Assembly: GCA_037447435.1 (NCBI GenBank)
Contig: JBBIGR010000017.1
Span: 28,985-92,984 of the forward strand
Source: Fibrobacteria bacterium
GTDB lineage: Bacteria; Fibrobacterota; Chitinivibrionia; Chitinivibrionales; FEN-1185
DNA length: 64,000 bases
Direction of reading: 5' to 3'
The stretch's first letter is position 1; the number at the start of each line of letters is the position of its first letter. The notes under the pieces were generated by a model. That model saw nothing but the letters and a program-made list of their open reading frames with translations, ran no database searches and had not been told where the DNA came from. The position numbers and the translations under genes were made by a program. Below are positions 1 through 64,000 of the stretch, piece by piece.

Positions 1-35
1 CCGATTCCTCCCAAAAACCGCAAACGATTTTATGT

Positions 36-1646
36 TTGTATGCTATTGCTTCACGATCAATATCGAGCCCGACGTACAACGGTGTATCCATGAATTTGGA
101 TTCCTCGGGAAATTGGCTGAGCAACGGCAAAATACCGCTCTTGTTTCATGGTAACCCGGGTGAAGAATTGCTGTTGAAATTCAGAGTTATCGGTACTGGA
201 ATTTCGGATACTACCGAATTATATACATTCCCCATAAAAGGACGGCCCGATCTGCTTTTCACCGGAAACGGTCCGCGTATGATTTTCTTACATGATTCAC
301 TCTTTATTCAAGGTGAGATCCTGAATGCCGGCACTATGTCCTGTCCCGGCTTTACCATGGCTTATTATAGCGATACACTGCAATCGAAGATACTATTTTC
401 AATACCGTTCAAAGATTCTCTTGCTCCCGGAAAAAGCCGTTTGTTCGGATTTTCGATTCCCGACACGCAAGGTACCGTTGCAATATCGTTACAATTGAAT
501 CCGGAAAAAAAGTTTGATGAAATTAATTTGAGCAACAACATCGCTTCGGTTAAAAAGTCGATCGTTTTCGCTGATTTATTTGACAGCAAAGACTCCTTGT
601 TTTCATCAAATAAAGGCTTGGTGATACACCCGAATAAAAAGCTTTCATCGTCTTATAGGGTCTTCTTGTTTACCGATACCATCGGTAGTAAATTTCCTAT
701 ATCAACGGAATCCTACTGGGTTCCTCTTGAAAAGGACAGTATTAAGCAATTTTCTATCGGCACGCGGCCGTCTTTTAAGCAAAGCGACAGTTTATTGTGG
801 ACTTTTTTCAGATCCGGATTCAATACTGACTCGCAAAAAAAAACGGATGTATCGTCATCGGCAAAACTTTGTTTTTGTACGTATGATCCGCAAATAAATT
901 CGTGGAGGTTTTTTCCGAGCGTATCAGATACGCAGAAATCTAAATGTATATCTGCTTGTCAAAATTCGGGTCCCTTTGCTTTAGCGTCGCTCAGCGACAT
1001 AAAACCTCCTCAAATAAGGGCTTCAGTGTACGGCAGAGAAATTTTATTCCTTGATTATGCTGCGAAAGGCAAACCGTTTAATTTGTTTATTTCCGATCAA
1101 TCGGGCATTATTCCTTCGTCAATTACGGTTTCTCTTAACAATCAAGCGCTCGATACGTCTCTCGTTTCGAAGGTGGCATCGCAACCGGATTTAAAGGAAT
1201 TATCAATCACCGCATATCCTAAAAAAGAATATTCAATCGATTCATTGAGCGTAACCGCGCAAGATTTTGCCGGAAATTCAAACACCGCCGTATTTGCATA
1301 TATGGCCGGTGAAGATTTGACGATTAAGCATTTTTCCTGCCATCCTAATCCGTTTTCGGCTAAACAAGACAATGCCTTGCATACATTGCAAACGATTCGT
1401 TTTGCTTTTTTAATTACCGACGTTGCCAAAGACGCGTCGATAGTCATTTACACGATCGCAAACCGTGTTATTTGGAAATGGGAGAAAACAGACGGAATTA
1501 TTGGATATCAGGAAGTGCCTTGGGACGGCAAAACATCACAAGGGTATAGGATTGCGAACGGTACTTACTATGCGAAGCTTACGGTAAAAAACGATTCGAA
1601 AAAAGTTACTTCAATAATAAGAATTGCTAAACTGGAAGGATATTGA
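36..1646 (+). CDS. C-terminal part of a large secreted protein with a CARDB-like Ig domain and a C-terminal FlgD-Ig-like domain (probably 5'-truncated by the window)
   Basis: CARDB-like motif (GEILNAGT...SLAPGKS...LNPEKKFDEINLSNN). C-terminal HPNPF...IYT...WDGKTSQG...NGTYY signature. No signal peptide at the listed start, so the gene likely begins upstream of the window. Confidence 0.6.
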   Translation: MYAIASRSISSPTYNGVSMNLDSSGNWLSNGKIPLLFHGNPGEELLLKFRVIGTGISDTTELYTFPIKGRPDLLFTGNGPRMIFLHDSLFIQGEILNAGTMSCPGFTMAYYSDTLQSKILFSIPFKDSLAPGKSRLFGFSIPDTQGTVAISLQLNPEKKFDEINLSNNIASVKKSIVFADLFDSKDSLFSSNKGLVIHPNKKLSSSYRVFLFTDTIGSKFPISTESYWVPLEKDSIKQFSIGTRPSFKQSDSLLWTFFRSGFNTDSQKKTDVSSSAKLCFCTYDPQINSWRFFPSVSDTQKSKCISACQNSGPFALASLSDIKPPQIRASVYGREILFLDYAAKGKPFNLFISDQSGIIPSSITVSLNNQALDTSLVSKVASQPDLKELSITAYPKKEYSIDSLSVTAQDFAGNSNTAVFAYMAGEDLTIKHFSCHPNPFSAKQDNALHTLQTIRFAFLITDVAKDASIVIYTIANRVIWKWEKTDGIIGYQEVPWDGKTSQGYRIANGTYYAKLTVKNDSKKVTSIIRIAKLEGY

Positions 1647-2389
1647 TGTCTATTTTATACGTTGTCGCCACACCGATCGGCAATCTGGACGATATCGGAA
1701 TAAGGGCAAAAAGAATTCTATCGGAAGTGGACACCGTCCTTGCCGAAGATACCAGGCAATCCAAAATCCTTCTTACTCATATCGGTGCGACACCTAAAAA
1801 TTTGATTGCATATCATGATTTTAACAAAGAAAAAATCACTCCCCGCCTCATTGATTCTCTTAAATCCGGCATCGACATGGCCATTATCTGCGATGCCGGA
1901 ACACCGGGTATTGCCGATGAAGCCTTCTATCTTGTAAGGCAAGCCATTCGTGAAAATATTCGGGTGGTGCCGATCCCGGGTGCTTGTGCCTTTATTACTG
2001 CGTTGATAGCAAGCGGCCTTCCGACCGATCGCTTTATTTTTGAAAATTTTCTTCCAGTCAAAAGCGCACGACGTATTCGATTTTTTGAATCGATTAAAAA
2101 TGAACCTCGAACCGTAATTTTTTACGAATCTCCCTATAGAATCGTCAAAGTATTAGAAGAAATGAAAACCACGCTCGGTGACGTATCGATGGCGATTGGC
2201 AGGGAAATTTCCAAAATCCATGAGGAGTTTCTCCGCGGAACGCCGCAAGCGCTTCTCGCTCACTTCTTAAAGACGAAACCTCGCGGAGAATTTGTGTTAC
2301 TGGTAAACACCAGGATTTCTCCGGAGCAATATGCAATGGGCGAAACCGTGGACTCGAATTCCGAATCCGATGAAAACAATGAAGTTTGA
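1646..2389 (+). CDS. rsmI: 16S rRNA (cytidine1402-2'-O)-methyltransferase
   Basis: LYVVATPIGNLDDI, AEDTR, DAGTPGIAD, PIPGA, FYESPYR, REISKIHEE motifs. ATG 1646 overlaps the upstream TGA (TGATG). Confidence 0.95.
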   Translation: MSILYVVATPIGNLDDIGIRAKRILSEVDTVLAEDTRQSKILLTHIGATPKNLIAYHDFNKEKITPRLIDSLKSGIDMAIICDAGTPGIADEAFYLVRQAIRENIRVVPIPGACAFITALIASGLPTDRFIFENFLPVKSARRIRFFESIKNEPRTVIFYESPYRIVKVLEEMKTTLGDVSMAIGREISKIHEEFLRGTPQALLAHFLKTKPRGEFVLLVNTRISPEQYAMGETVDSNSESDENNEV

Positions 2390-2451
2390 AATCAGATTAT
2401 GATTTTATGGATAACATGAAAATGCGTTACGCTATGTCAAAATACGGGAAG

Positions 2452-3408
2452 CTATTCGAGGTACTTCGTATAGGTAAGCCGTAATTTTTCCAAAATCTGC
2501 CGTAAGTCGACAGGAATTGGTGCCGCAATCGTTTGCGCCTCGTTTGTAAAAGGATGAATAAAATCCAATTGTTCGCAATGTAATGCCTGCCGGGGAAATT
2601 CGAGCATTGCATTGCTCTTTTGCGGGTCGGCTCTCCATTGCAAATATGCCTGCTCGTTCATGCCGTAAAGCTTATCGCCGAATATTGGACAACCGAATGA
2701 AAGGCTGTGGATCCGGATTTGATGAGTGCGTCCGGTAACGGGAAAAGCCCTTAACAACGCATAATTTACGTTTTTATCTATAACGCTAAATGATGTAGAA
2801 GCCGGCTTGCCGGCAGAGGCATCGATTCGAAACTTATAATGTATCTCCGAAGAAGTATCCTGACCTATAGGTAAATCGACCGTGAAATTATCTTGGGGCG
2901 GACAGTTTTTTACTATAGCGCAATATCGTTTTTCGACCTTATGGGCGGCAAAAAGTGCATGAAACCGCTTTAAGCAATCGGTCGATTTGGAAAACAAAAC
3001 AATACCCGATGTTTCTCGGTCTAACCTATTGATGGAATCCAATGAAGCATAAGCCGGATTATTTGAGCAATGACGTAATAAATAAACCAGATTTTTCGTA
3101 ATTGACGATCCGGATTTGTGTACCAAAAGGTTGCCCGGTTTGTCTATTGCAACAATCCATTCATCCTCATATATGACTTTATAATTGCAATCTGCTTCCG
3201 GCTCGGGGATATTTTCGACGAAATAGGAAATAATGTCCCCGTTTTTAAGTATTGCTTCGGGAATAACTTCCTTGTCATTTAACAAAATTTGGCGATCGGA
3301 AATCCGTTCCATCCATTGTAATTTTGAAAGATACGTAAATCGTGTAGAAAGAAAATCGATGAGAAGTGTATTGTGAGATGATTGATACACTCGTGAAGTA
3401 AGTTTCAT
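2452..3408 (-). CDS. RluA-family pseudouridine synthase with N-terminal S4-like region
   Basis: IDKPGNLLVH, NRLDRETSG (catalytic Asp), TGRTHQIRIH, GDKLYG, RQALH. Confidence 0.92.
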   Translation of the reverse strand: MKLTSRVYQSSHNTLLIDFLSTRFTYLSKLQWMERISDRQILLNDKEVIPEAILKNGDIISYFVENIPEPEADCNYKVIYEDEWIVAIDKPGNLLVHKSGSSITKNLVYLLRHCSNNPAYASLDSINRLDRETSGIVLFSKSTDCLKRFHALFAAHKVEKRYCAIVKNCPPQDNFTVDLPIGQDTSSEIHYKFRIDASAGKPASTSFSVIDKNVNYALLRAFPVTGRTHQIRIHSLSFGCPIFGDKLYGMNEQAYLQWRADPQKSNAMLEFPRQALHCEQLDFIHPFTNEAQTIAAPIPVDLRQILEKLRLTYTKYLE

Positions 3409-4340
3409 ATTTCATTGATATATAAAGGCTTATATCCTTTGACCGGATTGTTAAAATAATTAATGATAATTATCTCGGTCATTTTATTTCTATCGATATT
3501 AACAATCAATCGGTCGATATATTCTCTTGCGATATAAAAACCTCTTCCGTGAGTGTCATAGACGCCTAACGGTACGCCGGAGTCGTCTCGTGAAACTTGG
3601 CGGTTCAGCCAATAGAGTACATCGGATTTTTTTAATCTGCCCCCCCGGTCCATTACCGAGACGCCGAATTTCTCCTGATCTGCCACAACGGTAACTTCTA
3701 TGGCTTCGGCATCCGAAAGTTCAAAATTATAATTCCATTTCTCTTTATCTTCGGCAGATTCTTTCCTGATACCGTAAAAAACAGCGTTTGCGAGAAGTTC
3801 TATTAAAACCAATTCAACTCTTTTTGCATTGCGGACCAGGTTTATCGATGAAATGATATCATTGGCATTCGTGTCGAGCGAATCGCCTCTTTTAATTAAA
3901 AACGATTTTTGAATCGTCGGATGATCAAAATGTTTCTGAATCCCGAAGATATCGTTAGTTAAAAGGTTCGAAAGTATTGTCGAAAGTTCGATAAAATTAA
4001 AGGGCGTTGATTTGACGAATATGTTTCCGACATCGTGTTTTAATGCGAGATCCAAATAATCCTCGACATTGTATGCCGTAATGAGAACTCGTTTAGTGAG
4101 AGGATATTTTTCGCGGACGATGCGGAGTAATTCAAAACCCTTCATTTTTGGCATATTGATATCGGACAATACCAAGTCTATAGGCCTGTTTTCAAAATGC
4201 TGTTCGAGCGCATCAACGCCGTTTTGCGCGGAAATTACGGAGTATCCTTCTTCGTCAAGATAATCGACAATCATTTCCCGCATTTCGGTTTCATCATCGA
4301 CGACCAAAATACAGATGTCTTTTTTTTCTTTACAGCTCAT
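3405..4340 (-). CDS. Response regulator receiver fused to an RsbW/SpoIIAB-like HATPase domain
   Basis: REC: ILVVDDE, LSDINMP, LITA. C-terminal ELLANAVFYG (N box), MDRGG, HGRGFYI (G2-like). No HisKA domain. Confidence 0.75.
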   Translation of the reverse strand: MSCKEKKDICILVVDDETEMREMIVDYLDEEGYSVISAQNGVDALEQHFENRPIDLVLSDINMPKMKGFELLRIVREKYPLTKRVLITAYNVEDYLDLALKHDVGNIFVKSTPFNFIELSTILSNLLTNDIFGIQKHFDHPTIQKSFLIKRGDSLDTNANDIISSINLVRNAKRVELVLIELLANAVFYGIRKESAEDKEKWNYNFELSDAEAIEVTVVADQEKFGVSVMDRGGRLKKSDVLYWLNRQVSRDDSGVPLGVYDTHGRGFYIAREYIDRLIVNIDRNKMTEIIIINYFNNPVKGYKPLYINEI

Positions 4341-4355
4341 ATTATTTTCAATTTC

Positions 4356-6542
4356 ATGCGACTGGTAACCGGAATACAGAAATACTTTCCGCGTTTCTTT
4401 GAATGGCTACAATTTCCATCATTTTGCGGATGGCTGTCTTTTTGTTCCGGCATAGTTTTACAGCAAATATGCACCATACCGTTATTTAACGTACCGATAT
4501 TTTATAATGAAGCTATTGTTTTTTCAATCATTTTTTTCGGTATTTGCGCACTTTTTATTCGGCCTATAGCGCTCAAATGTTTACTTCTGGTTATTGCCGG
4601 ATATGTATGCATGACGATGTCGTGGAATGAACAAAAAAAGGTGTATCACGATGCGAGCGTTAAAATAAAAAATTGCCCCACTTCCATTTTGACCGGGACA
4701 ATTGTATCGCAACAGACAATGTTTTCGAACGGAAAATATGTTTATTTGGTAAAAACGGATTCTTTAAACGGATCTTTTGGAGCGGTATTCAAAAATAAGA
4801 ATTTACTTTTTTATACTATCAAAAACATCCCCTTTAGATCCAGCATCAAGGCAAACGGCAAATTTTCCATACCCATTCCCAAACAAAACCCAGGCGCATA
4901 TGATGATTATTTGAATTGTATTTCGAACGATATCTGGGGACGCTTCTTCGCCGATTCCATCGAATATATGACCGGAAAAACGACATTTTCGGACAAAATA
5001 CGTTTTTTCATTTCCGCAACCCTTACAAAAGCATGTTCTCATTTTAAAAACAATGAATATAAAGGGATTATTATAGCGTCGCTGGTTAATGATAAAAGTG
5101 AATTATCCGATGATATGAAACAGCTTTTTTTTAAAGCAGGAATCTATCATTTACTGGCTCTTTCCGGCTTTAATGTGGCAATTTTTGCTGCAATGCTCCT
5201 GTTTTTCTTATCGTTTTTTCCTATTAACAGATTGATAAAGACGCTTATTATCATTGGATTTATATGGTCATTTTACGGTTTTATCGGGTCGCTACCATCT
5301 CTTTTTCGAGCAGTTGTCATGACCACAATCGTTTTAGCAGCATATTTATTTCAGCGAAAGCCCTACGCTTTGAATTCATTGGGACTTGCCGGAATGATTT
5401 GGTTGCTTTTTTCGCCATTATCTTTATATACCGTGAGCTATCAATTGTCCTTCTGCGCGACTTTCGGGCTTATTTCATTGTTTCCGGTTTTACAGGAACA
5501 TTTTTCCTTGAAACACAATTCTTTTTTGACGTCCAGGGTATTAAACCCGCTTATTTCAGTTTCCCTTGTTTCCATTTCCGCATTTATTGCCACTGTACCG
5601 GTACTTTGCTATCATTTCGGAACAATTTCCTTTGCAGGAATTATTGCTAATTTATTTTCAGTTTGGTTAATGTCTATGGCGATGATTTGCGCGATTGCCG
5701 GTTTCATTTTTCAAATAATTATGCCCTTTTTGACCGGTGCATGCATGGGATTTTCGGAATTGCTTATTGCATTAATGATTTATCTATGCTCAATCGTAGA
5801 AGTTTTCCCTTTTGCAATTATACAATCACCTCATTTTCATCCAACGATATATATAGTTTTTTCAGTATTTATTATTTTTATTTGCGTTATAAAAGTTTCA
5901 AAAATAAAGGCAACTATTTTTATCGGATTATTTGCGGTCATTATTATTTCAACGGCAATCTTTTTTGTAGACAAGCATTTTTCTCAGCCGACAATTACAG
6001 CGTTTTATGTAAAAAATGACAATCTTTGGGGAATTCGTTGGCCCGATAATAGCCTCAGTATTGCCGGGTATAGTTCGGAACGCCAAAGAAATTCTACTTT
6101 CAACATGATTATAACCCCATGGATCAATACGAATTACAATAATTGTCTCTCCTCCGTCCTTTTATCGAATTCTCCCTGCAATTCAATTCATTTTCTAGAG
6201 CCAATGTTAAAAGGAGCTCATGTAAAAACGATATACGCATTGCCTCAGGAGAAAAAATGCGGTTATTTTCAATGCTTCCTGAATGAGTATAAAGCGGATT
6301 TAATTACCGTAAGTCCAAATGACGTTGTGCCGGTCGGTTCGCATGCTTCATTTTCATTTTTAGGCGGAAACACTGTTTTTGTTAAAACAGGAATTAACAA
6401 TCTCGTTCAGATTTTTGAGGACTCTGCTCATACTCCAACAGCAAAAACAGGGGCGATTATCTATTCTTTTCAAAAAAACAGCCCGATTCGACCAAGGCAA
6501 TTTGTAAGTCAACAACATCCGGCTTATGGATTCCTTGAATAA
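4356..6542 (+). CDS. comEC: ComEC/Rec2 competence membrane protein
   Basis: NPGAYD, AGIYHLLALSGFNV, PSLFRA, SYQLSF, ANL motifs and many TM segments. Start moved from 4197 to ATG 4356 to avoid overlap with the divergent gene. Confidence 0.9.
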   Translation: MRLVTGIQKYFPRFFEWLQFPSFCGWLSFCSGIVLQQICTIPLFNVPIFYNEAIVFSIIFFGICALFIRPIALKCLLLVIAGYVCMTMSWNEQKKVYHDASVKIKNCPTSILTGTIVSQQTMFSNGKYVYLVKTDSLNGSFGAVFKNKNLLFYTIKNIPFRSSIKANGKFSIPIPKQNPGAYDDYLNCISNDIWGRFFADSIEYMTGKTTFSDKIRFFISATLTKACSHFKNNEYKGIIIASLVNDKSELSDDMKQLFFKAGIYHLLALSGFNVAIFAAMLLFFLSFFPINRLIKTLIIIGFIWSFYGFIGSLPSLFRAVVMTTIVLAAYLFQRKPYALNSLGLAGMIWLLFSPLSLYTVSYQLSFCATFGLISLFPVLQEHFSLKHNSFLTSRVLNPLISVSLVSISAFIATVPVLCYHFGTISFAGIIANLFSVWLMSMAMICAIAGFIFQIIMPFLTGACMGFSELLIALMIYLCSIVEVFPFAIIQSPHFHPTIYIVFSVFIIFICVIKVSKIKATIFIGLFAVIIISTAIFFVDKHFSQPTITAFYVKNDNLWGIRWPDNSLSIAGYSSERQRNSTFNMIITPWINTNYNNCLSSVLLSNSPCNSIHFLEPMLKGAHVKTIYALPQEKKCGYFQCFLNEYKADLITVSPNDVVPVGSHASFSFLGGNTVFVKTGINNLVQIFEDSAHTPTAKTGAIIYSFQKNSPIRPRQFVSQQHPAYGFLE

Positions 6543-6607
6543 GATGTATATTTGAAAACCCTGCCAGCCGGGCTGAATGCGCATATCTTTAAGGAGAAAA
6601 GTATACT

Positions 6608-7774
6608 ATGATACCGATTGATTTTAAACGCGACATATCCTCAATACTTATAACATGCCCCAAAGGTCTTGCCCGGTATTTGGAAAATGAGGTCCTGGAT
6701 CTCAAAATGAGTATCGTCAGATCATTACCGAGTGCCGTATTGACAACCGGGACAATTTTCGACTGCATGAAATTGAACCTCAGTCTCTTCACGGCACATC
6801 ACGTTTTATACAAAGTGCATGAATGCATTGCCCGCAATCCGGACGAAATGTATTCCGCAATTAAATCGTTGGCATGGGAAAAGATTATCCCGCTGGATGA
6901 AATCCTCTGCATCACCTCAACCGTAAAAACGCCATCAATCAAAGATTCTCGTTTTGCAAATCTGAGATGCAAAGATGCAATCGTCGACAGGTTGGCGGAA
7001 AAAACCGGCAAACGATGCAACAGCGGACCCTCCCGTGAAGGTTTTGTCGTCCATTTGTATTGGCAAGATGAACGATGCATGGTTTATTTGGACACCTCCG
7101 GCGAAACTTTGTCCCGCAGAGGGTATAGAAAAAATCCGGGTGAAGCCCCAATGCAGGAAACCCTGGCAGCCGGTGTAGTGCGGGCCACCGATTGGCAAGG
7201 AAATAAAGACCATTTTGTCAACCCGATGTGCGGCAGCGGTACATTGGCAATCGAGGCGGCGCTTTTTTCATTGCGAAAAAAAGCGGGAATGCTTCGTTCG
7301 AATTTCGGATTCATGCATTATTTGCCTTTTGCAAAAGAAGAATTTACCGCATTAAAAGAGGAATATAAGTCTAAGGAAATTTCAAAACTTGAACATAAAA
7401 TCATCGCTACCGATATAAGTGCTGCGGCACTTTCCGCTGCACGGGAAAACAGCCGTTGCGCGGGTGTCGAACAATTTATTGATTTTAAGCAATGCGATAT
7501 CTCCGACACATCCGTACCCCAGGGAAAAGGGATCGTGGTTGTTAATCCCGAATATGGTATTCGAATGGGAACCGTCGAAGAATTGCAAGCCGTGTATAAA
7601 AGAATCGGCGACTTTTTCAAACAAAAATGTTCAGGGTACAATGGTTTTGTTTTTACTGGCAATTTTGATCTAATTAAAAAAATCGGCTTAAAATCAAAAC
7701 GAAGAATACAATTTCTAAGTGCAAAACTTGAATGTAAATTGTATGAATATGAACTTTATTCAGGTAGTCGATGA
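6608..7774 (+). CDS. THUMP-domain class I SAM-dependent RNA methyltransferase (RlmL/YpsC-like)
   Basis: DTSGETLSRRGYR, APMQETLAA, NPMCGSGTLAIEAA, NPEYG. Confidence 0.9.
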   Translation: MIPIDFKRDISSILITCPKGLARYLENEVLDLKMSIVRSLPSAVLTTGTIFDCMKLNLSLFTAHHVLYKVHECIARNPDEMYSAIKSLAWEKIIPLDEILCITSTVKTPSIKDSRFANLRCKDAIVDRLAEKTGKRCNSGPSREGFVVHLYWQDERCMVYLDTSGETLSRRGYRKNPGEAPMQETLAAGVVRATDWQGNKDHFVNPMCGSGTLAIEAALFSLRKKAGMLRSNFGFMHYLPFAKEEFTALKEEYKSKEISKLEHKIIATDISAAALSAARENSRCAGVEQFIDFKQCDISDTSVPQGKGIVVVNPEYGIRMGTVEELQAVYKRIGDFFKQKCSGYNGFVFTGNFDLIKKIGLKSKRRIQFLSAKLECKLYEYELYSGSR

Positions 7775-7889
7775 TTTTTCTGGCAGATTAATGCCGTTTT
7801 TATTAGATTTTACCCATGATATTGAAAATAAATAAATTGTTTATTTTTAAAATGCCGGAATAAGTATCCCTTTTCAAAAAAGAGGTCTT

Positions 7890-8252
7890 ATGGAGCAAAT
7901 TCCAACAAAAATTTCCACGGAAACATGGCAAAACTGGTCGATAGTTGCAATTGAAGGCAAATTTGTCATTAAAAATATTACTGAAATCAGAAAAGTCCTT
8001 GAGCCTTTAAAAGACAAGGAAAAGCCGCATATTGCTTTGGACTTCAGTAAAACATCCCATCTTGACTCGAGCGCAATGACTTTGATGCTTAATTTCCAAA
8101 GCCGGCTGAAAGATCAGGACGGCGTTATGGTTGTTTTTAATGCAAACGACGATATTACCGGAATAATTACCATTGTCGGATTCGATTCATTCGTTCCTAT
8201 TTTCAGAACAAGAGAAGATTTCGAACGCAACGCGGCGGCAAATAAAATTTGA
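7890..8252 (+). CDS. STAS-domain anti-sigma factor antagonist
   Basis: LDFSKTSHLDSSAM motif (conserved phospho-Ser), about 120 aa, GAGG RBS. Confidence 0.85.
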   Translation: MEQIPTKISTETWQNWSIVAIEGKFVIKNITEIRKVLEPLKDKEKPHIALDFSKTSHLDSSAMTLMLNFQSRLKDQDGVMVVFNANDDITGIITIVGFDSFVPIFRTREDFERNAAANKI

Positions 8253-9490
8253 AAAAACCGAATCATGTACATAAAAAATTAAAGTTTTTTTTAAGTGCAC
8301 CGAGTCTTACGTTTCTATTTTTATTTGTTTTCTGCCAGAATAAAATTGCAATGCCGCCTCAATGCGGTGCATTATATGGGAATTGGTTTGTAAATCCGAC
8401 AAAATCAGCATTTGATTCTTTATGTGCCATTAACGATTTCGCCAATAAAAAAGATTCTATAGCATTATACGGCAAAAAGATTTTTTTCGGTAAAGCAGGA
8501 CAGTGCACGACAATCCTCTGCGATTCCTTTGGTTCGATATATTCCCTTGGATTTAAAACCCCCAAAGCTTTCACCAAAGACTCACTATATCCTCTTGTCA
8601 TATATTTGCATGGTGGAACAGGGACCATAAAGAATACAAAGGGTGAATTCGCCTGGGACATGCTTTCCGGTTTGCAGGACTCGATGCCTGTTTTTTTAGC
8701 AAGTCCTTCCGCAAACAGAAATGCACCCTGGTGGAGCAACGAAGGCATTTCAAGGATTCTGCAGACTATCCGGTTTATGAATCTTCACTACCCCATCGAC
8801 ACTAAAAGAATCTTTCTGGCTGGTGTTTCTGACGGTGCCACAGGCTGTTATGCAGCCTCCAACACTATCATATCACCTTTCGCAGGTTTCGTAGCTATAT
8901 CGGGCTTCGGTGGCATGCTGTTTCAAATGGGCATGAATGTGTATCCGCAAAATATCATGCAGCGACCAATTTTAAACATAAATGCTGGTCAAGACCAGAT
9001 TTATCCGATCGAGGAAGTAACTAAATTTTGCGATTGGCTTACGAGAAATGGAGTTTTTGTCGAACAAAAGGTATATGCGGATGAAAAACACGGCTTTGAT
9101 TACAGGGCAAAGGAAATCGGCCATCTGGTTCACTTATTTAGGACGTGGAAAAATCCTTCCGGGCAAAAATCGATTAACTGGATTTTCTCAAAAAAGTTTC
9201 CTAATCTGCCCCAAAACATAATTCAATTCGATTATTCGTCGGATTCTTCGGAGCCGAATATTAACGGTTATTGGAGAGACGATACATTGTTTATAAACGG
9301 CACTGGTCTGAAATCGGTAACAGTTGCTTTTGAGGATGTACATGCAAAAGAAATTTTTGTTTCAATTAATAAAGCATCTATACGTAAAATTCACGCTTTA
9401 CAAGTTAATGCGGAACTATTATTAAATATCGCTCTTAATAATTTAAACCCTTCCCCTCGCCAATCGACAGCATACAAGATAATTTTTTAA
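8249..9490 (+). CDS. Exported alpha/beta-hydrolase (esterase/peptidase family)
   Basis: YPLVIYLHGG oxyanion region, nucleophile elbow GVSDG, GQD and HGF triad residues, N-terminal hydrophobic segment. Confidence 0.75.
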   Translation: MKKPNHVHKKLKFFLSAPSLTFLFLFVFCQNKIAMPPQCGALYGNWFVNPTKSAFDSLCAINDFANKKDSIALYGKKIFFGKAGQCTTILCDSFGSIYSLGFKTPKAFTKDSLYPLVIYLHGGTGTIKNTKGEFAWDMLSGLQDSMPVFLASPSANRNAPWWSNEGISRILQTIRFMNLHYPIDTKRIFLAGVSDGATGCYAASNTIISPFAGFVAISGFGGMLFQMGMNVYPQNIMQRPILNINAGQDQIYPIEEVTKFCDWLTRNGVFVEQKVYADEKHGFDYRAKEIGHLVHLFRTWKNPSGQKSINWIFSKKFPNLPQNIIQFDYSSDSSEPNINGYWRDDTLFINGTGLKSVTVAFEDVHAKEIFVSINKASIRKIHALQVNAELLLNIALNNLNPSPRQSTAYKIIF

Positions 9491-9512
9491 ACTCTGCTTC
9501 CGGCGCATATCA

Positions 9513-9543
9513 TTCCCCTTTCCTATTTTCGGGCGAAGGGGAA
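9513..9543. terminator. Probable hairpin terminator between convergent genes
   Basis: TTCCCCTT (9513-9520) pairs with AAGGGGAA (9536-9543). Confidence 0.45.
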
Positions 9544-9558
9544 ATTATGTACGTTAAT

Positions 9559-11793
9559 TTATTTATGCTTTAAACCTATTATTTGCCGAATTGTCTGTTT
9601 CTGACCTGTTATGGTGTTTTCGATATAAATTCGGGCGACATATGTTCCTGCACCCGCGGTAACGCCTTTTGAGGTTTTACCATCCCAATTCCAAAATAAT
9701 TTTACACCGCTTTTGACATCCACAGACATTGTTTTTTGTTCCAATACCGTGTTACCGACCGCATCAAAAATAATTACTTTGCCGGAAATGCTTCCGGTTT
9801 CCAACTGTTGCTGGACTGCCTTAATGAGGGATACTTCTATCCTCGTACCGGTAATGATGGGGTTTTTCTGATCTTGTTGATTACTGGGAATATTTGTTTC
9901 ACCGGGAATGAACGGGTTTGATGCGACATGGTAATCCTTTACGATAGATACATCGCCGCACAATGCCAATGCGAACGATCGAGTTGCATCTTTTATCGAG
10001 AACTTATCGTTAATGGTATTTGCCAAATAAACATAAAAAATCTTATCTCCTTGCCTGACAATATTGATTGGAATAACCGGTGATGGTACGCCATTCGATA
10101 AAAGTGTAAACAAGGTTTTAGGGTCGGTTTGGGTTGGAACATTTTCCGTAAAAGTCACCTTAATGCTATCGTTAGTCGAAGGAGAAAAACAGGCGCTTTT
10201 TATGACAGGCCCGGCATTATCGACGATATTGGCAACGGTGAACGGTCTGCCGCTTACCGTCATTGCCGTATCCGACAAAACAAAAGCCGAAGAACCGATA
10301 TTCACATTGGTTTCGTATGGGCCGTCACTGTTTTCATTAATAATGATGTGTATTGTTTTATTTTTAATATCGGGAATTATCTGGCTGTTCCTAAGCGATA
10401 TTTTTGCTCCGTCTGCGGTGACGAGGGTTAAAGACAGAATCCATTTTGTCATGTCGGGCATGGTCGTTCGTATTTGAGCGGTATCTGTCCACGACAAGTC
10501 TATTTTATCTATATGCCCTTCCTTATTCGTATCGAGAACGGTAGCTATTACCGGTATGGCTGCATCGGGCACGGTCGAACAATTGATTACAATTCCTGAA
10601 GGATTGGATGCCGTACTGCTTTTTTGTACCGAGAAATTGATCGTTTCGACAGTGTCGCGATAGGTGTTTGTCGTTGGGTTCGTATACCGATAAGTTACCT
10701 GCATGGAAAATTGCGTCGCGGCATTTCCCAAGAAAAAACTGTCCGGAAAAACGAAGTTTCCGTTGGCGAAATTATTTGAGGTAACATTGTTAAGTACCAT
10801 TTTTAATGGAAGGGCATCGACATGGATTTGATTAATAACATTTTGCATTATGGTCGTCATTAACGACTGGTAAGAAGCTTGAAGAGAAAAATAATTGCTC
10901 AAGGGATTTGATGAAGAATACCCGTTGTTTTGAATGTTTTGCGTCATAGTTCTGATGGTTTGTGGCGCAGTATTGTTTGCCGTTAAAAATATGGTAAATG
11001 TTGTTGGAACTCCTTTTGTAGAATCCCGGTAATATTCCTGCGGTATTCCATTTGCCAACGATTCGCCCTGTGTTGCAACACCGTCTGAAAGGAAAACGAT
11101 AAATTGTTTGTTCTTCGCATTTACTGCATTTGCAAAAGCTTCCCGGGCAGCAAAAAAAGCGGCGTTAATATTTGTGAACGCAGCGTTGCTGGTATCGGGC
11201 CTGTAAACCAAATCGATGGTATCCTGTCTGCCCGTAAATGTTTTTGTTTGCAATATGTCTTTTAAAATCGTCAGGCCGGTCCTGCTATCGTAGCTTTGAT
11301 TCAACGTTAAAAAGGGAATATACGCTTGCGAAGGATGCCCATAATAATCCCTGGACAATGTTTTAAAATATTTTTTATAGTAAACCGGTTGCGTTGTATT
11401 CGTATCAAACACTAGATACTGTCTGAAAACGACGAGCCCGACTTCGGCATGCGGCCATTTTACCGCAATGGAATCTAAAAGATCGCGAGTAACGTTAAAC
11501 CGTGCACCGGACGGATCGCTGGCAGGCGTACTATTATTTGTCGCAAAAAACATACTCCCTGAATTGTCGATTATAAACAATATGGACGGAGTGTCGTTTA
11601 CCGCAATGCTTTTGGAATCCTTACATGCAAGAATGCTCGGCGCAATTCCCACTACTTTATCCGGCACTAGTATGGTTTTATTGTTAAACGAATCCGGACA
11701 TGCGGAAAAACTCATGACGCAACGTTCCGAAGCAAAAGTCATTCCCCAGAGCGTGAAAATTAATAGGATTACGCGGCTTGATTGATTAACCAT
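9559..11793 (-). CDS. Secreted von Willebrand factor A domain protein with C-terminal FlgD-Ig-like domain
   Basis: ATG 11793 with AAAGGAGA RBS and a signal peptide. MIDAS DNSGS...T...FLSDG. C-terminal SNPF...IFDAVGN...WNWDGK...GTYV. Confidence 0.8.
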   Translation of the reverse strand: MVNQSSRVILLIFTLWGMTFASERCVMSFSACPDSFNNKTILVPDKVVGIAPSILACKDSKSIAVNDTPSILFIIDNSGSMFFATNNSTPASDPSGARFNVTRDLLDSIAVKWPHAEVGLVVFRQYLVFDTNTTQPVYYKKYFKTLSRDYYGHPSQAYIPFLTLNQSYDSRTGLTILKDILQTKTFTGRQDTIDLVYRPDTSNAAFTNINAAFFAAREAFANAVNAKNKQFIVFLSDGVATQGESLANGIPQEYYRDSTKGVPTTFTIFLTANNTAPQTIRTMTQNIQNNGYSSSNPLSNYFSLQASYQSLMTTIMQNVINQIHVDALPLKMVLNNVTSNNFANGNFVFPDSFFLGNAATQFSMQVTYRYTNPTTNTYRDTVETINFSVQKSSTASNPSGIVINCSTVPDAAIPVIATVLDTNKEGHIDKIDLSWTDTAQIRTTMPDMTKWILSLTLVTADGAKISLRNSQIIPDIKNKTIHIIINENSDGPYETNVNIGSSAFVLSDTAMTVSGRPFTVANIVDNAGPVIKSACFSPSTNDSIKVTFTENVPTQTDPKTLFTLLSNGVPSPVIPINIVRQGDKIFYVYLANTINDKFSIKDATRSFALALCGDVSIVKDYHVASNPFIPGETNIPSNQQDQKNPIITGTRIEVSLIKAVQQQLETGSISGKVIIFDAVGNTVLEQKTMSVDVKSGVKLFWNWDGKTSKGVTAGAGTYVARIYIENTITGQKQTIRQIIGLKHK

Positions 11794-11974
11794 GGGTATC
11801 TCCTTTTGCATGAACAATCGAAAATGGCAAAACCGTTGTTTTGAGTAAGGACTACGGATATAGATATTATCCACTTAATATAATAAAAAAGCCATAATTA
11901 GGATGGTTTATAATGTTGGAAATAACCATATTTATTAAACGAAATTAATTAAAGGTTTATCCAAGGATTTTATT

Positions 11975-12520
11975 ATGAAAAAATCGGCAATAATTATTCT
12001 ATCCGACGGGTTTGAAGAAATTGAGGCAATTACGCCTATCGATTTACTTCGACGCGCTAATATCGAAATCGATATTTTGGGACTTAATGGTTTGGAAATA
12101 ACCGGGTCCCATGCTATTAAAATTCATGCGGAAAAGCTCCTGGAAAATTCAAGTGATTTACCGGATGCTATTATTTTACCCGGTGGACCGGGCCATAAAA
12201 ATCTTTTTAATTCCACGCTTGTTATTTCTATGGTTAAAGAAATGTTTCGGGCAAAAAAGCTCTGTGCGGCGATTTGCGCCGCACCATCCGTTTTCGGCAA
12301 AGCGGGAATTCTCGCAGGGAAAGCTGCTACTTGTTTCCCTGGGTTTGAAAAGACTTTATCGGGTGCCAGTTTCATTGATATGCCCGTTGTCGTTGACGAC
12401 AATATTATTACCAGTAGAGGTGCGGGAACGGCAGTACCTTTTTCTCTCGAAATAATAAAGTATCTGATTGATTCGGAAACCGCAGAAAAAATCGCTTCCA
12501 CAATTATTTATCGTACTTAA
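11975..12520 (+). CDS. DJ-1/PfpI (YajL/ThiJ) family protein
   Basis: GFEEIEA, ILPGG, AAICAAP (catalytic Cys), ITSRGAGT. Confidence 0.92.
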   Translation: MKKSAIIILSDGFEEIEAITPIDLLRRANIEIDILGLNGLEITGSHAIKIHAEKLLENSSDLPDAIILPGGPGHKNLFNSTLVISMVKEMFRAKKLCAAICAAPSVFGKAGILAGKAATCFPGFEKTLSGASFIDMPVVVDDNIITSRGAGTAVPFSLEIIKYLIDSETAEKIASTIIYRT

Positions 12521-13759
12521 ATGGACGCCCGGGCATATGCATTTTTCGTTGAGGAATTACAAAATCGGGGAAACGCCGATTTTTCCGGATTACCGATTGA
12601 ATTTGCCAAAGGTATTCCAAAGTCAGACGATTCTTATTATTTTGCATTGATCGCTTATTTGGATTCGCAAATAGCAAGTCCGTCTTCGCCTATATCTTTT
12701 AAAAAATTACACACATCGGATTTTTACAATACTTTTATTTTTAAGGCCCTTCTATCGATTGCCGAGGCTTTGAGTTCTAAAAAAACAAATGAACACGATT
12801 TCCGTACCAATGGAATACAGTTGATAAAATTCCTTTCGCAAACCGTCGAAGACAAAGAATCATATCTGGTGAAAGACGACTCCCGCGTTACATCAATGTT
12901 TTGCTTTTTTATCGAAGCTTTCATGTATTTAGGCTGGTGTCCCAATTCATTCGAACAAATAGCCAAAAGAGCCGCTCATTCATACTTTATGATTGCAAAG
13001 AGATTTATGCACCATACCGATACGCATGACGTCGCGTCGGTGCTTGGTTATATGTGCGGAGCTTGGCTTTTAGCCCAAAAAACCGAAGGCATTCGGGACC
13101 TATACAATAAACCTTCGTCAGTAACAATTAACAATTACGAATTCAATTACGGCACCTTGCAAAAAAGCATACTGATACGACGGACCCCGAATTCATTTTA
13201 CATACTTGATAAAAAGCAATCGTTACCGGCGCACCCCTATCGTGCAATTATGAACGATAATAAACTCGGATTATTTCTTTCGAAGCCGTTTTCTTGCATC
13301 GAACGTACAGAATCACAGGATATATCGCGGAATAAAATTACCGGTATAAAAAATCTTTATACCTTTCAACTATGCGGGTTTAAGCAGAATTTTATTTGGA
13401 CAAATGTCGTTCTTTTTTATGAAAATACGGTTTATAGAATTGATTCCATTCCGGTACCGGATTCCACAACAATAAGTGAACCATTTTCTTTGTTTGGAAA
13501 ATTTGAAGGACAAGGCAAACCGAAACAGTATGGTAAAAATTGTTTTATTTGTTTGGGAGATGAAAATTGGGTCATTAAATTCATTGAATCTCCTGGAATG
13601 TGGGATGTTGAATTTAATGATAATGACGGTCTAATTCATTTTAAACATTCGGATTTTAATTTTATTCCGGGAAAAACGATTCGGTTTATAACTGCCTGGG
13701 CATATGGAAAGGGAATAACTGCGATACGCGAAACGAAACTGCTTGGCATTTACGACTAG
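12521..13759 (+). CDS. Hypothetical protein
   Basis: 412-aa ORF starting immediately after the DJ-1 stop codon. No motif recognised. Confidence 0.7.
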   Translation: MDARAYAFFVEELQNRGNADFSGLPIEFAKGIPKSDDSYYFALIAYLDSQIASPSSPISFKKLHTSDFYNTFIFKALLSIAEALSSKKTNEHDFRTNGIQLIKFLSQTVEDKESYLVKDDSRVTSMFCFFIEAFMYLGWCPNSFEQIAKRAAHSYFMIAKRFMHHTDTHDVASVLGYMCGAWLLAQKTEGIRDLYNKPSSVTINNYEFNYGTLQKSILIRRTPNSFYILDKKQSLPAHPYRAIMNDNKLGLFLSKPFSCIERTESQDISRNKITGIKNLYTFQLCGFKQNFIWTNVVLFYENTVYRIDSIPVPDSTTISEPFSLFGKFEGQGKPKQYGKNCFICLGDENWVIKFIESPGMWDVEFNDNDGLIHFKHSDFNFIPGKTIRFITAWAYGKGITAIRETKLLGIYD

Positions 13760-13788
13760 TTTGATTCCGACAAAAGCCATCGCGTTGT

Positions 13789-14301
13789 TTACCAATTCTT
13801 CTTTACACTTTTGAGCTTTTGAATCTCGGCCTTGCCCGCATATTTATCGTTCCGTCCCGTTGTCGTATTGGCCTCTTGATTATTAATATTTTGTCCTTCA
13901 ATTTTAGGTTTCATTTTAAGTTTTTGATAATTAGAGAAAAAGACCTGGTTTAGGGTAAATGCAACGGCGATTCCAAATATTGCAATAAAACAATAGAGAA
14001 TCGTATCCTTTTTTGATAAGGAAAACGATATGTTGAACGTACGTTTTGGTCTTTTCCGGACTTTCGAATAAGCATCACTATTGCTGTTTTTAGACGAACC
14101 GGAACTGTATTTAACAAAGTCTTTGGGCTTTTTTCGCAGCCATGTCACTTTACATTTCCGGCAGGCATACCTATTGTTCCCCGCTAATAGTCTGATCCAA
14201 AATTTGGAGCCCTGGTCGAATATTCGAACGTTTGTATCGAGACCGCATACGGGGCAATATGATATCCAAAAAGAAAGTTTTACCATTATATCTTCACCCA
14301 T
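13789..14301 (-). CDS. Hypothetical membrane protein with N-terminal CxxC...CxxC zinc-ribbon-like motif
   Basis: CPVC...CRKC, basic linker, one TM segment (ILYCFIAIFGIAVAFTL). Confidence 0.6.
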   Translation of the reverse strand: MGEDIMVKLSFWISYCPVCGLDTNVRIFDQGSKFWIRLLAGNNRYACRKCKVTWLRKKPKDFVKYSSGSSKNSNSDAYSKVRKRPKRTFNISFSLSKKDTILYCFIAIFGIAVAFTLNQVFFSNYQKLKMKPKIEGQNINNQEANTTTGRNDKYAGKAEIQKLKSVKKNW

Positions 14302-14530
14302 GCTTTAACATATGAACCTATATATTTAATTATATAAACGAATCGGACAATACGCAAGACTATATTGTTAATGCGCATAACGCCAATGCGACATTCCGAT
14401 ATTTCATTTACTACCCTTTTGGTGGAATGTATTTTGGTTACTTATTTTTTTTAATTCGGATCCTTCGCATTGAAAATGACGTATCGAGATTTAAACAAAC
14501 GTTTTCTCCATTAAACGAAATCGAAAAATC

Positions 14531-15625
14531 ATGAATAAAACAATCCTTTATGATTCACATATCGCATTAAATGCTAAAATGGCTCCTTTCGGCGGATTTG
14601 AAATGCCCATTCAATATGAAGGGATTTTTGCCGAACATTTCGCGACCCGTGAAAAAGTCACGATTTTTGATACCTGTCATATGGGCGAATTCACCATGGA
14701 CGGACCAAATGCTTTAAAGGATCTTGAAAAAGTTCTGTCTTGCCCTGTAAGTTCTATGAAAATCGGCCAATGCAGATATGGTTTTTTCTGTAATGAGAAC
14801 GGTGGTGTTATCGATGATCAAATCACCTATCGGTTTGGAGAGAATGAATTTTTTATTGTTGTTAACGCATCTACTCAAGATAATGATTTTGATTGGGTTG
14901 AATCACATATATCATCCGATACTTTATTAAAAAACATTTCGAAAGAAACTGGAAAAATTGATATTCAAGGACCGCTATCGGTTAAGCTTATGAACAAGCT
15001 TCTTAAAAATCCTATTACCGGACTAAAATATTATCATTGGATGCATAACATTTATAACGATGTTCCGGTGATCGTGAGCAGAACCGGATATACCGGTGAA
15101 ATAGGCTTTGAAATTTATATCGATTCGAATTGGACAAAAAACTTTTGGGATGATTGCCTTAATTGCGGCGCCCAACCGGCGGGTTTAGGAGCAAGAGATA
15201 CCTTGCGGCTTGAAATGGGTTTTCCTCTTTACGGTCATGAGCTAGATATGTATCGCAATGCCGCGGAATCCGGTTTTTCAAAATCAATCGCTGTATCGAA
15301 ATCATTCATCGGCTCGACTGCCGTTTTGAATAGTGAAAAGCAAAAAGACGTTTTATGCGGAATTCTTTTAGACGGACGGCGTGCTGCCAGAAGTCATGAT
15401 AAAATTTTAAACAAATCCGCATCAGAAATAGGCATCGTAACAAGCGGTAGTTATTCACCATCATGTGAAACCGCAATTGCACTTGGCTATGTGAACAAGC
15501 AATTCGGGACGATCGGAGAGAAAGTTCTGATTGATAATGGTAAATCACAATTACCCGGAACAATAGTCGAATTGCCGTTTTATAAAAAATCAACTGCGAG
15601 AAAAAACATTTCCGAATTCATATAA
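14531..15625 (+). CDS. gcvT: Glycine cleavage system T protein (aminomethyltransferase)
   Basis: FGGFEMPIQY, FDTCHMG, SRTGYTGEIGFE, GLGARDTLRLEMG. Confidence 0.96.
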   Translation: MNKTILYDSHIALNAKMAPFGGFEMPIQYEGIFAEHFATREKVTIFDTCHMGEFTMDGPNALKDLEKVLSCPVSSMKIGQCRYGFFCNENGGVIDDQITYRFGENEFFIVVNASTQDNDFDWVESHISSDTLLKNISKETGKIDIQGPLSVKLMNKLLKNPITGLKYYHWMHNIYNDVPVIVSRTGYTGEIGFEIYIDSNWTKNFWDDCLNCGAQPAGLGARDTLRLEMGFPLYGHELDMYRNAAESGFSKSIAVSKSFIGSTAVLNSEKQKDVLCGILLDGRRAARSHDKILNKSASEIGIVTSGSYSPSCETAIALGYVNKQFGTIGEKVLIDNGKSQLPGTIVELPFYKKSTARKNISEFI

Positions 15626-15636
15626 AGGAGACAATT

Positions 15637-16035
15637 ATGGGAACCTCTAGTTCAAAAACTCCGAATGACCGTAAATTTACAAAAACGCATGAATGGGTAA
15701 AAATCGAAGGAAACATCGCTATCGTCGGCATTTCCGACCATGCGCAGCATGCGCTTGGCGATATCACGTTTGTTGAGCTTCCCTCTATTGGAAAACAAGT
15801 TAAAAAAGCTCAAAGTTGCGCAACCATAGAATCGGTCAAGGCTGCAAGCGACATTTATGCGCCAATTTCCGGAGAAATCATTGAGTCTAATAACGCTCTT
15901 GAAACGCATCCGGAAAAAATCAATGCAGATCCGTTTGAACAGGCATGGTTGTTTAAAATAAAAAACATCAATCCGTCGGAGTCCGCAGACCTTCTTGATG
16001 CCGACGCCTACGATGAATTTGCGAAGTCGGAATAG
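15637..16035 (+). CDS. gcvH: Glycine cleavage system H protein
   Basis: HEWV, GISDHAQHALGD, lipoyl-Lys motif IESVKAASD. Confidence 0.97.
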   Translation: MGTSSSKTPNDRKFTKTHEWVKIEGNIAIVGISDHAQHALGDITFVELPSIGKQVKKAQSCATIESVKAASDIYAPISGEIIESNNALETHPEKINADPFEQAWLFKIKNINPSESADLLDADAYDEFAKSE

Positions 16036-16044
16036 AGAACCATT

Positions 16045-17379
16045 ATGAGCTATATAGCAAACACGGATTCCCAACAAAAAGAAATGCTCGCCAAATGCGG
16101 AATATCGTCCATAGACGATCTCTTTTCTGACATTCCCAAGGATTTAAAACCCAAATCCTTTGCTTTGCCGCAGGGAAAATCGGAACTAGAGATTCGCTCA
16201 CTTTTAACCAATTTGGCGTCGCAAAATTATTCGCATTTAATAAACTTTCTCGGCGGCGGATTTTACGACCATTTCATTCCCGCAGCGGTCGATGCTATTG
16301 CCTCGCGGAGTGAATTTTATACCGCATATACGCCATATCAGCCGGAATTATCGCAGGGCACTTTACAGGCTATTTACGAATACCAATCAGACATTTGCCG
16401 GTTGACCGGCATGGAAGTGTCAAATGCCTCATTATATGACGGCGGAACCGCTTTATTTGAAGCCTGTCAAATGGCAATCAGGACTACCGAGCGCCCCAAA
16501 ATCATTGTCGACGGCGGCGTGAACCCCATTTATCGGAAGATGCTTTATTGCTATACCGAAAATTTATCAATAGATTTTGAAGAAATTCCGGTATTGCACG
16601 GTAAAAGCGACAGAGAAAAAATCATTTCTTCTCTAAGCGATAAAACGGCTGCGGTCATCATTCAAAACCCCAATTTCTTCGGCGTGATCGATAATCACAC
16701 CGATATTATTGCAAAATGTCATTCGTTGGGTATTCTGGTGATTCAATCCGTATATCCCATTGCAATGGCATTATTAAAATCACCCGGTGAGATCGGCGTT
16801 GATATCGTAACCGGCGAAGGCCAGTCATTAGGATTACCGCTTTCTTTCGGCGGTCCATATCTCGGTTTTATGGCTACAACAAAGAACCTGGTAAGAAAAA
16901 TGCCCGGCCGAATTGTCGGACGCACTGTCGACACGAAAAATCGGCAAGGTTTTGTTCTGACATTACAAGCGAGAGAGCAACATATACGCAGGGAAAAAGC
17001 AACCTCGAATATTTGTTCCAACGAAGCGTTATGCGCTCTCAGAGCCCATGCGTATTTGAGTGTTTTGGGCAGACAGGGATTGCGGGAAGTCGCTTCGCTG
17101 TGTCTGAACAAAGCCCACTATGCAAAGGAAAGAATAAGCCGTATTCCGAATGTCAAGGTTATGGATTCGAGTCCGACTTTTAATGAATTTACCGTCCAAT
17201 TGCCGATTGATGCGGCGGAAGTTGTGGGCAAAATGATAGAACGCGGTTTTGCCCCGGGTTTTCCTCTCGGAAGATATTATCCGGGAATGGATAATTATTT
17301 ACTCGTTGCCGTAACAGAAAAACGAACCAAATATGAAATAGGATCGTTTTGCGAAGCACTTGAATCTGCAATAACGTAA
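16045..17379 (+). CDS. gcvPA: Glycine dehydrogenase (decarboxylating) subunit 1
   Basis: FYTAYTPYQPELSQG, NASLYDGG, REQHIRREKATSNICSN. Confidence 0.96.
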   Translation: MSYIANTDSQQKEMLAKCGISSIDDLFSDIPKDLKPKSFALPQGKSELEIRSLLTNLASQNYSHLINFLGGGFYDHFIPAAVDAIASRSEFYTAYTPYQPELSQGTLQAIYEYQSDICRLTGMEVSNASLYDGGTALFEACQMAIRTTERPKIIVDGGVNPIYRKMLYCYTENLSIDFEEIPVLHGKSDREKIISSLSDKTAAVIIQNPNFFGVIDNHTDIIAKCHSLGILVIQSVYPIAMALLKSPGEIGVDIVTGEGQSLGLPLSFGGPYLGFMATTKNLVRKMPGRIVGRTVDTKNRQGFVLTLQAREQHIRREKATSNICSNEALCALRAHAYLSVLGRQGLREVASLCLNKAHYAKERISRIPNVKVMDSSPTFNEFTVQLPIDAAEVVGKMIERGFAPGFPLGRYYPGMDNYLLVAVTEKRTKYEIGSFCEALESAIT

Positions 17380-17463
17380 ATATTTGATAGTAAATATTTT
17401 ATAAAAAGCACTGAACCTACTATTTAATTTTCGCGACTATACGAATAACTATATAGGAAAATT

Positions 17464-18915
17464 ATGGAAATCATTTTTAAAAAATCAATTCCAGGAAGAC
17501 GCGGCGTGACATTGCCAAAAAACGATGTGCCGCTACAGGCATCGATTCCATCGGAATATTCCCGCGGGAAAGAAGCTGATTTATGTGAATTGTCCGAGTT
17601 GGATGTGGTCAGACATTTTACAGAGCTTTCACGTCGTAATTTCGGCGTTGACACTAATTTTTATCCGCTTGGTTCCTGCACTATGAAATATAACCCGAAA
17701 ATTTGCGAGGAAATTGCCAAGCTCGACGGATTTTCCTCATTGCATCCGCTCCTTCCGCAATTGCGTAGAGGCGGAATGCTTACGCAAGGCGCATTGGCGG
17801 TAATATACGAATTGGAACAATTGCTTTGTGAAATATCCGGAATGGACGCATTTACCTTGCAGCCTATGGCAGGCGCACACGGTGAATTGACGGGTATGAT
17901 GCTTATTGCCGCATATCACAGGAACAAAGGCAATAATAAAACCGAAGTGCTTATCCCCGACGAAGCCCATGGGACGAATCCGTCAAGTGCTTGCCTTGCG
18001 GGTTATACGGTAAAACCGGTTCCTACAAATCCGGAAACGGGAACGATCGACGTTGCTACGCTTGAATCCATGATCGGTCCGCAAACTGCGGCAATCATGA
18101 TGACAAATCCGAATACTCTCGGTATTTTTAATGCCCAAATAGGCAAAATCGCCGATTGCGCCCATAAACATGATGCCCTCTTGTATTATGATGGCGCGAA
18201 TTTAAATGCAATACTTGGTAAATTCAGACCTGGCGATGCTAATTTCGACGTTATGCATATTAATTTGCACAAAACTTTTGCCACACCGCATGGCGGCGGC
18301 GGACCGGGTGCGGGCCCTGTCGGCGTAAAAAAACATCTGGTTGAATTTCTCCCGATTTCGCGAGTTTCAAAAAGACCGGACAACACCTATTCGCTTGATT
18401 ATGATTTTCCAAAATCGATTGGTTATATTGCTCCCTTTTACGGCAATTTCAGTGTTTGTCTTAAGGCCTATGCGTACATTTTAATGTTGGGCGCAAAAGG
18501 ACTGACTAAAGTGAGCGAAAATGCGGTATTAAATGCTAATTATGTCATGCATTCTTTAAAAGATCATTTTCATGTTCCTTATTTAAAAACATGTATGCAT
18601 GAATGCGTTATCACGGCAAAAAAACAAATGGAAAATCATGTTAATGCTTTGGACATTGCTAAAAAGCTTATTGATATGGGATTTCATCCTCCAACCGTTT
18701 ATTTTCCGCTTATCGTTAAAGAGGCAATGATGATCGAGCCTACCGAAACGGAAAGCAAAGAAACCCTTGATTCATTTATAGTTGCAATGAAAACGCTTGC
18801 AGATGAGGCAAAGGTCTCGCCGGATAATTTTCATGAAGCCCCGGCAAATGCACCGGTCAGCAGATTGGATGAATTAAAAGCAGCGCGCGATATGGATTTT
18901 GCATTTATATTATAA
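17464..18915 (+). CDS. gcvPB: Glycine dehydrogenase (decarboxylating) subunit 2
   Basis: PLGSCTMKYNP, HGTNPSSA, PLP-Lys motif NLHKTFATPHGGGGPG, IEPTETESKE. Confidence 0.96.
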   Translation: MEIIFKKSIPGRRGVTLPKNDVPLQASIPSEYSRGKEADLCELSELDVVRHFTELSRRNFGVDTNFYPLGSCTMKYNPKICEEIAKLDGFSSLHPLLPQLRRGGMLTQGALAVIYELEQLLCEISGMDAFTLQPMAGAHGELTGMMLIAAYHRNKGNNKTEVLIPDEAHGTNPSSACLAGYTVKPVPTNPETGTIDVATLESMIGPQTAAIMMTNPNTLGIFNAQIGKIADCAHKHDALLYYDGANLNAILGKFRPGDANFDVMHINLHKTFATPHGGGGPGAGPVGVKKHLVEFLPISRVSKRPDNTYSLDYDFPKSIGYIAPFYGNFSVCLKAYAYILMLGAKGLTKVSENAVLNANYVMHSLKDHFHVPYLKTCMHECVITAKKQMENHVNALDIAKKLIDMGFHPPTVYFPLIVKEAMMIEPTETESKETLDSFIVAMKTLADEAKVSPDNFHEAPANAPVSRLDELKAARDMDFAFIL

Positions 18916-19031
18916 ATTAATACGAAGGAGGTGAAGGCTTTTTTTGAGGTATTATTGTTGCTTTCACTTCTTAAATGAATTATAATTATTAATGAAAGTT
19001 GTTTTTGAATCAGGTAAAAAAGGAGATTGTT

Positions 19032-19481
19032 ATGCGGTTAAAATTACTATCATTGGTTTTTATCTCATTGGTGGCGACGCTCGCTTTTGGGGAAAAGAAT
19101 CCGCAGAAATTCGTTACTCCCACAAAAGAGGACGTTGGTATTTACAAAAACGAAATTCGCGAACTGTATGAAAAGCCTCAATCGACCGTCGGAACGAACG
19201 ACCGTCTCCTCATATTGGAAAACGGGAAACAGGCTTTTAAAGTTCAAAAAGGCGACGGTACCGTCGGTTGGGTTGAAAAACGCCTTGTAGCGACAACAGG
19301 CAAAAGCAAAACCTTCGTGTTCGATGACGCCGAAGTTATCGGGTATCTTGACAATCCGACACCTGTTTACATTATCGATGCCGACAATCCGAATGCCGAC
19401 CCTATTAAGCTCGACCGTTCGTTTGCCGACGCTCTTCGTGAAAATGTCGACCGGGAAACAATAGAGCGCCAGACCAAGTAA
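19032..19481 (+). CDS. Secreted protein with an SH3b-like domain
   Basis: ATG 19032 with AAGGAG RBS, signal peptide, SH3b-like ...ILE...FKVQ..DGTVGWV motif. Confidence 0.6.
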   Translation: MRLKLLSLVFISLVATLAFGEKNPQKFVTPTKEDVGIYKNEIRELYEKPQSTVGTNDRLLILENGKQAFKVQKGDGTVGWVEKRLVATTGKSKTFVFDDAEVIGYLDNPTPVYIIDADNPNADPIKLDRSFADALRENVDRETIERQTK

Positions 19482-19499
19482 TTGCTTTAAGTAACAGAC

Positions 19500-19543
19500 C
19501 CAAAATAAAAAAGGAACAGCGAACTGTTCCTTTTTTATTTTGG
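19500..19543. terminator. Bidirectional intrinsic terminator
   Basis: Perfect 20-bp inverted repeat CCAAAATAAAAAAGGAACAG-cgaa-CTGTTCCTTTTTTATTTTGG between convergent genes. Confidence 0.9.
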
Positions 19544-19560
19544 TCCCGATCTTTTGTTCT

Positions 19561-21264
19561 TTATTTGTAATTCAACTGTTCTTTTTTCTTCATAAGCAAT
19601 CGCCAGATTTTATCCACAAGTTCTTTACCTGAAAACGGTTTTACGATAAAATCGCCGGCCCCCGAAGCAAAGCATTTTTGGATTTCGCTGCTTTGCGATC
19701 CTGCCGAGAAAAAAGCAATCGGAATGCTTTTTGTTTCCTCCTGAGAGCGTAGAATGCGGCATACTCTATACCCGTCGATTCCCGACAAATACGAATCGAC
19801 CAGGATTACAGAAGGCATATGCTCGAACGCCATGGCCAATCCCGCTTCTCCGCTTTCAGCGACAAGAACCTCGAAAATATTTTCAAGTACCATTCGGGAA
19901 ATTTCTATTGCTTCCCTATCGCTGTCTATGAATAAAATAGAGGGCTTTTTATCGACATTGTCTGCGGATTGATGCTGTTCCCGTATCTTTTCTTCCTGGA
20001 TTTCAGAAATACGGATGGTTTTCGTCTCATCATCGTCCCATTCGATTTTAGCCTCAATGGGCATTACGACATGAAATTGACTACCCGGAAATTTATTTTT
20101 ATCGGACGGTCCTTCACTTTCGACCCAAATCCTGCCGCCGTGACGCTCTACTATTCCTTTAACTATAGAAAGACCGAGTCCCGTGCCGCCGCCCATGAAC
20201 TTTGAAAAATCGGTACTGTGCCTGGTTGCATTTCCCACTTCGTAAAAGGGATCGAAGATTTTCTTTTGTTCGCTTTTATCTATGCCGATACCCTGGTCTT
20301 TGACAATGATGTGAAATTCCGACTTATTGTATAATTCGATGCGGACCTCAATAAGCGAATCGTCGGGTGAGAATTTCAAGGAATTTGAACAGAGGTTGGT
20401 GAACAACTGCTGCATACGCATCGTATCGCCGCGAAATTTCGGTAAATTATCGGCCAATATACACTCTACTCGAATGTTGCGTTTTGCGGAAAATTGCGAT
20501 AATTCGTCGATACATTCTCTGGCAACTGTACCCAAATCCATGAGTTCCGGCTTAAGGCGAAGTCTTTTTTGTTCTATGCGGGTCACATCGAGGATGTTAT
20601 TGACTACACGATGCAGGCGGTCTGCCGCTCGGTTGATGCTCTCGATCATTCTGTAGATACCGCCGTCCAATTTTTCTTTCATTGTGTCGATAATTATGTC
20701 TGAATACCCTTTAATGGAAGTGAGCGGCGTTTTCAGTTCATGGGAAGCGATGCTGAGAAAATTCGACTTTAACTCGCTCACCCGACGCAGTTCTGCGTTT
20801 GAACGAATGAGCTCGGAATTGATTTTGGCTAGTTCAAGGTTTTTCTTTTCAATTTGATCGGCGGATTTGACCTCTTCAGTGATGTCTTTGAATTCAAGAG
20901 CAAAAACCGTTTCATTTTTAACGGTATCTTCTATTAAAAAGGCATGCAACGAACAAAGTATCTCATTACCGCCTTTACATATGATTACCGTTTTAACGTC
21001 GCAGTTTTTATCACGAAGCAAAGTATCTCGGATTTCAGGCCAGCCTATTCCCTGACCCGACTCGGAAATGATGGATTCGACATGGGTGCCGGACAAGGAA
21101 TCGCGTCCGTACTTAAGGTCTTTTTCCGTAAACCCGTTGGCATATAAAATCGTACCGTCTGTTTTCGTGATTAAAATATCTTCAGGTGTATGTTCAACGA
21201 TGCGTGCCATCAAATACAAATCGTCTTGAATTTCCTTAGAAAATTTATTTTTTCCCAACAACAT
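19561..21264 (-). CDS. Cytoplasmic hybrid histidine kinase (PAS-HisKA-HATPase-REC)
   Basis: PAS (ILYAN), SHELKTPL H box, NLCSNSLKF, DQGIGI, GTGLGL, C-terminal REC with KPF. Confidence 0.93.
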   Translation of the reverse strand: MLLGKNKFSKEIQDDLYLMARIVEHTPEDILITKTDGTILYANGFTEKDLKYGRDSLSGTHVESIISESGQGIGWPEIRDTLLRDKNCDVKTVIICKGGNEILCSLHAFLIEDTVKNETVFALEFKDITEEVKSADQIEKKNLELAKINSELIRSNAELRRVSELKSNFLSIASHELKTPLTSIKGYSDIIIDTMKEKLDGGIYRMIESINRAADRLHRVVNNILDVTRIEQKRLRLKPELMDLGTVARECIDELSQFSAKRNIRVECILADNLPKFRGDTMRMQQLFTNLCSNSLKFSPDDSLIEVRIELYNKSEFHIIVKDQGIGIDKSEQKKIFDPFYEVGNATRHSTDFSKFMGGGTGLGLSIVKGIVERHGGRIWVESEGPSDKNKFPGSQFHVVMPIEAKIEWDDDETKTIRISEIQEEKIREQHQSADNVDKKPSILFIDSDREAIEISRMVLENIFEVLVAESGEAGLAMAFEHMPSVILVDSYLSGIDGYRVCRILRSQEETKSIPIAFFSAGSQSSEIQKCFASGAGDFIVKPFSGKELVDKIWRLLMKKKEQLNYK

Positions 21265-21345
21265 TGTATTTCCGTATTGAAAAAGGTATTCTAACCAAGA
21301 ATTACAAAAAAACTTATTCTAAGACTAAAATCAAGAATTTCCGAC

Positions 21346-21918
21346 TCAGAACTTTACTTCAGGCGCTTTTTGCGCCGCTTTGTCTGCTTCAAAAAACGGT
21401 TTTCTGGTCAAGTTCATTTGCTTTGCAACAATTTGTTCAACAAGCCCGCGAATTGCCGTATTATACATTTGTACAACTTCGTTGTATCGTCTTCTTTCGG
21501 TCGAGATCCTGTTTTCCGTGCCTTCGAGTTGAGCCATAAGATCCCTGAAATTTTCATTCGCTTTAAGATTGGGATATTGTTCGGTGACCACCAGCAATCG
21601 TCCGAGCGCAGATGTCAGATCTTTATTTGCGTTTATTTTGTCGGGTATCGTTTGGGCGGAGCCGACACGAGCGCGAGCCTCGGTGACTTCGGTCAAGACT
21701 TTCTCCTCATGAGTCGCATACCCTTTAACGGTATTGACAAGATTCGGAATAAGGTCGAGCCTTCTTTGCAATTGATTTTCAACTTGGGCCCAAGCGGAAT
21801 TTACTGTTTCGTCGAGCCTGACGAATTTATTATATGTCGAAGAAAACCATGACCAAACCAGTAAACCTATGACAATAACGACAGCCAGACCGATCAATAG
21901 TTTTGTTGTTGTTTTCAT
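21346..21918 (-). CDS. lemA: LemA family protein
   Basis: N-terminal TM, QRRLDLIPNLV, EQYPNLKA, ENRISTERRRYN. Confidence 0.95.
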   Translation of the reverse strand: MKTTTKLLIGLAVVIVIGLLVWSWFSSTYNKFVRLDETVNSAWAQVENQLQRRLDLIPNLVNTVKGYATHEEKVLTEVTEARARVGSAQTIPDKINANKDLTSALGRLLVVTEQYPNLKANENFRDLMAQLEGTENRISTERRRYNEVVQMYNTAIRGLVEQIVAKQMNLTRKPFFEADKAAQKAPEVKF

Positions 21919-22652
21919 TATGCTTCCTTTTTATTTGTTTCAGAATCGACCGTTTTAATAAGTGCATCTATAGTTAAGGCAAATTGACCGATGATCTCGT
22001 TTAGCGATCGTTTGGTGCCGATTTTCGTATGCGGTACGCATAATTCAGTAAAAACGGAAATCCCAAGGTTATATAATTCTTCGACCGCTATGATGATATC
22101 GCATTTAAGCTTTGGAATAGCCCGATCGTTAAGTACCAATAATGCTTTAAATACGGGTAATAATGTTTTAAGCGACGATACCAGCAAGTTTCCCAGTATT
22201 TTTTTATTATCATTGGTCCGTATATATTCACGGCGGAAATGCAGGGCTATGCCCTTTAATTCACGTTCGCATTGCAGCCGGACATGTTCTTTTTGTATAT
22301 CAAGCCTGCTGAAAACATCATCGCCGAATAATACTTTGTAATTGGAACGCATATCAATAAATTCGATCGGATACGTATCAAGAGATGAATTTATATATTC
22401 CCTTGTCATAAAAAACGGCGTAACGACATTCTTCTTTGCCCAGTATGCTGCAATCGATAAACCTTTTGACAATTCTGCAATTTGATCTTTTTGTAAAACG
22501 ATTATCGTATTGATGTCGGAAATGCCGGGCTTGTATTCATGGGATACCGCACTGCCGTACATGATGACACTTGACAAATTGTCGCCGAATGCGTTTTTGT
22601 AATCGGTAACATATGTATCGACTATGTCGTTGGGATTTCGAATTATTCCCAC
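21918..22652 (-). CDS. Pol-beta-superfamily nucleotidyltransferase-like protein
   Basis: VIMYGSAV...SDIN motif, helical C-terminal half, GTG start with GGAG RBS. Confidence 0.65.
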   Translation of the reverse strand: MGIIRNPNDIVDTYVTDYKNAFGDNLSSVIMYGSAVSHEYKPGISDINTIIVLQKDQIAELSKGLSIAAYWAKKNVVTPFFMTREYINSSLDTYPIEFIDMRSNYKVLFGDDVFSRLDIQKEHVRLQCERELKGIALHFRREYIRTNDNKKILGNLLVSSLKTLLPVFKALLVLNDRAIPKLKCDIIIAVEELYNLGISVFTELCVPHTKIGTKRSLNEIIGQFALTIDALIKTVDSETNKKEA

Positions 22653-22661
22653 AAATTCTCC

Positions 22662-23453
22662 TTAAAACCTTCCAGAGGCACCGCCGCCGCCGCTCATTCC
22701 GCCGCCAAAACCGGAAAACCCGCCGCCGCCGAATCCGCCGCCGAATCCCTTACCGCTTGACCGGCCGGATGAAATAGAGGAAAGAAGCATAAAAAACAAA
22801 AGCGAGCGCCCACCCCTGGTTGAAAGTAAAAATAATAAGATAACACCGGCAAAAAGCAAACCAAATGCATTGATTTTTTTAGGCCTGCCTTGTACTTGCA
22901 CACGATAATCCGAATAGGTATTGCTGGATATTTCGGCCAATGAAGTATTATGCGCTTTTGCGGCCAAGCTTGCCAACGCAAGCATGATCGCTTCCGATCC
23001 TTTGTCCCAATTTTGTTGCGTAAGTAAAGGCCCATTTTCCCGAATGATGCGACTGGCAAGGATGTCGGGCACGTATCCTTCGGAACCGTATCCCGTTTCT
23101 ATCCGTATTTGTCTGTCTTGCGTTGCAATCAAAACCAAAAGTCCTTCGTCGACACCTTTTTTCCCTATTCCCCATTTTTCAAAAAGTCGAGTTGCAAAAT
23201 CATTGATATCGTTTCCATCAAGCGTTGGTATTGTCACCAATACTAAAGAAACCCCTGTTTTATTTGAAAGCATCGTTGAAACCGATCCAAGCGTTTGTTT
23301 CGTACCCGAAGATAATACGTTGGAAAAATCGTTAATCGCACCCTGCGGAGACGCATTGAATATGTCGAAAGCAAATGTTTGAAAAGCAAGAAACAGGAAA
23401 ATGGTAGCGGATTGCAAAAGACGATTAAATTTGTTTTGGTGCATGACAGCCAT
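22662..23453 (-). CDS. TPM-domain (YgcG-like) membrane protein with Gly-rich tail
   Basis: NDFSNVL, WGIGKKGVDEGLL, IETGYGSEG..PD, one TM, GGG.SGGGGASGRF tail. Confidence 0.9.
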   Translation of the reverse strand: MAVMHQNKFNRLLQSATIFLFLAFQTFAFDIFNASPQGAINDFSNVLSSGTKQTLGSVSTMLSNKTGVSLVLVTIPTLDGNDINDFATRLFEKWGIGKKGVDEGLLVLIATQDRQIRIETGYGSEGYVPDILASRIIRENGPLLTQQNWDKGSEAIMLALASLAAKAHNTSLAEISSNTYSDYRVQVQGRPKKINAFGLLFAGVILLFLLSTRGGRSLLFFMLLSSISSGRSSGKGFGGGFGGGGFSGFGGGMSGGGGASGRF

Positions 23454-23466
23454 TAATCTCGGATAT

Positions 23467-24333
23467 TCACGATTGTTTTAATATGCTTATTTCCTTTTGA
23501 AGCTTTTCGACTTCCTCGAAATTTTCATCGTTGACTTGCCGGATTTTTTTCGCGTACAATTCCAGTAATTTAAAATGCTTTGACGTAAGCTCCTGTTCAT
23601 CGGCAATTATCGAAACAATTGCATCCACATCTTCTTTAAAACGATAGCCATGCAAAAAATCCCGAAATAATTTTTCTGCTGCGGAAAAAACCTTTTTTTC
23701 CTTCCGGCAATACAGCATGTTCGGGATAAAATCTTTCATGATTTTTTCTTCGATGTGCATTTCCGGAGAATAAAACGGCTTTTTAGGAGGTTCGTTTCTC
23801 TCGATTTGCGAAATAAGAGATTCGATTTCGATGCGGACTTTTTCGATTTCCTGTTCACGAAACCGTGCCTGATATAAAATCGGGAGCGAGTTGACGCTTA
23901 AAATCGCATTGCCGACGTTTTTAAAATAGCCTGCGAAAAACACGTCTCCGTTTTGCGACATTATGTCATCGACCGATGCAAACGAAACGATTTTTGCCGG
24001 GGTTGGGATGAAATCCTCAAGTTCGTCGATGTTTTCCATTTTTTCTTTGAGTTTGTCGGGATCCAATGCGGATTCGAGACCACCCAATTTGTCAAGAAAT
24101 TCCTCCAGCCCCTCTTCAAGTGAGATACCCATCTCGGATTTTAAAAAATCCTTAAGGTTGTTCTGTTCCTTATAATTGCCTTGGGCTACCAAAAGGCCGT
24201 TGTGAACCATTGACGCAATAGGATGTTTCATGGCCATTAAATCGGCAGTATCGACATCGATGATCGCGTAAACGGTCAATCGTCCGTCAAGTTTGAGCGC
24301 ATCGCCTTTTTTCTGTTCTATCCCGAGTGCCAT
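23467..24333 (-). CDS. Hypothetical acidic protein with C-terminal UVR-like coiled-coil motif
   Basis: Likely start ATG 24333 (MALGIEQ...). C-terminus KIRQVNDENFEEVEKLQKEI resembles the UvrB/UvrC motif. Confidence 0.6.
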   Translation of the reverse strand: MALGIEQKKGDALKLDGRLTVYAIIDVDTADLMAMKHPIASMVHNGLLVAQGNYKEQNNLKDFLKSEMGISLEEGLEEFLDKLGGLESALDPDKLKEKMENIDELEDFIPTPAKIVSFASVDDIMSQNGDVFFAGYFKNVGNAILSVNSLPILYQARFREQEIEKVRIEIESLISQIERNEPPKKPFYSPEMHIEEKIMKDFIPNMLYCRKEKKVFSAAEKLFRDFLHGYRFKEDVDAIVSIIADEQELTSKHFKLLELYAKKIRQVNDENFEEVEKLQKEISILKQS

Positions 24334-24481
24334 TACCGTGAGCTTTCTTTTTTTTCGGAGAGGTAGATTATGATTTTTTAAAATACATGCTGCTCTGTTA
24401 CAGATTTTAAAAATTAAGCCCGAAACAAAGAATGTTCCGGGCTTATAATACCGCAAGGTATGCGGAAACAAAAGAGTTGGT

Positions 24482-25696
24482 TTACGCCAAAAGTTTGCTT
24501 ACCACTGGAGCGGAAATACGGTCGTAATCGGGCATTGTTCCGATTAGAGGACGAGCATAGTTTTTAAACGCATCGGTGACCGTTGAATTTGCGACATCGA
24601 TGAATTCATCCGGCATATGCTTTGTATCTTTGGCAACGGTTTCGAGCGGCGTAAGGAAATACTCGACCGAATAATCGCCGGTTCTGCGTATCGCCACGCT
24701 GCCGCCGACATCCGCCCAAACCGAGAATTGGACGGCTTTTTCGCCGACTTCGCGAGCTTCCTGTGCGTCAATTTCAGATACGCAGCCGAGGAAACTACGC
24801 TGCAGATATCCGAATGTGTCGCAGCGAACGCGTTTGATTTTGAGTTTGTCTTTGACAAGACCGGAAAGTGCGTCGCCGAGAGCGCCGGTTCCGGAGAGCT
24901 GCACGTTGCCGTGAGCGTCTTTTTCCGCATTCTTCGACAAAGAAGCAATAATCGGAGTGCCGTCTTTGTCGGTAATACCTTCGGATGCCGCAATGATGCA
25001 ACGCCCGTATTTTTTATAGTTTTTGTCAACATCGGCAAGGAATTTATCGGAATCAAACGGTTTTTCCGGAAGGTAAATGCAATGCGGACCGTCATCCGGA
25101 AATTTTTTGGCAAAAATCGAAGAAGCTGTAAGCCAACCTGCATTGCGTCCCATGATAACGGCAATATAAACGCCGGGAAGGCTGCGATTGTCGAGGTTAA
25201 GGCCCGCAAAAGCAAGGCTTACAAAGCGTCCTGCGGAACCAAAGCCGGGACAATGGTCTGTTGTGCGAAGGTCGTTATCGATTGTTTTTGGAATATGAAC
25301 AACGCGAAGTTCATATCCTGCCTGTTTCGCATTGTCGTTGACGATTCTGCAAGTGTCGGCCGAATCATTGCCGCCGATGTAATAAAAATAGCGGACATCG
25401 TGTGCCTTAAGAACCTTGAATATTTTTGCGCAATATTCTGCATCGGGCTTGTCTCGTGTGGAAAACATTGCCGAAGACGGCGATACTGCAACTTTTTCGA
25501 GGTTATGCGTTGTCGCTTGCGTGAGATCTAAAAAATCTTCTTTCACAATACCGCTCACCCCGTGCATCGCACCGTAAATGTTTTCGATGCAGGTATATTT
25601 TCTCGCCTGAAGAACGGCACCGACAAGGCTTTGATTGATAACCGCAGTCGGTCCTCCGCCCTGCGCAATAACTGCTTTTCCAACAAGTTTAGCCAC
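24482..25696 (-). CDS. pfp: 6-phosphofructokinase, PPi-dependent-type signature
   Basis: QGGGPTAVIN, GGNDS, PKTIDND, MGRNAG, GYLQR. GTG start with AAGGAG RBS. Confidence 0.85.
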   Translation of the reverse strand: MAKLVGKAVIAQGGGPTAVINQSLVGAVLQARKYTCIENIYGAMHGVSGIVKEDFLDLTQATTHNLEKVAVSPSSAMFSTRDKPDAEYCAKIFKVLKAHDVRYFYYIGGNDSADTCRIVNDNAKQAGYELRVVHIPKTIDNDLRTTDHCPGFGSAGRFVSLAFAGLNLDNRSLPGVYIAVIMGRNAGWLTASSIFAKKFPDDGPHCIYLPEKPFDSDKFLADVDKNYKKYGRCIIAASEGITDKDGTPIIASLSKNAEKDAHGNVQLSGTGALGDALSGLVKDKLKIKRVRCDTFGYLQRSFLGCVSEIDAQEAREVGEKAVQFSVWADVGGSVAIRRTGDYSVEYFLTPLETVAKDTKHMPDEFIDVANSTVTDAFKNYARPLIGTMPDYDRISAPVVSKLLA

Positions 25697-25863
25697 AGTA
25701 AAAGCTCCTTTTGAATGATGAAACGGAATTTATCGGCAAATAACTATAAATCGAGTCTGTAAAAATAGCAGATTTTTATGTAAATTTCAAGGAAAGGATA
25801 ATAAAAAAACGCTACCCTTATATTGCTTATTGCTCTATTTTGGGTTTTTAGTTACGAGCAATT

Positions 25864-25907
25864 AAAAAAATGAAAAAGGCAAGCCACCCTTTTCCGATGA
25901 CTCGCCC
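25864..25907 (-). terminator. Intrinsic terminator of the LamG-cohesin-dockerin gene
   Basis: Minus strand GGCGAGTCATC-loop-GGTGGCTTGCC (11 bp including G-U pairs) followed by T tracts. Confidence 0.7.
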
Positions 25908-25925
25908 ACAGTGCGAACGGAGAGG

Positions 25926-27986
25926 CTATCGCCCTGTTATTGGAATTTTAGCCGTATGGGTATCATTTCCACTGGTGATTTTGAATAAATACAACCCGGT
26001 TTTAAAAAGTTTTTTATCAAGAATGAGAATCGGGCTGTTCGAAAAGTCATTTTTAAAAATTAATCTCCCCAATATATCATACAGCTGAACGGTTACGGAT
26101 TTTTTGGGGAAATTTCGAAGAACTATTTGACTTTTGAAAACTTCAATCTGGGGAGATGTTGACGGCATCTGCAATGACCGATTGCTTTTTACCGGAATCG
26201 AGACAAATGTTGCCGGGATTTTTCCTTCGTTGACAAGAGCGTTTTTAATCGACATTCCGGATTCAATGATTCCCGGTTTTTGTTGCACCGTGACGACAAA
26301 TAAATCGAGGTCGGTGCTGTCGATTTGATCATTAGTTGTTAAAGCAGCACTATAGCACTGTTGCGAATTATCGTATTGCGCACGCAAATTGGCATTACGG
26401 ATCTTCGGAGAAATGTCCTTAATCGTCGCAATGACCGACGGATTGCATTGTAAAACGAATTGTCCGGCAATGAAGCCTTGTATATTTTTTGCATGTAATG
26501 TGTATTGGTAAATATCCGTACCAATATTAAATGGACTGGAAAGCGTTAATTGAGCCACGGAATCGGTAATTGCTTTTGTCGAGAGTTTTTTCTGTATTGT
26601 TTTATTTTGTATCGGAAAATTTGTAAACATTCCGACACTATATTGAAATATTAATGCGGCGTCATAGCTTGAAATCGTTCCATCCCCTGTAACATCCGCG
26701 ACTGTTTTGGTAAAATTCGAACAACATTGCGTATCGGGCAAAACAACCTTACCGACAATAAATTCAAGAATCCGCGCAGCGTCGAGGGATGTCACCTCCC
26801 CGTTTCCCGTAACGTCGCCGAACAAAACCGTTGGTTTCAACACATTGATTTTTCCCGATACCGACGTTGGCGTGATAAATTTATTTTCGTCAATGCTGAT
26901 ATCCTGTAAATCGATTGTCGAAGATTTCCCTTGAATCGCATTTTTATTTATTACGAAGGTTCCGCGAATTAATTCACCTTCACCATAGGCGATAGATGTC
27001 GCCAAACCTCCCATTGCAACCGGTACAGGGTCAATTTTATCGGCATTGGCAATTACGCTCCAGTTTTTTGCAATACCGCTGTCTTTTGAAACGCTCACCA
27101 ACTTGACTATCGATGTGTCGAAATGAAGGGCAAATTGACATGAACTGATTTTATAGTCTTCGAAATTTGTTAAATATATCGGCATTTCAATCGTGTCGCC
27201 GGGATTACCATACGCTTGTTTCATACCAAGATTGATTTTAAATTGCGGAGTCGAACTTACGGTAACGCTATTATAAGATTTTGCAATTTCGGTTGTTGAT
27301 AATGCATAATTATAAATTTTCATTTCGTCGATTTTGCCGTTAAACCAATTTCTCAGACTATTATCGGTTCCAACCTGAACCCCTATATAGGCATTTTGAT
27401 GCGGTGGAATATAGCCGCCCGCATATGCTTGTTTGCCAGCTAACCGATTATTAAGATATACGCACATAGTATTACCGTCATACGTAAAAACAACATGGTA
27501 CCACGTTCGCGGTTTAATTATGGAATCGGAATAACATCCGATCCAGGATCCGGGGTTAATAGCCTGCGATAAAGTTGCTTGAATCACGCCTTGATCCGTA
27601 ATTTCAAGACTATATCCTTCGGCCAAGCCCGATGCCCATGTTTGGTAACTGATAATGGTTTTATAATTTAAAAAAGAACCAGGGTTAACCAAATCGATGT
27701 ACGAATAAATCCATGCCTCAATGGAAAATTGCGGTGCACTGAAATTATTTAAAGAATTTAGCACAACCGGTTTATAGGAAGTTCCTATACAATTTAATGC
27801 CTTCCCTTTTACGCCATCTGTGAGCCCCAAATTGGTAGAAACAATCGTATATCCATGTCCCGTGCCGTCATTAAAATTTGTTCCCGTACTGGAATCAAAG
27901 GACCAACTTGCTAATAAATCCTGCCCGCAAAGCGAATTTTGAACCAGCAAAAAGACAGACAATATAGCAAGTTTTATTATAGGCAT
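25926..27986 (-). CDS. Secreted LamG / cohesin / dockerin protein with T9SS-type C-terminal domain
   Basis: Signal peptide. LamG (ASWSFD, WYHVVFTYDG, FNGKIDEMKIYNYALS). Cohesin (PGDTIEMPIYL...FALHFDTSIVKLVSV). Dockerin duplicate GDVTGNGEVTSLDA / ADVTGDGTISSYDA. CTD (LYDILGR...GLYLFKI). Confidence 0.88.
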   Translation of the reverse strand: MPIIKLAILSVFLLVQNSLCGQDLLASWSFDSSTGTNFNDGTGHGYTIVSTNLGLTDGVKGKALNCIGTSYKPVVLNSLNNFSAPQFSIEAWIYSYIDLVNPGSFLNYKTIISYQTWASGLAEGYSLEITDQGVIQATLSQAINPGSWIGCYSDSIIKPRTWYHVVFTYDGNTMCVYLNNRLAGKQAYAGGYIPPHQNAYIGVQVGTDNSLRNWFNGKIDEMKIYNYALSTTEIAKSYNSVTVSSTPQFKINLGMKQAYGNPGDTIEMPIYLTNFEDYKISSCQFALHFDTSIVKLVSVSKDSGIAKNWSVIANADKIDPVPVAMGGLATSIAYGEGELIRGTFVINKNAIQGKSSTIDLQDISIDENKFITPTSVSGKINVLKPTVLFGDVTGNGEVTSLDAARILEFIVGKVVLPDTQCCSNFTKTVADVTGDGTISSYDAALIFQYSVGMFTNFPIQNKTIQKKLSTKAITDSVAQLTLSSPFNIGTDIYQYTLHAKNIQGFIAGQFVLQCNPSVIATIKDISPKIRNANLRAQYDNSQQCYSAALTTNDQIDSTDLDLFVVTVQQKPGIIESGMSIKNALVNEGKIPATFVSIPVKSNRSLQMPSTSPQIEVFKSQIVLRNFPKKSVTVQLYDILGRLIFKNDFSNSPILILDKKLFKTGLYLFKITSGNDTHTAKIPITGR

Positions 27987-28017
27987 GTAACCTCCATTTT
28001 TTTCTTATGAAAAATAG

Positions 28018-28033
28018 CGCAACATTCATACCA
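28018..28033 (-). promoter_or_regulatory. sigma54 (RpoN) -24/-12 promoter
   Basis: Minus strand TGGTATGAATGTTGCG, i.e. GG-N10-GC, about 30 nt upstream of ATG 27986 (GGAGG RBS). Confidence 0.8.
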
Positions 28034-28102
28034 GGTAAAATTTGAATTTGATTCCTTTATAATTATCAAATTCCGCCAAATGTTTTTTTAGGATAATATC
28101 AA

Positions 28103-28133
28103 TGTCGGGATTGAGCGTGTCAAAATTGAGACG
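28103..28133. promoter_or_regulatory. Candidate enhancer (UAS) for the adjacent sigma54 activator
   Basis: Tandem TGTC-N3-ATTGAG (28103-28115 and 28118-28130). The second copy lies within the imperfect palindrome CGTGTCAAAATTGAGACG (28116-28133). Confidence 0.5.
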
Positions 28134-28134
28134 A

Positions 28135-29889
28135 TCAATTAATTTCCAGCGATGCCAAATATCGAAACATCGTGCTCCGGCTCATACCCAAAAGCTGCGC
28201 AGTTTTTTCTTTATTCCCTTGGCAATGGAGAAGTGCTTTTGATATAAAATCTCTTTGAAACGCATTAGTGGCTTTATTGAGATCGAATTCAACATTTATG
28301 TCCTGGTTGCGATAATGGTCGGATATATCGGCTAATACATTCGTCGATGTGACGACCGCTTTATGGACGGCATTTGATAATTCCCGAACATTGCCAGGCC
28401 ATTCATAGTGCCTAATGAACCGCAATGTATCTTCCGAAAAATCGATTACCCCTTTTGCCGGATATTCGCGCTTATATTTTTCCAGAAAAAAATATGCCAG
28501 CATCACGGAGTCATCCTGACGTTCTCGAAGAGAAGGAATATGGATCGTGAATTGATTTAATCGATAAAAAAGATCCTGTCGGAACGCTCCTTTTTTAACC
28601 ATATCGGTTAGTTTTTTATTTGTTGCGCAAATGACGCGAACATCCACATCCTTTTCATGGGAAGATCCTACCGGTCTGATTACGCCGGATTCCAACGTTC
28701 GTAACAATTTGGCTTGCGTTTCCAAAGGCATTTCACCAATTTCGTCGAGGAAAATTGTTCCTCCATCTGCGGTCTCAAAAAGCCCCAGATGGTCATTTGT
28801 TGCACCTGTAAATGCTCCCTTTTTATGTCCGAACAATTCCGACTCCAAAAGATTCCCTTGCAGAGAACTGCAATTGACGACAACGTAATTGCCGGCAGAG
28901 CGACGGCAATTGTCATGAATTCCCTTCGCAATGACGTCTTTACCGGTTCCGGTTTCACCTTCAAGCAAAACTGAAATGTCGGATTCGGAAGCAAAATTCA
29001 TCAACTTGAAAATTTCCTTCATTGCAGGAGATTGGCCGATAATCCCATTGGTTTTTGAGAAACTTAAAAGTTTTTGTATACTGGCATCTTGGCTTTCTAT
29101 TAGATCGACATGACCGACAAGCAGCCCCGCTATTAATGAAAAAAGCTGCAAATGTTGCAGGTCTTTTTCGGAATATGAAAAAGAAGTGTTTGTTGATCCG
29201 AGATAGGCAATTCCGATTTCTTTCTTTGCAGCTCGTATTGGGCAGCAAATAACCGATGATAGTTTTAGGTCTGATACGCTTTTTGAAAGTGAAAACGCCG
29301 GATCGGACAATGCGTTAGGAATGCAAATGCCTTTTCCTGTTTTTATCACCGATTGAACTATCGTGTCACTGAATTGTTCATTGGGATCGTCGCTAGAGGA
29401 TGAAACAAAAACCTTGGGATTTCCATCGGAATCCAATGTAAAAATAAACGCATGCGTGCCGCCAATAGTGGCAATAAAAATTTCCATAGTCTTTTTCAGC
29501 AGCGTTTTTACATCACGCTCACAATACAATGAATCGGAAAAAAAAGAAAGATTCTGAAGCATTTTGCCGGATTCGTCGGGCTGCTCGACGGAAAACGAAC
29601 CGGATTTTACTTGTGCTAATTTAAAATTGCTCGAACCGATCGACACGCAATCTCCGGGAAGAATTTGGGCCTTTTTAAATTTTAAACCGTTCAACTTAAC
29701 CATAGATGAATTCAGGAGATTTTCTACGGTACAATCCGCTTTATTAACGTTTAGGCGAACCGCGATATCCGGCACATTCTGTTCATCGACGATGATATCG
29801 TTACCAGGTTCCGCTCCAAGCAAGAACGCCTGCGACCGTATGATAATTTCTTCTTCCCTGTTTTCGCAATACCGTATAAGTTTATACAT
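28135..29889 (-). CDS. sigma54-dependent enhancer-binding protein, FHA-like + GAF + AAA+ + Fis-HTH
   Basis: GETGTGKD Walker A, ESELFGHKKGAFTGA, FLDEIGE Walker B, FRQDLFYRL, WPGNVREL, C-terminal HTH. GAF (SDTIV...SVICCPI). Degenerate FHA fold at the N-terminus. Confidence 0.93.
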   Translation of the reverse strand: MYKLIRYCENREEEIIIRSQAFLLGAEPGNDIIVDEQNVPDIAVRLNVNKADCTVENLLNSSMVKLNGLKFKKAQILPGDCVSIGSSNFKLAQVKSGSFSVEQPDESGKMLQNLSFFSDSLYCERDVKTLLKKTMEIFIATIGGTHAFIFTLDSDGNPKVFVSSSSDDPNEQFSDTIVQSVIKTGKGICIPNALSDPAFSLSKSVSDLKLSSVICCPIRAAKKEIGIAYLGSTNTSFSYSEKDLQHLQLFSLIAGLLVGHVDLIESQDASIQKLLSFSKTNGIIGQSPAMKEIFKLMNFASESDISVLLEGETGTGKDVIAKGIHDNCRRSAGNYVVVNCSSLQGNLLESELFGHKKGAFTGATNDHLGLFETADGGTIFLDEIGEMPLETQAKLLRTLESGVIRPVGSSHEKDVDVRVICATNKKLTDMVKKGAFRQDLFYRLNQFTIHIPSLRERQDDSVMLAYFFLEKYKREYPAKGVIDFSEDTLRFIRHYEWPGNVRELSNAVHKAVVTSTNVLADISDHYRNQDINVEFDLNKATNAFQRDFISKALLHCQGNKEKTAQLLGMSRSTMFRYLASLEIN

Positions 29890-29891
29890 GA

Positions 29892-30881
29892 TTAAAATAC
29901 CAGCGTCCCTTTATGAATTGTAAAATTATTCCATGCGCACGATCTTGTTTCCTGCCTGTTATCAACAATCATGCGTAAGTGGAAAAAGAGATTGTTATTA
30001 ACCGGAAAATTCAACTTGTTAAGAGTGTCTTGATCGGTATTTCCCATTGAAGAATATATAAAATGCATTGTCGAATCGGTTTTTGAAAGCCATAAAACGC
30101 CTGAAAAATAGTCACGAACCGTGCTCGAAACTTGCCCATTTATACTTTTGCATTTTATTTCAGTGCTCGCATTTATTGCGGACAAATATATGCCCGCGAC
30201 GTCTCCTGCCCATTTGCCGGTATCGTCGGTCGTTGAAACGAAAAACCCGCATTCATATCCATTTTTAAAAAATTCGAGAAGGGAGAATTCTATGCTGCAG
30301 GTAAAATCCCCTTTCACGGTAAAATTGCTTCGAATACCTGTTTTACAGGCAGCGGCCGTCGAAACATCCGCCTGAAAAATAAATTGCAAGGTCGCATCTG
30401 CGGTGCTGATAAAACTTCTTTTTATTACGGATCCTGTGTCAAGAATGCTATAAAATTTCCAGCCGTTTATTGGGAACAAATCGAACGTTTCGATATATTT
30501 TTTCTTAAAATCATATTCGATCGGGCATTTTCCGCCTTGCTGATCCACGACGTCGAACCGGCCCGAGAAATCGCCAAATTGACAACCGGGATAAAACAAC
30601 AGAACCGTTTTGGTCCCCAACGTTTTTTCAACAAGCCTACTCGTTCCTATCCATGCGTTTGAAACCGAAACGATGCTGTCGTTAAGGTCTGATATGGAAA
30701 TTGAATCTATTAAGCTATCGGGGTAATAAATCGATTTGTTTAATACGGAATTGGCTGCGACAATTGCAGGAGTATTGTTGTTGAGAGGTATGTTTGTATT
30801 ATGATAACAGCTTAAAAACCCGGCACCCAGAAGAATAGGCGCGCATATAAAATAAACTGTAAATTTAAAATTCATATACAA
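29892..30881 (-). CDS. Hypothetical lipoprotein, beta-rich
   Basis: Signal peptide ending in lipobox-like FLS-C. Overlaps the upstream gene's stop codon. Confidence 0.65.
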   Translation of the reverse strand: MYMNFKFTVYFICAPILLGAGFLSCYHNTNIPLNNNTPAIVAANSVLNKSIYYPDSLIDSISISDLNDSIVSVSNAWIGTSRLVEKTLGTKTVLLFYPGCQFGDFSGRFDVVDQQGGKCPIEYDFKKKYIETFDLFPINGWKFYSILDTGSVIKRSFISTADATLQFIFQADVSTAAACKTGIRSNFTVKGDFTCSIEFSLLEFFKNGYECGFFVSTTDDTGKWAGDVAGIYLSAINASTEIKCKSINGQVSSTVRDYFSGVLWLSKTDSTMHFIYSSMGNTDQDTLNKLNFPVNNNLFFHLRMIVDNRQETRSCAWNNFTIHKGTLVF

Positions 30882-31653
30882 AAGTAATTTCCGGAAAACC
30901 GGTTATTTGAAGGCTGATTTTCTTTTGGTTTAAAAAGGTTTTTTCATATTTATAAAACAACAAAGATCCTCCGATTATCGATAATGCCGATGCTGCGATG
31001 TAAATAGTCGTATAGGTATCTTCGTCATTTACTTGTGTTTTCAAACTGTTGTATTCTTGCAAATTTCCATTGGAAGCGGCGTTGGTAAATTCCGTAAAAC
31101 TTTCCTTTGACTTTTTGTATTCAAAAAAGCCTTCTATTCCGGTAACAATCCCCGTTAGAACGCAGACACCCGAAGCTGCTAAAAAATACGTTTGTGAAAT
31201 TGTCTGTTTTTCTTTTTTCAAATTTAATTTCGAAGTCATTATGGCAATGTCTTTTTGTTTTAATAATGAATCCTGCCTCATTTTTTCAATCAGATTCTTT
31301 TTATACTCCTCTTTTGCAGAGTAAAAAACATCCTGAATTGTTTTGGAAATATATTGAGAATCTATCGTGACCGATGAATCCAAAACCAATGCATTGGAAA
31401 AAATTATTCTTGCTTCCGAAATTCTGCCTTTTGCCGAATACGCAACGCCAAGGATCTTGAAATAAAAGGAATTTTCTTTATCCGCAACCGTCAAAGCATG
31501 GTTTTTTACCAAAGGCTCTAAAATTTGAATAATGCTGTCATATTCTCCCCATTTAAAATGATTATCGATTTTAGAGAAAGAAAATTGCTCTGCAGCATAG
31601 GTGTTCATTCCGAAAAGGAGTATTATAAATAGTAATTTGTCAAAACGTTTCAT
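30865..31653 (-). CDS. Secreted TPR-like protein with two hydrophobic helices and an aromatic C-terminus
   Basis: ATG 31653 gives signal peptide MKRFDKLLFIILLFGMNTYA. TPR-like ILGVAYSAKGRISEARIIFSNAL. Ends ...EITFVYEF. Confidence 0.65.
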   Translation of the reverse strand: MKRFDKLLFIILLFGMNTYAAEQFSFSKIDNHFKWGEYDSIIQILEPLVKNHALTVADKENSFYFKILGVAYSAKGRISEARIIFSNALVLDSSVTIDSQYISKTIQDVFYSAKEEYKKNLIEKMRQDSLLKQKDIAIMTSKLNLKKEKQTISQTYFLAASGVCVLTGIVTGIEGFFEYKKSKESFTEFTNAASNGNLQEYNSLKTQVNDEDTYTTIYIAASALSIIGGSLLFYKYEKTFLNQKKISLQITGFPEITFVYEF

Positions 31654-31686
31654 ACATTTTAATCGATAACCCGGGGAATTTAACAA

Positions 31687-33273
31687 TCAAGGGTTGGGAG
31701 ATAATTGTATCCGTTTCTCGATTGTATCATTTGTATTGCAATCTATAGAAAATTCGACTTTTTGAAAACCATCCTTTTGAATCGAAACGGTATGGTTGCC
31801 TACGGAAACAATCGCAAAAGAAATTGTCGGATATTCTCCGACAAAAATTCCGTCGACAGAAATTTTTGTCCATGGCGGATTTGTTTTAATATATACAATC
31901 GCATTACCGTTTTTTTTCATTTTTGTAGAATCCACACTTGTAAGTATTGCGTTGTCGTTGTTTTTATCAACAAAGACCGGCGCAGCGGCATTTGATCGAA
32001 CGATCTCGCTTTTTACATGGAATTTGTCGCCAGGATTGATTCTTTCGTTTTGCACCGGTATCGTTTTTTGCGGGACATTCACGGATTCAATTCTTGTCGA
32101 ATCACCGTGCTTTAGGATACCGTTGTTGACCAATGCAGTATTATGATTGTCAAAGCGCTTCGTATGCGACCTGAAAAACAACAAGCTCGCTATCGCACAA
32201 AAAAGGAAGCACGTTCCTAAAAAAAACAACCGTTTGTTCTTATTGCCCTTGCCGGCTTTATACAATATTTTTTTTTCAAACTCGCTGACAGTCCCAAAAC
32301 ACGATGCGATTGACAATTCTTTTATTGCAATAGCCTTATTTTTTCTTTTAAAACTTTCCTTGGCTTTTCCGTGGAAATGATTAAACAATTCTTCATCTTC
32401 CAGAATTTTATATTGAGTACTGTTTTCAATCAATCCGGTTATCCGGTTCCTGGAAACGGTCATTTTTTCGGAAATCCGGAAACTTTCCATGATAGAACAA
32501 CACTCTGCTGCAGAAGGACGATCTTGAGGATCTTTTTTTAAACACCTATCAATAATATTCGACAAATCCGGTAATATCTTTTGGTTCTTCATAAAAACGG
32601 GGGCCGGTTGACACGATTCTATGGCATGGAACACATGGTTGATGGTTTCTCCGGCAAATGCAGGTTCCCCGGTCGCGCACATATAGGCAACAAGACCGGC
32701 GGAAAAAACATCGGTTTTTTCCGTTACTCTTTTTCCGGCAACCTGTTCGGGCGACATGAAATTCGGCGAACCCATAAATGAACCCGTCATGGTCATCGAG
32801 TCGTTACCCATAAGATGCGCTATCCCAAAATCCATTATCTTTAAATAACCATTATTATCAATCATCAAATTGGAAGGTTTAATGTCTCTATGACATATTC
32901 CCTTGCCATGTGCTTCTTTCAAGCCCGAAAACAATTGATGGCAAATTGAGAGAATAACAAGATTAGGGATTGGAGCAAATTTTCTGATAAATTCAAGCAA
33001 AGTGTTGCCGCTTAAATATTCCATAACCAGAAAACATTTTTCATCGGTAATTCCAAAATCAAATATTTTTACTATGTTTTCATGGGATAATGCCGCAATT
33101 GCCGACGCTTCATTTTCAAATCTTTTTCTTGCTTTTTCACTTTCAGCAAGATGCGGATGCAACACTTTCATCGCAATTTCGCGACCGAGGATTTTGTCAT
33201 GCGCCAGATACACGACAGCCATCCCGCCGCTGCCGATTTTCCGTTTGGTAACATAACGCAGTTTGTCGTCCAT
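31687..33273 (-). CDS. Membrane Hanks-type Ser/Thr protein kinase with C-terminal PEGA domain
   Basis: GSGGMAVV, AMK, HRDIKPSN, DFG, MSPEQ, DVFSAG intact. TM LFFLGTCFLFCAIASLLFF. PEGA (IKTNPPW..ISVDG...GNHTVSIQKDGF). Confidence 0.93.
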   Translation of the reverse strand: MDDKLRYVTKRKIGSGGMAVVYLAHDKILGREIAMKVLHPHLAESEKARKRFENEASAIAALSHENIVKIFDFGITDEKCFLVMEYLSGNTLLEFIRKFAPIPNLVILSICHQLFSGLKEAHGKGICHRDIKPSNLMIDNNGYLKIMDFGIAHLMGNDSMTMTGSFMGSPNFMSPEQVAGKRVTEKTDVFSAGLVAYMCATGEPAFAGETINHVFHAIESCQPAPVFMKNQKILPDLSNIIDRCLKKDPQDRPSAAECCSIMESFRISEKMTVSRNRITGLIENSTQYKILEDEELFNHFHGKAKESFKRKNKAIAIKELSIASCFGTVSEFEKKILYKAGKGNKNKRLFFLGTCFLFCAIASLLFFRSHTKRFDNHNTALVNNGILKHGDSTRIESVNVPQKTIPVQNERINPGDKFHVKSEIVRSNAAAPVFVDKNNDNAILTSVDSTKMKKNGNAIVYIKTNPPWTKISVDGIFVGEYPTISFAIVSVGNHTVSIQKDGFQKVEFSIDCNTNDTIEKRIQLSPNP

Positions 33274-33282
33274 TCGTAATCC

Positions 33283-33990
33283 TTATTTCACTGCGCAAAT
33301 ACAAATTCTTCTTTTTGCCAAATTTCCGATGCCGGGGATAAAAATGAGCAGTTTCTCCAATATGTTAAAAACGGGAATGTGGGTTGGTTCGAAATAGGCT
33401 TCCTTAATTGTAAAACCGCACTTTTGCAAGAGAGCAAGATACTCTTTCATCGAACGAAGCCCGATATGCGATTTATCTTCTTTAAGAATGATATTGTGTT
33501 TTTTCAATTTTTCGAACAAATGGGAATAATTCGGCGTATAGATGATAAACTTGCCGCCCCTTTTTAAAATCCTGAACACTTCCGAGACCGTAGGCAGGAG
33601 AAATTGGTCATCAAGATGTTCGGTGAAATCAACAGCTGCAACCCCATCGAACGACGCTTCCTTTAATCCGATGTTTCTGCTGTCGCAACAAATCCCTTTA
33701 AACTGTTTCTGAGGAAATTCTTGTTTGAAATTTTCTTTTGCTATTGCCAACGAATGTTTTGAATAATCGATGCCGGTAATATTTACGCCGGCTTTTGATA
33801 ATGCTGTCATAATGGTCCCGACACCCGATCCCAAATCGACCACAGCGTCTGCTTGGCGCGGTTGTAACAGAGAAAATACCCTTTTAAGCTTTATCCTCGT
33901 AAACCTGTTGCCGTGTTTTAATCGGGCGACATGCTTTTGATAATAGTCGGTATCGTAATATTCCTTTGTAATTTCAGGATTGTTCGACAT
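33283..33990 (-). CDS. Class I SAM-dependent methyltransferase
   Basis: VVDLGSGVG motif I, GIDYS, TEHL, RILKRGG. Likely start ATG 33990. Confidence 0.88.
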   Translation of the reverse strand: MSNNPEITKEYYDTDYYQKHVARLKHGNRFTRIKLKRVFSLLQPRQADAVVDLGSGVGTIMTALSKAGVNITGIDYSKHSLAIAKENFKQEFPQKQFKGICCDSRNIGLKEASFDGVAAVDFTEHLDDQFLLPTVSEVFRILKRGGKFIIYTPNYSHLFEKLKKHNIILKEDKSHIGLRSMKEYLALLQKCGFTIKEAYFEPTHIPVFNILEKLLIFIPGIGNLAKRRICICAVK

Positions 33991-34024
33991 AGAATTGTAG
34001 CCTTGATAAAATCCATTTAATAGA

Positions 34025-34738
34025 TTAAGAGCGTTTTTCCGGCTTTTGAAAAACCATGTATACCGCTCTTGAAAATAAATACTCCAATTTAAAAATCCCC
34101 TTGTATTCAAATACGAAATTTTCTTTGTAGAACCGTAACAAGAAAAACAACGCTTTATTTAACAAATTAAAAATCAGTCCCGGAAAAACCGGTAGAGATC
34201 CGTAAATAAACCGCTTACGAATGATATTCAACCCCGAATCTTTCGCAAGTTGGGAAAGTCTATTGGCGGTTATCGGATACCCATGAGAATAATCTGCGTC
34301 ATAAAAAAGTTTTTTCATATCGTTAAAATCCGGCGCTATTACAAGAAAAATTCCGCCCGGCAGTAACACTCTCTGAACTTCAGAGAAAAAACCGCATGCA
34401 TGCATGTGGTCGGGCATATGTTCCAAAACATGCGTGGCCACGACCGCCATTTGGGAATTATCGGATTCCAAGAGCGGCGGGACATACGATTCGCGAACTA
34501 CGATATCATGTTTTCGCAATTCAGCAGCCAAAGCCGGACTGGCCTCATAGGCGGTATATGCGCGAACGGATTTGAGTTTATCGGCAACCCGGCCTTCGCC
34601 AGGGCCTATCTCAATAACGGGATCATTATCTTCTGTATAGCGCAATGCCTCTTTTGCAACAAAATCGGCAAAATAAGTGTTTAGCCACTGTCCCAACCGG
34701 CTTACTTTGCGAACTTTATAATAATTTGAATACGCCAT
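34025..34738 (-). CDS. Class I SAM-dependent methyltransferase (Methyltransf_11/23-like)
   Basis: IEIGPGEG, HVLEHM, RVLLPGG, DYSH. Confidence 0.85.
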   Translation of the reverse strand: MAYSNYYKVRKVSRLGQWLNTYFADFVAKEALRYTEDNDPVIEIGPGEGRVADKLKSVRAYTAYEASPALAAELRKHDIVVRESYVPPLLESDNSQMAVVATHVLEHMPDHMHACGFFSEVQRVLLPGGIFLVIAPDFNDMKKLFYDADYSHGYPITANRLSQLAKDSGLNIIRKRFIYGSLPVFPGLIFNLLNKALFFLLRFYKENFVFEYKGIFKLEYLFSRAVYMVFQKPEKRS

Positions 34739-34895
34739 TTTTCCCCTTAGAAATTGATTATAAATATATATTTAGCTCGCTGGTGAAAGAGTCGCCGCAT
34801 ATTTTAAATGAATTGAAAACATTGCTTTAAAAGGAGTATTTTGAAATCAGGCGATTCGTGCAAAACATCTACTATTTTTTTGTTAAAGGCCGATC

Positions 34896-35879
34896 ATTAT
34901 TAAAAAAACATTTTTAAAAATCCTCAGATTAATCATTTCAATCGTTCCTGTCATTTGGATTTTCTCAACCATTAACTGGTCTCAAATGGGTCGTGCGGTT
35001 GCCACGATTCGATGGTGGACCATCCCTTTGTTGGTGATTTGCATTCTCGGCAGCATGCTTTTGCAAGGCATTCGCTGGTGGATGCTCATACATCCTTTTG
35101 ATCACGCATTATCTTTATCAAAAGCATTAAAAGCACATTTTATCGGACTGTACTACTCTATAGTTTTACCGACATCGGCTGCTCAGGATGTGGTTAGAGC
35201 GGCACTTTTATCAAAGGACACGATTTCCTCTTTAAGTTGGGCTTCCACTTGGGTATCGAGGGTTTTAGGACTATTAACCCTCGCGTTCATGTCGATATAC
35301 GGCTTATTCAATATCGACAGAAGCGGATTGCCGGATAGTTTCTTCAAGTCAATAATCATAACGTTTTGCATCCTCATTCTAATTTCTTTATTGTCGTTTT
35401 CGAAAAAATTCACTTCCCCATTCAGAAATTTCACTCAGCGGATTTTGCCGAAAAGATTTTTCACGCTTCTCGATCAAATTCGTCAAGGTGTCTATAATTA
35501 TCGGGGTAAAGGCGGGACCGTTTTTGTTGTATTTGTCGTTACATTACTTATGCAGCTGTTCATCACCGTTGGCGGATGCCTGGTTATTTTTGGGATTTCG
35601 GGGAAATTTCTGCTGTTTGAATGCCTTGTTTATTTGCCGATGATCGAAATCCTTTGCATTTCCTTGCCGCTGACCCCGAACGGCATCGGCATTCGAGAAG
35701 GTTTATTGGCACTTATGTTCGGCCATGTCGGCCTTAACAAAGAGCAACTCGGCATCTACATCGTACTGGGGTTTTTCTCAATATCTTTAAAACTTGTCGG
35801 CGGGATACCGCTTTTATTCGGTTCGGAAAAGGATAATTCCACAATTAAAAGCGCTCTTTCACATTCGATAAAAACATAA
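34896..35879 (+). CDS. Lysylphosphatidylglycerol-synthase-TM (UPF0104/AglD-like) flippase-family membrane protein
   Basis: GIRW, LPTSAAQDVVR, LPLTPNGIGIRE motifs. The frame is open from 34887 and encodes an extra TM helix before ATG 34986, so the true start is probably ATT/ATC near 34893-34899. Confidence 0.8.
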   Translation: MIKKTFLKILRLIISIVPVIWIFSTINWSQMGRAVATIRWWTIPLLVICILGSMLLQGIRWWMLIHPFDHALSLSKALKAHFIGLYYSIVLPTSAAQDVVRAALLSKDTISSLSWASTWVSRVLGLLTLAFMSIYGLFNIDRSGLPDSFFKSIIITFCILILISLLSFSKKFTSPFRNFTQRILPKRFFTLLDQIRQGVYNYRGKGGTVFVVFVVTLLMQLFITVGGCLVIFGISGKFLLFECLVYLPMIEILCISLPLTPNGIGIREGLLALMFGHVGLNKEQLGIYIVLGFFSISLKLVGGIPLLFGSEKDNSTIKSALSHSIKT

Positions 35880-35901
35880 TTTTTAGCCATGGAACTTTTT
35901 C

Positions 35902-37008
35902 ATGAAAATAAATGTCTATTGTTATGACGACATACGCAATCCACAATGCGGAGGCGGAGGAGCATTCAGAGAATACGAAATTCACAACCTCCTTTCACAA
36001 AAACATACGGTGAATTTTTATTCGGGCAATTTCAACAATGCAATCGACATTTCAAAACCTAATTTCACTCACAAACATTTGGGATTCAAGACGAATTATG
36101 CCGTAAGCAGATTGTCTTTTTCCTTGTTTGCATCAATTCATTCGCTGTTTTCCAAAGCCGATATATACTCTATACCCTATTCAATTTATTCTCCGGTCTT
36201 CACCTTTTTATTTAAAAACAAGAAAACGATAATTTTGTTTTTCCATATTACCGGGACCGAAGTCTTTAAAAAATACGGCCTTATGGGAATAATTCCTTAT
36301 CTGGCCGAAAAGCTTGTACTTGCTTTTGCCAAAAACTTCATCACTTTGACGGATTCAATGGCCGAAGCGATTCGAAAAAAACGCCCGACCGTTTCTGCCA
36401 CGGCGGGTTACGTTTCTTTTGATACCGAAATGCTTTCGCAAAATAACGCAGATGATAATTTCATTCTTTGTTTCGGTCGAATCGATATTCATATGAAGGG
36501 AATCGATATTCTGATTCCTGCTTTTGAATTATGTTGTCCGGCTTTCCCAAAACACACTTTAGTCATTGCGGGAAGAGGCAAAGAAAAAGATGTGCTATGG
36601 CTTAGGAAACGGATACAGGATTCCCCGTATAAAAACCGTATTCGATTGATTCTGAACGCGACTGACGATGAAAAGAAACAGCTTTTCCAAAACGCCTCCT
36701 TTGTTTGCATGCCCTCACGATTTGAAGGATGGAATATTGCTGCAATTGAGGCAGCTGCCAGCTCGAAAGCTACCTTAGGCACAAGGATTCACGGTCTTAC
36801 GGATGCGATTCAGGAAAATAAAACCGGTCTTTTAGTAGAACCGGAAAACATTAATCAACTCGCCGAGTCGATGACGAAATTGCTTTCCAATTCCGAATTG
36901 CGTAATGAACTGGGCAAAAACGGTTATGTGTGGGCAAAGCAGTTCACTCTTGAAAGAATTGCAAAAATCCAGGAAGATTTCTATTATAGCGTCTTAAATA
37001 AACAATGA
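35902..37008 (+). CDS. Glycosyltransferase family 4 (GT-B)
   Basis: GGGG N-terminal loop, FGRI..HMKG, PSRFEGWNIAAIEA (E-x7-E), TGLLV. Confidence 0.92.
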   Translation: MKINVYCYDDIRNPQCGGGGAFREYEIHNLLSQKHTVNFYSGNFNNAIDISKPNFTHKHLGFKTNYAVSRLSFSLFASIHSLFSKADIYSIPYSIYSPVFTFLFKNKKTIILFFHITGTEVFKKYGLMGIIPYLAEKLVLAFAKNFITLTDSMAEAIRKKRPTVSATAGYVSFDTEMLSQNNADDNFILCFGRIDIHMKGIDILIPAFELCCPAFPKHTLVIAGRGKEKDVLWLRKRIQDSPYKNRIRLILNATDDEKKQLFQNASFVCMPSRFEGWNIAAIEAAASSKATLGTRIHGLTDAIQENKTGLLVEPENINQLAESMTKLLSNSELRNELGKNGYVWAKQFTLERIAKIQEDFYYSVLNKQ

Positions 37009-37036
37009 GCGGTTTTGTTTACAAAGAACTTCCGGT

Positions 37037-37089
37037 TATGAAATTAAAAGAGCAGGTTTTTTTGGGGAACCTGCTCTTTTAATTTCATA
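37037..37089. terminator. Bidirectional terminator / long inverted repeat
   Basis: Perfect 22-bp arms TATGAAATTAAAAGAGCAGGTT / AACCTGCTCTTTTAATTTCATA with a 9-nt loop, between convergent genes. Confidence 0.9.
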
Positions 37090-37101
37090 CTTTTTATTTC
37101 A

Positions 37102-39522
37102 TCAATTTTTCTTTTTTTTCAATTTCAATAAGCCGACAATCAACCAATAAATACCTAATCCAATCATAAGAGGAAAAGAAAATATCGCTGCCTTTTTCAA
37201 ATACAATGAATGCGGTATCATTTCAACGACATGTCCGCCCTTAGCGATGTTTACCGCCATCCATGTTCCATCGGCCCGGTATACTTTCGCCGGCACGTTA
37301 TCGATTTTAATGACCCAGCCGGGATAATACATTTCCGATATCCTTAAAAAGCCGTCACTGGGAACCGTCACCGTGACCTTTCGATAATTGGGAGTATATC
37401 TTTTCCATGTATAGGTCATCGGCCTTATCAATGTATCGACAGACGATATATCGGGTTTTTTTAAAGGCTCATTCAAAAGAGCAACCGTGTTATGATAATC
37501 GTATTTGCCTTCGCGAAGCCCCGCAATGATTTGATTGCTGTCGAGCACTATGTAATTCTTGGCAAACGATATTCTTCCCAAAGCCCCGTCATTGGGAATT
37601 TTAATCAATTCGGACCCTTGCCGGAACAGATAATATCGGACATTGGATAAATTTAAGAACGCATTTCCCTGCCTTAAATTTTCAGGTTTCAAATACGGTC
37701 TGCCGTCAGATTGAAATCCCAATAAATTTGTAAAGAAGTTTCTATCCTGTTGATCGCCCCTGAATTCACGATACCAGCGTAATTCGTTATCATGGAAACC
37801 ATCAATGCCTTCCAAACCGTGTATTCCTTCGGCATTTTGTCCGGAAAAAGTGCCCGGCAATGAAAAACAGCGGAATGGCTCGATGTTCATTTCCGTTTGA
37901 ATATCGGAAATTCCCTGCTCCGTGTAAAAATATTGTCGCGGATCCACTGTCTTTATAAATTGAGAATCGATTCGAAGAACATCGATGAGCCCTATTGCAG
38001 CTACGGCGCAAATAAAAGCGATTTTTCCAATTTTCCCGGAAATCACTCCGATAAGCAATCCGAGTGATGATGCGGCAAAAACCCACCATACCCATAAATA
38101 CGGCACAAAATTCTTTGAAAAATTGGCATCAAATATCCTGAACTTCTGTTCCTCGATCATGGTCGTTGACAAAGGCTGCATTATCGCAATCACAAATGCC
38201 TTTATTGAAAAAAGCAATGTCATTGCCGTAATGGCGGCTATACCAATAGTAAGTCCTCTGATCCATTTCTTTTTCCGTTCTGCGGAAAAGGCCGCAAAGA
38301 TGTCATTGAAAACATCTTTAAGAAAAAGGCTCGCAAGAAGTATCGTAGAAAAGGAAAACCAAAACATCAGCATACTGCATGCACGGAATTTTTTTACTCC
38401 GGGAATAAGATAATACGCGATATGAAACACCGGCGTATGAGCACCAAGGGCATAGAAAAGTGCGAACAAAGAAAGCCCGCCCCAGAAAAAACGCCAAGGT
38501 TTTCTTTTAAGAATAATCGCCAGAACCGAAAACAATAATGCGATGGCTCCTGCATATTCGGTATTTAATTTGAACGGATTGTCCCCCCAATAGTAATCGA
38601 GGAAATTGCCGAATTCGGGTACCCAAAGTGAAAATGCCTCGGGCCAATGAAGCGACCAGGATGCCGCATATTCAAAACCCTTATCTACGCCTCGAACGGA
38701 AAATGCGTCTCTGACAAATAGAAATGACGGCAACAATTGAATCAATGCCAGACCGATTCCCAAAATAATTGCAATGCCAAAAAAAGTTGAGAGCTTAAAA
38801 ATGGGAAATACTTTCTTGTTTTTGATCCACACTAAGATGCAGTGTACAACCCAATAGAGAAACAAACCCCACAACATGAAATAAGCCATTTGAATTTGCG
38901 AAGAAAACAACGTTATCGCAATTCCTAAACCCAATAAGGACGCGTTGAAAAAATTAGGCAAGTCCATAAGGGACTTCAAACGCCAAAAAACAAACGGAAG
39001 CCAGGCAATGACAAACATTTTACCGTCATGCCCCGGATATACGTGAGAGAAAAATTCGGGATTAAGCATATAAAGCGCTGCCCCGATGAACGCCACAAGC
39101 GGAGACGTTTTAAACCCTTTGCGAAGTAGTAGAAAAAAGAACAATCCCGCAAGAAACACATGCAAAACCAATCTCATCCCCAAAGCTCTGGACATCGGCA
39201 TCATCGCATTAATGAGTAATGTCGGAACATACATTGCGTCGCCGAACATGGCATCTATCGAGGGCATTCCGCCAAGACGGGAATTAAACCACAGGGGAAA
39301 CTGATGATATTGTTCAATGGAATTTTTCAAAAACACTCTGGAGTCTATACCGTTGACCGTATCCGAACCGAAAAGCATTTGATCCGAAAAAATAAACGGA
39401 GTAAACACGATAACGACGAGTACCGCTAATGCGGAAACCAGGACAATACTTTTTGAGAAAAATCGTTTCAATTGATTTTCTTGCGTCGGCTTTTCGATTT
39501 TTACTTCCTTGGATTTTTCCAC
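37102..39522 (-). CDS. YfhO-family polytopic membrane protein (putative GT-C glycosyltransferase)
   Basis: PLWFNSRLGGMP, many TM segments, ISEMYYPGW..KID, AVNIAKGGHVV. GTG start with GAGG RBS. Confidence 0.82.
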   Translation of the reverse strand: MEKSKEVKIEKPTQENQLKRFFSKSIVLVSALAVLVVIVFTPFIFSDQMLFGSDTVNGIDSRVFLKNSIEQYHQFPLWFNSRLGGMPSIDAMFGDAMYVPTLLINAMMPMSRALGMRLVLHVFLAGLFFFLLLRKGFKTSPLVAFIGAALYMLNPEFFSHVYPGHDGKMFVIAWLPFVFWRLKSLMDLPNFFNASLLGLGIAITLFSSQIQMAYFMLWGLFLYWVVHCILVWIKNKKVFPIFKLSTFFGIAIILGIGLALIQLLPSFLFVRDAFSVRGVDKGFEYAASWSLHWPEAFSLWVPEFGNFLDYYWGDNPFKLNTEYAGAIALLFSVLAIILKRKPWRFFWGGLSLFALFYALGAHTPVFHIAYYLIPGVKKFRACSMLMFWFSFSTILLASLFLKDVFNDIFAAFSAERKKKWIRGLTIGIAAITAMTLLFSIKAFVIAIMQPLSTTMIEEQKFRIFDANFSKNFVPYLWVWWVFAASSLGLLIGVISGKIGKIAFICAVAAIGLIDVLRIDSQFIKTVDPRQYFYTEQGISDIQTEMNIEPFRCFSLPGTFSGQNAEGIHGLEGIDGFHDNELRWYREFRGDQQDRNFFTNLLGFQSDGRPYLKPENLRQGNAFLNLSNVRYYLFRQGSELIKIPNDGALGRISFAKNYIVLDSNQIIAGLREGKYDYHNTVALLNEPLKKPDISSVDTLIRPMTYTWKRYTPNYRKVTVTVPSDGFLRISEMYYPGWVIKIDNVPAKVYRADGTWMAVNIAKGGHVVEMIPHSLYLKKAAIFSFPLMIGLGIYWLIVGLLKLKKKKN

Positions 39523-39551
39523 AGTATCTCCCTCGTAAAGTTAACCGTATA

Positions 39552-40073
39552 TTACAAAATAGTGATTACCTGGTCTAATGATTCGAAATCAAAATTGTCC
39601 GGCGAATATTGGCTTTTGATAATATAACATTTCAAACCGGGCAATTCTATCCTATCGGATTGTTTGTCGCCCACCATGATCGAAGATGACAAATCGATAT
39701 TCAATTCCCGGGCAGCTTCAAAATACATTCCCGGTTTGGGTTTTCTTAAATCGGAATCCTTTTTATATCGCTCCACTACCCCGTCTTTGTGAAAAGGACA
39801 ATAATAAAATTTGGTTATTTCTATTCCTTTTTCCCTGAATTTCGCCGTCATCCACACATGCAGTTCTTGTACGTCCTTTTCGGTATAATATCCTTTTGCA
39901 ATTCCCGCCTGGTTCGTCGTGACGACCAGAATATACCCTTTTTCCAAGGCCGCTTTGCATACGTTAAACACGGCCGGTATAAAAACGATGTCCTGAGGGC
40001 GATAGGGATATTTTCTGTCTTCATTGATGATTCCGTCCCGGTCTAAAAACAAAGCTTTTATCTTTGAAGGCAT
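39552..40073 (-). CDS. gmhB: D-glycero-D-manno-heptose-1,7-bisphosphate phosphatase-like HAD hydrolase (subfamily IIIA)
   Basis: FLDRDGIIN, TNQAGIAKG, YCPFH, RKPKPGM, MVGDKQSD. Confidence 0.88.
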   Translation of the reverse strand: MPSKIKALFLDRDGIINEDRKYPYRPQDIVFIPAVFNVCKAALEKGYILVVTTNQAGIAKGYYTEKDVQELHVWMTAKFREKGIEITKFYYCPFHKDGVVERYKKDSDLRKPKPGMYFEAARELNIDLSSSIMVGDKQSDRIELPGLKCYIIKSQYSPDNFDFESLDQVITIL

Positions 40074-40173
40074 TGTATTAAAAATTCCTTAAGAAATAGA
40101 GAGTTATTGATTAAAAAGTTTTGAGTGAAATTATATTTCTATACGACGGAAATAAAAGATATAGGAAAATACC

Positions 40174-40728
40174 ATGAAACTCGGTCATGCCGCAATCATC
40201 ATGAGCATATTTTGCATACTTGAAGGAACAAGTTGTCGAAAACAACCGTCGTTGCCTCATTTCAATGCTTTGCCCGTGCAAATGTCTTCGACTATCCAAT
40301 TGCCGCAATACAATTCGGGCGGCTCCCGGATTATTGCCGATTCCCTTCATTGCGATTCTTTATTCCCGATCCTTTTAAAATGCCGGAACCAGGTCTATTT
40401 GCACCCTCAAAATGCGGGGGATATTTCGAATTTATTACGAATATCCTTTGATTCTGCGAGCGGCTGTTTTTTCGCAATCGGCAAAGGTGTGCAGAATAAC
40501 GCAATGCCCGAAGCCTCATGGAAACATGGGAGGAAAATGGCCTCGACGTACGATGCCAAACGGTGGGCCTTGTATTTAAAACTGTGGTCTCAAGGTCAAA
40601 TTGTCCCGTTTGGGAAAAAAATCTCCGGGGATATATCCTATAGCAAGGTGATTCTGGAAAAAATGGAAAATGACACCTTATTTACCTTAGTGTCAATTCC
40701 ATTCGGCAGTATTATCATCAAAGAATGA
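40174..40728 (+). CDS. Hypothetical exported/lipoprotein
   Basis: Hydrophobic N-terminus ending GTS-C. No family recognised. Confidence 0.55.
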   Translation: MKLGHAAIIMSIFCILEGTSCRKQPSLPHFNALPVQMSSTIQLPQYNSGGSRIIADSLHCDSLFPILLKCRNQVYLHPQNAGDISNLLRISFDSASGCFFAIGKGVQNNAMPEASWKHGRKMASTYDAKRWALYLKLWSQGQIVPFGKKISGDISYSKVILEKMENDTLFTLVSIPFGSIIIKE

Positions 40729-40737
40729 TTGATGCGG

Positions 40738-42024
40738 TCACACAAATACTATAAGCTCATTTGGATGTAAAACCAAATCGTCTCTTTTCGCTTCCTTTTT
40801 AAAAGAATCCCTGCATATTCTGACCATTGATTTATATGCAGCATACTCTGCAGGATAACTATCTGCGGAAAGAATACTATCGGTTTCAGCATCCTTATTT
40901 ACACAGAGTAAAATCGAATCGGATAGCGAATCCGATTTTTTCAGCAAAAACAGTATCTTTTCCTCATAAGGAGTCAGAACTTTCCAGGTTCCCTCTTCAC
41001 ATAAAACGGGATTTGTCTTTTTAAATTCATTCATGGTCTTTATCCATGCCGACAGGTCCCAAACAGGTTTGTCAACGTCTTTGGGCGTGCCGTTGACAAC
41101 GTCGATTCTCGTTTTTGCGCCGTATTCGTATCCCGTAGGCATGAGCAGGCCGGCGGAAAATAATGCCGCAAAAGCGTATCTCATTTTTTGATTTTCCAAG
41201 GTTCCCGGCTTTTCGCTTGCCAATCGCGTAGTATCGTGGGATTCCGGGAAACTGATCGACGGAGCAATCGATTTATTCGCTTCATGCTGTTCTACGCACC
41301 ACGGTTTGTCGAATTCCCAGTATTTGGAAGAATTGAAGAAATAGTCGAACCCGGATCCCGAAAGTTCGGCAATCTGTTCCATGGTGCAGCCGAGGGTCTC
41401 GGCAAGAAAAACGGTTCTGGGATACCGTTTCTTTGCCTTTGCAATGAGGAATTGCCATAATTCGACGGGGACCTGGTACGCGGCATCGCATCGAAAACCC
41501 AACACTCCCATTTCCTGAAAAAACTTGATCAGCTTGTCCCAATATTCCCATAACGTTTTTTTGTCTTTGCTGTCGTGATTGTCAATTTCCGCCAAATCTC
41601 CCCAAACGGTTACATTGTCGGCATTGGCCGGATCTATGGCATGCGGACTTACCAATCGACCTTGTTCGTCGTATTTGTACCAAAAAGGATTCGTTTTTAC
41701 CAATGTCGAATCGAATGCCGTATGATTTATCACTAAATCCATCATGAAATTTATGGAAGCGTCGTTGCAGGTCGCAATCATTTTTTTTAACGGACGAAAA
41801 TCGGACGTGTCCTGACCTTTTTTAAGAAAAAGCGGGTTTAATTGGTAATAGTTTTTAATTGCATACAGGCTGCCCGAAAATCCGGTTTCATGAAACGGAT
41901 TGACAAAAATCCAATTAAATCCCATTTTGGCGACATGCGGAACGATTCCCGGCCAATCGTCTATCGATTTGAAATAGCGAGGAAACATATTGAAAATTAT
42001 GGGGACTTCCTGGCGTTGTTTCAC
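40738..42024 (-). CDS. Glycoside hydrolase family 13 (alpha-amylase superfamily), cytoplasmic
   Basis: DLVINH, GFRCDAA (nucleophile), LAET (acid/base), ESHD. Confidence 0.9.
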   Translation of the reverse strand: MKQRQEVPIIFNMFPRYFKSIDDWPGIVPHVAKMGFNWIFVNPFHETGFSGSLYAIKNYYQLNPLFLKKGQDTSDFRPLKKMIATCNDASINFMMDLVINHTAFDSTLVKTNPFWYKYDEQGRLVSPHAIDPANADNVTVWGDLAEIDNHDSKDKKTLWEYWDKLIKFFQEMGVLGFRCDAAYQVPVELWQFLIAKAKKRYPRTVFLAETLGCTMEQIAELSGSGFDYFFNSSKYWEFDKPWCVEQHEANKSIAPSISFPESHDTTRLASEKPGTLENQKMRYAFAALFSAGLLMPTGYEYGAKTRIDVVNGTPKDVDKPVWDLSAWIKTMNEFKKTNPVLCEEGTWKVLTPYEEKILFLLKKSDSLSDSILLCVNKDAETDSILSADSYPAEYAAYKSMVRICRDSFKKEAKRDDLVLHPNELIVFV

Positions 42025-42878
42025 AATGATCCTCCTAAAACAATATTATCAATAAGACGCGTTTTCGATTCTTTCGTTCTTACCGCTATGGCGACAATTG
42101 CTTTTGATTCGATAATTTCAAGCCCCTTGGCCTGAAGGGTATCCACTATTTCAACATATTCCATAGCAAACAGAGGTTCTTTTTCAAAAGCATCGGTAAT
42201 CGATTTAGTCAAGACCGATACCCGTTTTTCACCTTCTTCGAAAAGAGCGGCGGCTTTTTGAAGCGCCTTGCGGATGCCGGGCGCTGCCGTTCTTTCCGGA
42301 ATTGTCAAGTAGACGTTCCGCGAACTCATAGCAAGACCGTCCGATTCGCGAATCGTTGGGGCAAAAACCAGTTCGACGGGCAGGTTCAAGTCATCGGCCA
42401 TTCGTTTAATGACGATACATTGCATGATATCTTTTAACCCGAATACGGCATAATCAGGCGCAACGATATTGAAAAATTTGAGAACAACGGTCGAAACGCC
42501 TTTAAAATGCCCCGGCCTGAAGGCACCGCATAAACGATCCGACAATGTATCGACCGTAACATAAGTAAAATATTCCCGAGGATACATTTCCTGTTTCGAC
42601 GGCGCGAAAACGATATCGCAACCCTGTTTCATCGCCAATGCGCAGTCGGCTTCAAACGGTCTGGGGTATTTGTTGAAATCCTCCTGCGGTCCGAATTGCG
42701 TCGGATTGACAAAAACGCTCACGACCACAATATCTGCATGCTGTTTCGCCAAATCGATAAGCGACAGATGTCCTGCATGAAGAGCACCCATGGTGGGCAC
42801 CAGGGCGACCGTTTTACCTGCAGCGTGCGCCGCAGAGGATTCCGCGGTCATTTCTTTGATCGTCGTCAGTATTTTCAT
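42021..42878 (-). CDS. panC: Pantoate--beta-alanine ligase
   Basis: VPTMGALHAGH, VNPTQF, RPGHFKGV, GLAMSSRN, RLIDN. Confidence 0.97.
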   Translation of the reverse strand: MKILTTIKEMTAESSAAHAAGKTVALVPTMGALHAGHLSLIDLAKQHADIVVVSVFVNPTQFGPQEDFNKYPRPFEADCALAMKQGCDIVFAPSKQEMYPREYFTYVTVDTLSDRLCGAFRPGHFKGVSTVVLKFFNIVAPDYAVFGLKDIMQCIVIKRMADDLNLPVELVFAPTIRESDGLAMSSRNVYLTIPERTAAPGIRKALQKAAALFEEGEKRVSVLTKSITDAFEKEPLFAMEYVEIVDTLQAKGLEIIESKAIVAIAVRTKESKTRLIDNIVLGGSL

Positions 42879-42887
42879 AGGAAACTA

Positions 42888-43595
42888 TTAATCCTTGGAT
42901 GCTTTGCGCTCGTTGAGGAGGTTTTTCGTTTTCGAATCCAATGGGCTATAGAAATTACTCCCCGGCAATGCCTTGCAAATCTCGTTAATCAGCTCTTCCC
43001 TGTCATCGTGATTTTCAACAAAATCAACATCGTTGGTATTGATGATCAAAAGGGGCGTATCGATATAATGAAAGAAAAAATGATTGTACGCCTGGTTGAG
43101 CTGGTCTATATAGTCGCGTTCGACGCCGAATTCGAACGGTCGGCCGCGTTTTTCTATTCTTTTAATCAGCGTATCGGTCGATGCCTGCAAATACACGACG
43201 TAATCGGGCATGGGGATCCGCTCTTCGAGGATGGAAACCATATGATTATACAGAGACATTTCGTTTTCATCCAAATTTATCGACGCGAATATTTTATCTT
43301 TTGCAAATATGTAATCGAATATGCTGACTTCGTGAAACAAATCGAGCTGCGTGAACGCCTCGGTAAGCTGCCGGTACCGGCTCAATAAAAACCATAATTG
43401 CGTTTGAAAGGCATAGGCCTTCCTGTTTTTGTAAAATTTCGGCAGGAAAGGGTTTTCCTCCCCTTCTTCACAGACCAGACGAGCATCCACCCGTTGGCTC
43501 AGTATCCGGCACAAAGACGTTTTCCCGACGCCGAGTACGCCTTCTATGCTCATTGTTTTGATATGACGGGGAAGATTTAATTTTGGTGCGTTCAT
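42888..43595 (-). CDS. Deoxynucleoside kinase
   Basis: IEGVLGVGKT P-loop, NPFLPKFY, FQTQLWFL, RIEKRGRPFE. Confidence 0.92.
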   Translation of the reverse strand: MNAPKLNLPRHIKTMSIEGVLGVGKTSLCRILSQRVDARLVCEEGEENPFLPKFYKNRKAYAFQTQLWFLLSRYRQLTEAFTQLDLFHEVSIFDYIFAKDKIFASINLDENEMSLYNHMVSILEERIPMPDYVVYLQASTDTLIKRIEKRGRPFEFGVERDYIDQLNQAYNHFFFHYIDTPLLIINTNDVDFVENHDDREELINEICKALPGSNFYSPLDSKTKNLLNERKASKD

Positions 43596-43623
43596 CGAAC
43601 TTGACCTTTAAAGGATTGTGACG

Positions 43624-44115
43624 TCACAAAAAAATAATTTCCTGCTGCAGTATATCATCCTTCATTTTTTTTAAAATATCTAAAATTCTATCGCGCGTTC
43701 CGGGAAATTTCCAATTCGGCGCAAGCTCATTGAGTCCATGCAGACAAAACCGTCTTTCTTTTATTGCCGGATGCGGAATGATGAGATTCTTGCTTTTAAC
43801 AATCGAATGCCCGAATAAAAGAATATCGATGTCCGACGTTCGGGCGCACGGGTATGTTTTCCGTTTCCGCCCCAATTCATTTTCGATTCTATTGCACTCC
43901 GTCAAAAGCCGGGCCGGAGAACCTTTATAGCGAGCCCGAATAATCACGTTTAAAAACCATTGTTTTTGATTTTTCATTCCCAGAGGTTTTGTTTCCATCA
44001 ATGTCGATGACAACACGGGGCCCACAAGAACCGCGGATAATTTTTTTATCATTTCATTAATGAAAAATATCCGGTTTCCGCTATTGGTGCCGAGGCTCAA
44101 AAAAACGGTAGTCAT
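43624..44115 (-). CDS. folK: 2-amino-4-hydroxy-6-hydroxymethyldihydropteridine diphosphokinase
   Basis: LSLGTNSG, FLN, IENELGR, RTSDIDIL, IPHP..ERRF. Confidence 0.92.
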   Translation of the reverse strand: MTTVFLSLGTNSGNRIFFINEMIKKLSAVLVGPVLSSTLMETKPLGMKNQKQWFLNVIIRARYKGSPARLLTECNRIENELGRKRKTYPCARTSDIDILLFGHSIVKSKNLIIPHPAIKERRFCLHGLNELAPNWKFPGTRDRILDILKKMKDDILQQEIIFL

Positions 44116-44159
44116 GAATATTCTATCATGTCAACAAACATGGTCCGACGAATTGAAAA

Positions 44160-45494
44160 TCAGAATGGATTGGATCGGAAATTCATCACTTCGACGGTAC
44201 CGTATTTTGAAAGCGTTCCGAACGCTTCGGCTTTTTTCCCCACTGCGATAACGGCAAAACCCGATGATGACAAATATGATGAAATCGCCTGATTAACGGA
44301 ATTTAAGGTGATCGAGGAAATCATTTCGTTGAAATGCTCTATGTAAGAAATGGTCCTGCCGAATTGCCGTAGCCATAAAAGCTTATCGGCAATGTTGACG
44401 ATTCCTTCAAGTTGAAACGCCATATTGCCGATTGCAAACTGTTTTGCCTTTGCCAGTTCGTCTTCGGTGACGCCTTCGACAGACGCTTTTTTATAAACGG
44501 TCATGATCGCTTCCAACATGCTTTCGACTTGCGAATTTTGTGTTGAGGTAGCAATTGAAAATACCCCGAAATTCCTGTTACATGAAATTTGCGAAGAAAT
44601 TCCGTAAGTTTTACCTTCTTTCGATCGGATATGCGCCATGAGGCGTGAAGAAAAATTACCGCCGCCGATTATATAATTGGCCAAAGCCAATTCGTTCCTG
44701 CTCGATCCTAATTCTCCCGCTATTGTATGCCCAAGAATGAAAGACACTTGGGACAAGTCGGGCTTATCCAATAACCGGATTTTATTTTCCGTTATCGGAT
44801 TAAGCGGCTCGCCGATGACCACTTGTTTTGAGCGTACCGAATTCCAAGATGAAAAGACAGGCTTGAATGTTTCGAGAAACGGAATCGAATTAAAATCGCC
44901 GGTTATTACCAACACGCAACCGTTAGGACAGAATAACGATTTATAATGGTCCAAAACATGCTGCAGCGTAATGCGTTTAATCGACTTTGTCGTATGAACC
45001 CTGCCTGCCGGATGCGAAGGTCCGCAAATAAGCGAGGTAAAATGCCAGTTGGCAATCGACATCGGATCGGCAGTTTCGGCTTGCAAACCGGTAATCATTT
45101 CGCGTTTCAAACGGACGAGCTCTTTTTGCCGGAACTCGGAATCGACAATCATTTCCCAGAAAAGCGGAATAACGTCGCTCGCATATCGGGAAAGCATTTT
45201 GCATCCGATAACGCAATGTTCGTCTCCGGACTCCGAAAACAATGCGGCACCGATATGCTCAAAGCGTTCGGAAAATTCTTCGGGAGTGTATTTTTTAGGG
45301 CCTTTTAAAAGCGTTGCAATGGTAATTTCGGTTAAGCCCTCCAAACCCGCAGGATCGCAAAATTCTCCAAAGGGAAGTTGCAGGCCGAGCGTCAAACCCT
45401 GCTGTTCATGGTTTTCGACCAGCATTATGGAAAGACCATTGCTCAAAGTTTCTTCGATTATCGGTGGAAATTTATATTCTTTTTGAACGAACAT
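44160..45494 (-). CDS. M16 family peptidase, non-catalytic subunit
   Basis: LSNGL, DPAGLEGL without HxxEH, GGGNFSSRL..IRSKEGKTYG (R/Y motif). Confidence 0.88.
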   Translation of the reverse strand: MFVQKEYKFPPIIEETLSNGLSIMLVENHEQQGLTLGLQLPFGEFCDPAGLEGLTEITIATLLKGPKKYTPEEFSERFEHIGAALFSESGDEHCVIGCKMLSRYASDVIPLFWEMIVDSEFRQKELVRLKREMITGLQAETADPMSIANWHFTSLICGPSHPAGRVHTTKSIKRITLQHVLDHYKSLFCPNGCVLVITGDFNSIPFLETFKPVFSSWNSVRSKQVVIGEPLNPITENKIRLLDKPDLSQVSFILGHTIAGELGSSRNELALANYIIGGGNFSSRLMAHIRSKEGKTYGISSQISCNRNFGVFSIATSTQNSQVESMLEAIMTVYKKASVEGVTEDELAKAKQFAIGNMAFQLEGIVNIADKLLWLRQFGRTISYIEHFNEMISSITLNSVNQAISSYLSSSGFAVIAVGKKAEAFGTLSKYGTVEVMNFRSNPF

Positions 45495-45531
45495 TGTTTT
45501 TTCCTATAAGCTGTTTCGTTAAAACAAGCCT

Positions 45532-46881
45532 TTATTTTTGAGGAAATAATTTCCTGAATATTCCCACGGCATAAAGAAGCGGATTTACTTTTTTAGGTTT
45601 TAAATACAGCGTATGGCGGACCGATTCGCTCCAATACCGTTTCGCCGCTTCTTTCAATGTTTCGATATCCAGATTTTCAAGCGCTTTCAACCGCTGCACC
45701 CACAAATGATAATCGCCTTCTATCGTTTCGGCATATCCCAATTTTTGACAGATATGTTCGGCCGAATACAATTCGAACATCCGGTTTGTCAAAACGACAT
45801 TTTTGACCTTTTCGATTTCCTTTTGCGAAATGCCGTTGTTTGCCAATTCGTTCACATGGTCCACGATGGCCTGTTCGACCTTTTTTTGCGGAACATTCGG
45901 GGTAAAAACCGCAAAAAACAACGTCATGCCGCCCAAACGAAGACATTGATTCATTCCACCCGCCATAACGGCAAGCGATTTGTTCCTGACAATGTCCCTA
46001 TGAAGCCTGCTCGATTCGCCTTGCGACATTATCATTTGCAATATTTCAAGAGGCATTGCGTCTTTGTCGGACGCCGACGGTGCCGGATATCCGACTATGC
46101 ACATCGGCACATCGAAATCGACAAGCCGTTTCATCCATGTCGAAGGCGGCGGCACAAAAGGCTTTTCCGATACAACGGATCCGGATTTGCTTTTCGCACT
46201 GTCTTGCGGCGAAGCAATGCTTCCGAATGCATTTTGCGCCTTATCGAAAACGGATTGATATTCATCGAAATCGCCGACGATAACCAAAACCGCGTTTGCC
46301 GGGCCATACCATGTCCGGTAATAGTTCATGCAGTCTTGTACCGATATTTTTTTTATGTCTTCTATTTTGCCAAGTGCGCTGTACGTATAGGGATGATCGA
46401 CAAAAAACTCTTTCCGAAATTCCAAAAACGATTTTGAAATCGGGTTGTTCATATACGTTTGGAATTCTTCCAAAATCACGTTTCGTTCGGTATTTAAAAC
46501 CTCTTCATTGATAACGAGGTTCGTCATCCGGTCGGCTTCAAGCGTCAGTACCATATCCAAATAATCGCGAGGAACGCTATTGAGATACGCGGTGACATCT
46601 TCGGCTGTAAATGCGTTATAGTGACCGCCGATATCGTTAATTTTCCGTGCATGCTCTTCCGGACCGAAATTTTTTGACCCTCTGAACATCATATGTTCGA
46701 AAAAATGGGAAATTCCCCTGATACCGTCGTGTTCATGAGCGCTTCCGGTTTTATACCAAACCTGTGCTGAAACTATGGGGGCACCGACTTTTTTCAGACA
46801 AATAATTTTAAGACCGTTATCAAGGGTTTTCTCCCTGATTTCGGAGGCTAAAGAGGAAGCAAATTGCTCCGGACCTGTCAT
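45532..46881 (-). CDS. M16 family zinc peptidase, catalytic subunit
   Basis: LDNGL, GISHFFEHMMFRGS (HxxEH), NAFT, ERNVILEE. Confidence 0.93.
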   Translation of the reverse strand: MTGPEQFASSLASEIREKTLDNGLKIICLKKVGAPIVSAQVWYKTGSAHEHDGIRGISHFFEHMMFRGSKNFGPEEHARKINDIGGHYNAFTAEDVTAYLNSVPRDYLDMVLTLEADRMTNLVINEEVLNTERNVILEEFQTYMNNPISKSFLEFRKEFFVDHPYTYSALGKIEDIKKISVQDCMNYYRTWYGPANAVLVIVGDFDEYQSVFDKAQNAFGSIASPQDSAKSKSGSVVSEKPFVPPPSTWMKRLVDFDVPMCIVGYPAPSASDKDAMPLEILQMIMSQGESSRLHRDIVRNKSLAVMAGGMNQCLRLGGMTLFFAVFTPNVPQKKVEQAIVDHVNELANNGISQKEIEKVKNVVLTNRMFELYSAEHICQKLGYAETIEGDYHLWVQRLKALENLDIETLKEAAKRYWSESVRHTLYLKPKKVNPLLYAVGIFRKLFPQK

Positions 46882-46941
46882 AGCGCTTCACCGATCTGAA
46901 TTAAAATGGGAATGCTACTAACGGAAGGAAACAAAAGAAAA

Positions 46942-47015
46942 TCGGAGTGAGAGGATTTGAACCTCCGACCACTTGGTCCCGAACCAAGTGCCCTACCAGG
47001 CTGGGCCACACTCCG
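46942..47015 (-). tRNA. tRNA-Pro (anticodon CGG), CCA not encoded
   Basis: Minus strand CGGAGTG acceptor stem, D arm GCCC-AGCCTGGTA-GGGC, anticodon arm CTTGG-TTCGGGA-CCAAG, T arm GGAGG-TTCAAAT-CCTCT. Confidence 0.97.
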
Positions 47016-47150
47016 AATAACTCTTCTGAAATCATACCTTTACCTGGTTAAGATTCAGGCATGATCATTTTATGCAACGAGTATAAAAATATCTTGTTTC
47101 TCGTATAAATGGCAACAAGAAAGATTTAGAATACTATAAAATTAACGATT

Positions 47151-49073
47151 TTAACCGGGAATAAAATGCATTTTCTTTTCTTTAAAAAACTTTATCCAAT
47201 TAATTACCATATCAATCAGCGTGCAAACAGCTAAAAGCCCCATAATAAGCACCAGGATCGCGTCGAGCGTGTAGGTAAAACCGATTGATGTATTGGTTGC
47301 AGCCAACGCTTTATGCCTAAAAATATCAACAAGTTGAAAAGAAGCGGTCAATGTCGTTACAAACATAAACAACATGGGAATAAATGTGACGAGCGAATAC
47401 TTTGGTTTGGTTGTTTTTAAAATAACCGTGGTTCCTATTCCCAGCGCGATTGCAGAGAGCAATTGATTTGTAACACCGAACATGGGCCAAATCGTCGAAA
47501 CGCTTCCGGTAAAAATAAGATAGCCCCACGACAAAACGACAATCGCGCTTGTCGTCACGATGCCGGGCATCCAACGGATATTTCCCATCCGCGGATATAT
47601 TTTCCCTCCCATTTCCTGCAATAAAAACCGTGCGACGCGAGTTCCCGCGTCAACAGTCGTCAGAATAAACAATGCTTCAAACATTAACGCGAAATTATAC
47701 CAGTACGGCATCAGCTGCTTCATTCCCGGTAAATTGGAAAATATATACGCCATCCCGACTGCAAGCGATACGGCTCCGCCGGGCCTGCCTGAAACAGTGA
47801 CGCCGACCAGCGAGGAAAAGTTTTGAATGAACTGGGGAGCAAACCCCAAGGCCGATAACGCTTCCTTTGAAAGCGTTGTATTAATTGCAAAGTAATCGCC
47901 CGGAATAAGGATAGTTGCCGCAATAAGCGCCATCATCGACACGAAACCTTCGGTCAACATCGCGCCGTATCCGATGACGCGAATATCCTTTTCCGCCATT
48001 ATCATTTTCGGCGTCGTGCCCGATGAAATTAGCGCGTGAAACCCGGATATCGCGCCGCAGGCAATGGTAATGAACATGAACGGAAAAATCGGGCCCGGTA
48101 TGATCGGCCCGCCGCCGAAAACGAATTTGGTACAGGGCGGCATTATGATGTTCGGATGCATGACGAAAATTCCGACAGCCAGCAGCAGTATGGTCCCTAC
48201 TTTCATATACGTCGACAAATAATCACGGGGACATAAAAGCATCCAGACAGGCAACACCGATGCAAAAAAGCCGTAAACGACCAATGCGATGATGATTACG
48301 TTTCGAGGCTGACTGAATATTTTTTCAAGCTGAGAACCCGGTATGAAATGTCCGGCAATAACCGCGGCAATCAACAAAACCACCCCGATGGCGCTGACCT
48401 CCCCTATTTTATTGGGACGAAACGTCCGTAAATAAAATCCCATGAGAAGCGCGATCGGAATCGTTATGACAATGGTAAATGTTCCCCACGGACTGTTCGT
48501 AAGCGCATTGACGACATTGAGCCCCAATCCGGCCAGCGCCACTATGATAATGAAAAGTATCGCGATCGAAGAAGCCGCGCCGCATACGGGTCCCACTTCT
48601 TCTTTAGCAATTTGCGCAAGCGATTTTCCGTTTCGTCGCACCGATGCCGCGAGAATGACCATATCATGAACCGCGCCCGCAAAAACCGATCCGATCAAAA
48701 TCCATAAAAAGCCGGGCAAATAGCCGAATTGCGCGGCCAGTACGGGCCCGATAAGCGGTCCTGCTCCGGCAATTGCCGCAAAATGATGGCCGAACAATAC
48801 CCATTTGTTCGTAGGATCAAAATCGATCCCGTCTTTTAGCCGAACGGCCGGGGTTTCCATCTTATTATCGAGCGCAAGAACTTTGGCAGCGAGAAAAGAC
48901 GAATAAAACCGGTAAAAAATCGAATAAAAACAAGCCGTGGCCGTGACGATCCATAAAGCGTTTACTTTTTCAAACGGATTGTACAATCCGGTCACTATCG
49001 ATAGCGATACCGCTGCAATGAGGGATATCGAAAGCCAAATAACTATGGAGATTGATTTTTTTATGACAAACAT
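47151..49073 (-). CDS. cstA: Carbon starvation protein A (peptide/pyruvate transporter)
   Basis: FGHHFAAIAGAGPLIGP, PVWMLLCPRDYLS, ACGAISGFHALISSGTT, TTVDAGTR, IWPMFG. Confidence 0.95.
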   Translation of the reverse strand: MFVIKKSISIVIWLSISLIAAVSLSIVTGLYNPFEKVNALWIVTATACFYSIFYRFYSSFLAAKVLALDNKMETPAVRLKDGIDFDPTNKWVLFGHHFAAIAGAGPLIGPVLAAQFGYLPGFLWILIGSVFAGAVHDMVILAASVRRNGKSLAQIAKEEVGPVCGAASSIAILFIIIVALAGLGLNVVNALTNSPWGTFTIVITIPIALLMGFYLRTFRPNKIGEVSAIGVVLLIAAVIAGHFIPGSQLEKIFSQPRNVIIIALVVYGFFASVLPVWMLLCPRDYLSTYMKVGTILLLAVGIFVMHPNIIMPPCTKFVFGGGPIIPGPIFPFMFITIACGAISGFHALISSGTTPKMIMAEKDIRVIGYGAMLTEGFVSMMALIAATILIPGDYFAINTTLSKEALSALGFAPQFIQNFSSLVGVTVSGRPGGAVSLAVGMAYIFSNLPGMKQLMPYWYNFALMFEALFILTTVDAGTRVARFLLQEMGGKIYPRMGNIRWMPGIVTTSAIVVLSWGYLIFTGSVSTIWPMFGVTNQLLSAIALGIGTTVILKTTKPKYSLVTFIPMLFMFVTTLTASFQLVDIFRHKALAATNTSIGFTYTLDAILVLIMGLLAVCTLIDMVINWIKFFKEKKMHFIPG

Positions 49074-49093
49074 TACTTGTAATTGGTAGCGGA

Positions 49094-51352
49094 TTATTCC
49101 GTTTTGGTTGATGCGGCCTTTTTAATCACGGCAAGAAATTCGTCGATATTGAACGGTTTGGCGATGACGCCGCAAAATCCATACTCAGAATAATTTGCCA
49201 TGATGGGATCGTTGGAATATCCGGAAGCAACAACCACTTTGGCATTTTTATCGATTTCCAGAATCTTTGCGACCGCTTCCTTGCCGCCCATTCCGCCGGG
49301 AATGGTCAGGTCCATAACGACGACCTTAAAGCAATCGCCATTTTCTTTCGCCTGCGCATACGCATCGATCGTATCTTTCCCCGATGCGGTGCAATACACA
49401 TCGTAGCCCGAAGATTTCAACAATTGTTTTAACACGCTTCGAATCGCGACATCGTCGTCCATAATCAATATTTTTTCGCCGGTACCCGACGGACGGGTAT
49501 CGGCTTTTTTTGATTCGCCGTTTGTTTCTTTTTTCGAAGATATCGGAATATATAACGATACGGTAGTTCCTTTTCCCACTTCGGAATCCACCGAAATGCC
49601 GCCGTTATGCGCTTTAAGAATCGAATATGCAATTGTCAACCCCGAACCGTTTCCGTGCGGTTTTGTGGTATAATACGGATCGAATATCTTTTCGATATTT
49701 TCCTTGGGAATTCCGACGCCCTCGTCCTTGATATCTATTCTGACGTACGGGCCGGGCTTAAGCATCGCATTGGTCTCGCTCGACGGGTCGCCCGATACGT
49801 TGACTGCGACATTTTTCGCGGTAACGAAAATCGTACCGCCCTGCGGCATGGCCTGATCGGAATTAATGATCAAATTGTTGATGACCTGGTCGATTTGGCC
49901 CCTGTCGGCTTCGACCGTTTCGAGATTTTCCGCTATATCCAGTTTGTAATTGACATTTGAGCCCGACAGGCAAAACCCGACCGAATCTTCTATAATATGC
50001 CTGATAGCCAGAACTTCCTTGACCGGCGCTCCGCCTTTTGAGAAAGTCAATAATTGTTTTACCAGTTTACTGGCACGAAACGCTGCCTTTTCGGCCTCCG
50101 AAAGCAATTGAAAAGTTTCCTGATCGTTTTTGGTCCGCAGCTTTGCCATGAACAGGTTGGTGATTATTCCCGTGAGAATGTTATTGAAATCATGCGCGAT
50201 TCCCCCCGCAAGCACGCCGAGGGATTCCAGCTTTTTTCCTTTGTATAATTCCAATTCGAGTTTTTGCCGCTCGGTCATGTCCCTGAATACCAGAACCATT
50301 CCGATGACTTCGCCGTTTGCCTGATTTATAGGAGCCACCGACAACAAATCCACCACGCGATTTTGCCCGCTGGGGACCGCAAGCCGACATTGTATCGCCA
50401 TATGCTTGATGCCGTATTTCTCGATCATGGACCGGACTATGCCCTGTTTCGTATCCGCGCCTTTTTCACGCGCCTCGCGCGAAAATTCGAGGACATCGTC
50501 GATATGTTTTCCGACTGCTTCCTCAAGCTTGTATTTTGTAAACGATAGCGCTATGGGATTTATGGATAGAATTTTTCCGGCCGTATCGGTCGATACGACT
50601 CCGTCGCCGATGCTCGCCATGGTTACGGACAACATTTCTTTTTCAGCCGCAAGCGCATCCTGAGCGTTTCGAAGTTCCGAAATATCTTTTATATATTCGA
50701 TAACGCCTTTTATTTCTCCCGAATTGACGTCTTTCCAGGGATATGAATACAATGCCGACCATCCTATTTGTTGCCCTAACGCGTCGCGTTTGGGCACCAC
50801 TTCGAATGCGGCTTTCCCCGTTTTGATCGTCTGCAAACTGGGGCATTGTAAACACGGGGAATCTTTATGATGGTATACCCAATAACATTTTTTCCCCGCA
50901 ATCGGCAGTTTTTCCTTATACCATTGCTCCATTGCCTGATTGGTGCCGATGATGGATAAGCTTGTGTCGAGAATGCTTATGGGATCTTGAATGCTGTTAA
51001 AAACATCCATGTAAAAATGTTCGCGTTCAGCAAACATTTCTTCCGATCTTTTGCGCTCGTCGATATCTCTGACAAGCCGCTCGTTCGCGTAAGACAGCTC
51101 TTTTGTCCGTTCTAAAACTTGTTTTTCGAGAAGTTGAGCGGTTTTTTTCAATTCGGACCGGGCTTTGATGATTTCGGCGGTCATCATCTCCAGACCGTAT
51201 AAGGCATTATAAAACTCATCGCCGTGGTCTATTTTATCAAGATCCACCCTGTCGGCAAAATCTCCCGAGGAAATACCGGCAAACGCCTTGGTCATTTTCT
51301 CAAGATTTTCTTTGACATAGTTTCTGTATTGTTGCGGATCATTGACGTTCAT
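49094..51352 (-). CDS. Cytoplasmic hybrid histidine kinase (HAMP-PAS-PAS-HisKA-HATPase-REC)
   Basis: LAGGIAHDFNNIL H box, NLIINSDQAM, DEGVGI, REC MDLTIPGG. No TM segment. Confidence 0.92.
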   Translation of the reverse strand: MNVNDPQQYRNYVKENLEKMTKAFAGISSGDFADRVDLDKIDHGDEFYNALYGLEMMTAEIIKARSELKKTAQLLEKQVLERTKELSYANERLVRDIDERKRSEEMFAEREHFYMDVFNSIQDPISILDTSLSIIGTNQAMEQWYKEKLPIAGKKCYWVYHHKDSPCLQCPSLQTIKTGKAAFEVVPKRDALGQQIGWSALYSYPWKDVNSGEIKGVIEYIKDISELRNAQDALAAEKEMLSVTMASIGDGVVSTDTAGKILSINPIALSFTKYKLEEAVGKHIDDVLEFSREAREKGADTKQGIVRSMIEKYGIKHMAIQCRLAVPSGQNRVVDLLSVAPINQANGEVIGMVLVFRDMTERQKLELELYKGKKLESLGVLAGGIAHDFNNILTGIITNLFMAKLRTKNDQETFQLLSEAEKAAFRASKLVKQLLTFSKGGAPVKEVLAIRHIIEDSVGFCLSGSNVNYKLDIAENLETVEADRGQIDQVINNLIINSDQAMPQGGTIFVTAKNVAVNVSGDPSSETNAMLKPGPYVRIDIKDEGVGIPKENIEKIFDPYYTTKPHGNGSGLTIAYSILKAHNGGISVDSEVGKGTTVSLYIPISSKKETNGESKKADTRPSGTGEKILIMDDDVAIRSVLKQLLKSSGYDVYCTASGKDTIDAYAQAKENGDCFKVVVMDLTIPGGMGGKEAVAKILEIDKNAKVVVASGYSNDPIMANYSEYGFCGVIAKPFNIDEFLAVIKKAASTKTE

Positions 51353-51459
51353 GCGAACCGATCTTCTTTCATACTATCAGTGGGTCTTCGGCATTTGCCC
51401 GCTATAAAATAATGCCATTGTTTACAAATATTTTCTACTCATATTTGCAATGACGGATT

Positions 51460-52278
51460 TTAAGGCCGGGACTTTTTCCCTTCTTCGCTTAAAACCTCGT
51501 TCATCGCGCCGGTCCGATACCCTCTTGTATCAATTGCCACATACGCGTATCCGCCTTGCTTTAACGCATCTTCGATAACGAGCCGCTCGGCCCAGGCCCT
51601 ATCCATTTCCGATTCGATAAATTCCAGCCGCGCGATATCGCCATGGCTTCTCACCCGAAACTGGCTAAAGCCCATGAGCTTCAATACCTGTTCGGCTTTG
51701 CCGACCCGGTCGAGCTTGTCTTTTGTAATTTTTTCTCCGTAAGGAAATCGCGAAGCCAAACAGGCAAACGACGGTTTTTGCGCCGTGGGTAAATGCGCAT
51801 CTTTGGAAAACGCCCTAATGTCGTCTTTAGTCAATTTTGCCTCCACCATGGGTGACCGTATCGCCAATTCTTCTATCGCCTTACGGCCAGGGCGATAATC
51901 CTTCAAATCGTCGACATTGCTTCCGTCGAAAACCGTTTCAAAGCCCTTTTCCTTCGCAATGGATACGATCTTGGAAAAAAGCTCTTTCTTGCAATAATAA
52001 CATCGATGCGGAGGATTGTCGCTGAATCCGGGAATGTCTATTTCTTCGGAAACAATTAATAGCTGTTGCAAACCCAAAGCCTTTGCCGATTCTTTTGAAC
52101 CCGCTATTTCCGATTCCGGATAAGTCGATGATTGCGCCGTGACAAGCAGGACCTTGTTTTCGCCCAAAACCTCTTTGCAAACCGATGCAAGATACGTACT
52201 GTCGACGCCGCCGGAAAAGGCGACAACCGCGGATTTATATTCCCCTATTATTTTTTTAAGATGTTCCAGTTTGTTCAT
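51460..52278 (-). CDS. larE: LarE-family ATP-dependent sulfur transferase
   Basis: AFSGGVDS PP-loop, RCYYCK, DYRPG, ACLASRFPYG, GYRTGAMN. Confidence 0.9.
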   Translation of the reverse strand: MNKLEHLKKIIGEYKSAVVAFSGGVDSTYLASVCKEVLGENKVLLVTAQSSTYPESEIAGSKESAKALGLQQLLIVSEEIDIPGFSDNPPHRCYYCKKELFSKIVSIAKEKGFETVFDGSNVDDLKDYRPGRKAIEELAIRSPMVEAKLTKDDIRAFSKDAHLPTAQKPSFACLASRFPYGEKITKDKLDRVGKAEQVLKLMGFSQFRVRSHGDIARLEFIESEMDRAWAERLVIEDALKQGGYAYVAIDTRGYRTGAMNEVLSEEGKKSRP

Positions 52279-52310
52279 TTTCTTCCATTCCCCCCAAGCG
52301 TATTAAAGTT

Positions 52311-53294
52311 TCAAAATGAAAATTCGAACGTTATCGGCACGGGCGTTGCCAAGCTTTTTGATTTTGGAAAAGCCCAGGTGCTTATTTCATTTTCCAATTC
52401 CCTATTCAATTTCAAATTGCTCGGTTTTGAATGCGTGACTTTGACATTCTCGACCGCGCCGTTTGCATTCACGGTAAACGCAAGCGACATGGTGCCCGGA
52501 GTGTTTACCGATATCCATTTTGCAAGGGGCTTGGCAAACATTCCCTCGTAATATTTTTTCATGATAAAAGCGACCGTATCAGGAGTCAATTTTTCCACGG
52601 TTTGCGCGCGCAGGCCGTTAACAATTGCGGATTTGGCGAAGTTTTCCATTGAAAAAGAAGGCGAACAGGGATTCAGGTTGATTTTTTGAATCAACTTGGT
52701 TGCGCCAGCGGGAAAAAAGGACAATAACGCATTGCCGGCGGTATCGTAAAGCTTGTACGATCGTTTAGCAAAAGAGAATTGGGACCCGTTTGCCAAAGCG
52801 TCCCATACGGTATCGACCTTGCTCTCCCCAAAGCAGGTGTCTTTTCCCGCAATCATGACCTGCCCGATGATATGGACTTCAAACGTCAGACTGTCGGGAT
52901 TTTTTTTTGAATATGAAAACGGATTCATGTAACCGGTCATGATATGCGTAAACTGCAAGGAATCATGGTTCGGCAATCCTATCACCTCTTTCAAAACGCG
53001 CCAGAAAATACCGTTCTGCTTTAATTCTATCCGGTCCGAAACGTTCAGGCACGGCATGTCGTCGTCTACCGCGTTCGAACAATACCAAAATCCGGATAAT
53101 TTCTTTTTGATCGGGTCTTTTTGTTCTTCATTGAGGATTGCAATATTGGAATTTCTCGTCACAAGCCTTATTTGTTTTCCGGAAGAAAATTTTTGCGGCG
53201 TTTTATACAAAAACGTGGCTATGAATGCGACAATGATGAGCGCAATGGACAAATACATCGCTTTTTGATACATTTTTTGGGCCGATTGTGCCAT
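52311..53294 (-). CDS. Membrane-anchored protein with C-terminal TonB-C/AgmX-like domain
   Basis: N-terminal TM. C-terminal G...LAFTVNANGAVENVKV..S...WAFP...VPITFEF. Likely start ATG 53294. Confidence 0.6.
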   Translation of the reverse strand: MAQSAQKMYQKAMYLSIALIIVAFIATFLYKTPQKFSSGKQIRLVTRNSNIAILNEEQKDPIKKKLSGFWYCSNAVDDDMPCLNVSDRIELKQNGIFWRVLKEVIGLPNHDSLQFTHIMTGYMNPFSYSKKNPDSLTFEVHIIGQVMIAGKDTCFGESKVDTVWDALANGSQFSFAKRSYKLYDTAGNALLSFFPAGATKLIQKINLNPCSPSFSMENFAKSAIVNGLRAQTVEKLTPDTVAFIMKKYYEGMFAKPLAKWISVNTPGTMSLAFTVNANGAVENVKVTHSKPSNLKLNRELENEISTWAFPKSKSLATPVPITFEFSF

Positions 53295-53419
53295 GATATT
53301 CCCCTGCGATAAATAGTGGTCCGATGACTGTTGCGAAATGGGCAACAGATCACAATATATATTATAAATATTCAAAAAACGTATAACACCTATTGGTACA
53401 ATTAATAAAGGCTTAAGTC

Positions 53420-53971
53420 ATGGAAGATGCGGTTAAAAAAATATTGCTGGCAATCGGCGAAGACCCGGAAAGAGAAGGCTTAAAAGACACGCCGAAACGG
53501 GTAAAAAAATCCTTCGAACATCTCATGCAGGGCTATAAAGAAAACCCTTCCGCAATACTTAAAAAAGCGATTTTCACCGAAGAATGCAATCATATGATAA
53601 TCGTAAGGGACATCGAAGTTTACAGCATGTGCGAACATCATATGCTCCCCTTTTTCGGCAAATGTCATATCGGTTATATTGCCCAAAACAAGGTGTACGG
53701 AGTCAGCAAATTGGCACGCCTTGTCGATTGTTTTGCACGGCGATTGCAAGTCCAGGAACGCCTGACGCAACAAATCGCGGATTGCTTAATAGAACCCATA
53801 AAAGCCGAAGGCGTCGGCGTAATCATCGAAGCGCAGCATTTGTGCATGATGATGCGCGGCGTCACAAAACAAAATTCGAAAATGGTCACTTCCGCAATGC
53901 TCGGCAGTTTCAGAAGCGAAATCGCCACCCGCAACGAATTCCTTCATCTTATCGGCATGGAACGGGTGTAA
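53420..53971 (+). CDS. folE: GTP cyclohydrolase I
   Basis: [43 protein letters not shown]. Confidence 0.97.
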
Positions 53972-53975
53972 TGGT

Positions 53976-54003
53976 AAAAAAGGCCAAGCTCGATTCTTGG
54001 CCT
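53976..54003 (-). terminator. Intrinsic terminator hairpin whose U tract is on the minus strand
   Basis: AGGCCAAG-N7-CTTGGCCT (53981-54003) preceded on + by an A tract. Confidence 0.6.
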
Positions 54004-54246
54004 GTCAATTCATTCCGATTCTATTTCCCATAAGACAATTTCGATTTCTTTCATGTAAGCACTTCCGCTTCCCCTTCCGTTTCGAGATTACGTTATAACC
54101 CGTGGGTCTCGATGCGCGGTCAATTTATGAGAAAAAGGCAATAAGGTGATAATTTTTAACGTATTATTACAATACGATTTGAATTGCGACTAAAAACTTT
54201 TGTTTGGGATATTGCGGTTTATACCGAATGAAGGGAGATTGGAAAA

Positions 54247-54891
54247 ATGAAACCGAAAATCATTATAGTTTGGAGAAAAATCGGAATAGCAATAGGCACT
54301 GCCGCGCTTCTTTTTTTAGCATGCAGTTCATCGGTGCAATTGTCCAATGTTTGGCAAGATCCTTCGTATAAACAGGCACCAATGAAAAGCGTCATGGTTA
54401 TCTCAATCAATGAAAATCAAGTCAAACGGAGATTATGGGAAGACGCGTTCGGCTATGAATTATCAAGACATAATGTGGCGGCAACGTCTTCCTATCAGCT
54501 GTTTCCCAGCGTGTCGCCCGATACGAATCAGATTGCCGATGCGGTTCGCCGTAACGGATACAACGGTCTGATTTTCATCACACCGCTCCCGACGCAAACA
54601 CAGGCGACCCAAGTTGCGCCGTATGTTACCTCGGAACCCATTACCCGGTATAATCCGTGGCGTGAAACATTTTCTACCCGATATGTTCCGGTCATGCATC
54701 CGGGTTATGTTGAGACCTCAAAAATCATCAGTCATGAAATCGATGTTTGGTCGACAAACGAACAAGAACATATGGTTTGGTCCGGAACGTGTACGATTGC
54801 CGATCCTTTTTCAGGAGAGCAGGTCCGAAATGAAACTATCGGGCATATTGTCCGGGAACTCGGTCGTGCGTCGATAATATCGGCTAAGTAA
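54247..54891 (+). CDS. Hypothetical lipoprotein
   Basis: Lipobox LA-C, WQDP..., RRLWED, VWSGT pattern typical of uncharacterised periplasmic lipoproteins. Confidence 0.7.
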   Translation: MKPKIIIVWRKIGIAIGTAALLFLACSSSVQLSNVWQDPSYKQAPMKSVMVISINENQVKRRLWEDAFGYELSRHNVAATSSYQLFPSVSPDTNQIADAVRRNGYNGLIFITPLPTQTQATQVAPYVTSEPITRYNPWRETFSTRYVPVMHPGYVETSKIISHEIDVWSTNEQEHMVWSGTCTIADPFSGEQVRNETIGHIVRELGRASIISAK

Positions 54892-54994
54892 TTCAAAAAC
54901 AGAGCAGAGCGATTGAGCGAAGTTGCCTCCAATCAATCTTTTCGCTGCATTAAGGCATTTTTCCAACTTCTCTATAAGCAAAATTCAAGCAAAA

Positions 54995-55021
54995 TAAATC
55001 AAAAAAATTTTAAGCCGATAT
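54995..55021 (+). promoter_or_regulatory. sigma28 (FliA/SigD) promoter
   Basis: TAAA-N15-GCCGATAT upstream of the flagellin gene. Confidence 0.9.
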
Positions 55022-55042
55022 TGTATATGAGGAAAGGCCACG

Positions 55043-55107
55043 GGCAAGGATGCCAAAATAACCGAATGATGTCTATAACGCATATGCCATCATTCTAACA
55101 AGGAGGT
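55043..55107 (+). promoter_or_regulatory. Two CsrA-type binding sites in the flagellin leader
   Basis: Hairpin GGCA-AGGA-TGCC (55043-55054) and ACAAGGAGGT overlapping the SD (55098-55107). Confidence 0.7.
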
Positions 55108-55112
55108 TCTTT

Positions 55113-55985
55113 ATGCGTATCAATCATAACATATCCGCAATGGTCACGCAGTCGGCTCTTTACACTGTCGGTAAAGAGATGTCCAGCTCGCTGGAAAAGT
55201 TGTCGACCGGTTTGCGCATCAACAGGGCAAGCGATGATGCTGCCGGACTCGGTGTGTCGGAAAATCTTCGTACACAGATTAACGGTACCGCGCAGGCGAA
55301 TAGAAACGCCCAGGACGGAATTGCCGCGCTGACAATCGCCGAAGGCGCCGCCAACGAAGTATCGTCGATATTGCAGCGCATGCGCGAACTTGCCGTTCAA
55401 ACGTCCAACGACACCTTTACCTCGGTGGAACGGGCGTACAGTGAATCGGAATTCCAGGCGCTCAACAGTGAAATAGACCGGATTTCCAATGTCACCAATT
55501 ACAATAAACAGCAATTGCTTTCTACGACCGGCGGCCGATTCGGTGCCGTGAATGCGGGCGCAACGCAATCGACGTTATGGATCGATGCGAATTCGCGAAG
55601 CGGCATAGACAGCATCACGATCAGCATAGCGACCTTAAGCGCGACGGATCTCGGCATCGGCGGTGCGGTAGGATCCGCGACATTGCAGCATCTTACCAGT
55701 CAATCTGCATCGGTAAACGCGATAAGCAGCCTCGACGGCGCTATCGACAGCGTCAACAGAATGCGTTCGGACATGGGAGCCTATATCAACAGGCTCGAAC
55801 ATGCCATCAATAACCTGAACGTATCCAATACGAACCAGCAGTCTGCGGAATCGCTCATTCGCGACGTGGATTTTGCATCGGAAACCGCGAAATTCACTAG
55901 GAACCAGATCCTGACGCAATCCGGTACCGCGATGCTTTCCCAGGCCAATTCCGTTCCGCAAAGCGTCCTCTCTTTGCTCAAATAA
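55113..55985 (+). CDS. fliC: Flagellin (short, 290 aa)
   Basis: MRINHN, EKLSTGLRINRASDDAAGL, LQRMRELAVQ, NRLEHAINNL, IRDVDFA, LSLLK. Confidence 0.98.
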   Translation: MRINHNISAMVTQSALYTVGKEMSSSLEKLSTGLRINRASDDAAGLGVSENLRTQINGTAQANRNAQDGIAALTIAEGAANEVSSILQRMRELAVQTSNDTFTSVERAYSESEFQALNSEIDRISNVTNYNKQQLLSTTGGRFGAVNAGATQSTLWIDANSRSGIDSITISIATLSATDLGIGGAVGSATLQHLTSQSASVNAISSLDGAIDSVNRMRSDMGAYINRLEHAINNLNVSNTNQQSAESLIRDVDFASETAKFTRNQILTQSGTAMLSQANSVPQSVLSLLK

Positions 55986-56010
55986 AATCGCCGGAAAACG
56001 GCCGTAAACG

Positions 56011-56040
56011 AAAAGGAGGCCGAAGCGGCCTCCTTTTTTT
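56011..56040. terminator. Bidirectional intrinsic terminator
   Basis: AAAAGGAGGCC-loop-GGCCTCCTTTT followed by a T tract. Confidence 0.9.
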
Positions 56041-56051
56041 AATCGTATTAC

Positions 56052-56930
56052 TTATTTGCGCCATTGCTTTATGGTAGATGAAATTTCGGATTTCGCCAGA
56101 ACAACTATTTTTGAGATTTCTTCGGAAGGAATATGCAATAATTGAAATAGATCGTCGGGTTCGGGGTTGTTTTCGAAATCGCTGCCCAATTTTTCTTTAT
56201 TGGAAATTTGATTCGCTTTGGACACTATGGTAGTTATCAACGCATATGCCGCCATTTGGGGCGGAATTTCGGAAATGGAATGATGGTATTGGATGGAGAT
56301 AATTAATTCGGGCGGGATTTTCCATTTCTTTGCCAGAAAACCGCCCGCATAGGCATGGTCCGCACCGAACATGTTTATTTCAGCGTGCGAAAGCGGTATA
56401 TTTTTTTTAGCCGATTCTTCAAAGGCCTTTGCAAAATCATCGTGCAGAAATTGTTCGAGTACCAATCGTCCCATATCATGCAACAAACCTCCCACAAAAC
56501 ATTCCTGCGGGTCCGGATACCGGACAAATTCGGCTATCGATTTTGCAATAAGCGCCGTGCCGAATGCGTGTTCCCAAAACGCATCGTGATCAAAGGTTTG
56601 CGATTTTGTGTTTCCGAATATTTTAACCATTGTCAGCCCAAGCATCAGATGGTTTACCGCATTGAGACCCAATATCGTTATTGCCTGGGTAATGGAGGAA
56701 ACCGGTTTGGATAGTCCGTAAAATGCCGAATTGACAAGCTTTATCGTTTTTGATGCAAGAGCGGGATCTTCCGCGATCACCGTTGCTATTTGCTGCATGG
56801 AACTTTTGGGATTGCGTATTATTTTCTGTACTTGTTGCAAAGCCAAAGGCAATGCCGGAAGCGATTCGAGCGCCGCCAATTTAGTTTCGAGATCCGGACT
56901 TTGCATTACTGTTTCCGTTCTATTCAACAA
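56052..56930 (-). CDS. HDOD-domain protein
   Basis: LPALP, DPALASKTIKLVNSAFYG, FWEHA, GLLHDMG, DHAYAG..LAKKW.IP, IQYHH. Confidence 0.92.
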   Translation of the reverse strand: MLNRTETVMQSPDLETKLAALESLPALPLALQQVQKIIRNPKSSMQQIATVIAEDPALASKTIKLVNSAFYGLSKPVSSITQAITILGLNAVNHLMLGLTMVKIFGNTKSQTFDHDAFWEHAFGTALIAKSIAEFVRYPDPQECFVGGLLHDMGRLVLEQFLHDDFAKAFEESAKKNIPLSHAEINMFGADHAYAGGFLAKKWKIPPELIISIQYHHSISEIPPQMAAYALITTIVSKANQISNKEKLGSDFENNPEPDDLFQLLHIPSEEISKIVVLAKSEISSTIKQWRK

Positions 56931-56937
56931 TGCGTCT

Positions 56938-58143
56938 CTATTGCGGAAGCAATACGGTTACCGCCGTACCCGCAGTTTTCCCGGGAAATTTCCCCGATTG
57001 AATCATTTCCATCGTGTAGCTTTCAATGTTGATTTTTGCATTATGATTATCGACCAGGATTTTATGGGCGATAGTGCCGCCTTTGCCGCCGTAAATTTTT
57101 GTTTTTGTAAAAAGAGGCAAAAACACCAGGTCGATGTTGTTCTCGGGTATGCCCTTCCCCGTATCGGCGATTGTCAGTATCACGGTTTCATCGGAATAAT
57201 GGGCGTTTATGTTCAACGTGCCGACTGCTGGCATGGCTTCGATGCTGTTTTTTAGTATCTGAAAAAATGCATGCCGCAATTGCATCGGATGGCATTTCAC
57301 GTAAATGTCGGCCGGGACCGTATCGTGGACTATAATGCTGCCGAGGTTAATTTCCCCCATGATATCGTTCATGCTTTTCTCTATAATATCCCGGAGCAAT
57401 ACCGATTTTTTCGGGGCCTTGTTTTTTTCGAACAGGGAATTTAAAAATTCCGTATATTCTTTAAGCCGGTTACTCAACTTTTCCTGTGAGGTCCGCACTT
57501 TCCTTAACACTTGAAGTTGCGTCTCTTGCAAAGAGGATTTCGGATCTTCGCTCATCATTTCCAATTGATAGGTACAGGCCGAAAATCCGGCATTGATATT
57601 ATTCAATTCATGATTGGCCGCCAGCGCGACGGCAATACCGCTTGCCAAAGACGATTCGTGCTTTTCCATAGTAACCAATTGTTTCTGCGCAGCATATAAT
57701 TCAAGTTGAATTTCCTTTTGTTCGTGTGAAAATTTCTCCATGGATTCGGACAATTGTTTCATGAGTTCCCTCTCTCGAAGGTCCTCTCTCAAATCAACGG
57801 TAAACACGCTTTGCTGCCAGGGTTTCTGGATATATCGATGTATAGGAATGCCGCCGGTTTCGGCCGCGGAAAGGGCAACGCCGTCATCTTCGGCCGTTAT
57901 AATGTAAACGAGAGGATTTTTCACGATCGTGATCAATTTCCGAATAAAATCCGTTCCGAGCATTCCGGGCATTATCTGATCGACCAGAAAAGCATCGTAC
58001 GATTTTTTCGAAACCTTTTCCAAGGCTTCGTTTCCGCTGAGTGCCACATCCCCGTTATAAATCTCCAGGACTTTCAACGAATCGCGAATGGCAAAGGCGA
58101 CGACTTCCTCATCGTCAACTATCAGAACATCATATTTTTTCAC
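56938..58143 (-). CDS. REC-HisKA-HATPase hybrid kinase
   Basis: VLIVDDE, VDQIMP, KPW, HELNN, KNSIEAM, DTGKGI. Atypical G2 box (GGKGG). GTG 58143 with GGAG RBS. Confidence 0.85.
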   Translation of the reverse strand: MKKYDVLIVDDEEVVAFAIRDSLKVLEIYNGDVALSGNEALEKVSKKSYDAFLVDQIMPGMLGTDFIRKLITIVKNPLVYIITAEDDGVALSAAETGGIPIHRYIQKPWQQSVFTVDLREDLRERELMKQLSESMEKFSHEQKEIQLELYAAQKQLVTMEKHESSLASGIAVALAANHELNNINAGFSACTYQLEMMSEDPKSSLQETQLQVLRKVRTSQEKLSNRLKEYTEFLNSLFEKNKAPKKSVLLRDIIEKSMNDIMGEINLGSIIVHDTVPADIYVKCHPMQLRHAFFQILKNSIEAMPAVGTLNINAHYSDETVILTIADTGKGIPENNIDLVFLPLFTKTKIYGGKGGTIAHKILVDNHNAKINIESYTMEMIQSGKFPGKTAGTAVTVLLPQ

Positions 58144-59785
58144 TGGCACTCCTTTTTTTAGGAAGTTCGAGAACGAATGTCGTTCCCTGCCCGGCATCGG
58201 ATTTATCCATAAAAAGCCTTCCCCCGTGTCTGGCTGCAAGAGAACTGCTTATCGTCAAACCCAATCCCGTCCCCTTTCCGATATCTTTTGTCGTATAAAA
58301 AGGTTCGAAAATATGGGGCAATTCGGCGGACGATATGCCCGTTCCGGTATCGTTGACGCTGACGGCGATATTTTCTCCGCAATCAACGGCTTTGATCGTG
58401 ATTTTGCCTTTGTCGGGAATCGCATCGATAGCATTATTGACCACATTCAGAATAATTTGCCCGACTTCGCTTCCGCAGACTTCGATAGCCGGAATATCGC
58501 CGTATATTTTTTCGATTTCAATTCTGTTCTTATATTCCTTGCTCAAAAGCGTCAATTGCATCTCGATTTCTTCTTTTATGTCTATGAAATGCCATTTTTG
58601 CGGTCTATGCGCGCCTTTAACTGCGCTCACGATGCTCGTTATACGCGAAATCGCGCGGATGTCCCTTGTTATGATCTCCTGTAAATCGTTTCGGCCGTCT
58701 TGCTCGGGCAATCTTGTCGTGATATGCCGCATCGTATGCAAATCGCTCGTTATGGCTGCGGCGGGATTATTGATTTCATGGGCAATGCCTGCGGCAATTC
58801 TTCCCATCACCGCATTTTGTTCGGAACGAAACAGGCTTTCCTCAAGTTCCTTTTTCTTTTCTTCGTCCTGCTTTTGCTTTGTAATATTTCTCGCGACAAC
58901 GGTATATCCGAACGGAGCGCCCGAAGCGTTTTTCATCATGGATATTTTTGCGAGAAACCATGCTTTTTGCGGACTTTCGGCAATGGAATACGTAAATTCG
59001 GTCTGCTTCCCGTATTTTTGTATTCGCTCGATTCCCGTATCGAGGCCGTCGACGATTTGCTTCGGTAATACTTCGTCGTATTTTTTTCCAATGAATTCTT
59101 CCGGCAAATCAACGAAATCGCTTCCTTCAAACGGCTTGAATATTCGTATAAGTTCGCCATCTGTCGTCAGGGAAAAAACCACGTCGCTTATGGAAGATAG
59201 CAGCATGCTCAGCTCGCTGTTTTTATTTATTAATTCATTTTCTATGACCACGAGCTTTTCCTGCGTTTGTCGCCGTATCGATTCGAATACATAGGTCATT
59301 GCCGTAATCACCGCATAGGTGAACAAAAAACGGATGATAAACACGGTCGAATATTCGTTTGCTGAATCGGAGAAATAAAAAAACATCATCATTGCCGTTG
59401 CAATAAGCATGGTCACGCCCGACCAAATCAAACCTTCCTTTTCTCCGGACAAAAAGATCGCGAGCAAGGGCACCGTGTAGTACCAAAAGATGATGCCGGA
59501 ATGCGCCGATTTTTCCATGGCCCCAACAAGTGAAACCACGACCAACAACAGGAGTTGGATTATTCGAGTTGCACCCTTTAACCTCTTTGTTTTTTGAAAC
59601 CAAAACAAATTGATCAGGACTAAAATACCGATAATCAAATCTACTGTCCCAATCCCATTTTCCCAAAATAAAAATGCCCGTATTGCGAAAAAAATCAATG
59701 TGGCCGCACCAAGCAGAGACAATATCTGCAGAAGCAGTATCTTTTGCTTTTCCCAAACGGTTTCAACGATTATACCGGAAGGCAT
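58130..59785 (-). CDS. Membrane sensor histidine kinase (multi-TM + PAS)
   Basis: About 5-6 N-terminal TM segments, PAS/PAC, AHEINNP, NAIDA, DTGTGI, GTGLGL. Likely start ATG 59785. Confidence 0.9.
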   Translation of the reverse strand: MPSGIIVETVWEKQKILLLQILSLLGAATLIFFAIRAFLFWENGIGTVDLIIGILVLINLFWFQKTKRLKGATRIIQLLLLVVVSLVGAMEKSAHSGIIFWYYTVPLLAIFLSGEKEGLIWSGVTMLIATAMMMFFYFSDSANEYSTVFIIRFLFTYAVITAMTYVFESIRRQTQEKLVVIENELINKNSELSMLLSSISDVVFSLTTDGELIRIFKPFEGSDFVDLPEEFIGKKYDEVLPKQIVDGLDTGIERIQKYGKQTEFTYSIAESPQKAWFLAKISMMKNASGAPFGYTVVARNITKQKQDEEKKKELEESLFRSEQNAVMGRIAAGIAHEINNPAAAITSDLHTMRHITTRLPEQDGRNDLQEIITRDIRAISRITSIVSAVKGAHRPQKWHFIDIKEEIEMQLTLLSKEYKNRIEIEKIYGDIPAIEVCGSEVGQIILNVVNNAIDAIPDKGKITIKAVDCGENIAVSVNDTGTGISSAELPHIFEPFYTTKDIGKGTGLGLTISSSLAARHGGRLFMDKSDAGQGTTFVLELPKKRSASEKI

Positions 59786-59948
59786 ACGCTCTTTTGCTTT
59801 TTGGTTGCTATTCGACAAATCTTTGTAACCTGTAAACAGCCGGCACGTTATTTCCAACTTGCCGTTGTATAATTGTAACCCATAAACGCTTTCTTTTCAA
59901 TTGTTTTCGGATGGATATGAAACAGGCCGGGCCGTGGAATAGGTCCGT

Positions 59949-60374
59949 TTATTGCGAGAGTATATTCGGCACTAAATTGACATCGATCCAATAATGAAGG
60001 ACGGCTTTGATATTTTCGACGAACAGCGTAATATCGTACGTTTTATGAACGTATCCGTTTGCACCCGCGCCATAGGCGGCCATTATATCGGAATCCAGAT
60101 TTGACGAGGTCAACATTAAGACCGGGGTAAATTCATTTTCTTTATGTGCCCGAATTCTTCGCAGAATGTCGGTACCGTCCATGCCGGGCAATTTAAAATC
60201 CAAAAGGATGACCGCGGGCGGCGGATTATTTTGCAACCACAGCAATGCGGATGCGCCGTCTTTTACCGCATCGATAACGCAATCGGGGCGGGATATCTTT
60301 ATCGCGCGTTTCACGATAATAAGTTCATCGGTGCTGTCGTCCACCATCAATATTGCGTTACGATTATTCGCCAT
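59949..60374 (-). CDS. Single-domain response regulator (Rcp1-like)
   Basis: ILMVDDS, ILLDFKLPGMDG, LTSS, GANGYVHK. Start at 60374 or 60389. Confidence 0.9.
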   Translation of the reverse strand: MANNRNAILMVDDSTDELIIVKRAIKISRPDCVIDAVKDGASALLWLQNNPPPAVILLDFKLPGMDGTDILRRIRAHKENEFTPVLMLTSSNLDSDIMAAYGAGANGYVHKTYDITLFVENIKAVLHYWIDVNLVPNILSQ

Positions 60375-61509
60375 CGCCCGATCTTTCATTTTTAGGTTTC
60401 AAATTACATGTAAAATAAAATGTCGCGCCTTTTCCAATCGCACTTTCGGCCCAAACGGTTCCCCCGTGTTTCTCGATCACCCGCTTTACAATTGCCAACC
60501 CTATACCCGTACCGGGGAATTCGCTCTCCGTGTGGAATCTTCTGAAAGGCTCAAAAAGCTTGTCCGCAAATGCCATATCGAAACCGACCCCGTTATCGCG
60601 AACAAAATAAACTTTTTGTCCCGCTTTTTCCAAGGCGCCGAATTCGATTTTCGCATCCGGTGTTTTACTCGAATATTTCCATGCATTGCCGATGAGATTC
60701 GATATCGCGATTTTCATAAGCCCGAAGTCGCCGCATATCTTTACCTCCGGTTCGATGATCGCCTCGATTTCGATCGCCGGATCATCTTGACATAATGTAT
60801 TAAAAACGGTTTCCGAAACGGCGCTGAGATCGATTTCCTGCGTCTGAATTTCCTGCCGAGATATTGTGGACAAATTCAGCATATCGTCGATAATCTCGTT
60901 CATTTTATCGCTGCCCGATACGATCCGCCCGATGTATTCTTTTGCTTGTTCGTCAAGTTTATCCGCATAGTCTTCCAAAAGGAATTTGCTGAAGCCTTTC
61001 ATTGCCCGCAACGGAGCGCGCAAGTCGTGTGAGATGGAATAGGAATAGGATTCAAGTTCTTTGTTGGTTGCGGCAAGCTTATCCGCATATTTTTTCAATT
61101 CTTCCATGGCCCGTTTATGTTCCGTTATATCGCGTGCGACAATGACCTGGCCCATGTCTTTCCCGTTTGCGTCCTTTAAAACCGTTGAATTGACATCCGC
61201 ATAAAAGCCGGTGCCGTCTTTCCGGACATACCGGACTTCCCCTTCCCAATAGCCGGTGTCCCAAAGTTTCGATCGTTCCCGGTCACGCGAGGAGCGTTCG
61301 AGTTCGGGTTTTAACAATTCTCCGGAATTTTTACCCAAAGCCTCTTCTTTTGTCCAACCGAATATCCTTTCCGCCGCCTTGTTCCAATACGTAATCGTGT
61401 AGTTTTTGTCGCTGCTGAAAATAGCTTCATGCACTTCCGATAATAAGAGGGCCTTAAAAGCCGACGTTTCCGTGTAGTCGTTCACGCGCTGCTTTTCTTC
61501 TGGATTCAT
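60364..61509 (-). CDS. Cytoplasmic PAS sensor histidine kinase
   Basis: PAS (YWNKAAERIFGW), SYSISHDLRAPLR, NLIGNAWKY, DNGVGFD, GTGIGL. Confidence 0.93.
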   Translation of the reverse strand: MNPEEKQRVNDYTETSAFKALLLSEVHEAIFSSDKNYTITYWNKAAERIFGWTKEEALGKNSGELLKPELERSSRDRERSKLWDTGYWEGEVRYVRKDGTGFYADVNSTVLKDANGKDMGQVIVARDITEHKRAMEELKKYADKLAATNKELESYSYSISHDLRAPLRAMKGFSKFLLEDYADKLDEQAKEYIGRIVSGSDKMNEIIDDMLNLSTISRQEIQTQEIDLSAVSETVFNTLCQDDPAIEIEAIIEPEVKICGDFGLMKIAISNLIGNAWKYSSKTPDAKIEFGALEKAGQKVYFVRDNGVGFDMAFADKLFEPFRRFHTESEFPGTGIGLAIVKRVIEKHGGTVWAESAIGKGATFYFTCNLKPKNERSGDGE

Positions 61510-61912
61510 TTCCGGTTCCTATGTATCTAAAATCACAATTATATGCAAAAGTTGCAGACGAATAAAATGCATTTCGGTTCAATTTTTTGTTACTAAAAAA
61601 TGAGCTATTTTTGAATTACCCCATACTTCCCTTATTCGCGAAAATCGGAATATTTTTTTTAATATTGCAAAACCCGTTTTTATTTCACTCTTGTATTAAT
61701 TGACAATTTGCGTATCAAAATGAAAATGAGAGGGAGATATCCGTTTTTATTGGACTTTCGATTGTCGAAATGCATTTTTTATCAAACGATTTTTACTTCT
61801 TCGATTCAAAAATATTCTTTTGTGTCCCGATTATTTGATTTTTTGAAAAAAAATGGTCTTTTTACGACACTTTTGTCGATTTTTTCCGTGAAAATGTAAA
61901 AACGACGACGCT

Positions 61913-62019
61913 TTTTCTCATCCTCGATAAAAAAATGGGCATTTGACGACCGTTTTAACGATTTTTGGTCCGAAAACGGCCAAATCATGACGTGTTTTCT
62001 CATCCCCAGTAAAAAAATG
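61913..62019 (+). repeat. Two 25-nt imperfect direct repeats
   Basis: TTTTCTCATCCtcgaTAAAAAAATG (61913-61937) and TTTTCTCATCCccagTAAAAAAATG (61995-62019), 22/25 identical. Confidence 0.7.
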
Positions 62020-62148
62020 CCTTAACAAATCATTATTTCTCATTTCCTATACGTTAAAACTGCAATAATAGGAGTAATTTTTCCCATTGCCGATAATTTT
62101 ATCAAATTGAAAAGAGTTTTCAAACCTATAACAATTTTTCACGGAATA

Positions 62149-62164
62149 TGGTACGGCAATTGCA
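62149..62164 (+). promoter_or_regulatory. sigma54 (RpoN) -24/-12 promoter
   Basis: TGGTAC-GGCAA-TTGCA (GG-N10-GC), about 45 nt upstream of ATG 62210. Confidence 0.82.
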
Positions 62165-62209
62165 TAGTAATATAACGTTTTTTAAAACATTTAACCATTG
62201 GGAGGAGGT

Positions 62210-62977
62210 ATGAATAAGTTCATCAAGGAGTTCTCGACTTCGTTACTTGTCCCAAGCGAATTCGTGGCTTGCGCAGGACGGTTCAATCAAATTTTGTCCA
62301 ATGTGCAAAACGATGCGTTTGTTACAAGTCAGTCCGGCAAAATGATGGATTCGGCGTCCAGGGTCGAAGAGGCGATACAGGCAAAAAAGGTCAGATTATT
62401 TACAGACGATCTTGCGGCAAAAGAGGAAGCGCGCAATGAGGCTTTCCTCGATTTATATAATTATCTGGAAGGGACCTCGCAAATCGGTGCCCGGCCGGAA
62501 AATAAAGCCGATGCGGATTTTCTCCTGACCATAATCAAAAAAGCCGGTAACAGATTGGACAAACTTGCCTCGACAAAGAAAACCGGTTCCATAACCACGT
62601 TGCTGGATAATTTCAAGGAACCTACGGCCCTGGAAACTATCGGCCGGCTTGGAATCGCCGACCTTGTCGATGCATTGACAAAAGCTCAGACGGAATTTGA
62701 AGGGATTTATCGGACTAAAATAAAGGCCGAAGCAAAAATAGTCCAAACAAACGATGCGCATGCCGAATGCAAGGAGGTCGGATATCATATCTGCAGTTTG
62801 CTTCAATATGTAGATGCACAGTCTCAAATCGATCCAAGTTTTAACGGTGTCATATCCGAACTCAATGAAGTGATTTCGGATGTAATGTCGAAAGCGCATA
62901 GCCGTAAAACGCGTTCTAAAGATAATGGAGAAACATCATCCGTGGAATCCGTAAAACCATCGGAAAAAAATGCATGA
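62210..62977 (+). CDS. All-helical hypothetical protein, possibly DUF6261-like
   Basis: ATG 62210 with GGAGGAGG RBS. Amphipathic helical pattern throughout. Family resemblance is by eye only. Confidence 0.6.
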   Translation: MNKFIKEFSTSLLVPSEFVACAGRFNQILSNVQNDAFVTSQSGKMMDSASRVEEAIQAKKVRLFTDDLAAKEEARNEAFLDLYNYLEGTSQIGARPENKADADFLLTIIKKAGNRLDKLASTKKTGSITTLLDNFKEPTALETIGRLGIADLVDALTKAQTEFEGIYRTKIKAEAKIVQTNDAHAECKEVGYHICSLLQYVDAQSQIDPSFNGVISELNEVISDVMSKAHSRKTRSKDNGETSSVESVKPSEKNA

Positions 62978-63007
62978 TGGTTAGGAAAAAAGAGCGATGA
63001 AAAACGA

Positions 63008-63034
63008 TAAGGAGTCCCTGCATGGGGCTCCTTA
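63008..63034 (+). terminator. Hairpin terminator after the helical protein gene
   Basis: TAAGGAGTCCC-tgcat-GGGGCTCCTTA. Confidence 0.65.
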
Positions 63035-63156
63035 AATTATTTGTTGTAGAATTTTTTATACCATCCCTAAATCGCAATTATTATTTAATTAACACCCTCT
63101 TTGTCTCATTCAATATGAACCAAGAAATATTGAGTATTAAAAATTATTAATTTAAT

Positions 63157-63185
63157 TTGACTTATATACGCCATTGGCGTATATT
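63157..63185 (+). promoter_or_regulatory. sigma70 promoter with overlapping palindromic operator for the TA operon
   Basis: TTGACT-N17-TATATT. Perfect palindrome ATATACGCCA-T-TGGCGTATAT (63164-63184). Confidence 0.85.
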
Positions 63186-63194
63186 GAGGACGGT

Positions 63195-63509
63195 ATGGAA
63201 ATAATTGAAACTTCTGTTTTCACAAAATCTATTACCGAGCTTTTGCCTGATGATGAATATAAAATGTTGCAGCATTATCTTATTTCCAGGCCAGATGCCG
63301 GAGCAATAGTTGTAAGTGGCGGAGGACTTCGAAAACTTCGTTGGAGTGTCCCGGGACATGGAAAAAGTGGAGGTGTTCGAATTATTTATTATTGGAACCA
63401 TGCAGATTCAATTTATATGTTGCTATGTTATCAGAAAAATGAACAGGAAAATTTGACGCCAAAACAATTATCGGTTTTGCGTACTTATATCAAGGATTAT
63501 TTATTATGA
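63195..63509 (+). CDS. higB: Type II toxin, RelE/HigB-2 family
   Basis: IETSVF, L...PDAG, GGLRKLRW, GKSGGVRIIYY, Y.KNEQENL. Confidence 0.92.
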   Translation: MEIIETSVFTKSITELLPDDEYKMLQHYLISRPDAGAIVVSGGGLRKLRWSVPGHGKSGGVRIIYYWNHADSIYMLLCYQKNEQENLTPKQLSVLRTYIKDYLL

Positions 63510-63796
63510 AAAAAGAAAACTTTAACGAATTATTAGCCAGTATCAAAGAAGCTGGGAAAATTAAAAAAGGCAAAATGAAACCGTCTCGAGTTTTCTCTTA
63601 TTCGAGTCCGGATATTAAAGCTATTCGCGAAAAGCTGCATGTATCGCAAAACGAATTTGCCCATATGATCGGCGTAAGTGAAAATACAATCCAAAATTGG
63701 GAACAAGGAAGACGGAAGCCTGAAGGACCGGCAATTGCATTGTTAAGAGTAACGGCAAGTAATCCAAAAGCTGTTCTTGAAGCATTACATTCATAG
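63506..63796 (+). CDS. higA: Type II antitoxin, HigA-like XRE HTH
   Basis: FNELLASIKEA, IREKLHVSQNEFA, NWEQGRRKPEGPA. ATGA overlap with the toxin. Confidence 0.92.
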   Translation: MKKENFNELLASIKEAGKIKKGKMKPSRVFSYSSPDIKAIREKLHVSQNEFAHMIGVSENTIQNWEQGRRKPEGPAIALLRVTASNPKAVLEALHS

Positions 63797-64000
63797 CCGA
63801 AACCTATTAATTAAATTACCCAAAGCTCTCAATCTTCTCTTTGCACTCCTTTTTTGTCAGCTTCTCCATTTTTTCAGCTCAAAACTCCGACAAATAAGCA
63901 TTTATCATTGCGATAAAGCTTGTTCTTACGACAAACCGTTTAAAACCTTTTAAACCGCTTTACTCATAACGTATAAAACTTGCCTTTTTCAACCGGAACA

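Follow-up and report, generated by a model that had tools for sequence, protein, structure and literature searches.

We describe a gene module conserved among the Fibrobacterota. It encodes a sigma-54 enhancer-binding protein (EBP) along with three other regulators: a Ser/Thr kinase with a PEGA domain, a predicted inner-membrane protein with TPR repeats, and a lectin-fold lipoprotein. The EBP likely binds an enhancer made of tandem palindromes and would thereby activate sigma-54 transcription of an adjacent gene for a T9SS LamG-cohesin-dockerin protein. We judge the odds of this reading to be slightly in its favor. The four regulators likely make up an undescribed envelope sensor that would switch on the surface protein, and literature searches for a module of kinase, TPR protein, lipoprotein, and sigma-54 activator found no description. 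The source organism belongs to the order Chitinivibrionales of the Fibrobacterota and is not a myxobacterium.

The module lies on the minus strand of the window, the whole 64,000-nucleotide stretch of DNA that was analyzed. Five open reading frames lie at 31687-33273 (kinase), 30865-31686 (TPR protein), 29892-30881 (lipoprotein), 28135-29889 (EBP), and 25926-27986 (the surface protein, or cargo), with gaps of 0 to 2 bp or an overlap of 17 bp among the regulator genes. The cargo gene is followed by a terminator-like hairpin of 12 pairs and a T run (25877..25907, minus strand). The positions that a first-pass annotation had given for the five genes, the hairpin, and a -24/-12 box at 28033-28019 were borne out by the sequence. 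The ATG at 31653 from which its TPR gene had been read is an in-frame alternative start within a frame that begins at 31686. The module is single copy in this genome, against ~20 other kinase and ~20 other activator matches.

We find kinase, TPR protein, and activator linked in 20 retrieved loci from several families of Fibrobacterota (the window, L021, L022, L024 to L028, L030 to L034, L036, L039, L043, L049, L050, L051, and L055), usually with the lectin-fold lipoprotein beside them. At least three gene orders are found (kinase-TPR-lipoprotein-EBP, kinase-EBP-TPR-lipoprotein, and kinase-TPR-EBP-lipoprotein), and the genes flanking the module differ between loci. The synteny proposed earlier as a test of the module thus holds for kinase, TPR protein, and activator, in permuted order, with the lipoprotein usually there. 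A cargo homologue adjoins in the window, L021, L022 (two copies), L023, L024, L025, L029, L031, L033, L034, L043, L051, and L055. Weighing against the module are the arrangements in G043 and G018, described below, and five congeners of the window genome, in which neither the lipoprotein nor the TPR profile had a match. Three of these congeners (G002, G003, and G005) have, in the corresponding chromosomal slot, a gene with LamG only that lacks a -24/-12 box.

The EBP (28135..29889, minus strand; 584 aa) was characterized by Pfam matches and orthologue alignments. It comprises a degenerate FHA-like domain (residues ~11 to 93), a GAF domain (124 to 255), an AAA+ Sigma54_activat domain (283 to 450), and an HTH_8 domain (544 to 574). 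The AAA+ domain (PF00158, 227.6 bits) carries a conserved GAFTGA loop in the form HKKGAFTGA, and the recognition helix of HTH_8 (32.1 bits), SRS(T/S)F(F/Y)R, is conserved in 13 orthologues. With these two elements, the latter of Fis type, together with upstream sites, a -24/-12 target, and one copy of rpoN in the genome (Sigma54_DBD, 201.9 bits), the protein is predicted to be a bacterial enhancer-binding protein. It aligns to the NCBIfam models for NorR (E 1e-99) and NifA (E 1.4e-98), scoring below the equivalog cut-offs of both (334.6 versus 476 and 331 versus 528.85, respectively).

Upstream of the cargo gene, sequence, a pattern scan, and conservation in cargo homologues point to a sigma-54 -24/-12 promoter, TGGTATGAATGTTGC, at 28019..28033 on the minus strand. 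The GC of its -12 element falls at 28020-28019, exactly where it had been placed before. Cargo transcription is predicted to start near 28008, ahead of a GGAGG ribosome-binding site at 27995-27991. The window box (TGGTAT...TTGCG) scores 9/12 against the consensus, and the match taken alone is weak; the window has two copies of the pattern TGGYAYN5TTGC where 0.49 would be expected, a count that 8 of 100 shuffled sequences also reach. Its probable function is supported by conservation in other genomes. Boxes of the TGGCATG-N4-TTGC type lie upstream of the cargo in the window, L021, L022 (as L022a and L022b), L025, L029, L031, and L043, while in L023, L024, and L034 TTGA replaces TTGC at -12. The box that the first-pass annotation had looked for before the downstream gene does precede the cargo homologues.

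Most cargo homologues also carry a putative family enhancer made of two GTCCC-N6-GGGAC palindromes in tandem, spaced by 21 bp and lying about 65 and 86 bp upstream. L021, L024, L025, L029, and L034 have the two palindromes at constant positions, -85/-89 and -64/-68; in L033 the pair is weaker (-86/-65), and a single palindrome is present in L031 and in L043. The window bears a degenerate copy of this consensus, a candidate enhancer (UAS; 28096..28132, minus strand) identified from the sequence and from orthologous loci. Its two sites, likewise 21 bp apart, are GTCTCAATTTTGACAC (28132-28117, scoring 7/10) and ATCCCGACATTGATAT (28111-28096, read by eye), and it begins 99 bp upstream of the -24 TGG (-99), compared with about -86 in the family.

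Could these genes be unrelated neighbors, next to a fortuitous -24/-12 match? The weak excess of the promoter pattern in the window speaks for such a reading. We regard it as highly improbable, since synteny is kept across families and the geometry of promoter and palindromes is conserved, with 22 promoter-plus-palindrome combinations in 384,159 bases of loci where 20 shuffles gave 3.05 on average and 6 at most. Thirteen of these combinations precede LamG/cohesin/dockerin genes and 4 precede neighboring VIT-like genes, leaving 5 before neither type. Further, the unlinked cargo genes in G038, G035, and G029 keep both box and palindromes. Conservation at the cargo homologues, including these unlinked copies, makes the predicted route from activator through sigma-54 to cargo well supported by comparison.

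The cargo (25926..27986, minus strand; 686 aa; Pfam and NCBIfam) consists, in order, of a signal peptide, LamG (Laminin_G_3), Cohesin, a type I dockerin (Dockerin_1), ~170 aa with no domain match, and a T9SS C-terminal sorting domain (CTD). The CTD scores 31.9 bits on TIGR04183 (cut-off, 23) and falls just under the cut-off of the Pfam model (26.3 versus 27). The genome holds a T9SS (SprA_N, 82.2 bits) and about 120 CTD matches, and by both its CTD and this system the protein is predicted to be T9SS cargo. One check proposed in the first-pass annotation was whether the downstream gene encodes a variable secreted protein; its homologues instead form one conserved T9SS-sorted LamG-cohesin-dockerin family, 30 to 38% identical over nearly full length. 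A cellulosome-type cohesin-dockerin system was considered and rejected, as many dockerin enzymes and a multi-cohesin scaffoldin would be expected and the genome has only two cohesin and two dockerin matches, one of each in the cargo.

We infer the input side of the pathway, namely, sensing and the step from kinase to activator, with less confidence than the output side. The kinase (31687..33273, minus strand; 528 aa) was analyzed by Pfam, transmembrane prediction, and an alignment of 10 orthologues. It has a cytoplasmic kinase domain (7 to 260; Pkinase, 194.7 bits), a conserved juxtamembrane region, one predicted transmembrane helix (349 to 367), a variable linker, and a PEGA domain (459 to 526; 29 bits) predicted to be periplasmic. 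K36, H128-R129-D130, D148-F149-G150, T161, and T163 are invariant in the 10 orthologues, supplying the catalytic Lys, HRD, DFG, and activation-loop Thr of a Hanks-type Ser/Thr kinase. The best NCBIfam match is the PknB/Stk1 PASTA kinase model (E 1.2e-86). Identity with these kinases was rejected, as NF033483 scores 291.9 against a cut-off of 450, the alignment stops at residue 365, and the outer domain is PEGA.

The N-terminal domain of the EBP bears directly on how the kinase might act. Scored by itself, this domain of the window EBP matches Yop-YscD_cpl (36.3 bits; cut-off, 33.2), which we take to belong to the FHA clan in Pfam, and PF00498 gave no match to the window EBP. Across the 13 orthologues, Yop-YscD_cpl exceeds its cut-off in 7 and PF00498 in 6. 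In FHA domains, phosphothreonine is contacted by an Arg (GR) and by the Ser and His of an SxxH motif. Of the 13 orthologues, 2 retain the canonical Arg and none (0/13) the Ser/His pair, the SxxH positions reading P-D-I-A in the window EBP. The domain was therefore rejected as a phosphothreonine reader despite its profile match, and the loss of Ser and His leaves phospho-dependent coupling from kinase to FHA doubtful.

This loss is also an argument for a different circuit, in which activator, enhancer, sigma-54, and cargo are connected as proposed and a small-molecule ligand of the GAF domain, not the kinase, controls the activator, with kinase, TPR protein, and lipoprotein transcribed together and acting as a unit on other substrates. 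GAF is the best-conserved N-terminal part of the EBP (motifs RFSDTIVQ and PNAL.DP), and the ~20 other Hanks kinase matches in the genome indicate that kinases here are not generally paired with activators. We nevertheless think GAF control unlikely, because the kinase-activator linkage holds in all 20 loci through the rearranged orders and changing flanks, and because an FHA-clan domain is kept in all 13 orthologues (E 0.045 or better), which argues that it is used.

The TPR membrane protein (tm273; 30865..31686, minus strand; 273 aa, or 262 aa from the ATG at 31653) was studied by alignment, profile, hydropathy, and AF2 modeling. An N-terminal hydrophobic segment leads into roughly two TPR repeats with an invariant FEWGEY motif and then a long helix; hydropathy predicts two transmembrane helices (166 to 186 and 226 to 244) flanking a conserved loop of ~40 aa. 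The single sequence has no match in Pfam. When 14 orthologues are combined in a profile, its positions 39 to 101 match consensus TPR proteins of the PDB (E 1.5e-13 to 6.5e-5), and the AF2 model (mean pLDDT, 81.4) is all helical, with helix pairs, so that the protein is assigned to the TPR proteins by its predicted repeats. Given its two predicted helices, tm273 is expected to sit in the inner membrane, and not in the periplasm or outer membrane, where it had been placed at first. The companion idea of one component per compartment is not supported, given this point and the want of an outer-membrane transducer; none was found in or beside the cassette when 14 window and 39 neighbor proteins were scanned for a TonB-dependent transducer.

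The fourth regulator, lipo329 (29892..30881, minus strand; 329 aa), has no match in Pfam or NCBIfam and was interpreted from alignment, an AF2 model, and Foldseek. Its N terminus has hydrophobic residues at 5 to 25 followed by FLSC, with the lipobox Cys kept in 16/16 aligned homologues, and it is accordingly a predicted bacterial lipoprotein. The Cys is followed by the conserved segment C-x-H-D-x3-P-L-x-N-x2-P and by an Ig-like beta-sandwich bearing a DxND motif, and the C-terminal part is a jelly roll of the concanavalin A-like (lectin/glucanase) type. The best Foldseek matches of the model (pLDDT, 85.6; pTM, 0.80) are legume lectins, GH16 glucanases, and ERGIC-53 (E 3e-7 to 1e-5).

Since this C-terminal domain and the cargo LamG both belong to the concanavalin-like superfamily, lipoprotein and TPR protein might be partners of the cargo in surface anchoring or assembly rather than sensors, with the kinase reporting cargo load in a feedback or quality-control loop. 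The arrangement in G043, where kinase, EBP, and TPR protein share one contig and lipoprotein and cargo another, fits such a role, as does the small number of cohesin and dockerin matches in the genome, which leaves the cargo few possible partners. On the other hand, the lipoprotein stays with the regulators and the cargo lies elsewhere in G029, G035, and G038, and G018 has all four regulators with no cargo match at E 1e-10. We consider this alternative quite unlikely.

Under the sensor reading that we prefer, the PEGA domain of the kinase, in the periplasm, would form the sensor jointly with the TPR protein and the lipoprotein, whose concanavalin-like domain would bind a glycan or surface cue. 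As the FHA-like domain has lost its phosphothreonine pocket, the kinase would pass the signal to the activator by phosphorylation elsewhere on that protein or by docking or release independent of phosphorylation. A second, small-molecule input may come through the GAF domain. The activator would then bind the palindromes through its conserved HTH, and the cargo would display its lectin domain on the cell surface, where its own single cohesin and dockerin may allow it to self-associate. In its boldest form, which we offer tentatively and hold to be possible rather than probable, this is a phylum-specific envelope glycan-sensing pathway. The lectin-fold lipoprotein and TPR protein would gate the PEGA Hanks kinase, which would switch the sigma-54 activator via a degenerate FHA domain no longer able to read phosphothreonine, such that Ser/Thr signaling replaces a His-Asp phosphorelay in the control of a T9SS-exported, self-associating cohesin-dockerin lectin.

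To our knowledge, sigma-54 activators have nearly always been studied with receiver, PAS, or GAF inputs, and the kinase-coupled FHA activators that we know of come mainly from myxobacteria, mostly without a defined kinase, signal, or target. The cassette brings together a kinase in fixed association, two proteins that may be its sensor partners, an enhancer of defined sequence, and a single clear target, and each of its links is directly testable in a poorly studied, polysaccharide-degrading phylum. It gives a lead on the regulation of one of the many T9SS surface proteins in Fibrobacterota. The degenerate FHA domain also poses a mechanistic question, that of a kinase talking to an FHA fold devoid of a phosphothreonine pocket.

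Several known systems share parts of this design. PknB/Stk1 kinases have the same Hanks domain, single transmembrane helix, and extracytoplasmic sensor domain, but carry PASTA outside where the window kinase carries PEGA. The GAF sigma-54 activators NifA, NorR, and FhlA share the GAF, AAA+, and HTH_8 architecture, whereas the window EBP has an extra FHA-like domain, another target, and other partners. The resemblance to FecARI, drawn in the first-pass annotation, and to SusC-linked ECF/anti-sigma systems of Bacteroidota is confined to the general logic, whereby a cue at the envelope turns on the gene of a surface or secreted protein; the 14 window and 39 neighbor proteins scanned include no TonB-dependent receptor, ECF sigma, or anti-sigma.

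TagQRST-PpkA-Fha1-PppA is the threonine phosphorylation pathway of the Pseudomonas aeruginosa H1-T6SS, and its output is post-translational activation of a secretion machine. There too, input reaches a Hanks kinase in the membrane from a lipoprotein and other accessory proteins of the envelope, and the kinase in turn targets an FHA-type protein. Its output is not sigma-54 transcription, however, as is proposed for the Fibrobacterota module, whose accessory proteins match no Pfam or NCBIfam family, in a comparison made by family profiles. Identity with this pathway was rejected, as a PpkA-type kinase with a vWA domain in the periplasm, a PppA phosphatase, and T6SS surroundings would be expected and Pfam found no vWA, PP2C, T6SS family, or ABC-type partner among cassette and neighbor proteins; no phosphatase gene was present among those scanned. 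Closest in kind are the FHA-domain sigma-54 activators of Myxococcus xanthus, which reportedly (Jelsbak et al. are said to have described them in 2005) work with Hanks-type kinases. These are likewise NtrC-family AAA+ proteins with an FHA-type input in place of the receiver, in a genome rich in Ser/Thr kinases. In the window EBP, by contrast, the FHA-like domain is without the phosphothreonine-binding Ser/His and is followed by GAF, and here, in the phylum Fibrobacterota, the kinase is fixed in the cassette with a TPR protein and a lectin-fold lipoprotein.

An ORF check of the window bore out the gene layout of the first-pass annotation: five minus-strand open reading frames span positions 25926-33273. 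They encode a kinase, a TPR membrane protein of 273 aa, a lipoprotein of 329 aa, a sigma-54 activator and, 3' of the activator gene, an output protein (25926-27986) that we call the cargo. Spacing within the set consists of 0- to 2-bp gaps or a 17-bp overlap, and the intergenic region 5' of the cargo gene, 148 bp long, carries a -24/-12 box, then GGAGG, then ATG. A terminator-like hairpin of 12 pairs with a T run lies 3' of the cargo gene (25907-25877, minus strand). The window has a G+C content of ~40%, and the genome as a whole encodes one rpoN, an SprA homologue and 120 matches to the T9SS C-terminal domain (CTD). Just downstream, at 19561-23453, are genes for a hybrid histidine kinase (PAS-HisKA-HATPase-receiver), a LemA protein and a TPM-domain protein.

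Across the 296 genomes sampled, the kinase, TPR protein and activator genes occurred together in 20 loci, which provides the conserved synteny that the first-pass annotation had proposed to look for. Four of these loci (L049, L050, L051, and L055) belong to other families of the phylum; the related loci come mostly from Chitinivibrionales and Chitinispirillaceae. Further loci were cut by short contigs (L002, L029, L052, and the second copy in L022), one (L053) has the activator and a TPR-like gene without a kinase inside 9.2 kb, and one (L054) has a TPR-domain match only. Gene order varied among kinase-TPR-lipoprotein-activator, kinase-activator-TPR-lipoprotein, and kinase-TPR-activator-lipoprotein, and the flanks include PFK at four loci and unrelated genes elsewhere. 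Because the genes stay together despite rearrangement, there is good evidence that the module is a functional unit. It is single copy in its own genome, compared with ~20 other kinase matches and ~20 other activator matches. One relative (L022, G024:C76) has two module copies side by side, ~10 kb apart, with a cargo of 1122 aa in one and a LamG-only protein of 368 aa in the other, each with its own sigma-54 box.

The distribution of the module is patchy. Among 81 genomes of the order, 21 (the window's own included) had strong full-length matches to the TPR profile (E < 1e-50); matches in other families of the phylum were weaker. One listed genome, the unpublished G253, was left out of further use. 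A scan of one genome for each of 185,579 species with a pattern from the TPR alignment, which detects the exact FEWGEY-type pattern only, returned 14 loci, all labeled as Fibrobacterota or a subgroup of it. Lipoprotein homologues were present in 16 of 60 same-order relatives and in none of the five congeners, which also gave no match to the TPR profile. In three congeners (G002, G003, and G005; loci L072, L070, and L071, respectively), the slot between methyltransferase genes and PFK carries a gene for a LamG-only secreted protein of 514 to 600 aa in place of the five-gene module, with no -24/-12 box upstream. The cassette and its cohesin-dockerin target are therefore gained or lost as a block. 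The methyltransferase-PFK slot is itself a variable surface-protein slot.

Pfam classes the kinase as a Hanks kinase and places a PEGA domain at its C terminus; a single transmembrane helix is predicted (residues 349-367). Orthologues show no variation in the catalytic Lys, HRD, and DFG or in two activation-loop threonines, and, judged by these residues, the enzyme looks active. The 273-aa protein matches no Pfam or NCBIfam family. A profile built from its alignment with 13 orthologues, in which an FEWGEY motif is invariant, matched, over profile positions 39-101, consensus TPR proteins of the PDB (E 1.5e-13), so the earlier TPR label was correct. Hydrophobic helices lie at residues 166-186 and 226-244, and the structural model is all-helical with a long helical hairpin (pLDDT 81.4). 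In our reading, the protein sits in the inner membrane, with its TPR head in the periplasm and a conserved loop of ~40 aa in the cytoplasm.

The lipoprotein likewise matches no Pfam or NCBIfam family, its profile found nothing in the PDB below E 0.55, and the ESM Atlas had no match at 0.9 or above. A word-index protein search returned just seven proteins, the window's own among them, called "hypothetical protein" wherever the source gives any name. The lipobox Cys is aligned in all 16 homologues and is followed by a conserved C-x-H-D-x3-P-L-x-N-x2-P segment; invariant columns are mainly N-terminal, e.g., D65, N67, and D68. The predicted structure (pLDDT 85.6, pTM 0.80) combines an Ig-like sandwich with a jelly roll whose best Foldseek matches are legume lectins, GH16 glucanases, and ERGIC-53 (E 3e-7 to 1e-5). 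By this model, the protein is a concanavalin-like, lectin-fold lipoprotein. Complex prediction for the C-terminal half of the kinase and the lipoprotein, with the TPR protein as partner, gave a median score of 0.41, with one control at 0.51, a result that is neutral as to binding.

The cargo gene of the window is preceded by a putative sigma-54 -24/-12 promoter, TGGTATGAATGTTGC (28033-28019, minus strand), identified from the sequence and by pattern search. The first-pass annotation had proposed to check whether every downstream gene has such a box. A box of the TGGCATG-N4-TTGC type precedes the cargo gene in the window and at seven homologous copies (L021, L022a, L022b, L025, L029, L031, and L043), but the -12 element reads TTGA rather than TTGC at L023, L024, and L034. 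Upstream of the box lies a candidate enhancer of two palindromes close to GTCCC-N6-GGGAC, 20 to 21 bp apart. Measured from the -24 TGG, they lie at -85/-89 and -64/-68 at five loci (L021, L024, L025, L029, and L034). The pair at L033 (-86/-65) is weaker, that at L023 (-119/-100) is more distal, and L031 and L043 have a single palindrome each. In the window, candidate site 1 is GTCTCAATTTTGACAC (28132-28117, minus strand; 7/10 against the consensus) and candidate site 2, read by eye and unscored, is ATCCCGACATTGATAT (28111-28096, minus strand). This pair begins 99 bp from the box and closely resembles the G029 copy, with which it shares the spacer GCTCA.

Combinations of box and palindrome numbered 22 in 384,159 bases of loci; 20 block shuffles gave 3.05 on average and 6 at most. 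As we read the gene maps, 13 of the combinations lie in front of LamG/cohesin/dockerin genes and 4 in front of neighboring VIT-like genes (VIT by Pfam); the other 5 are elsewhere, two of them being one site fetched twice. In three genomes (G038, G035, and G029), the cohesin-dockerin gene is on a separate contig, yet it retains the box and palindromes; in G038, positions counted from the start codon are -172 for GTCCCGGATTCGGGAC and -87 for TGGCATGCGTATTGCA. The HTH recognition helix of the activator is conserved among orthologues, which fits a shared site. From this conservation, the unlinked copies, and the helix, the activator, enhancer, sigma-54, and cargo would together form a regulon, a reading that is well supported on comparative grounds, and we regard this activator-to-cargo half of the model as likely.

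VIT-like proteins of 544 to 855 aa are encoded beside cohesin-dockerin genes or within the module, at L063 (1405-3927), L064 (324-2876), L065 (2002-4569), and L051 (9109-10743). Each has a sigma-54 box and palindrome of its own, so in some families the regulon probably extends to these genes. In the window's own genome, the VIT-like genes on contigs C14 and C12 have no -24/-12 box; 4 of 100 sigma-54-type sites there have an 8/10 palindrome upstream, and 34 tandem-pair matches represent 17 sites counted on both strands. A motif near TTCTGCCAGAAAACACTTT-N-TTTGCA is shared, within the genus, by the upstream regions of genes for secreted LamG or VIT-like proteins (own genome C14 ~9924 and C12 ~60019; L071 ~2830-2995; L072 ~2560-2690). 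As it lacks the GG spacing of the -24/-12 box, it may represent a different kind of promoter or the site of a surface-protein regulator. In the window, a perfect 9-bp inverted repeat, GAATTTGAT-N12-ATCAAATTC (28073-28044, minus strand), falls in the stretch from the candidate enhancer to the -24 element. We dropped it as the enhancer because the motif that other loci conserve is a different one; a bending protein or a second regulator could bind there.

The cargo has Laminin_G_3, Cohesin, and Dockerin_1 domains (Pfam) and a T9SS sorting domain that scores above the NCBIfam cutoff (31.9 versus 23). It is not a variable secreted protein, a point that the first-pass annotation had proposed to check; it has near-full-length homologues at 30 to 38% identity, often with one or two additional LamG domains. 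Its dockerin contains a duplicated calcium-binding segment, read from the sequence as DVTGNGEVTSLDA and DVTGDGTISSYDA. The system is not a cellulosome, since cohesin and dockerin each match just twice in the whole genome, and the cargo accounts for one match of each. Having both domains, the cargo could self-associate at the surface and display a lectin domain. A locus on contig C28 (18013-19076) contains the sole other cohesin match, in a 277-aa ORF that also matches the T9SS CTD, and a weak dockerin match in an adjoining 3355-aa ORF; these are possible partners for the cohesin or dockerin of the cargo.

How the kinase would signal to the activator is less straightforward. The activator consists of an FHA-clan domain, GAF, Sigma54_activat, and HTH_8 (Pfam). 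Its N-terminal domain alone scores 36.3 bits with Yop-YscD_cpl, which we take to belong to the FHA clan, and PF00498 exceeds the cutoff in 6 of 13 orthologues. Canonical FHA domains bind phosphothreonine through a conserved Arg plus the Ser and His of SxxH. Here, the Arg is retained in 2 of 13 orthologues, and the Ser and His are replaced in all 13, with the window reading P-D-I-A. With these canonical binding residues absent, a simple step in which the kinase makes phosphothreonine and the FHA-like domain reads it appears doubtful, and we rate a phosphorylation-based link through this domain as less likely than not. The conserved linkage nonetheless argues that the kinase and activator act together, and the signal might pass by phosphorylation elsewhere on the activator or by phospho-independent docking. 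A second input may come through the GAF domain, which is highly conserved.

Taken together, we consider it on balance just probable that the kinase-TPR-lipoprotein-activator module drives sigma-54-dependent transcription of the cargo. We found no description of such a module in literature listings and abstract openings, nor in passages of a sigma-54 comparative paper (PMC3162934), where FHA and Fibrobacter do not occur. The analogy to FecARI drawn by the first-pass annotation does not hold, as the module is not of that type, and the kinase is not a PASTA kinase. The TagQRST-PpkA-Fha1 pathway is similar in logic only. In myxobacteria, FHA-type sigma-54 activators work with Hanks kinases, and these pairs are the closest known kind.
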